Source of the DNA: Arcobacteraceae bacterium
Lineage (GTDB): Bacteria; Campylobacterota; Campylobacteria; Campylobacterales; Arcobacteraceae
Direction: 5' to 3'
DNA length: 64,000 bases
NCBI GenBank assembly: GCA_963662945.1
Contig: OY759974.1
Span: forward strand, 160,001 to 224,000
The position numbers and the translations under genes were made by a program. A model generated the notes under the pieces. That model did not search any database. It was not told where the DNA came from and worked only from the letters and a program-made list of their open reading frames with translations. This document shows, piece after piece, positions 1-64,000 of the stretch; positions within the stretch are counted from its first letter, which is position 1; every line of letters begins with the position of its first letter.

Positions 1-123
1 ACTTAAAAAACGATGAATAGATTTTGTACAATTTTCCTCATGAATCTATAAAAAAATTGTCTATTTAATACTTATCTAAAGGTTAGTCTAGTAGAATAAT
101 TATATTAATACAAGGAATATTTT

Positions 124-1467
124 ATGGCATATTATAAATCATATGGAGCAGCTGGTGAAGTGACTGGTTCTTGTCACTTTTTACATATTGGAAAAATTAA
201 AATTCTTATTGACTGTGGTATGTTCCAAGGTTATGAAAGTGAAATGAATTTTGAACCATTTGGATTTGAACCAAGTGATATTGATTATCTTATTGTTACA
301 CATGCACATTTAGATCATATAGGAAGAATTCCATTGTTAGTTAAAAAAGGATTTGATCAAAAAATAATTTCTACCAGAGCAACTTATAGTATTGCACAAC
401 TTATGTTAAGAAATTCTGCTAGTATTTTAGAAACAAAACCAAAGCCACTTTATACGCTTAATGATGTAGATCCAGCACTTGATCTTTTTGGAACTTTTTT
501 AGAATGTAATCAAAGTATGATTCTTGATGAAAATATTAAAATAACTTTTAAAAATGCTGGTCATATTTTAGGGTCTGTAAGTGTAAAAATAGAATTTTTT
601 GATGAAGGTATGGAAAAAAGTATTATCTTTTCTGGTGATATAGGACAAAGTGAACGTATCATAACTTCCCCAATAGAATATTGGGATAAAGCAAATTATG
701 TTTTTGTTGAATCTACTTATGGATTATCGGTTCATGAAAAACTAGAAATCTCTATCGAAAGTTTTAAAGAACAAATCTTACAAACTATTGGACATGGAGG
801 TACTGTTGTTATCCCGTCTTTTGCACTTGAGAGAACACAAGAAATATTATTTTTACTCAAACAAATGAGTGAAGAGAATCTTTTAGAAAACATTCCAGTA
901 TATTTAGATTCACCACTAGCAATAAATGTAACCAATGCTTTTATGAGCTATCCTGAACTTTTTAGTGATAATGTTAAAAGTCTTATCCATAAAGGAGAAA
1001 ATCCTTTTGATTTTAAAGAACTAATTCAAACCTATACTAAACAAGAGTCAATGCAAATCAATACAAAACATGGTGCAAAAATAATTATTGCAGGGAGCGG
1101 TATGTGTGAAGGTGGGAGAGTAAGCTACCATCTTGTAAGATACTTAGAAGATAAAGCAAATCTTGCATTGTTTGTTGGGTATCAAGTTGAAAGTACTCTA
1201 GGGAGAAAAATATCTACAGGGAACAAAGATGTTTCAATCCTAGGTACGCCTGTAAATATCAATGCACAAGTTGGTTATGTTTCTGGATTTTCAGCACACG
1301 CAGATCAAAAAGAACTTTTAGAATGGATTGATGCTGTTGAAGATATCTATTGCGTATATCTTATTCATGGAGATGTACCACAGTTAGAGATGCTTAAAAG
1401 TAAAATAAAAAAAGAGTTACAAGAAAAAGTTCATATCGTAAAAATTGGGGAACAGATTCATCTATAA
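124..1467 (+). CDS. MBL-fold metallo-hydrolase, beta-CASP RNA-processing family
   Basis: GAAGEVTGS start, THAHLDHIG metal-binding motif, AGHILGS, FSGDIG, VESTYG, FSAHAD and HG motifs. Confidence 0.92.
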   Translation: MAYYKSYGAAGEVTGSCHFLHIGKIKILIDCGMFQGYESEMNFEPFGFEPSDIDYLIVTHAHLDHIGRIPLLVKKGFDQKIISTRATYSIAQLMLRNSASILETKPKPLYTLNDVDPALDLFGTFLECNQSMILDENIKITFKNAGHILGSVSVKIEFFDEGMEKSIIFSGDIGQSERIITSPIEYWDKANYVFVESTYGLSVHEKLEISIESFKEQILQTIGHGGTVVIPSFALERTQEILFLLKQMSEENLLENIPVYLDSPLAINVTNAFMSYPELFSDNVKSLIHKGENPFDFKELIQTYTKQESMQINTKHGAKIIIAGSGMCEGGRVSYHLVRYLEDKANLALFVGYQVESTLGRKISTGNKDVSILGTPVNINAQVGYVSGFSAHADQKELLEWIDAVEDIYCVYLIHGDVPQLEMLKSKIKKELQEKVHIVKIGEQIHL

Positions 1468-1510
1468 CAAATTCTAAAAGGTACTATATTTATGTTTATG
1501 TTTCAAAAAC

Positions 1511-1657
1511 GACTGGAAACTACTCTTTGAAAATGACAAAAAAGAAATACTAGAGATACAAAAATAAATAAACAAAACAGATGAAGAGATAGATGCGATG
1601 TTTTATGAGCTTTATGGTTTGAGTGATGAGGAAATTAAGATTGTGGAGGGGGGTTTG
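1511..1657 (+). pseudogene. 3' remnant of a Type IIG (Eco57I-like) restriction-modification gene
   Basis: Frame reads DWKLLFENDKKEILEIQK*INKTDEEIDAMFYELYGLSDEEIKIVEGG, resembling the conserved EIDxxVYELYGLTxEEIxIVE C-terminal tail; in-frame TAA at 1565-1567. Confidence 0.75.
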
Positions 1658-2509
1658 ATGTTTGAGGTTTTTAAAAGTCATAAATGGTGGTTTGGATTAA
1701 TATTAGGACTTATAGTCATATATATTAGTTTAATAATTTATATGACTTTCCCTATTTCTGAATATTCTATTGAAAAAGCTGGACAATTTGGAGATAGTTT
1801 TGGAGTGCTAAACTCCTTATTTTCAGGACTTGCTTTTATTGCACTTGTGATAACAATTTATTTACAGCAACAAGATATGAGAGATTCAAAAAAAGTGAGC
1901 CAAAAACAAAATTTTGAAAATATGTTTTTTAATTTAATCACAATACATAATGATTTAGTTGTAAGTTTCAGAGTTTCTCATATCACACAGAATCAAGAAC
2001 AACATTTTATGTATGGAGGAGAAGCTATATCGTATTTCTTAGATAGTTTTACAGAATTTGATGGCACATCATTTATGACTACTACAAGCCATTGTTCCAA
2101 CTCAACTTCAAAAGAAGAACAAAAAAAGATTTGGGACGAAGCTAGAAAAAAAAGAAATTTAGATGACATACAACTCAAATATAATTTAAAAAATAAACTA
2201 GGGCGGAAAAATTTAAAATTCATTGAAAATACTTATTCTATTTTAGACTTAATTGATAGAGCAGAGTTTTTAGGTGAAAAAGATAAGCTTTTTTACTTAG
2301 AAACTCTTTTAGCTCAAATATCAGATGAAGAATTAGCTTTAATCTTTTATTACACTATTGCCGTAAATAGTAATAAAAAAGAATTATTAGAAAAATACCA
2401 ATTTTTTAAAAATTTAGATGAACAATTATTACTCAATTGGGAAGATGAAATTTTATTATATAAAAAAGAAGCATTTGATGAAAGTCTGCATCAATATTTT
2501 TTTAATTAA
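1658..2509 (+). CDS. putative phage abortive infection protein (putAbiC-like), two N-terminal TM helices
   Basis: GQFGDSFGVLNSLFSGLAF, FENMFFNL and LAQISDEELALIFY motifs; ATG 1658 follows GGAGG, and the ORF-track extension from 1598 is the R-M remnant. Confidence 0.75.
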   Translation: MFEVFKSHKWWFGLILGLIVIYISLIIYMTFPISEYSIEKAGQFGDSFGVLNSLFSGLAFIALVITIYLQQQDMRDSKKVSQKQNFENMFFNLITIHNDLVVSFRVSHITQNQEQHFMYGGEAISYFLDSFTEFDGTSFMTTTSHCSNSTSKEEQKKIWDEARKKRNLDDIQLKYNLKNKLGRKNLKFIENTYSILDLIDRAEFLGEKDKLFYLETLLAQISDEELALIFYYTIAVNSNKKELLEKYQFFKNLDEQLLLNWEDEILLYKKEAFDESLHQYFFN

Positions 2510-2640
2510 GTTGAGAACTCATATCCAATTAAAATCAAATAAATAGAGAATATTAATCATTTCACAAGAACAAAGACATATCTTAACACATTCAAACTCC
2601 AAAGTAAGAATAAATTTTGTAAAATAGGCTTTTTTATATA

Positions 2641-2649
2641 TGCTATACT
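2641..2649 (+). promoter_or_regulatory. extended -10 promoter (TGCTATACT) for the 2677 ORF
   Basis: TGnTATACT upstream of an AAGGA RBS and ATG 2677. Confidence 0.55.
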
Positions 2650-2676
2650 TTATAAAATTTAAAATAAAGGAAACAT

Positions 2677-3057
2677 ATGCGAATCGATGTTGATTATTTA
2701 AAAACGGTTTTAGATAAATTTGTAGATAATGAAAAAGAATACCTCAATACAGAAGCTTTACAAAGTTTAATGAATGAAGATATAGAAAAATTTTCTTTTC
2801 ATTGGGATATTTTAAAAGATAAACAGTGTATAGTATTACAAAATGGAAATTTGCCGAATACAATACAAGGGAATTCAAAACTAGTAAAACATAGTTATGT
2901 AAGGTTGAGTGATGAAGGCAATAATTTTTATGAAGCACTAAAAGATAATGAGTTTAGAAATAAAATCAAAAAAGACTTTAAAAATATAAGTACTGAAACA
3001 TTGGGGAGACTTGCCAAAAATTTTTTAGATAATAAGATTGATAATTTTTTAACATAA
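2677..3057 (+). CDS. DUF2513-like winged-helix protein
   Basis: MRIDxDYLKxVL N-terminus and RLSDEGNNFYEALKD resemble the DUF2513 RLTxxGxDF pattern; AAGGA RBS. Confidence 0.6.
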   Translation: MRIDVDYLKTVLDKFVDNEKEYLNTEALQSLMNEDIEKFSFHWDILKDKQCIVLQNGNLPNTIQGNSKLVKHSYVRLSDEGNNFYEALKDNEFRNKIKKDFKNISTETLGRLAKNFLDNKIDNFLT

Positions 3058-3168
3058 TTAGCAAACAAAAACAACCCCACAAGGAATAGCTAAAATTGCA
3101 TATTGTCATATTTTCAACCTCAAATCAAAAAAGATGGTAAGATACAAAAACGAAAGGAGTCAAAGAAC

Positions 3169-3399
3169 ATGGACAAAGTATTGATAACGACACTTCAAAG
3201 TGAATTTAATCAACTATCTAACACACTTGAAGATAGCTTGATAGAATACTGGTATGCTAGGGATTTACAAAAAGTATTAGGGTATGAACGATGGAAAAAT
3301 TTTGCAAATGTAATCCAAAAAGCAAAAATAGCTTGTGAAAACTCTAATATAGAAGTATCAGACCATTTTCGCGATGTCACGAAAATGGTATCAAAATGA
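3169..3399 (+). pseudogene. dinD: truncated DNA-damage-inducible protein D (BRO-like N-terminus only)
   Basis: EYWYARDLQKVLGYERWKNF...KAKIAC...DHFRDVTKMV then stop; AAAGGAG RBS before ATG 3169; much shorter than full DinD. Confidence 0.75.
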
Positions 3400-3475
3400 A
3401 AGATAAAAATGCGTTTATTTTTTTATGTGCAGAACTATGTCATAATATGGAATATTTTGATTTTAAGGATTTGTT

Positions 3476-3697
3476 GTGACAAAGATTATGAACAAAGTTT
3501 TAGAAGATGTACGAACATTATCGACAAATGAAAAAAATGACTTAATGAAATTTTTAATAGCCTCTATGGATGAAATTCATGATAATGACTCAGACCAACA
3601 ATGGGCAAACCTAGCAAAACAAAGATACCAAGAGATTGAATCTGGCAAAGTTCAAACAGTAAGTTGGGAACATATAAAACAACAAGTATTGTCTTAG
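3476..3697 (+). CDS. addiction-module antitoxin (TIGR02574-like)
   Basis: LSxxEK...W...AKQRYQEIESGKVQTVSWE pattern; directly upstream of a ParE-type toxin. Confidence 0.8.
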   Translation: MTKIMNKVLEDVRTLSTNEKNDLMKFLIASMDEIHDNDSDQQWANLAKQRYQEIESGKVQTVSWEHIKQQVLS

Positions 3698-3698
3698 T

Positions 3699-3995
3699 AT
3701 GAGACAGTTATCTTTTCACCCAGATATAGCCAATGAGGTTAAAGGTTCTTTTGTTTGGTATGAAGAGCAACTTCAAGGACTTGGAAATCAATTTTTAAAT
3801 GAGCTAGAAGATGGTTACACCGCAATTTCTAACTTTCCTGATACTTGGGCAACATTTCAGTATGGTTTTAAAAGATATATTCTAAATAGATTTCCTTTCT
3901 CAATAGTCTATAAATTGACTCCTCAAAATATTTTTATCATCGCTGTGATGCACAATAGTAGAAAACCTCTCTATTGGTTAGATAGGATAAATTAA
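3699..3995 (+). CDS. RelE/ParE-family toxin
   Basis: FHPxxxxE...WYEEQLQGLG.FL...RFPFSIVY...IIAVMHNSRKP.YW. Confidence 0.88.
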   Translation: MRQLSFHPDIANEVKGSFVWYEEQLQGLGNQFLNELEDGYTAISNFPDTWATFQYGFKRYILNRFPFSIVYKLTPQNIFIIAVMHNSRKPLYWLDRIN

Positions 3996-4040
3996 ATTTT
4001 TCTTCCTTTTCCTTAAAATTGCAAATTATTATATTTTAGT

Positions 4041-4721
4041 CTACTCTTTTGGTAAACCAAATTTTTGTACTGTATACTCACCCTCTTCATCAAAAAAACA
4101 ATAATATAAAAAGTCTTTTTTAATAGCTAAACCAGCTAAATATCGTAAAGCAATATTTGCTTGTAAAGAAGCTATATGCATCACAATAGGTGCTGTTATC
4201 CCTGCTGGTTTGTGATCGGAGACTTTAAATACACTATTAAAAGAAGATTTATCAAAAAAACACACCTGTCCTTGAAAAGCTTCTACACTTCCGTATAACC
4301 AAGGTATATTCTTATCTTTTGAAAATTTATCTATTTTACTTCTCACAGGTAAATTATCTGTAGCATCAATAATTAAGTCATAATCTTCATTTGTAATACT
4401 AAACGTATCAAAATCATAATCAAAACTATTTACTTCTACATATGGAGATCTTTTTCTAATAAGTTTTGCTAAAACTTCACTTTTACTTTTTCCTTCATCA
4501 TCAGTTTTAAAAGCTATTTGTCTATGAATATTGTGAACACTTATTTCATCAAAATCAACTAAATCAATCTGCCCTATTCCTGAACTACCAAGTGCAATAC
4601 CTAAACTACATCCCAGTCCACCACAACCAATAATTGCAATTTTTTTATCTTGTAAACTTGATTGGGTATTTTCTCCCCATAGTTGTATTTGTCTATTAAA
4701 GTATTCGTTAAAGTTTTCCAT
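4041..4721 (-). CDS. ThiF/MoeB/HesA-family adenylyltransferase
   Basis: YFNRQI, IIGCGGLG, DFDEISVHNIHRQ, DATDN. Confidence 0.92.
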   Translation of the reverse strand: MENFNEYFNRQIQLWGENTQSSLQDKKIAIIGCGGLGCSLGIALGSSGIGQIDLVDFDEISVHNIHRQIAFKTDDEGKSKSEVLAKLIRKRSPYVEVNSFDYDFDTFSITNEDYDLIIDATDNLPVRSKIDKFSKDKNIPWLYGSVEAFQGQVCFFDKSSFNSVFKVSDHKPAGITAPIVMHIASLQANIALRYLAGLAIKKDFLYYCFFDEEGEYTVQKFGLPKE

Positions 4722-4799
4722 ATTTTTATCCGCATATTTATTTTCTTTTATTTTAGCAACTTTTAACTTTTTTTGACTTAATTATGATAAAATAATATT

Positions 4800-7325
4800 A
4801 TGACAGATTTAAATATTAAAATAGAAGAACTTATTGAAAATAAAGCAGAAGATTTCCAAATAGCAAAAATTATTAAATGTGAAATTAAGGAATATCTTAG
4901 CTCTCTTGATAGCATTTATGAGCAATCAAGTGGTAAAGATTTTTTTGTAAAGCATACAAAAATGATAGATGGATTTATCAAAGTAATTTATAAATATCTA
5001 TTAAGAAAACATTTTGGAATCTATCTTCCTATGTCTAACCATATACCAATGAGTATCATAGCTTTGGGAAGTTTTGGACGAGAACAATTATGTGTTTATA
5101 GTGATATTGATATTATGATTTTATACGATGATATCAAGGGGTATAATATAAAACCTATTATGGAAGAGTTTATGACATTATCTTGGGATAGTGGACTTAA
5201 ACTTGGAAGTCGTGTACACGAAATAAGTGAGATTGAAGAAGCTGTTAAAACTGATGTTACAATCAAAACATCTATTATAGAATCAAGACTTATATATGGG
5301 TCAAAACATCTTTGGTATAAATTCCAAAGTAAACTCAATAATATTAGACATTTTGAACAAAAAGCATTTGTATTGGAAAAACTACAAGAACACACAGAAA
5401 GACTAGAAAAGTATCCACTCGTAATGCAACCAAACATCAAAGATGGTTATGGAGGTATGAGAGAATCAAATATGCTTTTTTGGATGGCAAATATCACTTA
5501 TGGAGTATCTAGTACAAAAGATTTAACTGGTATATTATTTAGTGAAGATGATTATAAAAAATATAGAATTGCTTTAGAATATATTTTCAGAACAAGAAAT
5601 GCATTGCACCTTTGTGCCAAAAAGAAGCTTGATACAATAACATTTGATATTTTACCAGATATTAGTACTAAACTTGGATTTGAAACAAATGAGAGATTTA
5701 CAAAAGAAAGACAATGTATGTCTAAAATTTTTGAGTCTTTACATGCAATTCACCACTTTACTTCAATAATGATTAAGAAAATTGCTAGGCAACACTTATA
5801 TAACAGTGCTAATTTACACAATATCTACCAACATAGAATTAAAAAAGATAGATATTTATGTAACAATACTTTGTATACTACTTATAATACGAAACCAAAA
5901 ATACTAAACCAATTTTTAAAAGAGCTTATCTCATTACCAAACTATATTGAAAGATTTGATGTATCTTATATCCATTATGCTTCAAGAACTATTGTGCATA
6001 ATAAAACTAATAGTACAACAAAAAAATTGGTTCATACCCTACTTCAAAGAGAAAATCTTTACCCAATAATTGATTTACTTTATAAAGCAGGATTGTTAGT
6101 GATTGTTATTCCTACTTTTAAAAAGATTATAAACCAACCGCAATTTGATGGATACCATAAACATCCTGTTGATATACACAGTATACAAACACTCTATCAC
6201 ATACAAAATATTAAAGACCCTTTTGTTGCAAAAATGTATGAGAAACAAAACTATACTCAAAAATATCTTGTAAAATTAGCTGTACTTTTTCATGATTGTG
6301 GTAAAGGGAGAGGAAAAGATCATCACGTCGTTGGACAAAATTTATTTAGAAAATTTGCTAAATCATTAAATATAAATGATGAAGATATCAACATAGTATC
6401 TACATTAATCAGATATCACAATATGATGACTAAAGTTGCTACAACTGAAGATATATACTCACAAAATACTATCTTGGCATTTACAGGAATTATTCAAACT
6501 AAAGAGATCTTAGAATTACTGTTTATAATGACCTATGCAGATATTAATTCTGTTGATTCTAAACTTTATAAAAGTTCAACAGCTTCACTACTAAAAGAGT
6601 TATATTTACAAACTTTACCTGCTTATGATAATCAAGAGTTACTTAAAGTAAGTAGTAGAAGAGCTGCAAAAGAAAATGCAATTAAAAACAGTAAACTCTT
6701 TGAAGGATTACCAACAACTCTCCAAAAGAAAATACTAAATATAGAATCAAATCAATTATTCTTAAAATATAAAGCTGAAGATATTATCAAAATAGCTATA
6801 AGAGCTAAAGATGTAAAAGGTTACGATTTTAAACTTTTTACAAAAGATAATTTAAAAATCAAAATCACTAGAGTATTACCTTTAAATCTTGGTTATTTAC
6901 TTGGAAAACTGCAATTTTTAAATATAAATTCTATGGGTATTTATAAATTATATGATGGAAAGAAATTTTTTGAAATTATTTTTGATGAACATTTAGATGA
7001 AACAGATATCCCTTTTGTAGAAGAGATTATAGAAGATTCATTTGATATGTCAAAAACTATTAATCTTAAAAAGCCTACAATTGCAAAAGATGAAATTTTC
7101 ATCAACTGTGATCACACTGATGAACTTGCACAATTTACAATACATACTAAAGACCAAAAAGGTTTATTTAGTTATATTGCCCGTGCATTTGATGAGTTTG
7201 GTATTGAAATACATAGTGCAAAAATTCAATCAAATAAAGGGAAAGTTAATGATATGTTACTTATCTCAAAAAATGGTAACTTTTGTACGAATAAAGACAA
7301 AATTGTGGAATTATTAACCCAATAA
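4800..7325 (+). CDS. glnD: [protein-PII] uridylyltransferase / uridylyl-removing enzyme (GlnD-like)
   Basis: GSFGREQL..SDIDI nucleotidyltransferase motif, PNIKDGYGGMRE, QFDGYH.HPVD.H, HD motif LFHDCGKG, C-terminal ACT-like TKDQKGLF. Confidence 0.85.
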   Translation: MTDLNIKIEELIENKAEDFQIAKIIKCEIKEYLSSLDSIYEQSSGKDFFVKHTKMIDGFIKVIYKYLLRKHFGIYLPMSNHIPMSIIALGSFGREQLCVYSDIDIMILYDDIKGYNIKPIMEEFMTLSWDSGLKLGSRVHEISEIEEAVKTDVTIKTSIIESRLIYGSKHLWYKFQSKLNNIRHFEQKAFVLEKLQEHTERLEKYPLVMQPNIKDGYGGMRESNMLFWMANITYGVSSTKDLTGILFSEDDYKKYRIALEYIFRTRNALHLCAKKKLDTITFDILPDISTKLGFETNERFTKERQCMSKIFESLHAIHHFTSIMIKKIARQHLYNSANLHNIYQHRIKKDRYLCNNTLYTTYNTKPKILNQFLKELISLPNYIERFDVSYIHYASRTIVHNKTNSTTKKLVHTLLQRENLYPIIDLLYKAGLLVIVIPTFKKIINQPQFDGYHKHPVDIHSIQTLYHIQNIKDPFVAKMYEKQNYTQKYLVKLAVLFHDCGKGRGKDHHVVGQNLFRKFAKSLNINDEDINIVSTLIRYHNMMTKVATTEDIYSQNTILAFTGIIQTKEILELLFIMTYADINSVDSKLYKSSTASLLKELYLQTLPAYDNQELLKVSSRRAAKENAIKNSKLFEGLPTTLQKKILNIESNQLFLKYKAEDIIKIAIRAKDVKGYDFKLFTKDNLKIKITRVLPLNLGYLLGKLQFLNINSMGIYKLYDGKKFFEIIFDEHLDETDIPFVEEIIEDSFDMSKTINLKKPTIAKDEIFINCDHTDELAQFTIHTKDQKGLFSYIARAFDEFGIEIHSAKIQSNKGKVNDMLLISKNGNFCTNKDKIVELLTQ

Positions 7326-7344
7326 ATAAAATTTAGGAGCAACA

Positions 7345-8544
7345 ATGGAAATAAATAACTTTTTTTTAACTCTTTTTCTTATTCTTATTGTTGCTAGGTT
7401 TTTAGGTGAATTATTTGCAAGATATGGTATCCCTTCCGTATTAGGTGAGCTTTTTGCAGGTATCTTACTTGGTGCATCAGTATTAGATATTGTACACCCA
7501 AATGAGATATTAAAAATACTTGCTGAAATCGGTATAATATTATTACTTTTTGAAGTTGGATTAGAGACTGATTTTCAACGATTAAAAAGTTCTGGAACCA
7601 AATCATTTGTAGTTGCAATTTTAGGTGTTATTTTACCTTTTATTTTTGGTCTTTCATTGGCATATTATATTTTTAAATTAGACTTCACAATCTCTCTTTT
7701 TATAGCTGGAACACTCACTGCAACTAGTATTGGTATTACACTTCGAGTTCTTAAAGACATTCATATGGAAAATACAAATATTGCTCAAATAGTCATTGGT
7801 GCTGCTGTAATTGACGATATTATAGGAATTATATTACTTGTGTTTATTTATGATTATTCTTTATCACATGAAACTAGTTTTGACCATACACTCTCTGTAA
7901 CAGCAATGATTTTTATATTTTTATTACTTGCTCCAATATTGGCTAAACTTTTATCTTTTATGATTCACAAATACCATAAAAGGCATTTAGTTCCTGGCTA
8001 TTTTCCAACAATTATCATCTCTCTTATTTTACTATTCTCTTATCTTTCACATCTTGTTGGTGCGCCTGCTATTTTAGGTTCCTTTGCAGCAGGTGTTGCC
8101 CTGTCTAGAAGATTTTTCCTTCCATTTGGAACAATGTTAGGAACAAACGAAAACCTTTTGCAAGAAGTTAAAAGAGATATGACTCCAATTATTCAAATGT
8201 TTACTCCAATATTTTTCGTTATGGTTGGACTTTCTGTTGATTTAACAATTATTGATTTTACCTCTTTAAGTTTTTGGATTATGAGTTTATCTTTTATATT
8301 ATTGGCTTTTATAAGTAAATTTATAGCTGCATTTTTTATATATCAAAAATGTTTTATGAATAATGCAATTATCGGTATGTCGATGATTCCAAGAGGTGAA
8401 GTAGGACTTATTTTTGCCGAAATGGGACGAGTTAATGGGGCAATACCCAATGATATTTATGCTATGCTTATTTTTGTAATAGTTATTACGACTGTTGTTC
8501 CCCCTTTTTTATTAAAAAAATATTTTAAAGTAGAGTGTGTATAA
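7345..8544 (+). CDS. cation:proton antiporter (CPA2/NapA family)
   Basis: Many TM helices; LFEVGLETD, TATSIGIT, AAVIDDI, MIPRGEVGLI. Confidence 0.92.
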   Translation: MEINNFFLTLFLILIVARFLGELFARYGIPSVLGELFAGILLGASVLDIVHPNEILKILAEIGIILLLFEVGLETDFQRLKSSGTKSFVVAILGVILPFIFGLSLAYYIFKLDFTISLFIAGTLTATSIGITLRVLKDIHMENTNIAQIVIGAAVIDDIIGIILLVFIYDYSLSHETSFDHTLSVTAMIFIFLLLAPILAKLLSFMIHKYHKRHLVPGYFPTIIISLILLFSYLSHLVGAPAILGSFAAGVALSRRFFLPFGTMLGTNENLLQEVKRDMTPIIQMFTPIFFVMVGLSVDLTIIDFTSLSFWIMSLSFILLAFISKFIAAFFIYQKCFMNNAIIGMSMIPRGEVGLIFAEMGRVNGAIPNDIYAMLIFVIVITTVVPPFLLKKYFKVECV

Positions 8545-8974
8545 AATGGAAAATGAACTATATATAACTAGATTAGAAGGGATTATTAAAAGAATATTTC
8601 ATTCACTTGATACAATTAATCCTACAAGTATTGAAGTAAAATATTTAGGTGAAAAATTTTTTGATACTGAAAATATTGACCAATATTGTTTTCAATTTCA
8701 AAAAAACAACTCTCATTCACTCTGGTTTGAACTTCTTATACCAACAAATAATCCAACACCTCATAATATTGATTTGACAGCATTTTCAAATCAAATTATT
8801 TATAAATATAATATTGAGAATATCGCAAATTATATCTCGATAACGACTCCACTAGAACAATACTGTTCTTGCCATTTTGAAAAAAAATATATATTTGAAG
8901 TTACCTGTACTTCACAAACAGGAGAAAACAATAGTGTTTATATAAATATTGATCCAGAAAACTTTTTTGAATAA
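8537..8974 (+). CDS. hypothetical protein coupled to the antiporter
   Basis: 145-aa ORF overlapping the antiporter stop; true start may be ATG 8546; no recognised motif. Confidence 0.6.
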   Translation: MYKMENELYITRLEGIIKRIFHSLDTINPTSIEVKYLGEKFFDTENIDQYCFQFQKNNSHSLWFELLIPTNNPTPHNIDLTAFSNQIIYKYNIENIANYISITTPLEQYCSCHFEKKYIFEVTCTSQTGENNSVYINIDPENFFE

Positions 8975-8977
8975 ACT

Positions 8978-9730
8978 CTATACTTTTTGTGCTTTACTAA
9001 AATCTATTAGCTGTTCACTATATACAATCTCTTCTGGTAATAAACTCAAACACTCTTTTAAAACCATTGCAGTACAATAAGCATCACTATAAGCCCTATG
9101 ATGAATTTCTTCTTCAATATTAAGATGCTCTTTGAGATACTTAAGTCCATATCGGGGTGTATCTATAAGTCTTTCAGATAAATCAATTGTACAAAGTCTT
9201 CTATTATATAATCCACCTAAATCATATTTTTTCATACTGTCACTGATGAATTTATAATCAAATGTGATCGCATGGGCAACAAAAATATCATCTTCTAAAA
9301 AAATTTTAAACTCTTCTAATACTGTTTTTATACTAGGAGAATCATAAGTCATTTCTGGAATAATTCCCGTTAATTCTTGTACTTTTCTTGGTATTTCTCT
9401 AGTATTAACTAAGGATTCATATTTTTCAATAATCTGATTATTTTTATATTTTATGGCACCAATTTCTATTATTTGACCATCTTTTGCATTTCCAGCTGTA
9501 GTCTCTATATCAACAACACAAAATGTTTGATCTTCTATTTTTGTTGTTACAGTTTTTAAACTTACCTGATTATTTGAAAAACTAAGAGGAAGTCCATTGA
9601 GTAATAATAACTCTTTTTCTAGTTCTACACTTTGAAAAACTGTATCACTTTTTTCTAAAATACTGTTAAATTCATCGATACTTAATGGTGATTTTTTGAG
9701 TTTTTTGATAAGTTTAGTGAGATAATTCAT
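8978..9730 (-). CDS. DEDDh 3'-5' exonuclease (DNA polymerase III epsilon-like)
   Basis: VVDIETT, FVAH...FD, HHRAYSDA. Confidence 0.9.
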   Translation of the reverse strand: MNYLTKLIKKLKKSPLSIDEFNSILEKSDTVFQSVELEKELLLLNGLPLSFSNNQVSLKTVTTKIEDQTFCVVDIETTAGNAKDGQIIEIGAIKYKNNQIIEKYESLVNTREIPRKVQELTGIIPEMTYDSPSIKTVLEEFKIFLEDDIFVAHAITFDYKFISDSMKKYDLGGLYNRRLCTIDLSERLIDTPRYGLKYLKEHLNIEEEIHHRAYSDAYCTAMVLKECLSLLPEEIVYSEQLIDFSKAQKV

Positions 9731-10313
9731 TGGCTTTATTTATGAAGTTTATGATCTTTTGTTTATCTTTTTTACCCTTCGATAATTCAACACCACTACT
9801 TACATCAACTCCATAGAAATTGTACCCTCTTAACTCTTCTAAATTCTCGCTATTTAATCCACCCGCAAGAATAATCTTACTACAATCAATTCCATCAAAC
9901 CAATCTAAAGCAATACGTTGTCCCTCACCACCATAACTTTCTACAAAAGCATCTACGAGATAATATTTGTTTGAATCAAGATTTAAAATATCTTGTTTTT
10001 CTTTTGCTCTGATTACTTCAATATATTTTGATTGTAAATGTTTTACAAATCTTTCATCTATATCGAAATGAGCCTGTACAAGGTCAATTCTTGCTTGTCT
10101 TACAATAAAATCTATTTTTGCTGGTATTTCATTTACAAATAATCCAACACTTTGTACAAATGGAGGTAATTGGCTTATTATCTCTTTTGCACTTTCTGGT
10201 TTTATATATCGTGGTGATTTTTCATAGAAAACAAATCCTAGAGCATCGGCACCAGCATTTACAGCATTTATAGCATCTTCAAGATTTGTAATACCACAAA
10301 TTTTTATTCTCAT
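9714..10313 (-). CDS. trpF: phosphoribosylanthranilate isomerase
   Basis: IKICGIT, GFVFYEKSPR, ILAGGL, GVDVSSGVE. Confidence 0.96.
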   Translation of the reverse strand: MRIKICGITNLEDAINAVNAGADALGFVFYEKSPRYIKPESAKEIISQLPPFVQSVGLFVNEIPAKIDFIVRQARIDLVQAHFDIDERFVKHLQSKYIEVIRAKEKQDILNLDSNKYYLVDAFVESYGGEGQRIALDWFDGIDCSKIILAGGLNSENLEELRGYNFYGVDVSSGVELSKGKKDKQKIINFINKANELSH

Positions 10314-10328
10314 ATGCTCTACTTTTTT

Positions 10329-10970
10329 CTATATTTGCAAACTTTTTATAGCAGCACTATAATCAGATGCTCCATATACATAACTTCCAGCAACTACTAT
10401 ATCTACACCTGCTTCTTTTAATTGTTGAATATTTTTATCATTTACTCCACCATCAACTTCTATTAGACAGTTTGGATTTCTTTTATTGATAAGCTCTTTT
10501 AATTTTGTAGCTTTTTCTATCACTGAAGGTATAAATTTTTGTCCACCAAACCCAGGATTTACTGACATTAAAAGTACCATATCTAAATCTTCTAGAAGAT
10601 ATTCTATAGCTTCAGGTGGAGTATGTGGATTTAAAGTTATTGCAGGTTTAATCCCATAATCTCTTATTTTTTGAATCAATCTATGTGGATGTTTTTCCTC
10701 TTCAATATGAAAAGAGATATACTCTGGCTTTAAAGGAGCAAATAAGTCTACAAAAAAACTATTATTTTCAACCATAAGATGAATATCAAGTGGTTTCGTT
10801 GCTACTTTTGCAACCGAGCTTACAACAACTGGTCCTATTGTTAAGTTTGGTACAAAATGTCCATCCATAACATCAACATGTATAAAATCACAACCACCAT
10901 CACAAATGGCAATTATCTCCTCATTTAATTTTCCAAAATCTGCACTTAATATACTTGGCGCTACTAACAT
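10329..10970 (-). CDS. rpe: ribulose-phosphate 3-epimerase
   Basis: APSILSADF, HVDVMDGHFVPNLT, MSVNPGFGGQKF, EVDGG. Confidence 0.97.
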   Translation of the reverse strand: MLVAPSILSADFGKLNEEIIAICDGGCDFIHVDVMDGHFVPNLTIGPVVVSSVAKVATKPLDIHLMVENNSFFVDLFAPLKPEYISFHIEEEKHPHRLIQKIRDYGIKPAITLNPHTPPEAIEYLLEDLDMVLLMSVNPGFGGQKFIPSVIEKATKLKELINKRNPNCLIEVDGGVNDKNIQQLKEAGVDIVVAGSYVYGASDYSAAIKSLQI

Positions 10971-11022
10971 ATACTATCCCTTTTTTTAATTATTGTGATT
11001 ATATCAAAATCTATCTTATTCT

Positions 11023-11562
11023 CTATTTTTCACCAAATTTTCTATAAAAATAAAAAACTACAATGAGAATCACTGCTACAAAAATCAATCCATAAGTTTT
11101 AAATTCTTCTAGATATGTATAAACAAGTTCTCCTAGCATATAAGCTGAAAGTCCTATAATAAGAGACCATACGACCGCAGCAAAAAAATTAAATATCATA
11201 AATTTTTTATAATCATATTTTGTTAATCCCATAGCAAGAGGAATAAGAGTTTTGATACCATAAATATATTTTTGTAAAAATATAACCCAAGTACCGTATT
11301 TACGCATCATTAGATGAGCCATAGCTATTTTTCTTTTATGTTTCTCCATCATTTGTTTTGCTTGATGTTTATTTTTTCTAGCAACAAGAAATAAAAATTG
11401 ATCACCAATAAAATTTGCACTTGCTGCTACTAATATTGTAATAACAATATTTAAGTCTCCACTATAAGATAAAATACCTGCAACAACAAGTGCTACAAAT
11501 CCTCCACCAAATGAATATAAAAAAAGTATAATATATCCCCAATCTCGTATAAGTTCTTCCAT
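11023..11562 (-). CDS. DedA-family membrane protein
   Basis: Hydrophobic protein with GDQFLF and KYIYGIKTLIP (DedA RFxPGxR-equivalent). Confidence 0.85.
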   Translation of the reverse strand: MEELIRDWGYIILFLYSFGGGFVALVVAGILSYSGDLNIVITILVAASANFIGDQFLFLVARKNKHQAKQMMEKHKRKIAMAHLMMRKYGTWVIFLQKYIYGIKTLIPLAMGLTKYDYKKFMIFNFFAAVVWSLIIGLSAYMLGELVYTYLEEFKTYGLIFVAVILIVVFYFYRKFGEK

Positions 11563-11705
11563 AATAATTTTATTTCCTAAATGTTTTTGGGGATTTTAAC
11601 CAAATAACTTTTAACTTGTTATTTAACTTTATAATTAAAGTTTTATAAAATTAAAATATATCTTAAGTATAATAGTACCCTATATTGAAAATGTTGGGAC
11701 ATTAA

Positions 11706-12266
11706 ATGAAATTTATTGTTATCTTATTGATCTATTTTGTCTATTCTATAGCAGATGAACATACTTTAGATTTTACAAATAGACACAAATATTTTATTAA
11801 AACTCACTATGGGTTAATGGCTTTACATAGATTTTACATCATTGAAGAAGAGATATTTAAGCTACAATATACTTCAAATAAATTACAGAAATTAAGGACT
11901 ATTAATAAACTTATTAATAAATTTCATTTCAAAGAAGATATCAAACATTGGAATCAAAATGATTATTGGGCTTCACTCATAGAATTAATAGGTACAGGTG
12001 CTGGAGATGGGGAAGATTTGGCAATGGCAAAATACTTTATATTGTCACATTTAGGATTTGCAAAAAATCAATTTAAATTTTTTATCAATAAAAAGAACAA
12101 TCAAATTGTCCTTGGCTATCAGCATAAAAAAGAAGGTAAATATGTTATTCTAAACCATAAAACTGACTCAATAAGTATTTTATATGATGATTTAGAATAC
12201 AGCCCATTAGAAATATCCGATGAATTTATAAATGAACAGTACAACAAAATGTTAATGATTAATTAG
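11706..12266 (+). CDS. BTLCP/LapG-like transglutaminase-fold protein, apparently catalytically dead
   Basis: Signal peptide; DIKHWNQNDYWASLIE...GAGDGEDLAMAKYF matches the BTLCP GDCEDYAIAKY motif but with Cys replaced by Gly. Confidence 0.8.
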   Translation: MKFIVILLIYFVYSIADEHTLDFTNRHKYFIKTHYGLMALHRFYIIEEEIFKLQYTSNKLQKLRTINKLINKFHFKEDIKHWNQNDYWASLIELIGTGAGDGEDLAMAKYFILSHLGFAKNQFKFFINKKNNQIVLGYQHKKEGKYVILNHKTDSISILYDDLEYSPLEISDEFINEQYNKMLMIN

Positions 12267-12302
12267 CTATAATCACAAAAAATATAATCAAGGAATAAAA
12301 TT

Positions 12303-13490
12303 ATGATTTTTACAAAAGAAGAATTTAAAGCAAAAGTTGAAGAGATCCAATCACAATCATGGTATAAAAACCCTATTGGTTTTGGAATTGCCAGAGTTGA
12401 TAGAGGACAATTAAATAGTGAAAAAATACTACAAGCTACATATCCAGTTGTAAATTGGAATGAAAACTTTGGTAGTGCAGCTATATTTATGGATGCATTT
12501 AAAGCTTCTGGAGTTGAAATTGATACAACAAAAAGTGAAGTTGTACTTGATATAACAGATGATTTTATCGTAAACTGTATTGAATCTTTTAGACCATATT
12601 TACCAGAGGCTAAGGGTGAAGACCATAAAAATGTACAACTAATTTCTACACTTTCAGCACTACCAAGAGAATTAGGATTAACAGCTGATAACTTTAAAGT
12701 TGTTTTTATTTTTGAGGATACAAATCCTGCAAGCGTAGAATCTGCATATTTAAAACTATATGCACTTTCAACAGGAAAAGCTGAACTTAGAAAAATCAAC
12801 CTTAATGGTGCATTTGGTTTATTACACAATGTAGCTTGGTCAGATGGAAAACCAATTGAACTTGACTGGTTAAGAGCGAATGAACTTACATTAAAAGTAA
12901 CTGGTAAATACCCTGCAATTGATATGGTAGACAAATTCCCAAGATTTTTAAGTCATATTATTCCTGCTGATAACACAAGAATTCTTGATACATCAAAAGT
13001 AAGATTTGGTGCACAATTAGCTGCTGGAACTACAGTAATGCCTGGTGCTTCATATATCAACTTTAATGCAGGGACTTTAGGACCTGTTATGGTTGAGGGA
13101 AGAATATCTTCAAGTGCAATTGTTGGAAGTGGTAGTGATGTTGGTGGAGGCGCTTCAATCCTTGGAGTTCTTTCAGGAACAGATGGAAATCCTATCTCTA
13201 TAGGAGAAAATACACTTCTTGGTGCAAACTCAACTACTGGTATTCCTGTAGGTGATGGTTGTATTGTTGATGGTGGATTATCTGTATTTGCAGGAACAAA
13301 AGTAGCAATCAGTGATGAGCAAATTGCAAAAATTCAAGAAGTGAATCCAGAAGCTAAACTTACAAACCTTATGAAAGCTGCTGATTTAGCTGGGTTAAAT
13401 GGTCTTCACTTTAGACAAAATTCTCAAACAGGTCAATATATTGTTATGAGAAGTACAAGAGAAGTTAAACTGAATGACGAGTTACACTAA
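12303..13490 (+). CDS. dapD: tetrahydrodipicolinate N-succinyltransferase (Campylobacter/Helicobacter type)
   Basis: VDKFPR, YINFNAGTLG, VEGRISS, DVGGGASILG hexapeptide repeats, FRQNSQTG. Confidence 0.93.
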   Translation: MIFTKEEFKAKVEEIQSQSWYKNPIGFGIARVDRGQLNSEKILQATYPVVNWNENFGSAAIFMDAFKASGVEIDTTKSEVVLDITDDFIVNCIESFRPYLPEAKGEDHKNVQLISTLSALPRELGLTADNFKVVFIFEDTNPASVESAYLKLYALSTGKAELRKINLNGAFGLLHNVAWSDGKPIELDWLRANELTLKVTGKYPAIDMVDKFPRFLSHIIPADNTRILDTSKVRFGAQLAAGTTVMPGASYINFNAGTLGPVMVEGRISSSAIVGSGSDVGGGASILGVLSGTDGNPISIGENTLLGANSTTGIPVGDGCIVDGGLSVFAGTKVAISDEQIAKIQEVNPEAKLTNLMKAADLAGLNGLHFRQNSQTGQYIVMRSTREVKLNDELH

Positions 13491-14208
13491 AACTCTACAT
13501 CTATATCAACCACAAAATGGGTATTGCTACAACAGCGATACCCATTTTTTATATAATTTTATACAAATCAATCTAGCTCATTACAAAAATATTCAAGGGG
13601 AACTTTTGGATATTGGAAGTGGAAGTGGAATCTTAGGTTTATTAGTAGCTAGAAACTATCCAAAACTTCATCTCAATCAATGTGAACTCCAAAATAGTTT
13701 TCAATTTTTATCACAAAAAAATAGTGAAGTAAATAATATAAAAAATAGTATCTACAAAGAAAGTTTTATAGAATGTTCTTTTGATAAAGAGTTTGACTAT
13801 ATTGTTTCAAATCCTCCATTTTATCATAGTGATGTGATAAAAAGTGAAAATGAAAATCTCAAAATAGCGAGATATTGTGATAGTTTACCACTAGAGATAC
13901 TTATCTCAAAATCAACAAAACTCCTTAAACCACAAGGAAAGTTTTTCTTTTGTTATGATGCAAAACAACTCGATAATATAATGTTTATATCAAAACAAAA
14001 TAAACTCAATATAGAATCAATCCAATTTTTACATCCAAACTCAAAAAAAGAGGCAAGTTTAGTGATGGTAATGGGAAGAAAAAACTCAAAATCAAAACTC
14101 AAAATATTGCCACCACTTATCATGTTTGAAGATAATGGTGAATTTAAAGAAGAGATTAATAAAATATATCAAAACTGCAATACTTATAGTATAAAATGTG
14201 AGATATAA
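13474..14208 (+). CDS. SAM-dependent methyltransferase, tRNA1(Val) m6A37 (TrmN6/YfiC)-like
   Basis: LYQPQNGYCYNSD, LDIGSGSG, IVSNPPFY. Confidence 0.85.
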   Translation: MTSYTKTLHLYQPQNGYCYNSDTHFLYNFIQINLAHYKNIQGELLDIGSGSGILGLLVARNYPKLHLNQCELQNSFQFLSQKNSEVNNIKNSIYKESFIECSFDKEFDYIVSNPPFYHSDVIKSENENLKIARYCDSLPLEILISKSTKLLKPQGKFFFCYDAKQLDNIMFISKQNKLNIESIQFLHPNSKKEASLVMVMGRKNSKSKLKILPPLIMFEDNGEFKEEINKIYQNCNTYSIKCEI

Positions 14209-14255
14209 GTAAGATTTTTGTATAATAAAACCTAAAATTAATAAAAAGAATAGAA

Positions 14256-14627
14256 GTGACAGAGCATAAAGAATACCCTTATAAATTTGATGAAAATAAG
14301 TGTAGTAGTTGTGAGGGAAACTGCTGTATCGGTGAATCTGGATATATTTGGATAACAAAAGCAGAATGTGAAAAGCTTGCATCTCATCTTAATATTACAC
14401 TTGATGAATTAGGAATGAACTATCTATTAAAAGTGGGATATAAATACTCTATAAAAGAAAGACAAATATCTCCAAATAATTATGCCTGTGTATTTTTTGA
14501 TTTAGAAAAAAAACAATGTAGTGTCTACGAAGCAAGACCAAACCAATGCAAAACATTTCCTTTTTGGGAATATTTTAAAAATAATATAAATGAGGTAAAA
14601 AAAGAATGTCCAGCTATAGTAGATTAG
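14256..14627 (+). CDS. YkgJ-family cysteine-cluster protein
   Basis: CSSCEGNCC...CVFF...CSVYEARPNQCKTFPFW. Confidence 0.9.
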   Translation: MTEHKEYPYKFDENKCSSCEGNCCIGESGYIWITKAECEKLASHLNITLDELGMNYLLKVGYKYSIKERQISPNNYACVFFDLEKKQCSVYEARPNQCKTFPFWEYFKNNINEVKKECPAIVD

Positions 14628-15892
14628 TAGTATTACTTTTTATATTACTTCTAAGTTCCGTTGGTTGTGCAAATCAAAACAATATTACAAAAAGTAATCC
14701 TGAAGAAGATTTATACATTATGTTAGCACTTGATAGTGAAAAAAATTCTGACTATAAAAATAGTTTTAAATTTTATAAAAAACTTTTTGATCTTACAGAA
14801 AAAGAAGATTATCTTAAAAAAGCAATTGAATATAGTTTTAGAACTGAACAATTTGAACAAATGTATAAATTATCGCAAGTTGCTCTCAAAGAATTTCCAA
14901 AAAGTAAAGAATATTTTTGGCGTCAACTTATTCTTGCTTTATACTCTTTAGGTAAAACGCAAGATGCGATTGATGAAGCTAAAGAATTGATAAAAGAGTT
15001 TCAATCTTCTCAAAGTTATGAACTCCTTGCAAATATTTATTATACATCAAAAGAATATGCAAATTCTATAAAATATTATGAAAGTGCTTATGCTTTAAAT
15101 CAAAATCAAAAAACTCTTATACAACTTACAAATATACTCTATAGCTATCTCAATAAAAAAGATGTAGCCCTTGCGTATCTTGAAACATATTTACAAACAA
15201 AAGGTTGTAGCGCACAAGTTTGTAATAAACTTATGCTTATCTATCAAGAACAAGGGAATATTGATGGTATGATTTCTATTTTAAATAGAATGTATGTAAA
15301 ATACAAAGACAATCCAGAGTTAAATAAAACGACTCTTTTTATTCAAAATCTTATCATATCACTTTTAGAAAAAAAAGATATTAAAAAAGCTATTAAGTTC
15401 TTAGAAGAAACTGGTGTTGACCAATCAAAACTTATCAATCTATATTACCAAGATAAGCAACTTGCAAAAGCACTAAAACTTACAAAAGAACTTTACAAGA
15501 AAACAAGAAAACCTGATCTTTTAGGGAAAATTGCTATGTATAGATTTGAACTAGCACCTGATAAGAAAAAAGTTATGCCAAATGTTATAGCTAATTTTGA
15601 ATTAGCTCTTAGTAGTGGGATAAATAATGCAAGTTATCAAAACTATTATGGTTATTTATTGATTGATTTTGATATTGATATAGAAAAAGGACTTAATCTA
15701 GTAAAAGAAGCTTTAAAAACAGCACCAAACAATATTGCATATCTTGATTCACTTGCTTGGGGATATTATAAATTAAACAAATGTGAAGAAGCATACAAAG
15801 TTATGTCAAAAGTTGTAGTAGCAGCTGGAGTTAGTGACAAAGAGATTAAAAAGCATTGGGAAAAAATTAAAAAATGTGTAAAGGGAAAATAA
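14606..15892 (+). CDS. tetratricopeptide-repeat (lipo)protein
   Basis: Lipobox-like SVGC; TPR helices; C-terminal NYYGY...[12 protein letters not shown]. Confidence 0.8.
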
Positions 15893-15896
15893 TAAT

Positions 15897-16700
15897 ATGA
15901 TTTTAGATGATATCATCAAAAAAACAAAAGAAGATTTAAAAATAAGAAAAGAAAAATACAGTATGGATTGGTTAGGAAGAAGCCTAGCTTACAATCCATA
16001 CTCTCCAAGAGATGTAAAACCATATTTAACAGCTACTAAAGAAGAACCAATAAGAATCATTGCTGAAGTAAAAAAAGCAAGCCCAAGTAAAGGTATTATA
16101 AGAGAAGATTTTGATCCATTAGCAATAGCACAAGAATATAGTAAAAATGGTGCTAATGCAATATCAGTACTTACTGAACCACATTTCTTTAAAGGTGATT
16201 TAGAATATCTTACAGGGATAAGAAGATATGTAGATACTCCACTTTTAAGAAAAGATTTTATTGTTGATAAATATCAAATTGTAGAAGCTTTAGCTTATGG
16301 TGCTGATTTTATACTTCTTATAGCAAAAGCATTAACAAAAAAAGAGCTTCAGGAGCTTTATGATTATGCATTGCATCTTGGACTTGAAGTTCTTGTAGAG
16401 ATACATGATAAAGAGGATTTAAAGAAAGCTATGGCATGTGGTGCACATATCATTGGGATAAACCATAGAAACCTTGAAACTTTTGAAATGGATATGAATC
16501 TTTGTCACGAACTTATTCCTATGATACCAAATGGAAAAATCATAGTTGCAGAAAGTGGTGTAAGTGACCAAGCAATTATCAAAGAACTTAGTGAAGCTGG
16601 TGCTGATGCATTTTTAATAGGTGAACACTTTATGAGACAAAATGATATAGGTGCAGAGGTACGAAAGCTAAAAAATAGTCCAACAAATCTTTTTAATTAA
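15897..16700 (+). CDS. trpC: indole-3-glycerol phosphate synthase
   Basis: [42 protein letters not shown]. Confidence 0.97.
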
Positions 16701-16707
16701 CTAGTCA

Positions 16708-17679
16708 ATGGAAGATTTTAAAATACAAATTAAAAAGAGATTTTCTCAAGAAATTGATAATCTTGATTTCTCTTTAGATATTGATAGTTTAGAGATACGA
16801 TATAACACTATTGTTGAAGAGATTTTTGAAAAGATTAAAATCAAAAAAGAAAACTATTCTATTCCTATTTCAAAAACTTCAAATAACAATATCTGTTGCA
16901 GTAGTGAATTTGATATGGACTCTGGTAAATCTTTTGAAACACTTATTAATTCAAATACAAAAATAAGCTTTGAAAAAACGCCATTAAATGAATCACGAAG
17001 CATACCAAATAATTTTTCTCTTTCTTATGAAATGAAACAATTTGCTAAGTCAAAATTTATACAAAATGTTGAAGAAACTTTTGAGAATTTCAAACTGTAC
17101 TATCAGAGCAAAGGTACTATAAATAGTGACTGGGAAGCTGTTTGGAAACGATGGGTACTGAACCAAAACAAATATAAAAATCATCTTATCAAAACAACTA
17201 TCGATGAGAACCTTGAATTAAAAAATAATTTTTTAAAAATAGCACAAAACTATCTTGCTAAAAAAGATATAGAACTTGAATTTATAAAATTTAAAAATCA
17301 TTATATCTCTAATGGTGATTTAAAAGCATCTTGGGAAAAAGTGTGGGAAAATTGGTGCATCAATCATAAACAATTTAAACCAAAAGAACAGTCACAAAAA
17401 TCAAAAGAGAAGCAAGATTATAAATGGGACTTCAGAAAAGCAAAAGATGTAAGTGATAGAATCAAAGATTGGCTAGAGTTTGAAAAAGGGATAAATTGGC
17501 TTGATGATTACTATTGGAAAGGTAGAACAATACCAGGTATTGGTTGGCAAAAAGTGATGCATCCAGATTTTAACAAAGAGGAGATACTTCTATTTAAAAT
17601 AGATAGTGTTGATGGAAATTATATGTTACAATATCAAAGTGATGAGATAATAGATGCAGAGGTATTAGAAAATGACTAA
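16708..17679 (+). CDS. protein with two tandem DnaT-like / phage replication-initiator C-terminal domains
   Basis: Internal repeats FENFKLYYQSKG...DWEAVWKRW (aa ~97-152) and FIKFKNHYISNG...SWEKVWENW (aa ~163-219). Confidence 0.6.
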   Translation: MEDFKIQIKKRFSQEIDNLDFSLDIDSLEIRYNTIVEEIFEKIKIKKENYSIPISKTSNNNICCSSEFDMDSGKSFETLINSNTKISFEKTPLNESRSIPNNFSLSYEMKQFAKSKFIQNVEETFENFKLYYQSKGTINSDWEAVWKRWVLNQNKYKNHLIKTTIDENLELKNNFLKIAQNYLAKKDIELEFIKFKNHYISNGDLKASWEKVWENWCINHKQFKPKEQSQKSKEKQDYKWDFRKAKDVSDRIKDWLEFEKGINWLDDYYWKGRTIPGIGWQKVMHPDFNKEEILLFKIDSVDGNYMLQYQSDEIIDAEVLEND

Positions 17680-18244
17680 AAAACAACAAGAGTTTTATAG
17701 AATACTTATAAACCAAATGATGGATTTCAACGAAGACTTCCACAAAGAGTTCACAATCAATAGAATTGAACAAATATCTGATGATAATCTCAAATACCTT
17801 CTTGAAGATATTAATACGGACAAAGACAATATAGTAAAGAAAAAAGGGTATATCACTTACGCTAAGTTTATCTACTATGCAGATAAAATGATAGATAAAA
17901 AAATCGAACTTAGTATGAAGCCACAAACTTCAAAGGTAGATGAACTCTATAATAAAAGAGAACTTCTTATAAATACCATACAAAATCAAACAAAATCTTT
18001 GCAAGAACGAAATGAGCTTATAGAAAATCTTAAAAACAGAGTTGTAATGTTTAAAAAAGAAGATGGAAAAAATATCTTAGATGAGATTGACTACTTTATC
18101 ATTGAACAGTTTGGATTTTATAACTTTTTTGATGAAAATAAAAACTATATGATAAAAGAGGAGATAGAAAACTATCTAAAACTCTACACTACAAATCAAA
18201 TGCTACTCAAAGAGAGCGATACAAAAAAACTTATCAATAATTAA
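17672..18244 (+). CDS. hypothetical helical protein, translationally coupled to the DnaT-like gene
   Basis: 190-aa ORF overlapping the upstream gene by 8 bp; no recognised motif. Confidence 0.7.
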   Translation: MTKKQQEFYRILINQMMDFNEDFHKEFTINRIEQISDDNLKYLLEDINTDKDNIVKKKGYITYAKFIYYADKMIDKKIELSMKPQTSKVDELYNKRELLINTIQNQTKSLQERNELIENLKNRVVMFKKEDGKNILDEIDYFIIEQFGFYNFFDENKNYMIKEEIENYLKLYTTNQMLLKESDTKKLINN

Positions 18245-18253
18245 AGATATCCC

Positions 18254-18262
18254 TGCTATAAT
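18254..18262 (+). promoter_or_regulatory. extended -10 promoter of tRNA-Leu
   Basis: TGCTATAAT ending 14 nt before the tRNA 5' end. Confidence 0.7.
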
Positions 18263-18276
18263 TCCAACTCAAAAGT

Positions 18277-18361
18277 GCCGCTGTGGTGGAATGGTAGACA
18301 CGCTAGATTCAAAATCTGGTAAGCTATGCTTGTACCGGTTCAAGTCCGGTCAGCGGTACCA
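18277..18361 (+). tRNA. tRNA-Leu (anticodon CAA)
   Basis: Acceptor stem GCCGCTG/CAGCGGT plus ACCA; D-arm TGGTGGAATGGTAGACA; anticodon arm CTAGA-TTCAAAA-TCTGG; long variable arm; T-arm ACCGGTTCAAGTCCGGT. Confidence 0.97.
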
Positions 18362-18363
18362 CT
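18346..18363 (+). repeat. attL core, 18-bp direct repeat CCGGTCAGCGGTACCACT
   Basis: Identical copy at 27065-27082; comprises the tRNA 3' end. Confidence 0.95.
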
Positions 18364-18475
18364 GACCTATATTTAATACAAATACATAAAACTATATAAA
18401 TATCCATAAATACTAGCCCTATTCTTAATATTGTTCTATAAAAATATATAAAGTTTAATTTAGATACCATTCTTG

Positions 18476-18523
18476 TAATACCTTTTTTGTTACCTTTTAT
18501 ATAAATTTGGTGTTACCTTTTTT
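18476..18523 (+). repeat. putative integrase arm-type sites (TGTTACCTTTT) at the left end
   Basis: Copies at 18488 and 18511, a degenerate copy at 18476; matching copies at the right end (27000, inverted 26974). Confidence 0.7.
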
Positions 18524-18532
18524 GGAGCGTGT

Positions 18533-19678
18533 ATGAAAGATAAGCTTATATCAACAAAATATGAGGGTGTTTACTACAAAGAGTTAAATAAACTTTTCAA
18601 TGGTAAGCCTGACCTATCCTACTATATTATGTATAGAAGTGGTGGAAAACAGATAAAAAAATCTGTTGGTAAAAAATCTATGAAAATGACTACTGCTAAA
18701 GCTTATCAAAAAAGGCAAGATGTCATATACGAAATAAAACACGGTATAAATGAACATAATTCAAAAGATAAAACATTTATAGAACTCCTAGATAAATGGT
18801 ATGAAGATAAAAAAACTAATTTAAAATCTATACATGAAGATTATAATAGACTAAAAAAACATGCAACAATCATACTCAATAAACATATAAGCAATATCAA
18901 ATCATCAGATATAAAAACAATATATGATCATATGATAGATAATGGACTTAGTGAACAAACATTTAAAAGAGTTTTTTCTATGTATAAAAGAGTTATGAGC
19001 CACAGCCTAGCCCATGAATACATTAAACAAGTTCCAAATGTTGTATTTAATAAATCTATCAAAGATAATAAAGTAACAGAGATATACACAGATGATATGA
19101 TAAAAAACTACATAGAAGTGATACAAAACTATCCTGATACAACTATAGCTAAAATAATCATGCTTATACTCAATACAGGTATGAGAAGAAGTGAACCACC
19201 CAAATTAAAATGGTTCAATTATAGCTATGAAAATAGTACTGTTATTATAGAAGATGCAAAAAGTGGTCAAAATGAAACTTATTATCTATCAAATAAAGCA
19301 AAAGAGATTATAGAATCACAAAGAGGATTTACACGATCGTATATATTTGAAGATTATCATAGAAATCCTATCAAAGTAGGAAAAATATCTTATCATGCTT
19401 CAAGGATGAAGCTTATGGCGGGATTACCTGACCATTTTAGACCATTACACAGTCTAAGACATAGATTTGGTACAGAACTAGCAAAAAGCGGTCTTAATGC
19501 CTTTAAAATACAAAAAATGATGACACATAAGGATATTAAAACTACTCAAAGATATATAGACTTAGCAGATAAAGATATCTTAGATGATTTAAACAATGTG
19601 GAGCAGAACTCAAATATTGGGAATATTAACACTAATATAGAATCTAAAATGATAAGAGTAGATATCCATAATAATTAG
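18533..19678 (+). CDS. tyrosine integrase
   Basis: TGMRRSE (R), AKSG (K), HSLRH, MTHKD, TQRY; arm-binding-like N-terminus; adjacent to attL. Confidence 0.95.
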   Translation: MKDKLISTKYEGVYYKELNKLFNGKPDLSYYIMYRSGGKQIKKSVGKKSMKMTTAKAYQKRQDVIYEIKHGINEHNSKDKTFIELLDKWYEDKKTNLKSIHEDYNRLKKHATIILNKHISNIKSSDIKTIYDHMIDNGLSEQTFKRVFSMYKRVMSHSLAHEYIKQVPNVVFNKSIKDNKVTEIYTDDMIKNYIEVIQNYPDTTIAKIIMLILNTGMRRSEPPKLKWFNYSYENSTVIIEDAKSGQNETYYLSNKAKEIIESQRGFTRSYIFEDYHRNPIKVGKISYHASRMKLMAGLPDHFRPLHSLRHRFGTELAKSGLNAFKIQKMMTHKDIKTTQRYIDLADKDILDDLNNVEQNSNIGNINTNIESKMIRVDIHNN

Positions 19679-19704
19679 CTATGCAAGTACTTAAAATATA
19701 TAAA

Positions 19705-19733
19705 TTGTCAAAAATTATAAAATATGCTATAAT
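19705..19733 (+). promoter_or_regulatory. sigma70 promoter of the island TA operon
   Basis: TTGTCA, 17-bp spacer, TATAAT with TGn extension; AAAGGA RBS before ATG 19759. Confidence 0.75.
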
Positions 19734-19758
19734 CACTAAATAAAATGAAAGGATTAAT

Positions 19759-20178
19759 ATGTCTATAGCAATACAAAACAATATGATATTTGCACCAATG
19801 ATGATTAAAGATGTATTAACAGCGTTAAAGGATAAAGCTGTAGATATTAAAGATAAAACTATTTTTAATAGCATGTATAAGATACTAGATATTGCTAGAG
19901 CTGATACTGCTAATGATGCAAAAGAGATTAATAATGATTTAGAAAATATATCAATAGAAGATATAGCAACAATCGAATTTACTCAAGCATTTGAAACATT
20001 AGAATATCTCAAAGATAACTTAATGTCATTAGAAGAACTTTATGCAAATAGTGATAATGCTTATGAAATACAACTTTATGAGATTGTAGATGAAACATTA
20101 GATAATGTTTGGCAAATTATCAATGCTTTTATGTACTTAAACTCGAAACTAGCAAAATACAAACTACAAGCTTCTTAA
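19759..20178 (+). CDS. putative antitoxin (acidic, helical, family not recognised)
   Basis: Upstream of a RelE-like toxin with TAATG stop/start coupling at 20176-20180. Confidence 0.65.
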   Translation: MSIAIQNNMIFAPMMIKDVLTALKDKAVDIKDKTIFNSMYKILDIARADTANDAKEINNDLENISIEDIATIEFTQAFETLEYLKDNLMSLEELYANSDNAYEIQLYEIVDETLDNVWQIINAFMYLNSKLAKYKLQAS

Positions 20179-20471
20179 TGAATATTATATTTGACAGTAA
20201 CTTTTCAAGAACAGCAAATAAATTAATTAAAAAAAGTGATTTAACACAAGAAGCTGTTGATAAAACTATAGAACAATTTAAAGACAATCCTAATTATCCA
20301 TCGCTAGAATTTAAACACATTACTTGTAAAAGAGATAAAAATAAATATTCTCTAAGAATAAATAAAAATTATCGTATTTTAGCTCATAAAATGGATGAGG
20401 AAAACATACTATTTGAATATGTACTAAATCACAAAGATTATGATAGAGCAGTGAAGCCACAAAACTGTTAA
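20178..20471 (+). CDS. RelE/ParE-superfamily toxin
   Basis: MNIIFDSNF...FKDNPNYPSLEFKHI...YSLRINKNYRIL...HKDY; true start ATG 20178. Confidence 0.8.
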   Translation: MNIIFDSNFSRTANKLIKKSDLTQEAVDKTIEQFKDNPNYPSLEFKHITCKRDKNKYSLRINKNYRILAHKMDEENILFEYVLNHKDYDRAVKPQNC

Positions 20472-20619
20472 AACATTCCCCCTCATTACAAAAATAACTT
20501 TCTAAAAAGAGATATCTCTCTGCTGCTAAATGATCTATTCCTGGTACTCGTTGTAGCTGCTACACAAAAACTCTTATAAATACCATAACAAAAGGATTTT
20601 TACAACATCATAACAATTA

Positions 20620-20670
20620 ACTTTTTTTAACTATATTATCACTTTTTTACAACTTTTTTATACTTTTTTA
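20620..20670 (+). repeat. phased ACTTTTTTA direct repeats
   Basis: Copies at 20641, 20652 and 20662, variant at 20620. Confidence 0.6.
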
Positions 20671-20914
20671 TCATTCTTTAGTATCAAGAAAATAAAAAAT
20701 AATCTTTATTAAACAAAAAACTAAATATTCTAGTTGATCTAGTAATGATAGAAAACCTTAATCTCTATAAAGCCTATAAGTATGGGCTTTGTGTTTATTA
20801 ACTACATTCATTAATTTCACACGATCTACAAAAGAACTCAAAAAACTAATTTTATCCATCCATTTAAATCGTATCCTGTTGAGTCACTTACCTTATTTAC
20901 ACTTTTTAAAAATA

Positions 20915-21075
20915 TGCTGTAATTTTGTCGCTGTCCGCTGTGCAGTTTCGCTGTTGCTGTTCGCTGTGCAGTTTGCTGTTTATAGTGCTTTTTTGCTGTT
21001 GCAGTTACAACAAAGCCCCATAAATAGGTACTTTATACAACTGCGGTGTATTATTGCTACTATTACATTACTGCA
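20915..21075. repeat. iteron-like array A (YGCWGT) around a central imperfect palindrome
   Basis: 11 forward copies at 20915-21005, AAAGCCCCATAAATAGGTACTTT at 21012-21034, inverted copies at 21040 and 21070. Confidence 0.8.
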
Positions 21076-21233
21076 ACTGTATTCAAGAGTATTTCAAATT
21101 TATTATATTGATAAGTTTAATATGCCAACTGCATGTATAGATTAAATATTTATACAAATCTATCAAATAAGTAGCCTACTCTATAAAATAATGTATAAAA
21201 TCAGAAATAATCAAATACTTATCAACTTTTTTA

Positions 21234-21530
21234 TGTCTTAATTAAGACAAAACACTCAAAATTAAGACAGATTAAGACACTTTGTCTTAATCTGCAAACA
21301 TCCAAATGGGTATATATGTAAAATATATATAGGTATGTGTCTTAATGTCTTAAATATATAAATAATATTCTTTTTTTACTTTATATACTAGCTTTATGAT
21401 TATTCTTAAATTAAGACGAGATTAAGACAAATTAAGACATTTGTCTTAATTAAGAGGATTTTTTTTACATTTTTCTTTAATATAGCTTAATTTTATAGTT
21501 TTAAAAAGTGAGATTAAGACATTAAGACAC
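21234..21530. repeat. iteron-like array B (TTAAGAC), putative replication origin
   Basis: 8 forward copies (21242, 21262, 21272, 21411, 21422, 21432, 21514, 21522) and 5 reverse copies (21235, 21284, 21339, 21347, 21443) around AT-rich spacers. Confidence 0.85.
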
Positions 21531-21677
21531 ATAGCTCCATATAGAGAAAAAAGAGAGGGATATGTTCATAAATATAAAACATTCAAATGTAATATATTTA
21601 TTAGTTGTGCCTTAAATGGCAATCTAATATGTAATTTGATATGATTCAGTTTAAATAGTTACAAATAAGGTGTTTAA

Positions 21678-22430
21678 ATGATAAAATACATATATGATGA
21701 AGATGGTAATAAAACTGATGTTCAAATACCATTTGAATTATGGGAAAAAATTAAACTCAATTTAATTGATAAACATCTTTCTGATGAATTTGAAGAAATT
21801 GATAATGCGGACAATTTCTATCACACAGACTACTTACATATTCATTATATAGATATTATAGACTTATTTCTCAATAATAATGGCAAAGAAATACAAGAAG
21901 CTTACGAACATTATTTTGATTATTATAATTCGTTATCTGCGTATGATATTGAACTATTGTATATATTTAGAGGAGGTACTTTCTTCAATCTTAGAAATAA
22001 AAACTTCAATAACCATGCAAAGACATTATCTGATATATTTGAATTAACAACTCTAAATAACTTAGCAATAAATGAAGAACAATTTAATAGCATGGTTATA
22101 GAAAGCCATAGAAGAAATGAAATATCATTTTTACAATACTTTAAAATGAATTTTAAAATAAATAGAAAAATAAAATCTATAAGATTAAATAGAAAAACAG
22201 AACGAGATAGATTATTTATTTATGACATGTTACATTCAACATTTACAATTGAAAATATTATTATGGCTAAAGGCTTAGAAAAAACAGAACAAAGTATTAA
22301 TTCAATAAAAAAACATCTTTTAACTATGCTATCAAATTTCTTTTATAATGGTAATAAAGCACAAGTCTATAGAGCACAAAAAGAAGTATCAGAAAGATTA
22401 TTATATACAAATAGTAACTTTAAAATGTAA
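21678..22430 (+). CDS. hypothetical protein with RelB-like antitoxin N-terminal motif
   Basis: AAGG RBS; KYIYDEDGNKTDVQIPFELWEKI resembles the YITDxxGxKxxVxIPxxxYExL antitoxin N-terminus. Confidence 0.7.
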   Translation: MIKYIYDEDGNKTDVQIPFELWEKIKLNLIDKHLSDEFEEIDNADNFYHTDYLHIHYIDIIDLFLNNNGKEIQEAYEHYFDYYNSLSAYDIELLYIFRGGTFFNLRNKNFNNHAKTLSDIFELTTLNNLAINEEQFNSMVIESHRRNEISFLQYFKMNFKINRKIKSIRLNRKTERDRLFIYDMLHSTFTIENIIMAKGLEKTEQSINSIKKHLLTMLSNFFYNGNKAQVYRAQKEVSERLLYTNSNFKM

Positions 22431-22451
22431 TTTAACATATATAGATTGTTC

Positions 22452-22541
22452 AATAAATACATTTTAATATACTTAAATGTATTTATTTAAGCTTAATAAA
22501 AGTTAATTTAGTTCATAATTCCTTAATAAAATACATTTAAG
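22452..22541. promoter_or_regulatory. putative operator sites upstream of the AlpA-like gene
   Basis: Perfect 13-bp inverted repeat AATAAATACATTT (22452) / AAATGTATTTATT (22475); third AAATACATTT site at 22529. Confidence 0.55.
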
Positions 22542-22550
22542 GATATTAAA

Positions 22551-22754
22551 ATGAAACAAATTGAAGACTTCATTACAATTGAAGAGACAAGTCAACTAAC
22601 TGGTTTAACTCCAAAATCACTATCAAACTATCGTTCTAGAAAAGTAAAGTTTCCATTTTACAAAATGGGTGGGCAAATTTGGTACAAAAAATCTGAAATA
22701 CTAGAAATTATAAACAATAGTAGAGTATCTGTATCTACAGAGGTACAGTCATGA
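22551..22754 (+). CDS. AlpA/excisionase-like helix-turn-helix protein
   Basis: 67 aa; FITIEETSQLTGLTPKSLSNYR...PFYKMGGQIWYKKSEI (HTH_17/MerR-like). Confidence 0.85.
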   Translation: MKQIEDFITIEETSQLTGLTPKSLSNYRSRKVKFPFYKMGGQIWYKKSEILEIINNSRVSVSTEVQS

Positions 22755-22960
22755 TACAAGAATACGAAATCAAAGACTACATCAATCAAGAGTTATCTAA
22801 AAATCAAACCATAGAAGTACTAACTGACCATTTAGTGGAACATACAGATATATTAACATTCATAGTAACCAAACACAATGGGGATACAATGAATATATCA
22901 AGAACTAGAAAAATTGCCTATGTAAAAAACTATATTGAGAATGTACAACGATATGGATAA
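22751..22960 (+). CDS. small hypothetical protein
   Basis: ATGA overlap with the HTH gene; GAGG RBS. Confidence 0.65.
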   Translation: MIQEYEIKDYINQELSKNQTIEVLTDHLVEHTDILTFIVTKHNGDTMNISRTRKIAYVKNYIENVQRYG

Positions 22961-23201
22961 TCTATTAAGAGATTTAAAATACTTCTTACTACACCATTAT
23001 GAGCAAGGGAAAAGTAAAAAGGTACTTTTAGGGCTACTTAATGAACTAGAAGATGAAAAAAAAGCTATATTACAAGTATATTTTAAATTAAAACAAGAAG
23101 ATATAAAACCAATTTTAGTAAAACAATTACTCATGAAGTATATCAATGAGATAACCATACAAATTGATAATAAGCGGAAAAAATTGAATAAGATAATATA
23201 G
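22953..23201 (+). CDS. small hypothetical protein
   Basis: ORF 22935-23201; likely start MDNLL overlapping the end of the previous gene. Confidence 0.55.
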   Translation: MDNLLRDLKYFLLHHYEQGKSKKVLLGLLNELEDEKKAILQVYFKLKQEDIKPILVKQLLMKYINEITIQIDNKRKKLNKII

Positions 23202-23385
23202 CTATAAATTTCCCTATATATAGATAATACAATCACATAATTATGGGATTGTGGGGTAATTAATTCTTAAGGGTAATTCTTAAGTGAGAGGATAAGGGAG
23301 AGGAATTGAAACAAAATAAAATTAAAATTGAAGTGTCTAAAAAACACTAATCAATATAAAAAAACTTTAAACAATAGGAATAAAA

Positions 23386-25134
23386 TTGCAACATTATAGC
23401 TTACAAACAGAACAATCAGTATTAGCAACTTTAATTGATAACTATGATAAGTTTGAAAAATATCATACTCAATTAAAACCTGAAACATTTTTCTATGAAG
23501 CTAACCAAAGTATCTATAGTGCTATGCAAATTCTCTATAAAGATGATAAGCCTATAGATGCAGACTTTATAAGGCAAGAGCTAGATAAACAAGGAACTTC
23601 TATAGATGATTTCTTAATAGCAGTTATTACAAGTACTCCTACGGCAGTTATTGAAAAATATATTAAACAACTGCAGAAAGCACATGAAGAAAGAGAGGCT
23701 TTATCAGTAACTACCCTACTAAGAGAAGGGAAAATATCTGTAGAGCAACTGCAAACTAAACTTTCCAAGATACAAAACTTATACGATCGTGTTGAAAACA
23801 ATGAACTATCAAATAAAACTATTAATTTAGATAAACTATCTCCATTTTTAAAAGATGTGATCACTGACTTGCATAGTATAAATGAACATCCTATAAATAT
23901 GATACTTTCTACTGTCTTAACCTCAATGGGTGGACTTATCGGTGCTAGAGCTAAAGTAACAAATGGAATGTTTGAAGTTTATCCTGTAATATGGAGTATC
24001 ATAGTTGCCCCGTCATCATTAGCAACGAAATCAACACTTACTAGATATACCAAAAAATGTATCTTTGGTGAGCTTCAAGATAATCTATTTGAAGAATATA
24101 GAGGAAGACTGGAAAAATACAAAGAAGAAAGAAAAGCCTATAATAATCTATCGAAAGAAGATAAAAGAAACGAGATAGAACCTGAAAAGCCTGAACCACA
24201 ACTTCTTATATTTCAAAATGATGGTACACCTGAAGCAAAACTCAAATCTTTAGAAGATAATCCAAATGGTGGAGTTGTGTATTATGATGAGATGAAAGCA
24301 GAACTAGAAAAAACCAACAACGATAAAAGCTATAAAGCATTAAAAACATCTACCTTTGATGGAGATAGATTTCATAAAAGACTTGTAAATGGTGGTAGTA
24401 TCATACTTGAACATCCTATATTATGTGAAAATGGACTTATAACAGAACAATGGCTGTTAGATGTTATTCACAAAGATGATATCGTGAGTGGATTTATGGC
24501 AAGGTTTCTATTTAGTTACAATAAAAAAGAAGATTTTAAACCACTACAGATAAAACCACTTAGTATAAAAGTAGAAAAATATGCAAAAGTTGGAGAGTTT
24601 ATAATAGAAATGTTAGAACTTGAATGTAAAGAGCCAAATTTATTTAATCTTACTCTTGAAGCTAGAAATTATTACACTAATTGGTTTAATGACTTGTCAG
24701 ACACCATCTTCTATACTGAAACAGATGAAGAGATTACATCTAGCTATAGACTTACTACCTATGTTCTAAAATTTGCACTTATTAGCTATATTTTTGATAT
24801 GGCATATCAAGAAAATAATATCATCAAAAGTGGTTCAATAGCAATACCACTAAAATACATAAAAGAAGCTATATATCTTTTTGAGATATTTAGAGATGAA
24901 AATGACAAAGTACTTGCATTGTTTCAAAAGAATAATAAACTACATAAAACACTTGATGATATCTCAATGAAACTACAAAATAAGATTAGAGCTACTAAAG
25001 ATAAAAGAATATCAAAAACAAATGCAACTAATAGTATTAGAGGATTAAATGCTAAAAAATTAGATGAATTTATTGAGAAAAATTTATTTAGAATTGAGCA
25101 GATAGATAGAGTTAATTATATCTTTGAATGTTGA
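23386..25134 (+). CDS. DnaB-helicase N-terminal domain fused to a DUF3987/YfjI-type P-loop domain (putative replicase)
   Basis: SLQTEQSVLATLI...LKPETFFYEANQSIYSAM..L...KPID is DnaB_N-like; IVAPSSLATKS (Walker A-like), TPEA, YYDEM (Walker B-like) and SGFMARFL are YfjI/DUF3987-like; TTG start with AGGA RBS. Confidence 0.8.
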   Translation: MQHYSLQTEQSVLATLIDNYDKFEKYHTQLKPETFFYEANQSIYSAMQILYKDDKPIDADFIRQELDKQGTSIDDFLIAVITSTPTAVIEKYIKQLQKAHEEREALSVTTLLREGKISVEQLQTKLSKIQNLYDRVENNELSNKTINLDKLSPFLKDVITDLHSINEHPINMILSTVLTSMGGLIGARAKVTNGMFEVYPVIWSIIVAPSSLATKSTLTRYTKKCIFGELQDNLFEEYRGRLEKYKEERKAYNNLSKEDKRNEIEPEKPEPQLLIFQNDGTPEAKLKSLEDNPNGGVVYYDEMKAELEKTNNDKSYKALKTSTFDGDRFHKRLVNGGSIILEHPILCENGLITEQWLLDVIHKDDIVSGFMARFLFSYNKKEDFKPLQIKPLSIKVEKYAKVGEFIIEMLELECKEPNLFNLTLEARNYYTNWFNDLSDTIFYTETDEEITSSYRLTTYVLKFALISYIFDMAYQENNIIKSGSIAIPLKYIKEAIYLFEIFRDENDKVLALFQKNNKLHKTLDDISMKLQNKIRATKDKRISKTNATNSIRGLNAKKLDEFIEKNLFRIEQIDRVNYIFEC

Positions 25135-25145
25135 AAGGAAATACC

Positions 25146-26057
25146 ATGACACCACAAGTAAAAAAACTATTAGTACAATATAAAAGATATAGCTACTTTG
25201 TAGAGCAATATAATACTTATCTAGTATTAAAAGGTCATTGTAAAAATACAACTAATACATATATGAGACAAGCAAAAAAGTTTTTTATATTTATGAATAA
25301 AGATCTTATAGATAGAGATATGGTTATGAAATTTGTTATGCAACAGAAAACTACAGAGTCATCAACTAAAAATCATATTATATCTTGCACTAACAATATC
25401 ATAGAATTTGCTGAAAGTATAAATAAGTTTGATGACAATAAAAAAGGATTTAAACTATGTTCGGTACGAAATCATAGAAAAATACCTAAGATACTATCCT
25501 ATGAAGATATATCTGTCGTATTAGATACTCTAAAGAATAATAGAAAAGATTGGATGAGCTATAGGGATTATGCACTATTTATATTTTTATACGCAACAGG
25601 TGTGAGAGTAAGTGAATGTATAGAACTAACAACAGCTGATTTAATAGAAGATAAGCTCATAAAAGTAAATAATGGTAAAGGTAGTAAGGATAGAATAGTT
25701 CCTATAGCGATGAAAGCAGTAGAAGCACTAAAAGAATATATAGAACTTTGTCCCTTTGATACATCAAAAAACTTGTGGGTTAACTACATGGGTAAAAAGA
25801 TAAGTAGAATTTCTATATTTAAAATCACTAAAAATTGTGCAAATATAAGCCCACATAAACTAAGACATAGCTACGCAACACATTTATATAATAATGGTAT
25901 GGATTTAATGGTTCTTAGTCAATTATTAGGTCATGAGAATATTGAGACAACAGAGATATATCTTCATGTAGATAATAAGCAACTAAAAGAATGTATAGCT
26001 AAACACCACCCTATTAATAATTTAACTCAAGAGCAAAGGCAATCTATATTATGTTAA
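25146..26057 (+). CDS. XerC/XerD-like tyrosine recombinase
   Basis: RDYALF..LYATGVRVSE, GKGSKDRIVP, SPHKLRHSYATH, LLGHE, TEIY; AAAGGA RBS before ATG 25146. Confidence 0.93.
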   Translation: MTPQVKKLLVQYKRYSYFVEQYNTYLVLKGHCKNTTNTYMRQAKKFFIFMNKDLIDRDMVMKFVMQQKTTESSTKNHIISCTNNIIEFAESINKFDDNKKGFKLCSVRNHRKIPKILSYEDISVVLDTLKNNRKDWMSYRDYALFIFLYATGVRVSECIELTTADLIEDKLIKVNNGKGSKDRIVPIAMKAVEALKEYIELCPFDTSKNLWVNYMGKKISRISIFKITKNCANISPHKLRHSYATHLYNNGMDLMVLSQLLGHENIETTEIYLHVDNKQLKECIAKHHPINNLTQEQRQSILC

Positions 26058-26878
26058 TCAATATGTTTGCAAAAGATGAATATTTAGGGAAAAAAGGTGG
26101 AAGTGGTATTCCTCAATTTATAATTTCTAAAATGCCTAAGCACGATATTTATATTGAAGCTTTTTTAGGAACTGGTGTAATTATGGCAAAGAAAAAAAAA
26201 GCTAAAGTTAATATTGGTATTGATAAAGATATATCTATACTGCAGAAAACAAACTTTACAGATGAATACCAAATATTACACGGAGATAGCATAATATTTA
26301 TTAAGTACCTTATAGAAAAATACATCTATGACGGAACTGTATTAGTATATCTTGACCCACCATATTTGCCTGAAACTAGAACATTTTTTAAAAACTGTAA
26401 ATATAAACACGAATTAGTACTTGATAGACATATACAACTATTAGATATCTGTACAAAATTATCTATGTTACATGATAACTTGCATTTTATGATAAGTGGT
26501 TATGCATCACAGCTTTATACAACTATGCTCGAGCATAGACATAATTGGAAACATTTTGAAACTAAAACAATGAGTAGAGGTGGAGTAAAAACAGAACATT
26601 TATGGACTAGTTTTAATCCTGATGAATATTTAAAACACGACCTTAACTATGTTGGCCATAATTTTACAGATAGACAAAGAATAAAAAGAAAAGCTAAAAG
26701 ATGGTTAAACAATTTAGAAAATATGGCTTTAGATGAAAAAACATTACTACTTGAACTGATCCATCATAGATATAAAAATCTATTTAACCAGGTATCAAAT
26801 AAAGCTGCTTACATAGATAATATTGACAATGGTGCACTAAAGTCACTTTTGTCTATAGGTGATGAAAGACAAAAATAG
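26051..26878 (+). CDS. orphan DNA adenine methyltransferase (D12/Dam-like, phage type)
   Basis: YLGKKG, YIEAFLGTG SAM-binding motif, YLDPPY catalytic motif, MISGY. Confidence 0.88.
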   Translation: MLINMFAKDEYLGKKGGSGIPQFIISKMPKHDIYIEAFLGTGVIMAKKKKAKVNIGIDKDISILQKTNFTDEYQILHGDSIIFIKYLIEKYIYDGTVLVYLDPPYLPETRTFFKNCKYKHELVLDRHIQLLDICTKLSMLHDNLHFMISGYASQLYTTMLEHRHNWKHFETKTMSRGGVKTEHLWTSFNPDEYLKHDLNYVGHNFTDRQRIKRKAKRWLNNLENMALDEKTLLLELIHHRYKNLFNQVSNKAAYIDNIDNGALKSLLSIGDERQK

Positions 26879-26881
26879 CAT

Positions 26882-26914
26882 AAAAAAAAGAGCAAGACTC
26901 ACGCCCTACTCTTT
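26882..26914 (-). terminator. intrinsic terminator
   Basis: Minus strand AAAGAGTAGGGC-GTGA-GTCTTGCTCTTT-TTTTT: 12-bp stem with three G-U pairs and a GNRA loop. Confidence 0.8.
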
Positions 26915-26949
26915 CAATACTTCCAACCACGAAAGCCCCTTATATAAGT
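26882..26949 (-). ncRNA. predicted ~70-nt small RNA
   Basis: Minus-strand TGCTATAAT at 26964-26956 and a minus-strand-specific terminator ending in T8; no ORF. Confidence 0.6.
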
Positions 26950-26955
26950 ACCAAA

Positions 26956-26964
26956 ATTATAGCA
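26956..26964 (-). promoter_or_regulatory. extended -10 promoter for the predicted sRNA
   Basis: Reverse complement of ATTATAGCA is TGCTATAAT, identical to the tRNA and TA promoters. Confidence 0.6.
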
Positions 26965-26973
26965 AAAGAATCT

Positions 26974-27012
26974 AAAAGGTAAATATATTAATGCCTAAAT
27001 GTTACCTTTTTT
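26974..27012. repeat. putative integrase arm-type sites at the right end
   Basis: TGTTACCTTTTTT at 27000-27012 is identical to 18511-18523; inverted AAAAGGTAAA at 26974-26983. Confidence 0.7.
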
Positions 27013-27064
27013 AAGAAAAATAACAACAATTCCCTTTATTAAAGGCATTATAACTATATTAGAA

Positions 27065-27082
27065 CCGGTCAGCGGTACCACT
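27065..27082 (+). repeat. attR core (duplicated tRNA-Leu 3' end)
   Basis: CCGGTCAGCGGTACCACT identical to 18346-18363. Confidence 0.95.
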
Positions 27083-27158
27083 TTTTTTCATTTATATTTC
27101 AATGCCTTTGTCAAATAATATTTCTGTAAACTTTTAACTTTTACAAAAGCAAATTTTC

Positions 27159-27734
27159 CTACTTCATTACTCTTATATTACTTGGCAATAACTTCATAAC
27201 AGGCTTCTTTTTAGGTCTATTTTCAATCCAATTTCTATATATCTCTAAAACTTTATCTCTAGGTATCTCCAACGATGGATTATTTGTAAATGCCAATGCC
27301 TCTAAAACCCGTCTTTTCGTTACAACATTTTGTTGAGACTCTTGAAGTGCTATTGTTATAGTGTCTTGATTGACTAAAATGGTTCGCAAAAAAGATTCAC
27401 ATTGACCAATTTTTTGATAAGTTGTATTTGATAAGTTTTTTAATCTTTTATACTCTTGTTCAAGTCTATTTAGATATGTAGTTCTTAAGATTGACATATC
27501 TCTTGATGTCGCCTCTTTTTTATAAAGTTCTTTGTAGTATAACTTACCAAACTGTAAAGAGATCAGTTCAGCTTGTTTATAAGCTTTACTCGTAAGAGTA
27601 TTTTGTGATGTTGATAATATTAAAAAGTTTGCTGAACAAAAACCAATACCCTCAAGATTTTCTTCATAAAACTTCGGATCTGCTAGTACTACTGAAATCA
27701 TTAGACCATAAATAAACAGTAGTTTTTTCATCAT
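27159..27734 (-). CDS. hypothetical exported protein
   Basis: Signal peptide MKKLLFIYGLMISVVLA; directly follows dapE. Confidence 0.75.
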   Translation of the reverse strand: MMKKLLFIYGLMISVVLADPKFYEENLEGIGFCSANFLILSTSQNTLTSKAYKQAELISLQFGKLYYKELYKKEATSRDMSILRTTYLNRLEQEYKRLKNLSNTTYQKIGQCESFLRTILVNQDTITIALQESQQNVVTKRRVLEALAFTNNPSLEIPRDKVLEIYRNWIENRPKKKPVMKLLPSNIRVMK

Positions 27735-27735
27735 T

Positions 27736-28839
27736 TTATTTCCAATTATTGATAAGATTTACAAAAACACTACAAAGTGTCTCAATCTCTTTTACAGTTG
27801 TTCTTTCATCAACTGCATGAATAGTATCGTTTATCACACCAAACTCAACTGTAGGTATCTTAAACTGCCCAAAATAACGTGCATCGCTAGTTCCACCAGC
27901 TGTGCTTAGCTTTGTGTCTATATTACAAATATCTTTTATACTATTTTGTATATTTTTTACAACTTGAGTATTTGCATCTGTTACAAAAGGATATGAGCCT
28001 TGAGTAAGACGTAAACTATAATCTAAATGTTTAAAATTCTCTTCTATATAGTTTGTGATAGTCTCTTGTGTTGTCTTTGTAGAGTTTCGTACATTGAACA
28101 TCATATTGAGTTTATTTGGAGTTACATTTGTAACTTCCATACCTGCTCTTATATCTGTGATTACTAATTGACTTGGAGAAAAGAACTCATCTCCATTATC
28201 AAGATTGTATCCTGCTATTTTTGAAAGTATTGGTGCTATTTGATGTACAGGATTTATTGCTTTTTCTGGGTATGCGGCATGTCCTTGTTTCCCTTTTATC
28301 TCTAAGTAACCATTAATACTACCTCGACGCCCTACTTTTATAGCATCCCCAAATATTTCTTCACAAGTAGGTTCTGCTACAACAGCTGATGTTGGTAAAA
28401 AATCTATCTCTTGTAAGTGTTCTAAAACTTTTACTGTACCATTTATGGCATCACCCTCTTCATCTGATGTTAATAGTATAGATAATGTACCATCAAAATC
28501 TTTTGTATTTTTACAAGCATAAAGAAAACTAGCAACTCCACTTTTCATATCTTGGGCACCTCGTGCAGTTATAATACCATCAATAACATCTGCAGCAAAT
28601 GGGTCTACACTCCATCCCTCACCTGTTGGCACTACATCAATATGTCCAGCAAAACAAAGATGTTCAGCATTTTCTGTAAATTTTTTATAATAAAATCTAT
28701 TTGAAACATCTTCTATATTTAATTTTATGCAATTCCATTCATCTCCCAAATATTCATCTATAAAATCATAAATACCTGCCTCTTGTGGTGTTATTGATTT
28801 ATACTGTAACAATTTTTGAAATAATGGTATAATTTGCAT
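27736..28839 (-). CDS. dapE: succinyl-diaminopimelate desuccinylase
   Basis: FAGHIDVVP, RGAQDMKSG, TSDEEG, VGRRGS, GKQGHAAYP, GGTSDARY, TIHAVDE. Confidence 0.96.
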   Translation of the reverse strand: MQIIPLFQKLLQYKSITPQEAGIYDFIDEYLGDEWNCIKLNIEDVSNRFYYKKFTENAEHLCFAGHIDVVPTGEGWSVDPFAADVIDGIITARGAQDMKSGVASFLYACKNTKDFDGTLSILLTSDEEGDAINGTVKVLEHLQEIDFLPTSAVVAEPTCEEIFGDAIKVGRRGSINGYLEIKGKQGHAAYPEKAINPVHQIAPILSKIAGYNLDNGDEFFSPSQLVITDIRAGMEVTNVTPNKLNMMFNVRNSTKTTQETITNYIEENFKHLDYSLRLTQGSYPFVTDANTQVVKNIQNSIKDICNIDTKLSTAGGTSDARYFGQFKIPTVEFGVINDTIHAVDERTTVKEIETLCSVFVNLINNWK

Positions 28840-28909
28840 AAGGTTCCTATTTTATTTTTTGCTAATTTTAGCTAAACTAAACTTTTAAAATTAAAAATAA
28901 GGAAAATAT

Positions 28910-29248
28910 ATGCATATTGACATTACACCCGAAGTAATCGTAACTCAACTAGATTTAGGTCACGGTGATACCACTTTAGACCAAACAAAAACAGCTATTA
29001 ATAATACAAAAGATTTTGATACATTTTCAAAGCATATTATAAGTTTAAATGATAAAATAAAACATATGAATGGATATATAACTCTTTCAAATAGCGCACC
29101 TTACTTCAAAATAAAATGTGATAATATAGAAAGTGATGAGATATTAAAAGAATTTACAGAAGAACTTCAACACTGGAGTGACAAATATAATGTAGAATTA
29201 CAAAAAGTTGATAATAAAGAAGTATACTACATTTTAGGAAGATCATAA
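28910..29248 (+). CDS. hypothetical protein
   Basis: 112-aa ORF with AAGGA RBS, divergent from dapE. Confidence 0.75.
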   Translation: MHIDITPEVIVTQLDLGHGDTTLDQTKTAINNTKDFDTFSKHIISLNDKIKHMNGYITLSNSAPYFKIKCDNIESDEILKEFTEELQHWSDKYNVELQKVDNKEVYYILGRS

Positions 29249-29263
29249 GATCTTCCTCTCTAT

Positions 29264-29797
29264 CTATGATGAGTGATGATACTCATTTTTAAACTTAACA
29301 TATCTTGCGGCATGTTCAAGTAAACTATCTACTTCATCTTGTGTTAAAGTTTTTACAACCTTTGCAGGACTTCCCATAATCAAACTATGAGGAGGAAAAA
29401 CCTTATTCGCTGTTACAAGAGAATGAGCCCCTACGATACTTCCCTCCCCTATAACTGCACCATCTAAAATTGTAGCACTCATACCTATTAAACAACCATT
29501 TTCTATTGTACAACCATGAAGCATAACTTTATGACCAATAGTAACATCATCACCTATAATTGTAGGATGTCCATCTTTCATATCCTCTTGTTTATAATGT
29601 GTCACATGTATCATCGATAAATCTTGAATAGAAGTTCTTTTTCCTATTCGTATTTTATGAACATCGCCTCTAATTACTGTTCCAAACCATACAGAACTGT
29701 CAGATCCTATTTTTACATTTCCAATTACATCTGCACTTGGTGCTATCCAAGCTGACTTACTTATCTTCGGAAACCATTTTTTAAATTTTAATATCAT
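29264..29797 (-). CDS. gamma carbonic anhydrase-family hexapeptide-repeat protein
   Basis: VWFGTVIRGD, IQDLSMIH, TIGHKVMLHGC, GSPAK. Confidence 0.92.
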   Translation of the reverse strand: MILKFKKWFPKISKSAWIAPSADVIGNVKIGSDSSVWFGTVIRGDVHKIRIGKRTSIQDLSMIHVTHYKQEDMKDGHPTIIGDDVTIGHKVMLHGCTIENGCLIGMSATILDGAVIGEGSIVGAHSLVTANKVFPPHSLIMGSPAKVVKTLTQDEVDSLLEHAARYVKFKNEYHHSS

Positions 29798-32378
29798 TTT
29801 TTTCTACCTTATATTCTACAATTACCGGCTCACTATAATTTGGCACATTATCATAAGTAAACACCCCATAATATTTTCCAATATTTATATTTCCAAAATC
29901 ATCATAAGTATAATTATCTGGTCCAGCATATAATTTATCTCCATCTAAATGATTTTTAGGAGGATGAAATCTATTTCGTACTACATATACTCCAACAAAA
30001 TCTTTTTCTTTTGGATTTTCCCAAGTTAATTTTACCCTATTTTTATCTATAGTATATGATAAATTTGTAATTTTATTAACAGGTTCTCTTCGTCTTTGTA
30101 TATATTTTACAATTAACTTTACACTATTTTCAACATCTTTGCCATACCAATCTACAATATGATTTTTGATATCAGAAGATGTAGGCTTTATAACAAATTT
30201 TGCTTTTGTATTTTCTTGGTGAACATCTTCTAATGCTAAACGTGAATAGTAATCAAAAATAAACTTATGAGTTTTTTGTTTTTGAAGGTCTGCACGACTT
30301 ACTTCATATCCAATAAATTCTATTCTATCTCTATTTTGTATCTCGTCATAAGTAATATCTTCTAAATCTACAAACTCAACATTATACCTAATATCTTGTG
30401 TTGTTTTTGTTGCTTTTTTATTTTTTATTTGAATATAACTATCTGTGATGACTGTTTCGTTTGGATTTGGTAAAGAATCTAAATCAAACTCAATCACACC
30501 ATATATTTTATTATTATTTGCATCAAAACCACATGCTAGTTTTGAATCATCAATAGTATCAACAGAAACAGAAGCAACTCTTGATGACTCAATTACCACT
30601 TCTGTACTAGGGATTGTGTACTTTATGTCAATTCTTGGTCTATAATGTATTCCTCCACCAAAATTACCATATCCTAAATCAAACATCATCATTTGACTAT
30701 CTCTTCCTATTGGTAGTTTTATAGGTCCTGAAATTTTAAATAATACTTTTTTATTTTGAAGCTGTTTTTGTAATATATCTCTTTCACTACTATTAAAACT
30801 CCAATGACTCCAAATACCTTGTGTTAGCTTTTCAGATGGTATATTTTGCCCCAATGTTTCCAGCGTTATAGCATTATGTATTTGATCAAAATCAGTTAAA
30901 TCAGCCACACTTTGTCTATCAACAAAAGAGATTGACCATTCTCCATATTTTTCTATTTTGGCATTAACCCTATTTAAAGGATAAAGAGAGATTTTAGCAT
31001 CTTTTATGATGGCATTAGAAGGTATATTGTCAAGATTAAATTGTAAAACACCATAACTTATCCCTTTAGTTTCATTTACACCAATAAACAATGAATTGTA
31101 ACCAAAGTGTTTTCTATTTGTTTCAATTAATTTTTGTGCTACATATCCTACTTCACTAGGATTTGGAAAAATAGTTTTACTAAACTCATCTGGTTCAAGT
31201 AATGTTTTAATATTTGTTCGTGGGGAAAAAGGAGATTTAACTCTTGTTAAATTATTCACCGCTCGTATATAATAATAATAGGCACTTCCACTTTGTAATT
31301 GAATATCTGTAAAAGTAGTATTATATGTTTCACAAATTAAATTTGATTCATTACAAGCTTTTTTATCTTCTGTGTTTCTAAAAATTTGAAAATAGATATC
31401 TTTATTTACTTCATAATCCCAACTCAAAGTAACTTCATCTGAAGTATATGATTCTATATGAAAATTTTCAACCCGTTTAGGAGCATATTTTGAATAATTT
31501 TGTGCTTCTCCTAAGGTTCTAAGAAGTGCTGGAATATTTTCATCAATACTTTCTTTCATATTTTGCATAAAATCAGGAATATTTCTTGTTCCAACTTCAA
31601 CTACAGCTGCAACTATTCCTTTACTATAATAATATTCTCGTCCACTCCCACTAATAAGTTTTGTAGGTGGTTTTCCTCTGTGAATACCGTATTGTCTTCC
31701 AGTTACTTTATGAATTTCAAAATTCATATTTGCACAAATTGTATTTAAATCCGTTCCATCAATCTCACTTTCATGATTAAACTTATGTGCTGGAAAAAAT
31801 ACATTTCCTTGACTATGATAATCTAAAGCAATAGTAATATTATCACGAGCATCAACAAAATTTTTCATAGCCATTGTTTCTGGTTCACTAAATGGTGTTG
31901 GTCCACTATATACATTTGATGCTGTGTCGTTTATTTTACGATATCCGACACTAAAGTTTCTATTTAAATCAACTCCAAAAGTCCCATCACCATTATCTCT
32001 TCTATTTTTTCTCCAAAATGAAAAATGCGACTTACTATACTCAAAACCATCAGGATTAACACATGGTACTATATAAAGAGTATTTCTTCGAAGCGTTCTT
32101 AAAATTTTAGGATTTGAATTGTAATTTTTAAGTAGATAATCAATAAAAGATACGGCTAATTCATTCCCTATCCACTCTCTAGCATGAATTGTTCCTGTAT
32201 AAAGCATAGCAGGTTTTAAATCAGCATTTTCCACATTCAGTGAAATAGTTGCCAACATAATATCCCTATCTTCCCAGGTCTTACCTAAGGATTGAATAGA
32301 AATGATATCAGGATAGTTTTTTACACACTCTTGTAAAAAATCACATGTTTGTTTATAAGATTTGTATTGTTGTTTCAT
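29781..32378 (-). CDS. M14 zinc carboxypeptidase with FN3-like and additional C-terminal beta domains
   Basis: GTIHAREW, NPDG, WRKNRR, GVDLNRNF, SEPET, DYHSQ; FN3-like VTLSW...YYYYIRAVN. Confidence 0.88.
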   Translation of the reverse strand: MKQQYKSYKQTCDFLQECVKNYPDIISIQSLGKTWEDRDIMLATISLNVENADLKPAMLYTGTIHAREWIGNELAVSFIDYLLKNYNSNPKILRTLRRNTLYIVPCVNPDGFEYSKSHFSFWRKNRRDNGDGTFGVDLNRNFSVGYRKINDTASNVYSGPTPFSEPETMAMKNFVDARDNITIALDYHSQGNVFFPAHKFNHESEIDGTDLNTICANMNFEIHKVTGRQYGIHRGKPPTKLISGSGREYYYSKGIVAAVVEVGTRNIPDFMQNMKESIDENIPALLRTLGEAQNYSKYAPKRVENFHIESYTSDEVTLSWDYEVNKDIYFQIFRNTEDKKACNESNLICETYNTTFTDIQLQSGSAYYYYIRAVNNLTRVKSPFSPRTNIKTLLEPDEFSKTIFPNPSEVGYVAQKLIETNRKHFGYNSLFIGVNETKGISYGVLQFNLDNIPSNAIIKDAKISLYPLNRVNAKIEKYGEWSISFVDRQSVADLTDFDQIHNAITLETLGQNIPSEKLTQGIWSHWSFNSSERDILQKQLQNKKVLFKISGPIKLPIGRDSQMMMFDLGYGNFGGGIHYRPRIDIKYTIPSTEVVIESSRVASVSVDTIDDSKLACGFDANNNKIYGVIEFDLDSLPNPNETVITDSYIQIKNKKATKTTQDIRYNVEFVDLEDITYDEIQNRDRIEFIGYEVSRADLQKQKTHKFIFDYYSRLALEDVHQENTKAKFVIKPTSSDIKNHIVDWYGKDVENSVKLIVKYIQRRREPVNKITNLSYTIDKNRVKLTWENPKEKDFVGVYVVRNRFHPPKNHLDGDKLYAGPDNYTYDDFGNINIGKYYGVFTYDNVPNYSEPVIVEYKVEKNDIKI

Positions 32379-32457
32379 ATTTGATTTATAATCCTGTAAA
32401 ATTTATAGTATTTCTTTTGTATTGTAACGAAATATTTATTATTTCCTAGATGAAGAG

Positions 32458-33417
32458 TTAATCTATATAGTTATTGTTCCGTAATAAACTTAAAACATCT
32501 TCAGCTTTGATAAGTTTCATACAATCATGATGTTTTAATGGACAAACTCGTTTCATACAAGGACTACACTCCAAATCTTTTCTAATAAGCATCTCTTTTG
32601 CATTTGCCCACTGATGTGTTTCAATATATCTTGTAGGACCAAAAATAGCAACTGTTGGTATTTCAAAAGCTGCAGCGATGTGCATAGGTCCAGAATCATT
32701 TGTGATAAAAAGATCAAGATTTGAAATACCTTCAATAAGTTCATCAATAGAAGTTTTTCCAGATAAATTTTCAAAATTAGTCACACCCGCACTTTGTAAC
32801 TCTTTTTCTATATCTAAAGCGATATCAACTTCTCCTCTTCCTCCAAAAATTTTTATATCATAATTATTAGCCAGTTTTATAGCTGTTTTTGCAAACTCTT
32901 TAGGATACCATCTTTTTGCACTTCCATAAGTTGCACCTGGATTAATACCTAATACTAATTTTGAACTTTGCATTTGAGATTTTGAATCATCTTTTTTATA
33001 TATTTTTAGTTTATTAGGTTCTCTAGTTATTTCTAAACTAAGATTAATAAAATCATTATATCTTACTACCTGATGTGTTTGAAGTTTATTATCTAATCTT
33101 TTATAGATAAATTTTTTCTTAGCATGAATAAAATACAATAAAAATTTTGTAGTAAAATTTTTTCTAAAACTTATTGCTATGTCTACTTCAATATCTTTTG
33201 AAATTTTATATAAATTGAAATATCTAAATCTTTGTTTTCTACTTTCATCAACAATAATTTTTACTACATTTGGATGATACTTGAAAAGGGAAGTTGAGAC
33301 AAAAGAACCAAATATAGTTAACTTACAATTAGGATATTCTTTAATGATATTTTCTATAGAGGGGGTTGTCATAACAGCATCCCCCAACCAAGTAGGAATT
33401 TCAATAAATATGTTCAA
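32458..33417 (-). CDS. waaF: lipopolysaccharide heptosyltransferase II
   Basis: PTWLGDAVM, INPGATYGSAKRW, TNDSGPMHIAAA. Confidence 0.9.
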   Translation of the reverse strand: MNIFIEIPTWLGDAVMTTPSIENIIKEYPNCKLTIFGSFVSTSLFKYHPNVVKIIVDESRKQRFRYFNLYKISKDIEVDIAISFRKNFTTKFLLYFIHAKKKFIYKRLDNKLQTHQVVRYNDFINLSLEITREPNKLKIYKKDDSKSQMQSSKLVLGINPGATYGSAKRWYPKEFAKTAIKLANNYDIKIFGGRGEVDIALDIEKELQSAGVTNFENLSGKTSIDELIEGISNLDLFITNDSGPMHIAAAFEIPTVAIFGPTRYIETHQWANAKEMLIRKDLECSPCMKRVCPLKHHDCMKLIKAEDVLSLLRNNNYID

Positions 33418-33432
33418 TGTTTATAGACCTTT

Positions 33433-34857
33433 TTAACTATTACAACACTGTATTTTTTCAATGGTTTTTGTTGTGCTCTTACCATCTACAAACTGTACAA
33501 GTTTTAACTCTTTTGCAATATCACTACCAACTACTTCTTTACCTTCGTAGTCACCACCTTTTACTAATATATCAGGTTGTACAATTTGTATAAGACTTAA
33601 AGGGGTATTATCATCAAATATCACTACATAATCAACACTTTCAAGTGCTGCAAGTATATATGCTCTATCATCTTGAGTATTTATAGGTCTATTATCCCCC
33701 TTTAAGACTTTAACACTACTATCAGAATTAAGACCTAAAATCAATACATCACCGAATGATTTTGCCTTATCTAGATACTGTACATGACCCTTATGTAAAA
33801 TATCAAAACAACCATTTGTAAAGACTATTTTTTTATTTTGTTTTCGCAATCTATCTACAGTATTTTCAATCTCTTTAAAAGTTTTAATATGTGATTCTAT
33901 ACTGCTTTTATGAAGACTGCTTTTATACTCTTCTATCTCTTCTAAAGTTGCTGTTGCACTTCCAATTTTCCCTACAACTACACCTGCTGCAAGATTTGCG
34001 AATTCCATCGCATCTACAATATTTTCATCTTTTGCTAAACAATATCCTAAACTTGCTAATACAGTATCTCCAGCACCTGTTACATCATATACTTCTCTAG
34101 CGACTGTAGGTTTTTTAATAATGTTATTCTCTTCATCAAGTATAGCTATACCATCTTCACTAAGAGTTATCATAGGAACTTGTAAGCATGCTGTATTATG
34201 AAGCTTTTTTAATGCCACTTTTAAAGTTGCATCATCAGATATTTCTACTTTTGTAGCAATAGTTGCTTCTTTTTTATTTGGAGTTAAAAGATAACTTCCT
34301 ATATACTTTGTATAATCGTCACCTTTAGGATCTACTAAAACTTTAACATTATTCCCTGATGCACAAAAATTAATTTTTGCCATCAATGAATCCGTAATTA
34401 CACCTTTTCCATAATCAGATACTAGTATAACATCAAATTGATCTATAATATTTAAAAGACCAACTGTTATAAGGGCTTCACTCTCTTGTGATATATCTTC
34501 CTTAGATTCATGATCATAACGAACAACTTGTTGATGTGATGCTATAATTCTACTCTTTTTTGTTGTTTTTCGTTTTTCATCACATATTAAATAATGTCTA
34601 ACATTTATTTCTTCAAGCATTTGAGTAAGTTCATCTGCATTTTTATCATCACCAACAACTGAGATTACCATCACATCTGCACCAAGAGCTACAAGATTAT
34701 TTACAACGTTTCCAGCACCACCTAATACTGTTGTCTCTTTTTGTATTTCTACTACTTGAACAGGTGCTTCAGGAGATATTCTATCTGTCTTTCCCCACAG
34801 ATAATGGTCTATCATCAAATCACCAATTACTAAAATATTTGGTTTATTATTTTTCAT
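33433..34857 (-). CDS. hldE: bifunctional heptose-7-phosphate kinase / heptose-1-phosphate adenylyltransferase
   Basis: RISPEAPV, DVTGAGDTV, FTNGCFDILHKGH, VKGGDY. Confidence 0.96.
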   Translation of the reverse strand: MKNNKPNILVIGDLMIDHYLWGKTDRISPEAPVQVVEIQKETTVLGGAGNVVNNLVALGADVMVISVVGDDKNADELTQMLEEINVRHYLICDEKRKTTKKSRIIASHQQVVRYDHESKEDISQESEALITVGLLNIIDQFDVILVSDYGKGVITDSLMAKINFCASGNNVKVLVDPKGDDYTKYIGSYLLTPNKKEATIATKVEISDDATLKVALKKLHNTACLQVPMITLSEDGIAILDEENNIIKKPTVAREVYDVTGAGDTVLASLGYCLAKDENIVDAMEFANLAAGVVVGKIGSATATLEEIEEYKSSLHKSSIESHIKTFKEIENTVDRLRKQNKKIVFTNGCFDILHKGHVQYLDKAKSFGDVLILGLNSDSSVKVLKGDNRPINTQDDRAYILAALESVDYVVIFDDNTPLSLIQIVQPDILVKGGDYEGKEVVGSDIAKELKLVQFVDGKSTTKTIEKIQCCNS

Positions 34858-34858
34858 C

Positions 34859-35866
34859 TTATATCTCTTCTCTAAATAATCTCTTAATCTCAGGTATATA
34901 TGCTTTTATACCCTCTTCCATAGAATATCTTGGTTCATAACCTAAATTTTCTTTTGAAGTATCTATGTTTGCTTGTGTGAAAAATTGATATTGTCCAATA
35001 AATGGATTTGGAATATATTCCTTCCCATTATCAATCTCTAACTCTTTTTGCAATATATTTACAATATCTTCAAAGCTTCTAGCTTTACCAGTCCCTACAT
35101 TATAAACACCACTTTTTTTAGGTGTACATGCTAATATATTTGCTTGAATAATATCTTCAATATAAATAAAATCTCTTAAAATTTTATCACTTCCTTCAAA
35201 TAATTTTGGAGTAAGCCCTTTTAAGATTTGATGACCAAACTGTACTACCATAGATGATGTTTTATTTTTGAAAAATTCTCTTGGACCATATACGTTAAAA
35301 TATTTTAGTCCCACAATAGAGATATCTAAATCCTTCTTTAAATACTCATAAGTGATATTATCCATCATTACTTTACTAAAACCATATGCATTATTTGGTT
35401 GTTCATATCCAACCTCAAATCTATCACTATCTCCATAAGTAGCCGCACTACTTGCATAAATCATATTTGCACCATGATTTATAGCAATTTTTAATAAATC
35501 TTCATAAGCATTTACATTTGTTTTCATCATCAAATCTTGCTCTTGTACAGTTGTATCTGAAATAGCAGCTTGATGAAATATAAAATCAAATTTATAATTA
35601 TATTCTAACTCTTTTAATGCATGTTTATCAGTGATATCTCCGCTAATAACAATACCTTTAAATCCTAAGAGATTTTTAAAATGTCCAAAGCTTTTTAAAT
35701 TTCCATTTGAAAAAGTTTCTCCACTTCTAAACATATCAAAAGCTACAATCGTAGCTTTTGGATAGTGTTCTTGAAAGTAAAAAGCAAGATTGGAACCAAT
35801 AAAACCAGCTGCTCCTGTAATTAATATTGTCTTATCATTAAAATCATATTCACTATATTTCATCAT
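34859..35866 (-). CDS. hldD: ADP-L-glycero-D-manno-heptose 6-epimerase
   Basis: ITGAAGFIGS, HQAAISDT, YASSAATYG, YGFSK, YFNVYGPRE; adjacent to hldE. Confidence 0.93.
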   Translation of the reverse strand: MMKYSEYDFNDKTILITGAAGFIGSNLAFYFQEHYPKATIVAFDMFRSGETFSNGNLKSFGHFKNLLGFKGIVISGDITDKHALKELEYNYKFDFIFHQAAISDTTVQEQDLMMKTNVNAYEDLLKIAINHGANMIYASSAATYGDSDRFEVGYEQPNNAYGFSKVMMDNITYEYLKKDLDISIVGLKYFNVYGPREFFKNKTSSMVVQFGHQILKGLTPKLFEGSDKILRDFIYIEDIIQANILACTPKKSGVYNVGTGKARSFEDIVNILQKELEIDNGKEYIPNPFIGQYQFFTQANIDTSKENLGYEPRYSMEEGIKAYIPEIKRLFREEI

Positions 35867-35909
35867 ATTCTCTCCACTAATTTATTTATATATTTTATCA
35901 TAAAAGTTT

Positions 35910-37619
35910 TTACATACTTGCAAGGCTATGCAGTCTTTGATACTCACTGCAATTTTCAAGTAAACTTGATTCATTACCTTTACAAATAATTTCTCCATCT
36001 TTAAATACAACAATTTTATCTGCATTTTTAATCGTACTTAATCTATGTGCAATAACAAATGTAATTTTATCAGCACTTACTTCATCTAATACTTTTGTAA
36101 TAATTGATTCAGATTCATTATCTAATGCACTTGTAGCTTCATCAAAAATTAAAATTTGAGGTTTTTTGTATAATGCTCTTGCAATAGCAATCCGTTGTCT
36201 TTGTCCACCACTTAAGTTTGTACCAAATTCATCAAGAGTTGTATATATACCATTTTCCATTTTTTCAACAAAATCTAAAGCATGTGCTTGTTTGAGTACA
36301 TCTCGAACTTTTTGTTCATCAACAATACTTCCAAAAGCTATATTATTTGCTATTGTATCATTAAATATATATACTCTCTGAGTTACAATAGAAATATTGT
36401 CTCTCAAGCTCTTAAAGGTAAAATCTTGAATATTTGTATCATTTAATTTTAAAACACCTTCATATGGATCATAAAATCTTAAAATTAAATTTACTAAAGA
36501 GCTTTTTCCACCACCACTATCACCAACAAGTGCAATCTTTTCACCTTTTTTTGCCATTAAATCAATATTTTTTAAAGCTATCTTATCATCGTATTTTAAT
36601 GAAATATTTTGAAATGATATTTTTTGAATATCTTCTTGTAAAACTGCAATACCTTCAACAATATCATTTGTTTGTGAAAAGATATCATTAATTCTTTCGT
36701 TTGCAGCAATTGCACCTTGAAACTTATTATAAACAGTTGAAAGCCTTTTTATAGGGGTATATAGCATAAATAAAGCTGTCATAAATGAAAAGAATGATCC
36801 AACTGTCATATTTCCTTTAATAACTTCCATTCCTCCAATTGCAATAACTGTAGCTGCAGCTATTGCCCCTATTATCTCCATTAAAGGTGAAACTAAAGCA
36901 TTAGTTTTAACACCTTTTATTCCAACATTAAAATATTCTTGATTGATTTTCTTAAAATCTTCTGATTGTTTTTTTTGTGAATTATTTGCAATAATTATCT
37001 CTACATTATTAAATATTTCACTTAAAATAGAGGTTAATGATGAAACTTTTTCTTGAGCTTGATGTGATAATTTTTTCATTTTTTTAGCTAATAATGAAAG
37101 AGGATAGACGATAATTGGTAAAACAATTAAACCATAAAATGCCAACATAGGACTTTGATATATTACAACAAATATTAAAGCTATAATTGTAAATGTTTCC
37201 ATAATTATTACAGCAATATGACTAGATACAGCAGCCTGAATCGCACTTATATCATTTGTCACACGACTTAAAAGTTCTCCACCATGTTTTTGATGAAAGA
37301 ATTTAATATCCTGAGTTAAAATATGTGAAAGAAATTTATCCCTTACAAGTCTAATAATATCAGAACCTATAAATGATATATAATATGTTTGAATATATCC
37401 ACCAAAACCTTTTAAAGCATATAAGATAACAACAATAAAAGGCAAAACTTGAAGCATTGTTTCATCTTTATTGATAAAGATTTCATCAAGAACTGGCTTA
37501 ATTACGTATGCTGTACCACTTGTTCCCAATGCTACCATTATCATTCCAATAATTGCAAAGAAAAATTGTCTTTTATAATTTTTATAATATGGTATATATT
37601 GTTTAAAAAATTGTTTCAA
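35910..37619 (-). CDS. msbA: MsbA-like lipid A/LOS ABC exporter
   Basis: TM domain plus GDSGGGKS, LSGGQRQRIAIAR, DEATSALD; located in the LPS cluster. Confidence 0.8.
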   Translation of the reverse strand: MKQFFKQYIPYYKNYKRQFFFAIIGMIMVALGTSGTAYVIKPVLDEIFINKDETMLQVLPFIVVILYALKGFGGYIQTYYISFIGSDIIRLVRDKFLSHILTQDIKFFHQKHGGELLSRVTNDISAIQAAVSSHIAVIIMETFTIIALIFVVIYQSPMLAFYGLIVLPIIVYPLSLLAKKMKKLSHQAQEKVSSLTSILSEIFNNVEIIIANNSQKKQSEDFKKINQEYFNVGIKGVKTNALVSPLMEIIGAIAAATVIAIGGMEVIKGNMTVGSFFSFMTALFMLYTPIKRLSTVYNKFQGAIAANERINDIFSQTNDIVEGIAVLQEDIQKISFQNISLKYDDKIALKNIDLMAKKGEKIALVGDSGGGKSSLVNLILRFYDPYEGVLKLNDTNIQDFTFKSLRDNISIVTQRVYIFNDTIANNIAFGSIVDEQKVRDVLKQAHALDFVEKMENGIYTTLDEFGTNLSGGQRQRIAIARALYKKPQILIFDEATSALDNESESIITKVLDEVSADKITFVIAHRLSTIKNADKIVVFKDGEIICKGNESSLLENCSEYQRLHSLASM

Positions 37620-38663
37620 TTAAATTCCCTTTATTTCTTTAATCACTTCAAGTGTCTTTTCAACATTTTTTTCGATTGTAAAGTTTTTTACAATCTGTAA
37701 ATTCATTAATTTAATTTTATCGATTTTGTCTTGATTAACAAGTAAATCATCAATCTTTTCAACTATAGAATAATCAACTGAACTAGCCATAGTATAGTTA
37801 GAGTCTAAAATTTCACTTGCACCATTTTGTTTTGTTGTTATGACTACATTTGAATAATTCATTGCTTCTAAAACAACATTTGAAAAAGGTTCATATCTAG
37901 TGGGAAATAAAAATATATCTGAAATAGTATAAAAATCTTTTACGTCACTTCTTGGACCTGTGAAAATCACTTTACTTTCCAAATTTAGTTCTTTTGTTAA
38001 CTTTTGATAATATCCTATTTTTTTCTCTTTCCCAACAATAAATGCTTTAAAATTTCGAAATCTTAATTTTGAAAGTATTGTTAAAAACTCTTCAACACCT
38101 TTTCTTTTAAAACCACTTCCTACATACAAAAATATTTTTTCACCATTCTCTTTTTGAATTAAATATTCTTTCTTAACATGTGTATAAGATATTTGAAAAT
38201 TTGGTTTTTCTAAAGATATTCCATTATAAATAACTTCTATTTTTTCCTCTTTTATTCCATATGTATCTATAATTTGTTGCTTTATCATATTTGAATTAGC
38301 AACAATCTTTTTTGCATTTTTAAAACACTTTTCTTCTAAATATATATAGACACTATGTAATAAATTCCATCGTGATTTTTTTTCTACATTAATAAACACT
38401 TTATGTACACCATCACCAGCTCTATAAATATCGGGGCAACTGATTCGTTCTAAGGAGAAATATAAATCATCTTTTTTATTATTGCAAACTTGAATATTAA
38501 AAATTAAAACCCTTAACCATGATGGTAAAAATTTTGGGACATTAGAATAAATTACCTCATGTGATATACTTAAAATATCTAATTGTTGAGATAGCCGAGA
38601 AAGATATACTTCAGCACCACCAAATTTTGTTTTATTTGCTCTAATAAATTTAATTTGTTTCAA
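37620..38663 (-). CDS. glycosyltransferase family 4 (WaaG-like)
   Basis: GGAEVY, YRAGDGVH, GSGFKRKG, YEPFSNVVLEAM. Confidence 0.88.
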   Translation of the reverse strand: MKQIKFIRANKTKFGGAEVYLSRLSQQLDILSISHEVIYSNVPKFLPSWLRVLIFNIQVCNNKKDDLYFSLERISCPDIYRAGDGVHKVFINVEKKSRWNLLHSVYIYLEEKCFKNAKKIVANSNMIKQQIIDTYGIKEEKIEVIYNGISLEKPNFQISYTHVKKEYLIQKENGEKIFLYVGSGFKRKGVEEFLTILSKLRFRNFKAFIVGKEKKIGYYQKLTKELNLESKVIFTGPRSDVKDFYTISDIFLFPTRYEPFSNVVLEAMNYSNVVITTKQNGASEILDSNYTMASSVDYSIVEKIDDLLVNQDKIDKIKLMNLQIVKNFTIEKNVEKTLEVIKEIKGI

Positions 38664-39939
38664 TATTCTGCTCTTTTGTTTTTAAATAAAGGGCTAAAGT
38701 TATCCCATACAATATATAAAAATATATTTTTTCACTATCACCAAAAAAACTACCAAACATCATTGAAGACATATAACCTATAGTACCTAAAAAGATAAAT
38801 ATAACGTAAGGTCTATATTGATGATTATTTAAATATATATAATGTAATATCTTTAATAAATATCCTAGAAGTACTATAAATAGTAATAGTCCTATCAAAC
38901 CTAAGCTAAAAAAGATTGTCATATAGTCGTTATGTGCCTGTGCAAAAAGGCTATAAGGAATATTTTCTTTTTTATCCTCAAAAATTTTTTTAATACTTTT
39001 TCCATACAAAAATCTACCATATCCTTGAGGTGTAAATAAATCATCACCTCTATATAATAAAATAGATTTCCACATTGCCAATCTGGCAACTGTAGAATGT
39101 CCTAAATTATTTTCAATAACCAATTTATCATATTCACTTGGAGTATAGCTATCCATATGTTTTACTGCTGATATAATATTAAATGCATTATATCGTGTAT
39201 CAAAGTTTTTTGAATAAATTATAAAAGAAAGTATGGATAAAATTATAATTGTCAGAATACTATATTTCATAATTTTATTTTTATAAAATAACAAAAAGAA
39301 AAAAAATAAAATCATAACTGCTGCCACAAACGTTGCTCTGGTATTATTTGCAACAATTGAAACTAAAGTAATAACTAAAAAAAAGATTGCTATTTTTTTA
39401 TATTTTGTAAAAAATAATGCTATTGCTACAGCTAAGGAATATGTTACCCATATACCAAATCTTTCTCCTCCTCCACTATCTAGTAATCCACCTGCTCTAT
39501 AAGGCCATAGTCCATGTTCAAACCAAATATAAATATTTAATAATGTATGAAACCCTAAAGAAACTACTATGATAAAAAATATTTTTTGAATTTTTATATC
39601 ATCAAATTTATAAAAAAATAAAAAAATAATTAGTGATATTATAAAAGGTTTAACTAACTCACCTCTTATTTCACTTATTGTTTCTTTTGGCTCAATAGAA
39701 AAACCAATAGAAATAATGGATATCGTAATTAACCCAACAAGTAAAAAAAGATATAATTGGAAAGATAAAATTTTTCTATAATGAATATTTTTTAGTATTA
39801 AAAAAGAGAGAAGAACAAATAATACAAAAGAAATATTTTGAATAGCTGTTACTCTCGAAATCGGTAAGCTAAATAAAAATATACTCAAAAAAAATAAATC
39901 CAAAGAATACTTATTATTTATCTCTTCTAATTTCAACAA
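38650..39939 (-). CDS. waaL: O-antigen ligase-family membrane protein
   Basis: Multiple TM helices; NTRA, RLAMW and AHNDY motifs. Confidence 0.8.
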   Translation of the reverse strand: MLKLEEINNKYSLDLFFLSIFLFSLPISRVTAIQNISFVLFVLLSFLILKNIHYRKILSFQLYLFLLVGLITISIISIGFSIEPKETISEIRGELVKPFIISLIIFLFFYKFDDIKIQKIFFIIVVSLGFHTLLNIYIWFEHGLWPYRAGGLLDSGGGERFGIWVTYSLAVAIALFFTKYKKIAIFFLVITLVSIVANNTRATFVAAVMILFFFFLLFYKNKIMKYSILTIIILSILSFIIYSKNFDTRYNAFNIISAVKHMDSYTPSEYDKLVIENNLGHSTVARLAMWKSILLYRGDDLFTPQGYGRFLYGKSIKKIFEDKKENIPYSLFAQAHNDYMTIFFSLGLIGLLLFIVLLGYLLKILHYIYLNNHQYRPYVIFIFLGTIGYMSSMMFGSFFGDSEKIYFYILYGITLALYLKTKEQNIETN

Positions 39940-39985
39940 AATCTAAAACCTCATTATTAAGTAACATTGTAATAGAATACAAATT

Positions 39986-41071
39986 ATGATTTATTATATT
40001 ATATTTTTACTTTTATATCCATTACTTTTTATCTTATCATTTTTTAGAAAAGAATCTACAAATAATCTCGTAATCCAAACTGCAAAAATAGGAGACTATG
40101 TTAATAGTTCTGTAATCTTTGATTCTCTAGTAAGCCTAGATATAGTCATTGACAAAATAAATACTTCTTTTTCTCAACATGATTCTAGAATTATAAAAAC
40201 TTTTATTATTAATGATTACAAATCTAATTTATTTACTAAATTACAACTTGCTTTTACACTATTTAATAATAATTACAAAAATGTATATATTATGATGCCA
40301 AATAGTTATAACTTATTTTTAGGGCAGATGAGTTTTTCTCCTAATAAGGTTACTCTATCTACATACTCAGATAAATGGTATAATAAGCTTTTTTCTTTTG
40401 GAATAAAAAAAATTAAACATACAAAAGAAAATCTTACAATCAAAAGTTACCTGACAATGATTTCCAATAATTTAGAACCAGATATTTGTTGGAAAAAAAT
40501 ACAAAAGCCATTGTTCATTCCAAAGCAAGATATCATTGGTCAAAATACTAATTTTAAAATTGGTATTAGCTTAACAGCTGGAAATAAATTAAAAACTATT
40601 GACTTAGATACTTGGAATAAACTATTTAAATTACTTGATAATTTTGATTGTAATGTTTACATATTTGGTCTAACCCATGAAGTAGATATTCTAGAAAATA
40701 TACAATCTCATTTGAATTTACATAAAGCTAAAATTATTTCACTACTTGGAAAAATCAGTCTTGATGAATTACCATACTATACTTCAAAAATGAATTTATA
40801 TATATCTTCAGATACTGGTAATAGCTACATTGCAGACAGTTTTAAAATACCATTGATTAATTTTGCTGGACCATGCTATATGAAAGAACAAAGGCCAATT
40901 GGAAAAGATGTTTTAATTATTAATTCAAATGCAAATTGTGTCCCATTTTCTTTTATATTTAAAGCCCCTTACAATACAAACTGTAAAGATTTATATACAA
41001 TCACTGCAGAACAAGAAAAAAGCATCTTAAATTTTATAACACTTGTTTATAATAGTTATATACAGAATTAA
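39986..41071 (+). CDS. glycosyltransferase family 9
   Basis: QTAKIGD and YISSDTGNSYIA; the only plus-strand gene in the cluster. Confidence 0.85.
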   Translation: MIYYIIFLLLYPLLFILSFFRKESTNNLVIQTAKIGDYVNSSVIFDSLVSLDIVIDKINTSFSQHDSRIIKTFIINDYKSNLFTKLQLAFTLFNNNYKNVYIMMPNSYNLFLGQMSFSPNKVTLSTYSDKWYNKLFSFGIKKIKHTKENLTIKSYLTMISNNLEPDICWKKIQKPLFIPKQDIIGQNTNFKIGISLTAGNKLKTIDLDTWNKLFKLLDNFDCNVYIFGLTHEVDILENIQSHLNLHKAKIISLLGKISLDELPYYTSKMNLYISSDTGNSYIADSFKIPLINFAGPCYMKEQRPIGKDVLIINSNANCVPFSFIFKAPYNTNCKDLYTITAEQEKSILNFITLVYNSYIQN

Positions 41072-42158
41072 TATAATTTTCCAATGAAAAAATTTCTTTA
41101 ATATTTAAATCAATTTCTCTACTTGTAACTGATTTTAAATTCATAAAACAAATCTCTAAACTTTGACTTTCTCTTGGTAAAATAGTATAAACATTTTGAT
41201 TTAATAATAATTCTTTAATTTCAAAACTCACTTGATAATTTGAGGTAATAATATGACACCCACGCATAAGTCCTTCTATAACTGTTCTTGGTAAACCTTC
41301 ATTTTGTGAAAAAGATAATACATAATCTGAATTCTTGTAATATTTATCCATATCTTGAATAAAGCCTAACTCTACAAGTTTATTTTGTTTAATAAGTTTT
41401 TCTTTTAAATTCTCAGTGAAACTATCAAATTTACCACTACCTGCTAAATAAACTTTTATATCTTCTCTAGATACATTATCCAAAGCTTGAAAAACTAACT
41501 TATGACCTTTATTTTCTAAATAATTTGCAGGCATAAATATTTGAACTATGTCACTATTAATTTTATTTTCTATTGTTATCTTTGTATTTTCAATAGGAAA
41601 AGGATTATAAATAACATTAGCATCAATATGTAACTGTTGATTATAAAATTTATATGTTGATTGTGATACACTTATCGTTCTAAAATGAAGTTTTTTCAAT
41701 AATTCTAGCTGATATTCAGTTAATAAGGAGTTTTTTCTCAAATGTTGAATTACTGGTATATTCAATTTATTTGCACCGATTATATATTCTAAATTTGTTC
41801 CAAAATGGTTATTTAAATGTATTAAATCATAATGATTAGATTGTAAAACTTCTTCAGCAAAATCAATTTTATATTGAATTTCTTTTTTATAAAGAAATTT
41901 TTTAGAAACTAATCTATAAAGTTCTTTTTTTATTTTTGATATTTTTTTATAATAAAAATTATTTTCTATAACAGTAACATTTAAAGTTTTTAAATACTGA
42001 TTAATGGTCTTATCATTGTTTATTAAATAGTCATGCTCAAAAAATACATAAAAATTATACTCATTAGGATATTTCATTAATCCTTCTAGTAAATAAAGAA
42101 AACTTTTTGTACCTCCTCCATATTCATATCCGGTATCAATGAAGAGTATATTTTTCAA
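41034..42158 (-). CDS. glycosyltransferase family 4
   Basis: DTGYEYGGG, NKGH, EGLPRTVIEG. Confidence 0.85.
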   Translation of the reverse strand: MKNILFIDTGYEYGGGTKSFLYLLEGLMKYPNEYNFYVFFEHDYLINNDKTINQYLKTLNVTVIENNFYYKKISKIKKELYRLVSKKFLYKKEIQYKIDFAEEVLQSNHYDLIHLNNHFGTNLEYIIGANKLNIPVIQHLRKNSLLTEYQLELLKKLHFRTISVSQSTYKFYNQQLHIDANVIYNPFPIENTKITIENKINSDIVQIFMPANYLENKGHKLVFQALDNVSREDIKVYLAGSGKFDSFTENLKEKLIKQNKLVELGFIQDMDKYYKNSDYVLSFSQNEGLPRTVIEGLMRGCHIITSNYQVSFEIKELLLNQNVYTILPRESQSLEICFMNLKSVTSREIDLNIKEIFSLENYINSVYNYYKQVL

Positions 42159-42161
42159 AAA

Positions 42162-42899
42162 TCATTTCCTTAATCCAAATAATTTTTCCCCTATAATATC
42201 ATTATCTATAAATTTTTTGGTAATTAAATTGTCATATTTTTCAGGATTTTTAGTAGCAATAGTGAAAGTATATATATTATAGAACTTATTGTCGTTTGCA
42301 CTTTGATATATTGTAGTAAATCCATTTTTTTTAAATAATTCTTTGATTGCCATTGGACTAAATCTCCAATAATCTCCAAACGAACCTTCTATATAATGTA
42401 CAGATTGTAAAAATGGTAATATTATTATGACAACATCATCACTCATATCACATAAATTTTTAAATGCTGTATCTATTTCAAATATATGTTCTAAGACCGT
42501 ATGATTAAATACTACATCAAATTTATTTTTGAGTTCTTGATCTACAGGAGTAGATAAATCTAAAAATATTTCATTGTCTATATTTGATAAGCCTGACTCA
42601 CCTTTGTAGTTTGAAACATAATATTCACTAGCATTAGTAAAATAGTTTTTGTAATAATTACCTTCTTTATCTTCATCTTTCCAACCACTTACATTCACTA
42701 CTTTGCCAGTAAACAAATGTGAAAACTCTCTTAATTCAATATTACTCCAACTTCTAGGTCTCACAAATGTTTTTTGTGTTCTTTTGGCAAATTCTATAGA
42801 AAACATATGTATTTGCTCTAACATGTAAGTAGTGATTTGCTTTAAAATTGGAATTTTTAAAATTGAAATTAAATATTTTTGTATCATCTTTTTATTCAC
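42162..42899 (-). CDS. class I SAM-dependent methyltransferase-like protein
   Basis: FDVVFNHTVLEHI and PF...H...DYWRFSP. Confidence 0.65.
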   Translation of the reverse strand: MNKKMIQKYLISILKIPILKQITTYMLEQIHMFSIEFAKRTQKTFVRPRSWSNIELREFSHLFTGKVVNVSGWKDEDKEGNYYKNYFTNASEYYVSNYKGESGLSNIDNEIFLDLSTPVDQELKNKFDVVFNHTVLEHIFEIDTAFKNLCDMSDDVVIIILPFLQSVHYIEGSFGDYWRFSPMAIKELFKKNGFTTIYQSANDNKFYNIYTFTIATKNPEKYDNLITKKFIDNDIIGEKLFGLRK

Positions 42900-43631
42900 C
42901 TATAGTTTTTTATTTATAAGACTCTGTAACTTACTACTCCAAAGTAAGGCTGTATTTTCTTGTGATTGATGATGATCAACTTTATCTTTTATAATAAATT
43001 TATCATCAACTACATTCGTATCTTTATTCATTGTTTCTTCTGTAATATCAATATAATCAAGACCATATTTTATTGCAAGTAGTTTTAATTGTTCATTAAA
43101 TTTTAAGGTAAGACTTGTTCTTTCTAATTGCGTAGTTGATATTGTATCTCTCAATGCAACCTCACTACTATTTTTTTGTCCATCCCTTACTGTTGGCAAA
43201 ATTGCACCTGAGAGAATAATTCTTTTCTTATATGGCAACAATTCTTTTATTAGTAACTCATATCCTCTTATTGATATCGAAATATTATCATATGCACTAT
43301 TCTTATAATCTTGTGCTTTCTTCCATAAGATATAAGCACAATCAACTTCCCCTAATTGTATTATAATTGTATTATAAGTTTTAAACCTATTAAGCTCACT
43401 TAAAAAATGTTTTAATGTTTGACTTGATGAATTACTATTATTTAAACCATAAGCAGTTGCACCACCTACAACTTTAACATTTATCAAATGAGGTAATATT
43501 AAATTATGATCATTGATATACTCAAATACACCACCATGTGAATCACTAAGAACTAAAATTTTTTTACCATTTTGAAAATAGTTTATTAACTCTCGATATC
43601 TTTTTTGTAATGATTTTTTAATCTTACTCAA
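42900..43631 (-). CDS. SGNH/GDSL hydrolase-family protein
   Basis: LSDSH block I, GATAYG, LGEVD, DHH block V. Confidence 0.7.
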   Translation of the reverse strand: MSKIKKSLQKRYRELINYFQNGKKILVLSDSHGGVFEYINDHNLILPHLINVKVVGGATAYGLNNSNSSSQTLKHFLSELNRFKTYNTIIIQLGEVDCAYILWKKAQDYKNSAYDNISISIRGYELLIKELLPYKKRIILSGAILPTVRDGQKNSSEVALRDTISTTQLERTSLTLKFNEQLKLLAIKYGLDYIDITEETMNKDTNVVDDKFIIKDKVDHHQSQENTALLWSSKLQSLINKKL

Positions 43632-44727
43632 AGCTTAAAATCCTTTCACTTAATTTTAGAACATCATCTGCTGTAATTTGCAACATACACTCTTGATATT
43701 TACAATTTTTGGCAATACAAGGATTACAAGTTTTCTCTTTTTGAATATATAGATGAATATTTTGATCATAACAAGCATTAGTTCCTATATGATTAGCAAC
43801 TACAAAAAAACCTATTGTTGGAACTTTCAATGCTATTGCAATATGTAGAGGACCTGTATCAGGAGTAATCAATAAATCCAATGTTCCAATTAAAGCAGCT
43901 GCACTACCTAATTGAAATTTTCCAGCTAAATTAAACACTCTTGAATTATTAATTCCTTCTTCTACTTGATTTGTTAACTTCACTTCATTTGGTGCACCAG
44001 TAAGGATTATAATAGAATTTGGATATTTTAATAGTAACTTTTTACCTAAATCTACCCATTTATCACTAAACCACATTCTACTTACTGTTGATGCACCTAT
44101 TTGAAAACCAATTACGATAGCAGAATTATCTATACTTTTACTCTCTAAGTAATTGAAAACTTCATCTTTCCAACTATCTTTTAATACTATATCCATTCGA
44201 GGGTCATCCTCAAATATATTTAGATATTCAAGTTGCCTTAATCTATCGAAAATCCCATGTCTATCACCATAAGCACTTATTGGTAAATTTGTATGAAATT
44301 TATTGTACTCATTTTTATTATTTGGTATTTTAATAATATATTTTGAACCAGATAATAATGCAAGTGGTGTTGCTTGTGGTTCATTAGAATGTAAAATTAA
44401 TGTAGCATCAATTTTTTTTGTTTTTAATATTTTTAAAACTTGAAAAAACTTCTTCCATCTACCATCATACAAAATAATTTCATCAATGTATTTATTTGTT
44501 TCAAATAACTTATAATTTGTTGGATTTAATAATACAATCAATTTTTTATCTGGATAATGTAACTTTAAACTTCTAAATACTGGCGTACTAAAAAGAGTAT
44601 CACCAATTGCTGTGTTTGACATTAATAAAATATTATGAACACTATCCATAGGAATATGTTCTAATTTATCAACTTTTTTATTTTTAATTAAAAAACTAAT
44701 TCCTAATTCAAATAAATCAAATTTCAT
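43624..44727 (-). CDS. glycosyltransferase family 9
   Basis: NTAIGDTLFSTP, QIGAS, ITPDTGPLHIA. Confidence 0.9.
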   Translation of the reverse strand: MKFDLFELGISFLIKNKKVDKLEHIPMDSVHNILLMSNTAIGDTLFSTPVFRSLKLHYPDKKLIVLLNPTNYKLFETNKYIDEIILYDGRWKKFFQVLKILKTKKIDATLILHSNEPQATPLALLSGSKYIIKIPNNKNEYNKFHTNLPISAYGDRHGIFDRLRQLEYLNIFEDDPRMDIVLKDSWKDEVFNYLESKSIDNSAIVIGFQIGASTVSRMWFSDKWVDLGKKLLLKYPNSIIILTGAPNEVKLTNQVEEGINNSRVFNLAGKFQLGSAAALIGTLDLLITPDTGPLHIAIALKVPTIGFFVVANHIGTNACYDQNIHLYIQKEKTCNPCIAKNCKYQECMLQITADDVLKLSERILSFE

Positions 44728-45677
44728 ATTTTTTTAATACCATTAACAATCAATTCAGGTTTAATATTGTTTGCCATTTTTGTTTTATCTTGTATCACCA
44801 AATCTTCATATCCCCAAGGAGCCCATTTGGTCATATCTGTTTTACCACCAATCGATATTGTCTTGGTACCAACAGCAGGAGCTAAATGCATTGCACCACC
44901 ATCAAGAGTAATAAATAATTTTACATTTGTAATCAAACCACCTAAATCTTGTAATGAAGATGTTTGAATAAATGTAGCTTTTGTATTTTCCTCTAACCAA
45001 ATTGCCGATTCAAAATCATCTGGTTCTGCACTTATCAAAATTTTATAATCATCTAATTGTTCAAAAACTTGTTTAAATTTTTCCTTATCATATTTATTTT
45101 CTTTTATTCTTGAAGATATATGAAAAAGTATATTTTCATTGTATTGTGTATATTTATCACTTAATTCTTGATCAATATGATATAAAGTATTCTCATTATT
45201 ATACTCAACACCAAATTCTTTCAAACAATCAAAACAAAATAAAACTTCATGTTGGTTATAGTTTAATTTAACATGATTTGTAAAATTATCTTTTCCTTTT
45301 TGATTTTGAACTCCTACTTTATATTGAGCATTTGTAATATTTGCAAAAAGTTCAGCAGACTTTGAATAACCACTCCTAAATATAACAACTACATCATAAT
45401 TTTGTTTTTTTATATCTAGTAAAATTTTTAACTTACCTAAACCTGCTTTTATTTTTTCTAATAAACTTTTTTTATGTTTAGGTTTTGTATAGCAATATAT
45501 TTTATCTACAAATGGATTTTTATAAATTGCATCATAATTATATGAATTTACGACAATATCTATTTGATTATTAGGATATTTCTTTCTTAAAGCCTCAATT
45601 GAAGGTGTGGTACATATTAAATCACCTACATTGTCATTTCTAACAAGAAGAATCTTTTTATTCTCAATATCTATCAC
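44724..45677 (-). CDS. glycosyltransferase family 9
   Basis: RNDNVGDLICTTP, TLDGGAMHLA. Confidence 0.9.
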   Translation of the reverse strand: MIDIENKKILLVRNDNVGDLICTTPSIEALRKKYPNNQIDIVVNSYNYDAIYKNPFVDKIYCYTKPKHKKSLLEKIKAGLGKLKILLDIKKQNYDVVVIFRSGYSKSAELFANITNAQYKVGVQNQKGKDNFTNHVKLNYNQHEVLFCFDCLKEFGVEYNNENTLYHIDQELSDKYTQYNENILFHISSRIKENKYDKEKFKQVFEQLDDYKILISAEPDDFESAIWLEENTKATFIQTSSLQDLGGLITNVKLFITLDGGAMHLAPAVGTKTISIGGKTDMTKWAPWGYEDLVIQDKTKMANNIKPELIVNGIKKI

Positions 45678-46438
45678 TGTGGTTTAACCTTTGCATATAT
45701 ATATCCTAAAAAATTATTTGAAAAGATACTTAGGTTCTTTTTTAACCACTTTGCATCTTTTTTGACAGCAATTCTTTTTATCTCTCTTAGTTCATTATTA
45801 GGGAGATTTATCCCTCTTTTAGTGGTAAAAAGTATATCAAATTTTTCATTATTAGCTTCTTGTATTAATTCACTTGAATAAATACCTCTTGGCCAACAAA
45901 GGTAATGATCTTCAAATCCTAAATTTTCTTGAATAAGTTTTTTTGATTTTATAAATTCATCTTTCCAACTAATACTTGAAAAATAATCATCCCTATGTGT
46001 ATGTGTATGTGAATGAATATCAAAAACATCATCCATTTGTTTTAATTCATCCCAACAACATAATACACTTCTTGGATTTAGTGGTACTAAATTCTTACAT
46101 TCAGTATGATTTTTTTCACTATATTCACAATTTCCTGATTTAGAAGCTTCATCTATCCATTGTGTAACAATAAAAAGTGTTGCTTTTAAATTATATTTTT
46201 TTAAAATAGGATAAGCATAAATAAAATTATCTCTCCAACCATCATCAAAAGTTATTAGTACAGATTTTTTAGGAACTTTTAATTTCCCTTGCTTAAATTG
46301 ATAAAACTCATTACTTGTAAGAGTTTTCCAATTATTCTCATATAAAAACTTCATTTGCTCTTCAAAATTCTTTACGCTACTAGCTATAAAACTATCTTGT
46401 GAAAGTATATGATGATACATAAGTACTGGTACACTCAC
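45674..46438 (-). CDS. polysaccharide deacetylase (CE4)
   Basis: PVLMYHH, ITFDDGW, HSHTHTH, WPRG. Confidence 0.9.
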   Translation of the reverse strand: MSVPVLMYHHILSQDSFIASSVKNFEEQMKFLYENNWKTLTSNEFYQFKQGKLKVPKKSVLITFDDGWRDNFIYAYPILKKYNLKATLFIVTQWIDEASKSGNCEYSEKNHTECKNLVPLNPRSVLCCWDELKQMDDVFDIHSHTHTHRDDYFSSISWKDEFIKSKKLIQENLGFEDHYLCWPRGIYSSELIQEANNEKFDILFTTKRGINLPNNELREIKRIAVKKDAKWLKKNLSIFSNNFLGYIYAKVKPQ

Positions 46439-46443
46439 CTTAA

Positions 46444-47496
46444 TTATCCTACTAATTCTTTATAAAGTTTTTTTGTATCATCCATCATTTTTTCTACTGA
46501 AAAAGTTTTTAAAATAAATGCTCTTGTATTGGATTTTAATTCATTTAATCTTGTTTCATCGTCCAAGAGATTATTAATTTGCTTTTCTAATATATCAAAA
46601 TCATCAAATAAATAACCTGTTTCTCCTTCACTTAAAGCTTCTGGGATACCTCCAACATTTGAAGCAATTACAGGAACTCCACAACTTTGAGCTTCTAGTA
46701 AACTTGTTCCTAAAGCTTCATGTCTAGATGCTAAAATAAATAAATCAAAATTTGGCAATAACTTATCAATATCATCTCTATGCCCTAACATAATAACTTT
46801 ATTGTTCATATTAAAATCTATGATAGTTTGTTGTATTTCCTCTTTCATTGGTCCATCACCAACTATAATTAATTTAGCATCTCCCTTAACCTTTGAAAAT
46901 ACCTTGATAAGTTCTTGGTGTCTCTTAGCTGCTCTTAAAACTGCTACACAACCTACAAGTTTAGTATCTTTTGGAATATGTAATTCTTTTCTTAAATCAT
47001 ATACAAGTTTGTTACTAAATTTATCTGTATCAACACCTGTATAAATATTAACTATTTTTTCTTTCTTAACACCTGCACTTATTAGATAATCTTTAACTTG
47101 GTTACTCACGGTTACAACTTTTGTAGCTAAGTTATAACTAAAAGGTTTTACTGGAACTATTAAATGTCGAACTCTAACCACTTTTGTATTCGTTAGTAAC
47201 CCTACAATATTTCCTATCCAAGCATCTTTCCCTGAATGAGTTGAGATAATATCTATCTTATTCTTTTTTACAAACTTACATAGAGTAAAAATTGTTTTTA
47301 AATTGTAAATTTTATTAAGCTTGACTGTAAAAAAGTCAGCATTTATTTCATTTTTTTTCTTATAAAGTATACTATCCTCTTCCACCGCCCAAAAAATTTT
47401 ATATTCATTATTCGGTAAGTGATTTACTAACCTTACTGTTCTTTTTTCTTGTCCACCCCATCCTCTTGAACTTTCCATCTCTAATATATTAATCAT
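46444..47496 (-). CDS. glycosyltransferase family 4
   Basis: GWGGQE, THSGKD, EALGTSLLEA, VGGIPE. Confidence 0.9.
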   Translation of the reverse strand: MINILEMESSRGWGGQEKRTVRLVNHLPNNEYKIFWAVEEDSILYKKKNEINADFFTVKLNKIYNLKTIFTLCKFVKKNKIDIISTHSGKDAWIGNIVGLLTNTKVVRVRHLIVPVKPFSYNLATKVVTVSNQVKDYLISAGVKKEKIVNIYTGVDTDKFSNKLVYDLRKELHIPKDTKLVGCVAVLRAAKRHQELIKVFSKVKGDAKLIIVGDGPMKEEIQQTIIDFNMNNKVIMLGHRDDIDKLLPNFDLFILASRHEALGTSLLEAQSCGVPVIASNVGGIPEALSEGETGYLFDDFDILEKQINNLLDDETRLNELKSNTRAFILKTFSVEKMMDDTKKLYKELVG

Positions 47497-48598
47497 TATT
47501 CATCTGCTTTATATTTTCTTTTATAAAATTTACATCTAACTTCATTAGACAATCACTTATCTTACTACCTTCACAACCATCTTTTCCACAAGGTACACAG
47601 TCCCAATTTTCTTGAATGACTCTATGTTTTCCCATGGTTCTAAATCCTTGTCTAGTTATATATCCTGACTCCATTAAATCATTATCCCAAGGACCCCAGT
47701 GATCTGCACCACTTGGTCCAAAAAAAGCTAATACTGGAACATTATTTGCTGCACTTATATGCATAATAGCAGTATCAACTCCGATAAAAAGCTTTGCTTT
47801 ACTATTTAGATACGCAGTTTGTTTTAAAGTAAATCTTCCTGCAAGATTTATTGGACGCGTACTACACAACCTTAAAATATTCTCTAATCTTTCTAACTCT
47901 TGTTTAACTGGTGCAGCTGTAAGTACAACTTGTCTATTTAATTCAATTTGACAATAATCAATAATTTGTGCCATTGTTACATCATTGATACACTTAAACA
48001 TCCATCTTGAAACTGGATGTATATGTATAAAGTTTTTTCCCAATAGCCCTTCATCTTTTAAAACAGTATCTACTGTAGTAACATCTTCATCACTCCAATA
48101 TATCGATACTTTTTTTTCTTTTATTGGTAAATCTAACACCCTTAAACTATCCAAATCCATCTCAATAGTATGTCGAAATCCTTGACTTGGTAAAATCAAA
48201 TCAAAAACATTTTTAGTAAGAAAGTTTTTCCCACTTTTATACCCAAGCTTCATATCTGCACCACTTAAAAGTGCTATTTGTGCACCTCTATCACCTTTAG
48301 TAGTATTGACAATCATATCATATTTATTTTTTCTAATTTGTAACGCAAATTTTATCTCTGCAATAACTCTTTTAAATAGTGATAAACTTTTAATATATTC
48401 TCTATCATAAATTAAAACTTCATTGATATTTGGATTTAAAGTGACCATATCTTGTGTCCCTTTATTAACGGCTATATCAATTAAAGCATCGGGGTAATTT
48501 AATTTCAAATTTTTAATTAAAGGTGTAGTAAGTAACACATCACCAATATTGCGAAATTTCATAATTAATATTTTTTTAGGATTTAATTTTTTATTCAT
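47489..48598 (-). CDS. waaQ: lipopolysaccharide heptosyltransferase III-like (GT9)
   Basis: KFRNIGDVLLTTP, HPVSRWMFK, GVDTAIMHISAA, WGPW. Confidence 0.8.
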   Translation of the reverse strand: MNKKLNPKKILIMKFRNIGDVLLTTPLIKNLKLNYPDALIDIAVNKGTQDMVTLNPNINEVLIYDREYIKSLSLFKRVIAEIKFALQIRKNKYDMIVNTTKGDRGAQIALLSGADMKLGYKSGKNFLTKNVFDLILPSQGFRHTIEMDLDSLRVLDLPIKEKKVSIYWSDEDVTTVDTVLKDEGLLGKNFIHIHPVSRWMFKCINDVTMAQIIDYCQIELNRQVVLTAAPVKQELERLENILRLCSTRPINLAGRFTLKQTAYLNSKAKLFIGVDTAIMHISAANNVPVLAFFGPSGADHWGPWDNDLMESGYITRQGFRTMGKHRVIQENWDCVPCGKDGCEGSKISDCLMKLDVNFIKENIKQMNND

Positions 48599-49305
48599 TT
48601 AATATATTTCCAAAAAGTATATTGAGCATATAGTTTTGCTATCACGAAACCATGCCAACCATCCATAAATCCTCTTTTTAGTACGTATAGTTTTAAAAAA
48701 GTCCAGTATGGATTTATGATTGCTTTTGCTATATTTTTTTTCTTATGATTTAAACTTGAGTATCTATTTTGTTTTGTGATAAACTCTTCAATTGAATCAT
48801 AGGCTAAATGGATAATATCATTTTTTAAGTGTGTTGTATTTGTTATTTGTACACTTTCATGTACCTCTAATTCACTAAATTTCCCTTTTTTTCTATTAAA
48901 AAGTCTAATTGTATAGTCTGGGTATAATCCACACGTTTTTATATCTTTTCCAAAAAAGTTATTGAGTCTTGGTACAAAATATCCATCATACTTTGGATTT
49001 TGTAACTCTTGAAGTATCTCAAACTGTAACTCTTTAGAAATTCTCTCATCACTATCAAGGACAAATACCCAATCATGACTAGCTAGTTCTACAGACTTTT
49101 GTTTTTGTTTCCCAAAACCTAACCACTCTTGATGCATAACAGTTGCACCAAGTTGTTTGGCTATATTTAGTGTATCATCTGTTGAACCACTATCTAATAT
49201 CAATACTTCATCTGCAAACAAACTTGATTTTATAGCATCAGCTATAACGCTTTGTTCATTTTTTGTAATGATTACAACTGAAAGTTTATTTGTAGAGATG
49301 TTCAT
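48595..49305 (-). CDS. glycosyltransferase family 2 (WaaE/LgtF-like)
   Basis: LSVVIITKNE, DSGSTD, WLGFGKQK, LDSDE, YPDY; likely start ATG 49305. Confidence 0.88.
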   Translation of the reverse strand: MNISTNKLSVVIITKNEQSVIADAIKSSLFADEVLILDSGSTDDTLNIAKQLGATVMHQEWLGFGKQKQKSVELASHDWVFVLDSDERISKELQFEILQELQNPKYDGYFVPRLNNFFGKDIKTCGLYPDYTIRLFNRKKGKFSELEVHESVQITNTTHLKNDIIHLAYDSIEEFITKQNRYSSLNHKKKNIAKAIINPYWTFLKLYVLKRGFMDGWHGFVIAKLYAQYTFWKYIK

Positions 49306-50176
49306 ATTGATTCTTCCATCTTTGGTGAAGCCAAAACCACTCTTGTGGCTTTTTTTCAATTACTCTTTGTGTAACATCTGCTTGTGTTTGTACACATTTT
49401 AAAATATCTTTCTCTTTATCTCCCGTATCTTCATATTTAAAAGGTTCATAAAATTCAACTGTATATTTCTCATAATCATTAGTAGTTATATAAGCTGGTA
49501 TAATCAAGGCATCAAATCTTTTTGCAATCAGTGCAACACTTGGAGTATGTCTAGCAACTTTACCAAAAAAGTTGATTAATATCCCCTCTTCATTTTTTGT
49601 ATTCTGGTCTACAAGAATACCAACTGCTTCATCTTTTTTCAGAGCCTGAATCATCCCTTTCATAGCTCCATGTTTACTTATTACATTCATATTATGTTGT
49701 GTTCTATTTGCTTCTAAAATCTCATTCATGACATCACTATCAAGTTCTCTTCCAACTGTAGTCATTGGTATTAACTTTGCAGATATCGCTAAACCTAAAA
49801 GTTCCCAATTCCCATAATGAGCAGTTAGAAATATAATTTTTTCTTGATTTTTAATTGCATTTGTTACATAATTTTCATTTTTAAACGTTACTTTTGAAAG
49901 AAGTTCTTCTCTTGAAATTCCTTGATTTCTTACAAAATCAGCAAGTGTATATATAAGATTTTTATAACAAGCTTTAATAGTATTTTCTTTTTCCAATTCA
50001 CTCATCAAATTTTCATAAGCTAAATCTAAATTAACTTTCGCAATTTTTCTATGTTTTGTATCAAGTTTATAAATTATCCAAGCTAAACTATTTAATAAAA
50101 AATTTAAAATTACTTTTGGAGTATATTTAATAAAAAACTTAAAAATATAAAATGTATATAAATAAACTTTATCCAA
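49286..50176 (-). CDS. lpxL: lipid A biosynthesis lauroyl/acyltransferase
   Basis: TAHYGNWE, ILVDQ, PQEWFWLHQRWK. Confidence 0.9.
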   Translation of the reverse strand: MDKVYLYTFYIFKFFIKYTPKVILNFLLNSLAWIIYKLDTKHRKIAKVNLDLAYENLMSELEKENTIKACYKNLIYTLADFVRNQGISREELLSKVTFKNENYVTNAIKNQEKIIFLTAHYGNWELLGLAISAKLIPMTTVGRELDSDVMNEILEANRTQHNMNVISKHGAMKGMIQALKKDEAVGILVDQNTKNEEGILINFFGKVARHTPSVALIAKRFDALIIPAYITTNDYEKYTVEFYEPFKYEDTGDKEKDILKCVQTQADVTQRVIEKKPQEWFWLHQRWKNQYEHLYK

Positions 50177-51161
50177 TTAATAATTCCTTCGCTATCTCAC
50201 ATATTTTTTGTGCTTTTATTTCTTTAATACTAAAATCATTCTTATTTAATTTCAGAGGATTAACATAACTATCCGACTTAACTACTTTATTAATCCTCGT
50301 TATATAGGTATTTCTATACTCAGGCGTATTTCCAAATATTGTAATTGAAGGAATATTTAATGCCCATGCTATATGTGTAGGACCTGTATCGGCACCTATA
50401 ACTAACTTTGAATTGCATATTATACCGATTAAGTCATTTAGACTCCCTTTAGGTGCTACTTCTATCAAACTACTCTGTTTTTTCAACCATTGAGCAATTG
50501 AATGTTCTTCTTGGTTTCCCCATACAACTGTAATATTTCTATTTAATCTTTGAGCTAATTCTAAAAATTTTTCTTTTGGATATATTTTATTGACTTTCGA
50601 AGCACCTACTACAAATACAATATCGTATTGTAAATTTTTATTTTTTGTGGAGAATAAAAAAGGTTCTTTTTGTAAGATATCATTGTGTTTAATAGTTATG
50701 CTTAAAGCATTTGATATTAATTTACAATTTCGATCTATTACATTTTTTTCATAAGCAATACTCACAGTTTCATCATAAAACCAGCTTGCCATTTTTTCAC
50801 GTATAGAATCTTTATCAAATCCTATAATTTTACTTCCAACTATTCTACCACCAACTATTTTTGATACAATAGCAGACTTTAAAAGTCCCTGGGCATCAAT
50901 TACTAAATCATAATTATTTTTACCATAACTATTTAATAATTGTAATTGTTTAAATATTTCTAACTTGTTGTTTTTAATTGATTTAAGATTTACTGTTAAG
51001 ATATTATCAATATGAGGATTATTTTCTAAAATTCCCTTAAAAGACTCTTCGACAATCCAATCTATCTGTACTTCAGATATTTGCTTTTTGATAAACTGTA
51101 ACACAACCATAGTATGAATAATGTCACCCATAGCAGATAACTTAACAATACAAATTTTCAT
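50169..51161 (-). CDS. waaC: lipopolysaccharide heptosyltransferase I
   Basis: VKLSAMGDIIH, IDAQGLLKSA, GADTGPTHIA. Confidence 0.93.
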   Translation of the reverse strand: MKICIVKLSAMGDIIHTMVVLQFIKKQISEVQIDWIVEESFKGILENNPHIDNILTVNLKSIKNNKLEIFKQLQLLNSYGKNNYDLVIDAQGLLKSAIVSKIVGGRIVGSKIIGFDKDSIREKMASWFYDETVSIAYEKNVIDRNCKLISNALSITIKHNDILQKEPFLFSTKNKNLQYDIVFVVGASKVNKIYPKEKFLELAQRLNRNITVVWGNQEEHSIAQWLKKQSSLIEVAPKGSLNDLIGIICNSKLVIGADTGPTHIAWALNIPSITIFGNTPEYRNTYITRINKVVKSDSYVNPLKLNKNDFSIKEIKAQKICEIAKELLIG

Positions 51162-51162
51162 T

Positions 51163-52641
51163 TTAGTCTAGTTCTACAACTATGTCTTTTGGTAATTCTA
51201 TCTTAATAAGATCACTTTTTATAAGATGATTTTCATCTTCTGAACTTACTTTTAGAAGATTATCTTCAAGTACAAAATCATATTTTATTTTTCCATATTC
51301 TGTATTTAACGTTAAATTTAAAGTCATCATAAAATTTAACCAGTGAATTGTATCTATTGAAGGTAACAAATTACCAAATTGATTTATATCGTCAGTTTTA
51401 GGAAGTGCTTTACCACTATATTTTGCAACAATTGAGATTAATACTTTTTCTTCATGAGAAAATCCATAATTTAATCCATTTAAAATAAACCAAAAAGAGT
51501 TTTCTTGCGTTTTATAAAAATTCAAAGATTGTCCAATAAGCTGTAACTTTGAAGCAATAACTAAAATTGAACTATATTCTGAACTTAATTGATGTAATGG
51601 TTGTAATACTTCAAATATTTTTTTTGCATTATTTCCTAAATATGCACTTTGTGTATGATCATCTACAAATCTATCTAGTAAACTTCTCACACTAGGATTA
51701 AAGTTTGATGGAAACTTATGATTTGCTGTTCTTAGGATATCGCATAAATATACCCCTTCTCTTACACCAACTCCACTCGTAATAACATTTTGAACTTGAA
51801 AATATTCTAAAATTGTCTTAAAAATAAAAGTTCCAGTGGCAATAGTATCATATCTATCTTTTCTAATACCTACTTGTCTTAATTCTTTTTTTGTTTGTGC
51901 ATTAATTATAGTATCAAATAATCCTATATTTTGTTCTACACTATATTTAAATCCATGTAAAGTATCTATAGGATACTGTATGTTTTGTATAACACAACGA
52001 CTAAGAGCTCTTGAAGTTCCACCTAGTCCAATAATATGTTCAAAAAGATAATAATATGTTGTAAAAACTTCTTTATTATTTTCAATCTGACTCACTATGT
52101 AGTTTTTTGCACCTTTTAAATCATTTTTATTAAAAAACAATTCTTGAATTCTTACTGTTCCTATATTCAAAGATATAGTTTCAACTATTTTTTGTTCTTT
52201 AACAAATGCAAACTCAGTACTTCCACCACCTATATCCATTGTCACAAAATCATTACAATTTAAAAGATTTAATGCAGCAACTCCACCATAATACGCTTCT
52301 TTCTGCCCATCAATTACTTTTATATTGAGTTTTAATTCTCTAGAAACTCGATTTAAAAATAATTTTGCATTTGGAGCATCACGTAAAGCAGAAGTGGCTA
52401 CACATAATATTTTTCGCGATTTTAAATTTTTCGCAATATTAAGAAAAGATTTAAGAGCATCGTAGGCTCTTTGCATAGGAATTTCTTGTAGGTTACCATC
52501 ATTTTCATAACAACCTTCACTAATTTTTACTTTTGATTTTGATTCATTTATTAAATGAAAAGCATATCGACTGGTCTTTTTAAAAACAACCATCCGCATT
52601 GAGTTCGAACCAATATCAATGATGGTTGTTATTTTTGCCAT
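51163..52641 (-). CDS. ppx: Ppx/GppA phosphatase
   Basis: IDIGSNSMR, ATSALRDA, DIGGGSTE, GVREG. Confidence 0.92.
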   Translation of the reverse strand: MAKITTIIDIGSNSMRMVVFKKTSRYAFHLINESKSKVKISEGCYENDGNLQEIPMQRAYDALKSFLNIAKNLKSRKILCVATSALRDAPNAKLFLNRVSRELKLNIKVIDGQKEAYYGGVAALNLLNCNDFVTMDIGGGSTEFAFVKEQKIVETISLNIGTVRIQELFFNKNDLKGAKNYIVSQIENNKEVFTTYYYLFEHIIGLGGTSRALSRCVIQNIQYPIDTLHGFKYSVEQNIGLFDTIINAQTKKELRQVGIRKDRYDTIATGTFIFKTILEYFQVQNVITSGVGVREGVYLCDILRTANHKFPSNFNPSVRSLLDRFVDDHTQSAYLGNNAKKIFEVLQPLHQLSSEYSSILVIASKLQLIGQSLNFYKTQENSFWFILNGLNYGFSHEEKVLISIVAKYSGKALPKTDDINQFGNLLPSIDTIHWLNFMMTLNLTLNTEYGKIKYDFVLEDNLLKVSSEDENHLIKSDLIKIELPKDIVVELD

Positions 52642-52893
52642 TTAGTCTTCTTTTTCCAATTGATCAAATTTAAACTGTAACTCTTCCATTGTTTCTTGAT
52701 TGTCAGGATCTAAAACGATACAATCAACAGGACAAACTTCAATACATTGAGGCTCATCAAAACTTCCGACACACTCTGTACATAAATCCGAATCTATAAT
52801 ATATATCGGATCTCCCTCTTCTATAGCGATATTTGGACACTCTTCTCTACAAGCATCACAAGCAATACACTCATCTGTTATCATTAATGACAT
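52642..52893 (-). CDS. YfhL-family 2[4Fe-4S] ferredoxin
   Basis: CIACDACREECP and CTECVG...C..VCPVDC. Confidence 0.93.
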   Translation of the reverse strand: MSLMITDECIACDACREECPNIAIEEGDPIYIIDSDLCTECVGSFDEPQCIEVCPVDCIVLDPDNQETMEELQFKFDQLEKED

Positions 52894-52992
52894 ATAAACT
52901 TTCCTATAATTAAATTTAATGGATTTATAACCTAATTTTCTTTAATAAATTCTTTAATTATATTAAGTACATATAATTTTTACTTTTTTAAC

Positions 52993-53634
52993 TTAACTTG
53001 CTAATACATCATCACCGAATACATCTTCTCTTATGTTTCTTTTTTTCACGTAATTATTAAGACCAATATGATTATTGTAACCAAGTACTTTTGCTATTTT
53101 TCTTACACTTAAACCAACACCTAATAACTCTTCTATTTTATCTCTTTGTTGATCAAATTTTGATTTTTGAATAGTTCCTTTTGGTTTACCCAAAGATACA
53201 CCATCAAGTTTTTTTGCTGTTAATGCTTCTTTAGTTCTTAGACTCATTAAGTCTTTTTCAAGATTGATAGTCATACCTATAACACCTAATATCATTTTTG
53301 TAAGCATATCATCTTTACTGACAAAATCTAAATTTTGAGTTACACTGATTATTCTTACTCCATGGTTTAGTAAAAATTTTATATTCTTCAAAATAGATGC
53401 TGTTGTACGTCCAAATACATTGATATCATAAACAACTACTACACATCCATTTTTACAAGTTTCTAAAATTTTATGAATGTTAGTTTCTTCATCTGGAACA
53501 TTTACTTCTACTTCAATATTTTTATCTAATTGAAGTTTATTTTCTTTAATATATTTTGCAATTCCTAACGCTTGTGCATCTGTATATTCATCATTGTTTT
53601 TATTCACTCTTATAAAACTTACTACTTTTTGCAT
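52993..53634 (-). CDS. serine recombinase (resolvase) homolog lacking the catalytic serine
   Basis: Resolvase fold with EKDLMSLRTKEAL...LGKPKG and C-terminal HTH, but FIRVN replaces YxRVS and INVFGR replaces LDRLGR. Confidence 0.8.
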   Translation of the reverse strand: MQKVVSFIRVNKNNDEYTDAQALGIAKYIKENKLQLDKNIEVEVNVPDEETNIHKILETCKNGCVVVVYDINVFGRTTASILKNIKFLLNHGVRIISVTQNLDFVSKDDMLTKMILGVIGMTINLEKDLMSLRTKEALTAKKLDGVSLGKPKGTIQKSKFDQQRDKIEELLGVGLSVRKIAKVLGYNNHIGLNNYVKKRNIREDVFGDDVLAS

Positions 53635-53826
53635 GACAATTTCCTTATATATTTTGTATTAATTATATATTTATAATAATACAATATTTATTAGTTTTAA
53701 ATTAAAACTTATACAAAATGTTATCATTTATATCCTTAAACTAAAATTAAGAATTGTAAATTAACTAATTAAAATTTGTTCAAAAGTGCTTTTTTGATAA
53801 AATACAAAAAAATAAAGGGATAATTC

Positions 53827-54405
53827 TTGGAATATACACAAAACATAAAGAGATTAGTTGTTGGAATATCAGGTGCTTCTGGTGTTGAGCTAGGATTAAA
53901 GTTTATAAAATATATTCCAGAAAACATAGAAATTTATCTAATATTATCAAATAGTGCTAAACATACTTTATCCCTAGAATCCAATAAAGTAAATATTCAA
54001 AATATACCTAATAGATCAAATCTAACTTTATTAGATGATAAAGACTTGGGTGCTTGTGTTTCATCTGGTTCTTTTCAAACAGATGGTTACATTATTGTTC
54101 CTTGTAGTATGAATACTTTAGCAAAATGTACTGTAGGTATTTCAGATACATTGATAACAAGAGTATTCAGTGTAATGTTAAAAGAAAGACGCAATATAGT
54201 TCTTGCTCCAAGAGAAATGCCTTATAACACAATACAATTAGAAAATATGGCAAAGCTATCATCACTTGGTATTAGTATTGCACCTCCAGTATTAGGCTAC
54301 TATAGTGAACAACAAACTTTAGAAGAGATGGAAAAGTTTATTATTGGGAAATGGTTTGATTTACTTCATATAGAACATAATTTATTTAAAAGATGGGGAA
54401 AATAA
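53827..54405 (+). CDS. ubiX: flavin prenyltransferase
   Basis: GISGASG, SSGSF, PCSMNTLA, LKERR, PREMP. Confidence 0.93.
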   Translation: MEYTQNIKRLVVGISGASGVELGLKFIKYIPENIEIYLILSNSAKHTLSLESNKVNIQNIPNRSNLTLLDDKDLGACVSSGSFQTDGYIIVPCSMNTLAKCTVGISDTLITRVFSVMLKERRNIVLAPREMPYNTIQLENMAKLSSLGISIAPPVLGYYSEQQTLEEMEKFIIGKWFDLLHIEHNLFKRWGK

Positions 54406-54406
54406 A

Positions 54407-54910
54407 GTGACACAAAATACAAAAAGACGAGCTATCTATAGTGGTACTTTTGATCCAATAACAAATGGTCATGTGGATATCATTAAAAGAGGATTAAAAA
54501 TATACGATGAGATAATTATTGCTGTGGCAAACTCTAGCGCAAAATCTCCAATGTTTAATATTAATACTAGGGTATTACTTATACAAAAGACCTTTGAAGG
54601 GCTAAAAAATGTCAAAGTAGAATCTTTTGATACATTGCTTGTAGATTTTGCAAAAGAAAAAAATGTGTATAATGTAATAAGAGGTTTAAGAACTACCACA
54701 GACTTTGAATATGAACTACAAATGTCTTATGCAAATAGTTCTTTAGATAAAAATTTAGATACAGTATTTTTAATGCCTACTTTAGAGAATGCATTTGTAA
54801 GTTCTTCTGTTGTAAGAGAACTTATAAGATTCAACGGAAAATATGATCATCTAGTACCAATAGAAACACTAAATATGTTAAATAAAGAGGTAAAAAAACA
54901 ATGTATGTAA
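54407..54910 (+). CDS. coaD: phosphopantetheine adenylyltransferase
   Basis: GTFDPITNGH, IRGLR...DFEYE, VSSSVVRE. Confidence 0.96.
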   Translation: MTQNTKRRAIYSGTFDPITNGHVDIIKRGLKIYDEIIIAVANSSAKSPMFNINTRVLLIQKTFEGLKNVKVESFDTLLVDFAKEKNVYNVIRGLRTTTDFEYELQMSYANSSLDKNLDTVFLMPTLENAFVSSSVVRELIRFNGKYDHLVPIETLNMLNKEVKKQCM

Positions 54911-55488
54911 TAATAGAAGGTATCGATACAGCAGGGAAATCAACACAGCTTGATATACTCAAACAAAAATATCCAGAAGCAATATTCACAAAGGAACCAG
55001 GTGGAACACAAATAGGTTTAAAACTTAGAGAAATGGTACTTAATGGTGAAGCAAAATCAAAAGTTGCAGAAATGTTTTTATTTTTAGCTGATCGTGCTGA
55101 GCATAGTTTTGAAATCGTAAAAAAACATCGAGATGAAATTGTCATAAGTGATAGAGGGTTTTTAAGTGGAATTGCTTATGCTAAAACTGCCCCTTTAGAG
55201 ATAGCAATTAGTTTAAATATAATGGCCTTAAATGGTGCAATGCCAGACAAAATCATTATTCTAGAATTATCAAAAGAAGAATTAGAATATAGACTTTCAC
55301 AAAAAGAACAAGATAGCATAGAAAAAAGAGGTAGTGGATATCTTCTTGAAATACAACAAAGAATGATTGATGCCATAAATATGATTAACAGTATGGGACA
55401 AGTAAAAATTGACTTATTAAGAGTTGATGCAAAACAACCTATAGAAACAATAGCAACACAAATAGAACAGTTTTTAGAGAAAAATTAA
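54901..55488 (+). CDS. tmk: thymidylate kinase
   Basis: EGIDTAGKST, TKEPGG, LFLADR, ISDR. Confidence 0.95.
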   Translation: MYVIIEGIDTAGKSTQLDILKQKYPEAIFTKEPGGTQIGLKLREMVLNGEAKSKVAEMFLFLADRAEHSFEIVKKHRDEIVISDRGFLSGIAYAKTAPLEIAISLNIMALNGAMPDKIIILELSKEELEYRLSQKEQDSIEKRGSGYLLEIQQRMIDAINMINSMGQVKIDLLRVDAKQPIETIATQIEQFLEKN

Positions 55489-55492
55489 ATCT

Positions 55493-57112
55493 CTAAAATG
55501 ACTCTATTATAGGTTTTGGAATTGGTGCTGAGAAGTGATATCCTTGAGAATAATTAGTACCTAATTCTTTTGTAATATTAAAAATTTCTTCATTTTCAAC
55601 ATACTCTGCTATTGTTTTAAGATTTAAACTTTTTGCAAATTCAATAATTGTTTTTACAACTTTATAACTATTATCATCATTCGCAATATTTCTTATGAGT
55701 GAAGCATCAATTTTTAAATAATCTACATTCATTTTTAATAGATGTTCAAAATTAGAATACCCACTTCCAAAATCATCAATAGCAACCTTACATCCAAGAC
55801 TCTTCATCTCTTGAATAAATTCAAATAATAAATCATAGTTTTTAATTCCTTCATCTTCTAGAATTTCCCAAACTACTCTATTTGCCACATTATATTTTTT
55901 CAATTTTTCTTTTATAAAATTTATAAAATCACTATCTTGAATATCTTCATAAGATACATTAATAGAAAATTCAAATGGTAAATTTTCAAACTCTCTAAAA
56001 GATTTTTCTATAACTATTTTTGTAATATTTGCATATTGGTTTGCTTTTTTTGATACATCTAGAAAGAAAAATGGGGCAATAACCTTATCATCATCTAACA
56101 TTCGTACTAGACATTCATATTTGTCTACTTTCATAGTTTCATTATTTACAAGTGGTTGAAAATAAACAATTATATTATCACTATCCATTGCCTTTTTTAA
56201 CTTTTTTGTCCACAACATATTTTTTTCGTATTCTCTGATATTATCAAGTTCTTCATAGAATACTAAATAATTCTTATGTTGTTGTTTTGCAGCATGTAAT
56301 GCTAAATCTGCCGTAATAAGCTTATTGTTTTTAGGTGAAAAAGTTATTCCAGAAGTTGCTCTAATGTCTATTTCATGTTCACCTTCATAAATAACATTAC
56401 TTTCAATTGAACCTAAAATATATACAATTAAATCTTCAAATTCACTTTTGGATAATCCTATATTAGCTAAACAATATACATCTGCTGAAAATTTATACAG
56501 AATAACTTTCTCTCTTACAAACTTTGTCATTTCATTAATAATTTCTACTATTTTTTTTAAAATAACATCACCTATTCTATGTCCAAAGAAATCATTTATT
56601 TCTTTAAAAGAATTAATATCTATGACAGCTAATGCATTGATACCTAAATCTTTTTTTTGCACATCATGTATAAGTTTTGCTCTATTTGGTAACTGTGTGA
56701 GATTATCAATATAAAGGAGTTTTTTTATATCATTTTCATGTTGTAACTCTTTTTTGTACATCATTTGACAGAATTTAATTTTATTGAATACGAGACTATC
56801 ATACCTTTTGATTTCAATAAAATCATAAATTAAAAGATGTTGGTACTTTTCAATATTATCGTAATCTCCAACAAGTAATATTGGTATCTCTTTAAATTTG
56901 TCATTATATTTTGATATAAGATTATCCAAAGCTTCTATTTCAAAATAATTTGTATTTAAAATAATAATATGAATATTATATGATTCTAAATATTTAGTAA
57001 TAGTATCTTGATTGTATCCATGATAAATTGTTTTATCAGTCAACGGTTCTAAGATTTGTGTTGTTAAATGATATGAGCGACTTTCATCAATCAATAAAAT
57101 ATTATAAATCAT
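55493..57112 (-). CDS. REC-like / degenerate GGDEF / EAL c-di-GMP phosphodiesterase
   Basis: DNLTQLPNR with GGDEF replaced by SADVY; ECLVR, IDDFGSGYSN, KIDAS, AEYVE and QGY intact. Confidence 0.88.
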   Translation of the reverse strand: MIYNILLIDESRSYHLTTQILEPLTDKTIYHGYNQDTITKYLESYNIHIIILNTNYFEIEALDNLISKYNDKFKEIPILLVGDYDNIEKYQHLLIYDFIEIKRYDSLVFNKIKFCQMMYKKELQHENDIKKLLYIDNLTQLPNRAKLIHDVQKKDLGINALAVIDINSFKEINDFFGHRIGDVILKKIVEIINEMTKFVREKVILYKFSADVYCLANIGLSKSEFEDLIVYILGSIESNVIYEGEHEIDIRATSGITFSPKNNKLITADLALHAAKQQHKNYLVFYEELDNIREYEKNMLWTKKLKKAMDSDNIIVYFQPLVNNETMKVDKYECLVRMLDDDKVIAPFFFLDVSKKANQYANITKIVIEKSFREFENLPFEFSINVSYEDIQDSDFINFIKEKLKKYNVANRVVWEILEDEGIKNYDLLFEFIQEMKSLGCKVAIDDFGSGYSNFEHLLKMNVDYLKIDASLIRNIANDDNSYKVVKTIIEFAKSLNLKTIAEYVENEEIFNITKELGTNYSQGYHFSAPIPKPIIESF

Positions 57113-57156
57113 AGGGAATTATACATAATTCGTTATTAATACTATATAATAAATTA

Positions 57157-57951
57157 TTATTTAAAAACAACACTTAAATAACCTACTACACTATTTGTAT
57201 CATAACTTGTATCTGCACTTGTGCGATAATCAAATATTTTTGATTCTAAACCTAATTCATTTGCAGCTTCTATCATCGCTTTAACACCTATTATACCACA
57301 AGCTTCACAACCTTTATCAAAAAGTTTTATATCTTGTTTTTGAATTGCTTCTAAACATATACTATCGCGTGCTTTCGCTTCATTCAAACTATAAAAATGA
57401 CTTAAATCTGTACTAATAATAACTAGATTTTGTTCATCCTCAAGTAAATATCTGACTACCTTAGCAATATTAGGGAACTCACAATTACTGTAAATAATTT
57501 CAACAACATCAACATCACCCCCATAATATTTAATAAAAGGAAATTGCGTTTCCGTTGAATGTTCACAATGAACCTGTTCATTAAATCCTATAAAATCAAA
57601 TTTATTTATAAGTTCATTAGTTAAACTTTTATTGATTGTGAGAGTTCCAAATGGTGTAGGATAAGTATCATATAAAGCTACACTAGCACCAGGAAATGCA
57701 AACTTATGTGATGGACCTATTACAATAATATTTTTTATAGTTTTTGGAATATATCTATAAACCATATTTGCAGTAAACCCACTATAAATATATCCTGCGT
57801 GTGGTACAATCATAGCTCTTGGAATTATACTTTTATCCAAAGAGATATTATTTTCTTTTAAAATTGAATTGAAATGCTCAATATATCGTGTAATTTCATC
57901 TTTACTCTTAGGATAAAAAGTACCAGCAACCGCTAATTTCCGTTCACTCAT
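57157..57951 (-). CDS. amrB: AmmeMemoRadiSam system protein B (MEMO1 family)
   Basis: AVAGTFYP, PHAGYIYSG, EHSTE, STDLSHF, VVGY. Confidence 0.92.
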   Translation of the reverse strand: MSERKLAVAGTFYPKSKDEITRYIEHFNSILKENNISLDKSIIPRAMIVPHAGYIYSGFTANMVYRYIPKTIKNIIVIGPSHKFAFPGASVALYDTYPTPFGTLTINKSLTNELINKFDFIGFNEQVHCEHSTETQFPFIKYYGGDVDVVEIIYSNCEFPNIAKVVRYLLEDEQNLVIISTDLSHFYSLNEAKARDSICLEAIQKQDIKLFDKGCEACGIIGVKAMIEAANELGLESKIFDYRTSADTSYDTNSVVGYLSVVFK

Positions 57952-58814
57952 ATTAAACCTCCTACATTTCCCAAATAAATATTTTTTAATCCAACTTGAT
58001 AGCCTATTTCACGTGCATTTTTTAAACTTTCTATAGAAGTTCTAGGAAGTTCTAATTCTTTATAATCAGGATGAAAAGCTGAAATGTGCCAAACTATATT
58101 TTCACCCAGTTCATCTACAATAAAGGATGCTATTTTTTCTATCTCTTCTTTACTGTCATTTTGTGTCGGTACAAGAAGAGTTGTTATCTCTGTATGAATA
58201 CCATTACTCACAAAAAATTTTAAATTTTCTAAAATAACTTCAAGCTTACCACCCAAATTCTTTTTATAATATCTTTCATCAAATGATTTTAAATCAATAT
58301 TAACTGCATCTATAAGCCCAACCATTGCATGACAAACTTCTGATGATTCAAAACCATTACTTACCATAATGTTTTTTAGTCCATTTTTATGTGCTAAGGT
58401 TGCTATATCTTTAATATAGGGGAAAAATATTGTGGGTTCATTGTATGTATATGAAATAGAATCGCAGCCATAATGTAGCGTTAAATTAACAATATCTTTC
58501 GGTGTATAATAGTGTGTTTTATCAATTTTATCTGTTTGAGAAAGTTGCCAATTTTGACAAAACGAACAATGAAAATTACATCCAACAGTTCCTATTGAAA
58601 ATGTTTTTGTTTTGGGTAAGAAATGATATAAGGGTTTTTTTTCAATTGGATCTATATGCATAGCATTTGGATATCCATACACCAAACACTCTATCTGATC
58701 CCCTACATTTTTATTAACTTTACAAATTCCAACTTGCCCTACTTTTATATTACAATAATGCCCACATAACAAACAAGTCATCTTATCTTCTGAACTTTGT
58801 TTATAAAACTGCAT
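57948..58814 (-). CDS. amrS: AmmeMemoRadiSam system radical SAM enzyme
   Basis: DPIEKKPLYHF, GCNFHCSFCQN, YTYNEP, HISAFHPDY. Confidence 0.93.
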   Translation of the reverse strand: MQFYKQSSEDKMTCLLCGHYCNIKVGQVGICKVNKNVGDQIECLVYGYPNAMHIDPIEKKPLYHFLPKTKTFSIGTVGCNFHCSFCQNWQLSQTDKIDKTHYYTPKDIVNLTLHYGCDSISYTYNEPTIFFPYIKDIATLAHKNGLKNIMVSNGFESSEVCHAMVGLIDAVNIDLKSFDERYYKKNLGGKLEVILENLKFFVSNGIHTEITTLLVPTQNDSKEEIEKIASFIVDELGENIVWHISAFHPDYKELELPRTSIESLKNAREIGYQVGLKNIYLGNVGGLI

Positions 58815-58815
58815 T

Positions 58816-59379
58816 TTATTGCTCTTGAATTTTCTCTACTGTGTAAGTAAATATTTGAGGAGCCTGATTTTGTTCAATCATCTCTAAACCAGCTTTTTTA
58901 TAAAGATGATACATAAACATATCAAAATCAGGTATCTCTTCCCAAACTTGAGGTAAAAATGTAGACTGAAAAGATCCAAGTTTTAAAATCACTCCATGTA
59001 TATTTGGTTTGATTTTAGATTTTAAATCTTTGAAATCTTTATATTTTACTTCTGTAATGGGACTTATAAGTGATATTTCTACTTTTATATTATCAAATTC
59101 TTCTTGACTCAAAGGATTAAATCGTGGGTCTTCAAAAGCAGCTTTTCTAGCATTTGTTGTCAAATCATTATATAAAGTTGTATGGGGAACTAATGAACCT
59201 ATACATCCTCTTAAGTGTCCGTTTATAGTTAAAGTTACAAAAGTTGCTGCATTTTTATTGAAATTTGGAAATTTTTCTAAAAATTCTTCTTTATTTAAAG
59301 TATGTTTGCTATAGAGCTCATCAAAAATTGCAACCCTAACTAAATTTACTAGTAACTCACCTATTTTTTCTACATCCAT
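58816..59379 (-). CDS. amrA: AmmeMemoRadiSam system protein A (AMMECR1 family)
   Basis: FVTL...LRGCIG, AAFEDPRF, TFLPQVW, KAG. Confidence 0.92.
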   Translation of the reverse strand: MDVEKIGELLVNLVRVAIFDELYSKHTLNKEEFLEKFPNFNKNAATFVTLTINGHLRGCIGSLVPHTTLYNDLTTNARKAAFEDPRFNPLSQEEFDNIKVEISLISPITEVKYKDFKDLKSKIKPNIHGVILKLGSFQSTFLPQVWEEIPDFDMFMYHLYKKAGLEMIEQNQAPQIFTYTVEKIQEQ

Positions 59380-59510
59380 AACAAATCCTTCTACATCTTG
59401 ACAAATTTATTAATTATACCAAATATTCTTGATTTCATCAATCTATAAAAAAATTTTAGATACAATCGCGGATAATAATATTAAAGAATAAAGAAATTCA
59501 AGGAACACAA

Positions 59511-61472
59511 ATGTCAGATTCATGTAAAAAAGTATATATAACCACACCTATCTATTATGTAAACGATGTAGCACATATAGGTCATGCCTACACAACTATC
59601 ATAGCAGATATGTTAGCAAGATACTCAAGACTAGTAGGGTATGATACTTTTTTCTTAACAGGTACTGATGAACATGGTCAAAAAATTGCAGATAGTGCTG
59701 CTGCTAGAAATAAAACGCCAAAAGAATATGCAGATGAAGTAAGTGGAAAGTTTAAAAAACTTTGGGATGATTTTGATATCTCTTATGATAAATTCATCAG
59801 AACTACAGATGAAGAACATAAAATTGGTGTTCAAAAAGCTTTTGAAAAAATGTATGCAAAAGGTGATATCTATAAAGGTCACTATGAGGGTAACTATTGT
59901 GTAAGTTGTGAAACTTTTTTTACAGATGCTCAACTTATCGACGGAGAAGGTTGTCCTGATTGTGGGAGACCTACAAGTGTCGTAAAAGAGGAAAGTTACT
60001 TTTTTAAACTTTCTAACTATGAAGATAAACTTCTAAAACTTTATGAAGAAAATCCAGAATTTATATTGCCAAAAGCAAAAGCAAAAGAGATAGTAAACTT
60101 TGTAAGTGGTGGATTAAATGACCTTTCAATCTCACGTACAAGTTTTGATTGGGGTGTAAAATTACCAGCTTCTATGAATGATGATAAACACGTAATGTAT
60201 GTATGGCTTGATGCTCTTTTAAACTATATTACTGCACTTGGATATGGAAGTGATGAAGCAAATATGAAATACTGGCCTGCAAAAGTACAACTAGTAGGAA
60301 AAGATATTCTAAGATTTCACTCTATTTTTTGGCCAGCATTTTTAATGAGTCTTGATCTACCACTTCCTGATCATATTGCAGCACATGGTTGGTGGACAAG
60401 AGATGGTGAAAAGATGTCAAAATCAAAAGGAAATGTTGTAGATCCAAAAGAAGTAGCAGATGCGTATGGACTAGATAGTTTTAGATATTTTATGCTTAGA
60501 GAAGTACCATTTGGTCAAGATGGAGACTTTTCTCAACGAGCTTTAATGGATAGAATCAACTCAGATTTAGGAAATGATTTAGGAAACCTTTTAAATAGAA
60601 TCCAAGGGATGAGTGGAAAATATTTTGATTTTAAAGTAACAAGTAAAGATGTTGCAAAATATCATCAAAAAGAATTAGATGATGTTCATACAATTTTAGA
60701 AAATGCCGAGCCACTTATCTATAATATGCAAATCAATAGATACCTTGAAGAGATTTGGAAAGTATTAACAATTGCAAATAAAGCAATAGGTGATTATGAA
60801 CCGTGGACTATGATGAAAGATGGTCGTGAAGAGGAAGCTATGGCTCTTGTTGCTCTTATTACAAATATTATGGCAAAAGTTTCATTATTACTTGATAGTG
60901 TAATGCCAGAAAAAATAGCTAAAATAGCTTCTTCGTTAGGAATTGAAATTTCAACAGAAAACTATAAAAAACTTCTAAAAAACAAAGAATTAATAGCTGA
61001 TACAACTATCACTAAAATTGATGCCCTATTCCCAAGAATAGAAGAAGAACTAATAGCAACTGCTGAAGTACAAAAAACAGAATCTATAGTGGAAAAGCCA
61101 AGAAAAGAAGCTGGAAAACAAGATATAAAAGAGGAAGAACCAGACAATTTAATAACAATAGATCAATTCTTTGAAACAACACTACGAATTGGTACAATTG
61201 TTGAAGCCCAAGAGGTTCCAAAGTCTAAAAAACTTTTAAAACTTCAAGTTGATGTTGGAGAGAGTCAACCACGACAAATACTTGCAGGTATCAAAGAATT
61301 TTATAGTGCAGAATCTTTAGTTGGTACTCAAGCTTGTGTTGTAGCTAACTTAAAACCTGCAAAACTCATGGGTATGGTAAGTGAAGGTATGTTGCTCGCA
61401 GCTAAAGATGAAAATGGACTACACCTTTTAAGACCAGAAGCTAGTAAAGTAGCTGGAACAAAAGTAAGCTAG
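59511..61472 (+). CDS. metG: methionine--tRNA ligase with C-terminal tRNA-binding domain
   Basis: TTPIYYVN, HIGH, GTDEHG, KMSKS, VANLKPAKLMG. Confidence 0.98.
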   Translation: MSDSCKKVYITTPIYYVNDVAHIGHAYTTIIADMLARYSRLVGYDTFFLTGTDEHGQKIADSAAARNKTPKEYADEVSGKFKKLWDDFDISYDKFIRTTDEEHKIGVQKAFEKMYAKGDIYKGHYEGNYCVSCETFFTDAQLIDGEGCPDCGRPTSVVKEESYFFKLSNYEDKLLKLYEENPEFILPKAKAKEIVNFVSGGLNDLSISRTSFDWGVKLPASMNDDKHVMYVWLDALLNYITALGYGSDEANMKYWPAKVQLVGKDILRFHSIFWPAFLMSLDLPLPDHIAAHGWWTRDGEKMSKSKGNVVDPKEVADAYGLDSFRYFMLREVPFGQDGDFSQRALMDRINSDLGNDLGNLLNRIQGMSGKYFDFKVTSKDVAKYHQKELDDVHTILENAEPLIYNMQINRYLEEIWKVLTIANKAIGDYEPWTMMKDGREEEAMALVALITNIMAKVSLLLDSVMPEKIAKIASSLGIEISTENYKKLLKNKELIADTTITKIDALFPRIEEELIATAEVQKTESIVEKPRKEAGKQDIKEEEPDNLITIDQFFETTLRIGTIVEAQEVPKSKKLLKLQVDVGESQPRQILAGIKEFYSAESLVGTQACVVANLKPAKLMGMVSEGMLLAAKDENGLHLLRPEASKVAGTKVS

Positions 61473-61485
61473 TATTTTATAAAAT

Positions 61486-62442
61486 ATGCAAATAACTGCA
61501 CTAACAGATATAGTTGAAGGGAAACTTCTCAATACCCCTTCCATATCTTTTGTAACTCAAGTACATACTAATCTTGCAAAAGTAAATGAGGGTGATGCTT
61601 TTTTTGCTACAAATGCAGAAGATATTCCTGAGGCTATAAAAAAAGGTGCATTTGCTATTATTTATCAATTTCAAACAACTATTCTAGACAATGAAATTGC
61701 GTGGATTCAAACAGATGATTTAGAAAAAGCCATCTGTAATATTTTAAGATTTAACCTTTTAAAACACAATATAAAATATATCCATACAAATAAAGTATTT
61801 TTTAAACTTCTCAATGCGTTTAAATCAAAAGAACTTTCATATATCGTGACATTAAAAGATAATTTGCTTTTAGATTTTGAACTTCTCAATAATATTGTAG
61901 AAGATAAAATTATCTTCGGAACAAATTTTGACTTTTTAGAATCAATTGGAGCCGATGTATTATCTTTAGAAAACAAAATCTATGATGTGAAAAATCTTAC
62001 AAGTCACTCTTTATTTGAAACCTCATTTTCTTATAAAGATAAATTTTTTGACAAGATTAAAATACCAACTGTGTATATCAATGATTTACTCCAACAGCTA
62101 GAACTTTTTGAATATAAAGTGGACTTAAAAAAACTTAATAGCTTTAATCTCTTTAAACCTATTTTTATCAATAAAAGCAACCAAATAGTTCAATTTGGTC
62201 AAACAAATCGATTTATTCTTGCAAATGAAGATAAAGAGATTTGCAACATTGAAATCTCATATCTTAAAGAGCACTATAGTTATGCAAATATTAAAGTTAT
62301 TGATACAACAAATAGTGATGATAATGAAATCTTTAGTCATATCAAAAACAATAATTTTAATGCCTTATATCTTTGTGGTACAACATATAAAACAATTATA
62401 AAAATTCTTGAAAATAATTATGATGATAATAGGCTTTTATAA
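61486..62442 (+). CDS. hypothetical protein with Mur-ligase-like N-terminal domain
   Basis: N-terminus (VNEGDAFFA...AIKKGA) resembles the MurE/MurF N-domain, but no ligase P-loop is visible. Confidence 0.65.
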   Translation: MQITALTDIVEGKLLNTPSISFVTQVHTNLAKVNEGDAFFATNAEDIPEAIKKGAFAIIYQFQTTILDNEIAWIQTDDLEKAICNILRFNLLKHNIKYIHTNKVFFKLLNAFKSKELSYIVTLKDNLLLDFELLNNIVEDKIIFGTNFDFLESIGADVLSLENKIYDVKNLTSHSLFETSFSYKDKFFDKIKIPTVYINDLLQQLELFEYKVDLKKLNSFNLFKPIFINKSNQIVQFGQTNRFILANEDKEICNIEISYLKEHYSYANIKVIDTTNSDDNEIFSHIKNNNFNALYLCGTTYKTIIKILENNYDDNRLL

Positions 62443-63100
62443 AAAAATATTCATTTTAGTTCTCTTTTTAGCTATAACACTCGTAGCTGAAAATCCAAAA
62501 TATTTCAGTGATAAATTTATAAACACTCCATATCAAGCAAATACTTTAATTGGTTCTTTCACTACTAAAGAAAAACTAGTAACAAGAACTGATATGTTTG
62601 ACTGTTTTACATTTGTAGATTATATTGAAGCTTCTAAATCACAAGAGTCTATTGAAAAAGCACTTAAAAATATACGTTATAAACATGGCATAGTAACCTA
62701 TACAAAAAGAAATCATTTTTTTAGTGATTGGATTATTTATAATCCACATATGAAAGATATTACTTGTAAAGTTGGAATTTGTCAAAAAACTCTTAAGAAC
62801 CTTAATCAAAAATCTAAAAATGAAGTTTATCTTCAAGGTATAGAGATAATTCAAAGAGAAATTTACTATACTAAACCAGAAAACTTAGATTATACGAACT
62901 TAGAGAGTGGAGACTATATCGGTATCTATACTGCTAAAAATGGACTTGATGTGACACATGTTGGTATTGCTATTCAAAAAGAGAATATATGGTATTTAAG
63001 ACATGCTAGTTCAAAAATGAAAAAAGTAATTGATAGTAATCTAAAAGAATATATAAAAAATAAAGATGGCATTATCATCTATAGAAGTGATATGAAATGA
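62420..63100 (+). CDS. DUF1460 / NlpC-P60-fold amidase-like exported protein
   Basis: Signal peptide; PYQANTL, FDCFTFVDY, RNHFFSDW, GLDVTHVG, HASS. Confidence 0.85.
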   Translation: MMIIGFYKKIFILVLFLAITLVAENPKYFSDKFINTPYQANTLIGSFTTKEKLVTRTDMFDCFTFVDYIEASKSQESIEKALKNIRYKHGIVTYTKRNHFFSDWIIYNPHMKDITCKVGICQKTLKNLNQKSKNEVYLQGIEIIQREIYYTKPENLDYTNLESGDYIGIYTAKNGLDVTHVGIAIQKENIWYLRHASSKMKKVIDSNLKEYIKNKDGIIIYRSDMK

Positions 63101-64000
63101 ATTTACATAATAAAAAAATATTTTTCTCTGGTCGTGGAGAGAAAATAGAAAAAGAGGAACTTTTAAAATACTTTATTCAAAATGAAGCTATTATGGTTGA
63201 TGATGTAGATGAATCTGATATTATCATACAAGGATATATGACTTCAACTTATGATGAAGATAGATTTTATCTACTATCACGTGAGGGAAAAGAGCTTTAT
63301 ACTATTGAAGAAATTGAAAAAGAGTTTAGTGCAAATTTAGATATTGATTCTATTTTGATGGCTATTAAAATATCGAAAGAGAAACAAAGAGTTATCAATC
63401 TTTTAAAAAATAGATACTTTAGTGATGAAGTCTTTACAAAAATACTCAAATATTATGATTGGGAAAATACAGGTATTTATGATAGTGATGAAAACAGAGA
63501 TGTAGCTACTGCGATCACACAGAGATTTTGTAGTTTAGTGGAAACAAACCACAATATCCAGCACTCACCAATAGGAATATACTACACAGCTTTAGAAACA
63601 ACAAATGAAAAGCTTTTAGAAATTATATATAATATGCCCGCATATTCAATTAGTGATAAAAATGCTCAACAAAATCAACCCTTAACTCTTAAAGAAGTGG
63701 TGGCACTTAATCCAAATACACCAAAACCTGTATTGATACAAATATTTAAAGATAACAACCAAAGAGAGATAGAATTTTTAGCACAAAATCAATCTCTCAA
63801 TAAACTTCTCAAAACAAAGCTATTTGAACTTAAAAATACTACAGTTAGTAAAAATCTTATTATTTCAAATAATATTGAGTTTGAAAATATTGATAGCATT
63901 TTAAAAAATAGTGAACTAAAAACTGAACTTTTAAAACATATCATACTAGATGATACTATTTTTAATAAACTTCTTGCAGTTAATTTAAGTGATGTAGAGT
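63097..64000 (+). CDS. hypothetical protein (partial, runs off the window)
   Basis: ATGA overlap with the previous gene; frame MNLHNKKIFFSGRGEKIEKEELLKYF... stays open to the window end; not in the ORF track because it has no stop. Confidence 0.8.
   Translation, partial: MNLHNKKIFFSGRGEKIEKEELLKYFIQNEAIMVDDVDESDIIIQGYMTSTYDEDRFYLLSREGKELYTIEEIEKEFSANLDIDSILMAIKISKEKQRVINLLKNRYFSDEVFTKILKYYDWENTGIYDSDENRDVATAITQRFCSLVETNHNIQHSPIGIYYTALETTNEKLLEIIYNMPAYSISDKNAQQNQPLTLKEVVALNPNTPKPVLIQIFKDNNQREIEFLAQNQSLNKLLKTKLFELKNTTVSKNLIISNNIEFENIDSILKNSELKTELLKHIILDDTIFNKLLAVNLSDVE

Follow-up and report, generated by a model that had tools for sequence, protein, structure and literature searches.

Results

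The stretch of DNA analysed here (the window, 64,000 nucleotides) contains, in an Arcobacteraceae bacterium, a mobile island of 8,737 bp (18346–27082) that sits at tRNA-Leu(CAA) and carries an exact 18-bp repeat at each end. The 8,737 bp are an insertion, because the same site is empty in a congener (G133, locus L043), where the right-flank sequence follows directly after tRNA-Leu as an empty attB; in three other congeners the site is unoccupied or differently occupied. The repeats and the empty site bear out the preliminary description of an 8.7-kb element between att repeats at this tRNA, and its statement that the protein genes all lie on one strand also holds, as all ten element ORFs are intact and on the + strand. 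They run in the order integrase, ParE-like toxin–antitoxin (TA) pair, iteron origin, orf250, HTH_17 gene, two small ORFs, Rep, Xer-like recombinase and D12 methylase. The flanks hold a 267-aa gene, which we take to be trpC, with two orphan ORFs, and an orphan ORF with a 367-aa gene, presumably dapE-like; there is no fis site, and a search of 18000–27500 against Rfam gave the tRNA as its sole match. The features are as follows.

18277–18361, +: tRNA-Leu(CAA), the integration target, whose 3' end is attL (ARAGORN; Rfam tRNA 56 bits)
18346–18363, no strand: attL core, exact 18-bp repeat (repeat match; G133 empty site)
18464–18524, +: left-arm repeats, two exact copies of TACCTTTTTT and one with one mismatch; putative arm-type integrase sites (repeat search)
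18533–19678, +: tyrosine integrase (int), 381 aa (PF00589 88 bits; phrog_1; alignment)
19705–19733, +: promoter-like site before the TA pair, 11/12 matches with extended −10, a consensus match only
19759–20178, +: orf139, 139 aa, putative antitoxin by position only; cargo
20178–20471, +: ParE-like toxin, 97 aa from the ATG at 20178; cargo (PF24732 33.9 bits, cut-off 24.4, E 3e-8)
20926–20980, +: GCTGT-rich repeat array, unexplained
21234–21529, no strand: predicted replication origin, an AT-rich non-coding stretch with 12 TTAAGACA iterons that lie in both orientations (motif and ~200-bp core conserved with Rep)
21678–22430, +: orf250, orphan core gene that adjoins or overlaps int in relatives
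22460–22553, +: 32-nt inverted repeat whose right arm spans the alpA ribosome-binding site and start codon (−27 kcal/mol, z −5.0)
22551–22754, +: alpA, HTH_17 (AlpA/excisionase-type) protein, 67 aa (PF12728 30.2 bits, cut-off 27; phrog_66 'excisionase and transcriptional regulator')
22751–22960, +: orf69, small core gene whose start overlaps alpA by 4 nt (clusters with 16 ORFs of other integrated elements)
22935–23201, +: orf88, small lineage-specific ORF
23386–25134, +: rep; DnaB N-terminal domain (residues 1 to ~130), DUF3987 helicase (169–505), C-terminal winged helix (526–581)
25128–26057, +: Xer-like tyrosine recombinase, 309 aa, whose start overlaps rep by 7 nt (PF00589 130 bits)
26051–26878, +: orphan D12-class N6-adenine methylase with DPPY motif; cargo (PF02086 28 bits)
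26886–26915, −: GC-rich hairpin within a 79-bp block kept in G115 and L070
27003–27012, +: right-arm copy of TACCTTTTTT (repeat search)
27065–27082, no strand: attR core, exact 18-bp repeat (repeat match to attL core)

All three exact matches to TACCTTTTTT in the 64-kb window fall within the two att arms. Capsid, terminase, relaxase and T4SS families were found in none of the element's ORFs by Pfam, PHROGs or NCBIfam, in agreement with the preliminary reading, and no oriT-like feature was recognised, although divergent relaxases and oriT mimics could escape such searches.

Recombinases, small core genes and cargo

The integrase, earlier called intact, keeps R218, K243, H306, R309, H332 and Y341 invariant among seven aligned homologues. 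The second recombinase, also noted earlier, does the same for R160, K184/K187, H243, R246, H269 and Y278 (again seven homologues). Its best NCBIfam model is TIGR02225 (XerD) at 204 bits and it shares 41% identity with a chromosomal paralogue of 278 aa; as that score lies under the model's equivalog cut-off of 330, orthology to XerC, XerD or XerH (the chromosome-dimer resolvases) is ruled out and the protein is called Xer-like only. The 67-aa product of alpA was expected to be an AlpA-like HTH protein, which is right in so far as it belongs to the excisionase-type HTH_17 family (PF12728), but it is not Pfam's Phage_AlpA (no match to PF05930). The inverted repeat over its start folds well, yet it is not conserved in six relatives and was rejected as a family feature. 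The orf250 protein folds into an antitoxin-like beta hairpin at its N-terminus with a helical domain after it, and the gene overlaps int by 8–20 nt in the tRNA-Ser subtype. Fold searches with orf250 gave at best E 0.68 (Foldseek against the PDB) and Z 3.5 (VIA-align, wide), the ESM atlas gave no usable match for either orf250 or orf69, and prediction of an Int–orf250 complex scored 0.00, which gives no answer.

At the cargo positions, the TA pair of the preliminary description stands for its ParE-like toxin, which scores above the family cut-off and whose ATG overlaps the orf139 stop codon by 1 nt, whereas orf139 matches no family in Pfam, PHROGs or NCBIfam and its label of antitoxin comes from its place beside the toxin. 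The adenine methylase was identified correctly, as its PF02086 match and DPPY motif indicate. Both the TA region and the methylase, the latter precisely, are missing from relative G115 and from a variant in run X5, and cargo varies between near-identical backbones. Elsewhere in the family the slots hold KAP NTPase/PDC-S49, PIN_8, HEC-09 NYN, Fic, MNT/HepT, DUF3800/PDC-M04A and methylases, and YafQ in four loci.

Replication module

Rep had been described as a DUF3987-type replicase, and this is upheld by the match to PF13148 (95.4 bits); no primase domain was recognised in the protein. Its N-terminal domain (PF00772, 62 bits) superposes on the N-terminal, primase-binding domain of Helicobacter pylori DnaB (3gxv) with a TM score of 0.87 and an rmsd of 1.7 Å over 114 columns, and its C-terminus has the fold H-b-H-H-b-b. 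DUF3987 is a 5'–3' helicase by experiment, according to PMC11724360. The Walker A motif of Rep is deviant: it reads APSSLATKST, with A208, P209, S210, S211, K215, S216 and T217 as invariant columns, and this counts against our best explanation, that of a self-excising, self-replicating element.

The iteron array noted in the preliminary description was located to 21234–21529, which holds 12 of the 16 exact TTAAGACA sites in the window (about 6.5 would be expected in the whole 64 kb). Clusters of 6–12 copies of TTAAGACA accompany Rep proteins of 50–98% identity in 13 relatives, seven of which are contigs without int, orf250 and alpA, and in a Rep clade at 45–48% identity ACTTATAC-type repeats take the place of TTAAGACA; the iteron motif follows the Rep lineage. 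The GCTGT array is present in the window and in G115 and absent from 13 other relatives, and was discarded as a part of the family origin.

Relatives

About 20 relatives with the same six-gene core (int, orf250, alpA, orf69, rep and a second tyrosine recombinase) were found in Arcobacteraceae, in a second family (Sulfurimonas, by the source name of one protein) and in metagenomes, and the element belongs to a recurring Campylobacterota family, as had been suspected. Of 184 Arcobacteraceae genomes, 7 encode a full-length homologue of Rep, as do 2 out of 400 more genomes drawn from across the phylum, these two belonging to a single genus of a different family; three loci in genome contigs and 19 in metagenome contigs add to these. 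Five tRNAs (Leu, Thr, Phe, Ser and Pro) serve as insertion sites. The arrangement that had been proposed for a synteny search, int-TA-ori-alpA-DnaB_N/DUF3987-xer-dam, is conserved in its core, which runs int – orf250 – alpA – orf69 – (small ORF) – rep – second recombinase, but the TA pair and the methylase are swappable cargo. As all delimited relatives measure 7.5–9.4 kb and share the core, the element did not arise by deletion from a larger prophage or ICE, a possibility that the preliminary description had left standing.

A sister family is represented by eight metagenome contigs, replicons of ~8.5–10 kb whose Rep is 50–53% identical and whose iterons are the same. They are without int, orf250, alpA and xer and have instead two small serine recombinases, an AAA ATPase, a YdjM-like protein and methylases. 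Two of them were assembled as circles (terminal overlaps of 127 and 92 bp) and gene order is circularly permuted between contigs. In appearance these nearest relatives of the Rep/origin module are small circular plasmids.

Searches for excision and for helpers

No circle junction, and no joint skipping exactly 18364–27082, was present in the assembled contigs of four public runs, which cannot show absence. In run X4 contig depths were ~1,000–1,250 in the element, 538 in the left flank and 844 in the right flank, figures that are not copy numbers. IMG/VR yielded no loci either with Rep alone or with a 14-sequence Rep alignment. Among 50,697 phage records there were eight partial protein matches to Rep, mostly to the DnaB N-terminal domain and none covering 80%, and the DNA of 19100–27082 had no similarity to phage records; none of the element's genes was recognised as phage-derived, and the host genome contains no members of the HK97 capsid, TerL, portal or Terminase_6N families. 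A search of 72,556 plasmid records returned 10 partial Rep matches, all below 60% identity and none covering 80%. VirB4 and the Relaxase/MOBQ-type relaxase families are likewise absent from the host genome, which has one T4CP-like gene outside the element. A literature search found no paper on phage satellites in Campylobacterota.

Discussion

The layout described above most resembles that of the phage-inducible chromosomal minimalist islands (PICMI) of Vibrionaceae, in which, according to PMC10803314, int is followed by a gene that overlaps or adjoins it and then by alpA, a small ORF, a DUF3987 'prim' and a defence hotspot. The PICMI model given there comprises an integrase (PF00589, PF00239 or PF07508), AlpA (PF05930 or PF12728), a 'primase' (DUF3987, PF13148, or DUF5906) and, as the hallmark according to its authors, integration downstream of fis; our element has the first three (PF00589, PF12728 and PF13148) but not the fis site. 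The two share a small size (6–9 kb), int with a gene next to or overlapping it, a gene of HTH_17/AlpA type separated by small ORFs from that of a DUF3987 replication protein, an accessory or defence hotspot past the latter, and the lack of capsid and packaging genes. They differ in that the present element, known here from sequence alone, lies at tRNA genes in a Campylobacterota host, has an extra core tyrosine recombinase and the orphan orf250 and orf69 families, and encodes a Rep with DnaB N-terminal domain and winged helix that goes with a mapped iteron origin. 'Arcobacter' occurs 0 times in the supplement text of PMC10803314, which makes it likely, not certain, that the element is absent from those authors' 135 PICMI-like elements.

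With P4-like satellites and PICI (PMC10085698) the element has in common int, an AlpA-type regulator, a replicase with a C-terminal origin-binding domain acting on iterons, and hotspots of defence genes. It carries three of the five PICI core components (int, AlpA-type gene and replicase) where at least four are needed, and int, alpA and replicase alone make a 'Type C PICI', a class set aside as ambiguous by the authors (PMC10085698). Neither terS nor capsid-morphogenesis genes were recognised (Pfam, PHROGs), and psu, delta, sid and epsilon had no PHROGs or Pfam match among the element's ORFs, although small divergent proteins could be missed. The helicase of the P4 satellite is of alpha type, whereas that of this element is DUF3987. 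SGI1 is a replicative integrative mobilisable element with int and xis, its own initiator and iterons, a TA system that stabilises the excised form and helper-dependent transfer; roughly five times the size of the present element, it carries mobilisation genes and is linked to IncC plasmids, and neither mobilisation genes nor such a link was recognised here. The tRNA-integrated islands with an AgaPP PrimPol and a PriCT-DUF3987 helicase (PMC11724360) are similar in tRNA site, integrase, a DUF3987 helicase that drives replication, and defence cargo, but they have a separate primase-polymerase and PriCT where our element encodes no primase, and the DnaB N-terminal domain of Rep occupies the position of PriCT in AgaPH.

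The reading that we prefer, at a rough probability of 0.45, is that of an intact integrative element that excises and self-replicates, a 'hitcher' in that it carries no genes for cell-to-cell transfer. Excision and autonomous replication are well supported, the individual biochemical steps being ones that we infer. The integrase and the HTH_17/AlpA-type protein, perhaps with orf250, would recombine the 18-bp cores to give a circle; the winged helix of Rep would bind the TTAAGACA iterons and open the origin, with Rep assembling as a DUF3987 5'–3' helicase; and the DnaB-like N-terminal domain may recruit host DnaG primase, as the element encodes none itself. The second recombinase would then resolve multimers or concatemers, and the swappable cargo (ParE-like TA pair and orphan methylase) may stabilise or protect the element. 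For transfer a helper would be needed, most likely an infecting phage: the element probably rides on a phage or other helper, and transfer by a helper phage, whose identity we infer, is plausible.

A serious rival is a plasmid-like or mobilisable lifestyle, in which a low-copy circular replicon (Rep/iterons, Xer-type resolvase, TA) parks in a tRNA gene by means of Int and AlpA and is spread not in phage capsids but by a conjugative element, through an oriT or relaxase that escaped recognition, or by natural transformation; we consider it quite possible, if short of probable. Multimer resolution by a recombinase and addiction through a TA pair are classic means of maintaining a plasmid and count against a phage helper, as do the lack of loci in IMG/VR, of matches in the phage records (over 80% of Rep, or in DNA) and of HK97 capsid, TerL, portal and Terminase_6N families in the host genome. 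A second recombinase is found in 16/16 integrated elements covering that region, where at least two types that are not orthologous (XerD-like and SAM_6-type) occur, as expected of a needed resolution function. The int-less sister replicons that share Rep and iterons, two of them circular and with permuted order, the want of any match to the family in virus collections and the T4CP-like gene of the host all point the same way. On the other hand, the element has no recognised relaxase, oriT-like feature or T4SS gene (Pfam, PHROGs, NCBIfam), its host is without VirB4 and MOBQ-type relaxase families, the plasmid records contain no close Rep relative and no contig of the integrated type was circular as assembled.

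The preferred reading of an excising, self-replicating element can be carried further, to a first Campylobacterota phage-satellite family in which a Rep/iteron replicon from a small circular plasmid was joined to a tRNA-integrase/AlpA/orf250 excision module, Rep mimics the host DnaB N-terminal domain to capture primase, and the obligatory second recombinase turns packaged or rolling concatemers into monomer circles in a new host, compare Cre of P1; this we put forward as speculative and rather doubtful. That the island is instead an immobile, vertically inherited remnant whose genes are kept for their cargo (TA pair and methylase) is improbable, for although the window and G115 share a tRNA site with 90.5% identity in the element against 89% in the left flank, compatible with common descent, and the assembled contigs gave no excision signal, all ten ORFs and the catalytic residues of both recombinases are intact, the two att cores have not diverged by a single base, the three other congeners mentioned above carry either nothing or something else at the site, relatives occupy five different tRNAs across two bacterial families, and backbones that are nearly identical carry unlike cargo.

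Islands of small size that combine int, alpA and a DUF3987 protein are common. This family is a compact and well-delimited test case, with six core genes (two of them orphans), a mapped origin and a plasmid-like sister group, and it would allow one to test satellite against mobilisable plasmid, the role of the second recombinase, and the replacement of an element-encoded primase by a DnaB-like domain. Its variable slots single out candidate defence genes of Arcobacteraceae and Sulfurimonas.

Boundaries and gene content of the element

By ARAGORN and Rfam, tRNA-Leu(CAA) lies at 18277-18361, and an exact repeat consisting of the tRNA 3' bases and two bases past the tRNA is found at 18346-18363 and again at 27065-27082. 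In the congener G133 (locus L043) the site is empty, an identical tRNA-Leu being followed directly by DNA homologous to the window right of 27082, so that the 8,737 bp between the repeats is an insertion whose ends are base-precise, and the att boundaries at tRNA-Leu(CAA) proposed in the preliminary description hold. The same place is occupied in the congeners G138 and G131 by about 660 and 180 bp, respectively, of different DNA. The element occurs as one copy in the 2.5-Mb host genome, where the only other DNA-level resemblance to it is a Xer paralogue.

Features of the element and its left flank (families from Pfam, PHROGs and NCBIfam)
16708-18244: orphan ORFs of 323 and 190 aa, between the gene that we take to be trpC and tRNA-Leu
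18533-19678, +: int (PF00589)
19759-20178, +: orf139, no family match
20178-20471, +: ParE-like toxin (PF24732), its ATG overlapping the orf139 stop by 1 base
21678-22430, +: orf250, orphan
22551-22754, +: alpA, HTH_17 protein (PF12728; phrog_66 'excisionase and transcriptional regulator')
22751-23201, +: orf69 and orf88, each overlapping the gene before it
23386-25134, +: Rep, replication protein (PF00772 and PF13148)
25128-26057, +: Xer-like recombinase (PF00589)
26051-26878, +: D12 adenine methylase (PF02086, DPPY motif)

All credible ORFs of the element are on the + strand. None of them has a Pfam, PHROGs or NCBIfam match to a family of capsid, terminase, portal, relaxase or T4SS proteins, and both recombinases, when aligned with homologues, show invariant catalytic R-K-H-R-H-Y residues, which agrees with the earlier view of an intact-looking element with no recognised capsid, terminase, relaxase or T4SS genes. 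Overlaps of 4-26 nt in the ORF coordinates of alpA/orf69/orf88 and of rep/xer/methylase suggest two translationally coupled operons. The 1.2 kb at 20472-21677 contains no credible gene; the single long ORF there overlies a repeat array and has no match. A GCTGT-rich repeat array at 20926-20980, beside the putative origin, is present only in the window and in the relative G115. An inverted repeat at 22460-22553 (32 nt, 91% complementary, folding at -27 kcal/mol, z -5) has a right arm that spans the alpA ribosome-binding site and ATG; as a family feature this hairpin was rejected, the left arm being diverged in G115 and the structure not kept in other relatives.

The two ORFs of the left flank are 90-94% conserved in G115, and the 323-aa ORF has two Trp-rich internal repeats and a weak PHROGs match to 'replication initiation protein' (E 3e-7). 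As the same flank occurs in congeners with an empty site, both ORFs lie outside the element. Beyond its attR copy G115 has unrelated DNA (at least 1 kb, with a 232-aa ORF) as far as the end of the contig (L035 14558-15589), and DNA homologous to the right flank of the window is on a separate contig (L042); the extra DNA may be a second, tandem insert at the same tRNA. In contigs from X4, a public sequencing run of the same organism, word depth is about 1,000-1,250 inside the element vs 538 in the left and 844 in the right flank, contig depth not being equivalent to copy number.

A family of related elements

Full-length Rep homologues (54-98% identical) were found in seven of 184 Arcobacteraceae genomes, including the window's own, the remaining matches in this search being confined to the N-terminal domain of DnaB encoded on the chromosome. 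When the query was restricted to DUF3987, two matches came from a sample of 400 further genomes across the phylum, both in one genus of another family; one of the two has a protein whose source is given as Sulfurimonas. Three Rep loci lie in genome contigs and 19 in metagenome contigs, and a protein search with Rep gave 104 clusters in which the sole organism names are Arcobacter/Arcobacteraceae, Sulfurimonas and uncultured Helicobacter. The synteny search suggested in the preliminary description thus uncovered a recurrent family with a conserved core order: every integrated relative has tRNA, int, an orf250 homologue, alpA, an orf69 homologue, a small ORF, rep and a second tyrosine recombinase, except that in a tRNA-Ser subtype the second recombinase stands between alpA and rep. 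The integrated elements sit at five tRNAs: tRNA-Leu(CAA), Thr(GGT), Phe(GAA), Ser(GGA) and Pro(TGG). Where the repeat at the tRNA end (12-21 bp) was identifiable the elements measure 7.5-9.4 kb, and because relatives keep the same gene order at this size, the alternative that the element is a deletion remnant of a larger prophage or ICE is refuted. Both the gene parts of the element and its family are well supported.

All 16 integrated elements in which the region is covered carry the second recombinase (two contigs stop short of it), and it is of at least two unrelated types, XerD-like in the window, G115, L070 and the Ser subtype, and Phage_int_SAM_6 in four relatives (G099, G048, G163 and L071) and by similarity also in G050 and L072. 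This function therefore seems to be required, whichever protein provides it. Every integrated element has a member of the orf69 family (17 ORFs in one cluster), for which Pfam, PHROGs and the ESM atlas give no known relative.

Judged from gene content, the TA pair and the methylase are placed outside the core. G115, with a Rep 98% identical, lacks the methylase and has, in the opposite orientation, a KAP-NTPase (PADLOC PDC-S49) at the position of the window's TA pair, and a variant in X5, a marine-sediment metagenome run (90-95% similar), lacks the TA region and has the methylase gene exchanged for 70 unrelated letters (joint 26057 to 26883). Cargo past rep/second recombinase in other relatives comprises PIN_8, HEC-09 NYN, YafQ (four loci), Fic, an MNT/HepT pair, DUF3800/PDC-M04A and methylases.

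Replication module

Of the 16 TTAAGACA sites in the window, 12 are packed into 296 bp, where both orientations occur. Clusters of 6-12 copies are found at the same position in G115, downstream of the second recombinase in G099, G048, G050 and G163, and also in seven metagenome contigs that have only Rep in common with the window. Across the TTAAGACA-bearing relatives a core of about 200 bp (21260-21470) shows 68-80% similarity. Where Rep identity is 45-48%, the elements carry ACTTATAC-type repeats in place of TTAAGACA, and in one relative with 71% identity the repeat is GTTAGACA. That the repeat tracks Rep, not orf250, argues for binding of Rep to the TTAAGACA iterons, with the cluster as putative origin.

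AlphaFold models Rep (mean pLDDT 77.6) in three parts: an N-terminal domain that superposes on that of Helicobacter pylori DnaB (3gxv: TM 0.87, rmsd 1.7 A), a P-loop domain in the middle (weak match, MCM-like), and a C-terminal helix-strand-helix-helix-hairpin, i.e. a winged helix. We recognised no primase domain in Rep. As DnaB binds primase through its N-terminal domain (a description also in the title of 3gxv), Rep would recruit host DnaG through its DnaB-like N-terminal domain. For DUF3987 proteins, 5'-3' helicase activity is demonstrated in the portion of PMC11724360 consulted.

The same iterons and a Rep 50-53% identical occur in eight metagenome contigs (L075-L082) without int, orf250, alpA or xer. 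These carry two small serine recombinases, an AAA ATPase, a 217-aa ORF, a YdjM-like protein and methylases, with no recognised capsid or transfer genes. Gene order is circularly permuted from contig to contig and two of them have identical ends, of 127 bp in L079 and 92 bp in L080; the contigs resemble circular replicons some 8.5-10 kb in size. The island's replication module would accordingly be one shared with plasmid-like molecules. A frame at about 53047-53622 of the window (- strand) shares 29% identity with the first serine recombinase of these replicons (tblastn E 3e-19). Excision and self-replication of the element are likely.

Relation to known satellites and mode of transfer

In the sections of PMC10803314 consulted, phage-inducible chromosomal minimalist islands (PICMI, Vibrionaceae) are modelled on int, AlpA (PF05930 or PF12728), DUF3987 and fis, and their iolg/icg genes, adjacent to int, are essential for excision. 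The element has three of the four model genes (int, AlpA-type and DUF3987) but lacks the fis hallmark. In its relatives orf250 occupies the iolg/icg position, 21-35 bp past int in Arcobacter-type relatives and with an 8-20 nt overlap in the tRNA-Ser subtype; in the window and G115, by exception, cargo and origin separate the two genes. Only 25 representatives of orf250 (E up to 0.001) were found among 1.84 billion proteins; its model is confident (pLDDT 84), a structural search gave no convincing match, with only the first 45 residues weakly resembling antitoxin N-termini, and prediction of an Int-orf250 complex gave no answer. Under the SatelliteFinder model for PICI (PMC10085698), whose main text does not mention Campylobacter or Helicobacter, the element would fall in the ambiguous 'Type C'. 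It is outside PICMI and PICI as defined and, with no PHROGs or Pfam match to psu, delta, sid or epsilon in its ORFs, probably outside the P4-like satellites too. Our literature searches found no paper on phage satellites in Arcobacter or Campylobacterota or on an Arcobacter genomic island with an integrase at tRNA-Leu.

The host genome gave no match to the HK97 capsid, TerL ATPase, portal and Terminase_6N families or to the VirB4 and MOBQ-type relaxase families, and has a T4SS coupling-protein-like gene about 100 kb from the element (G000:C1:288518-289024; PF02534, 45 bits, 641-aa frame). Scans with Rep did not find the family in IMG/VR, and no close kin turned up among phage and plasmid records. 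An infecting virulent helper, as PICMI has, is compatible with these blanks, yet they lend the satellite reading no positive support. By analogy, the element would work like a minimalist satellite or a replicative mobilisable island.
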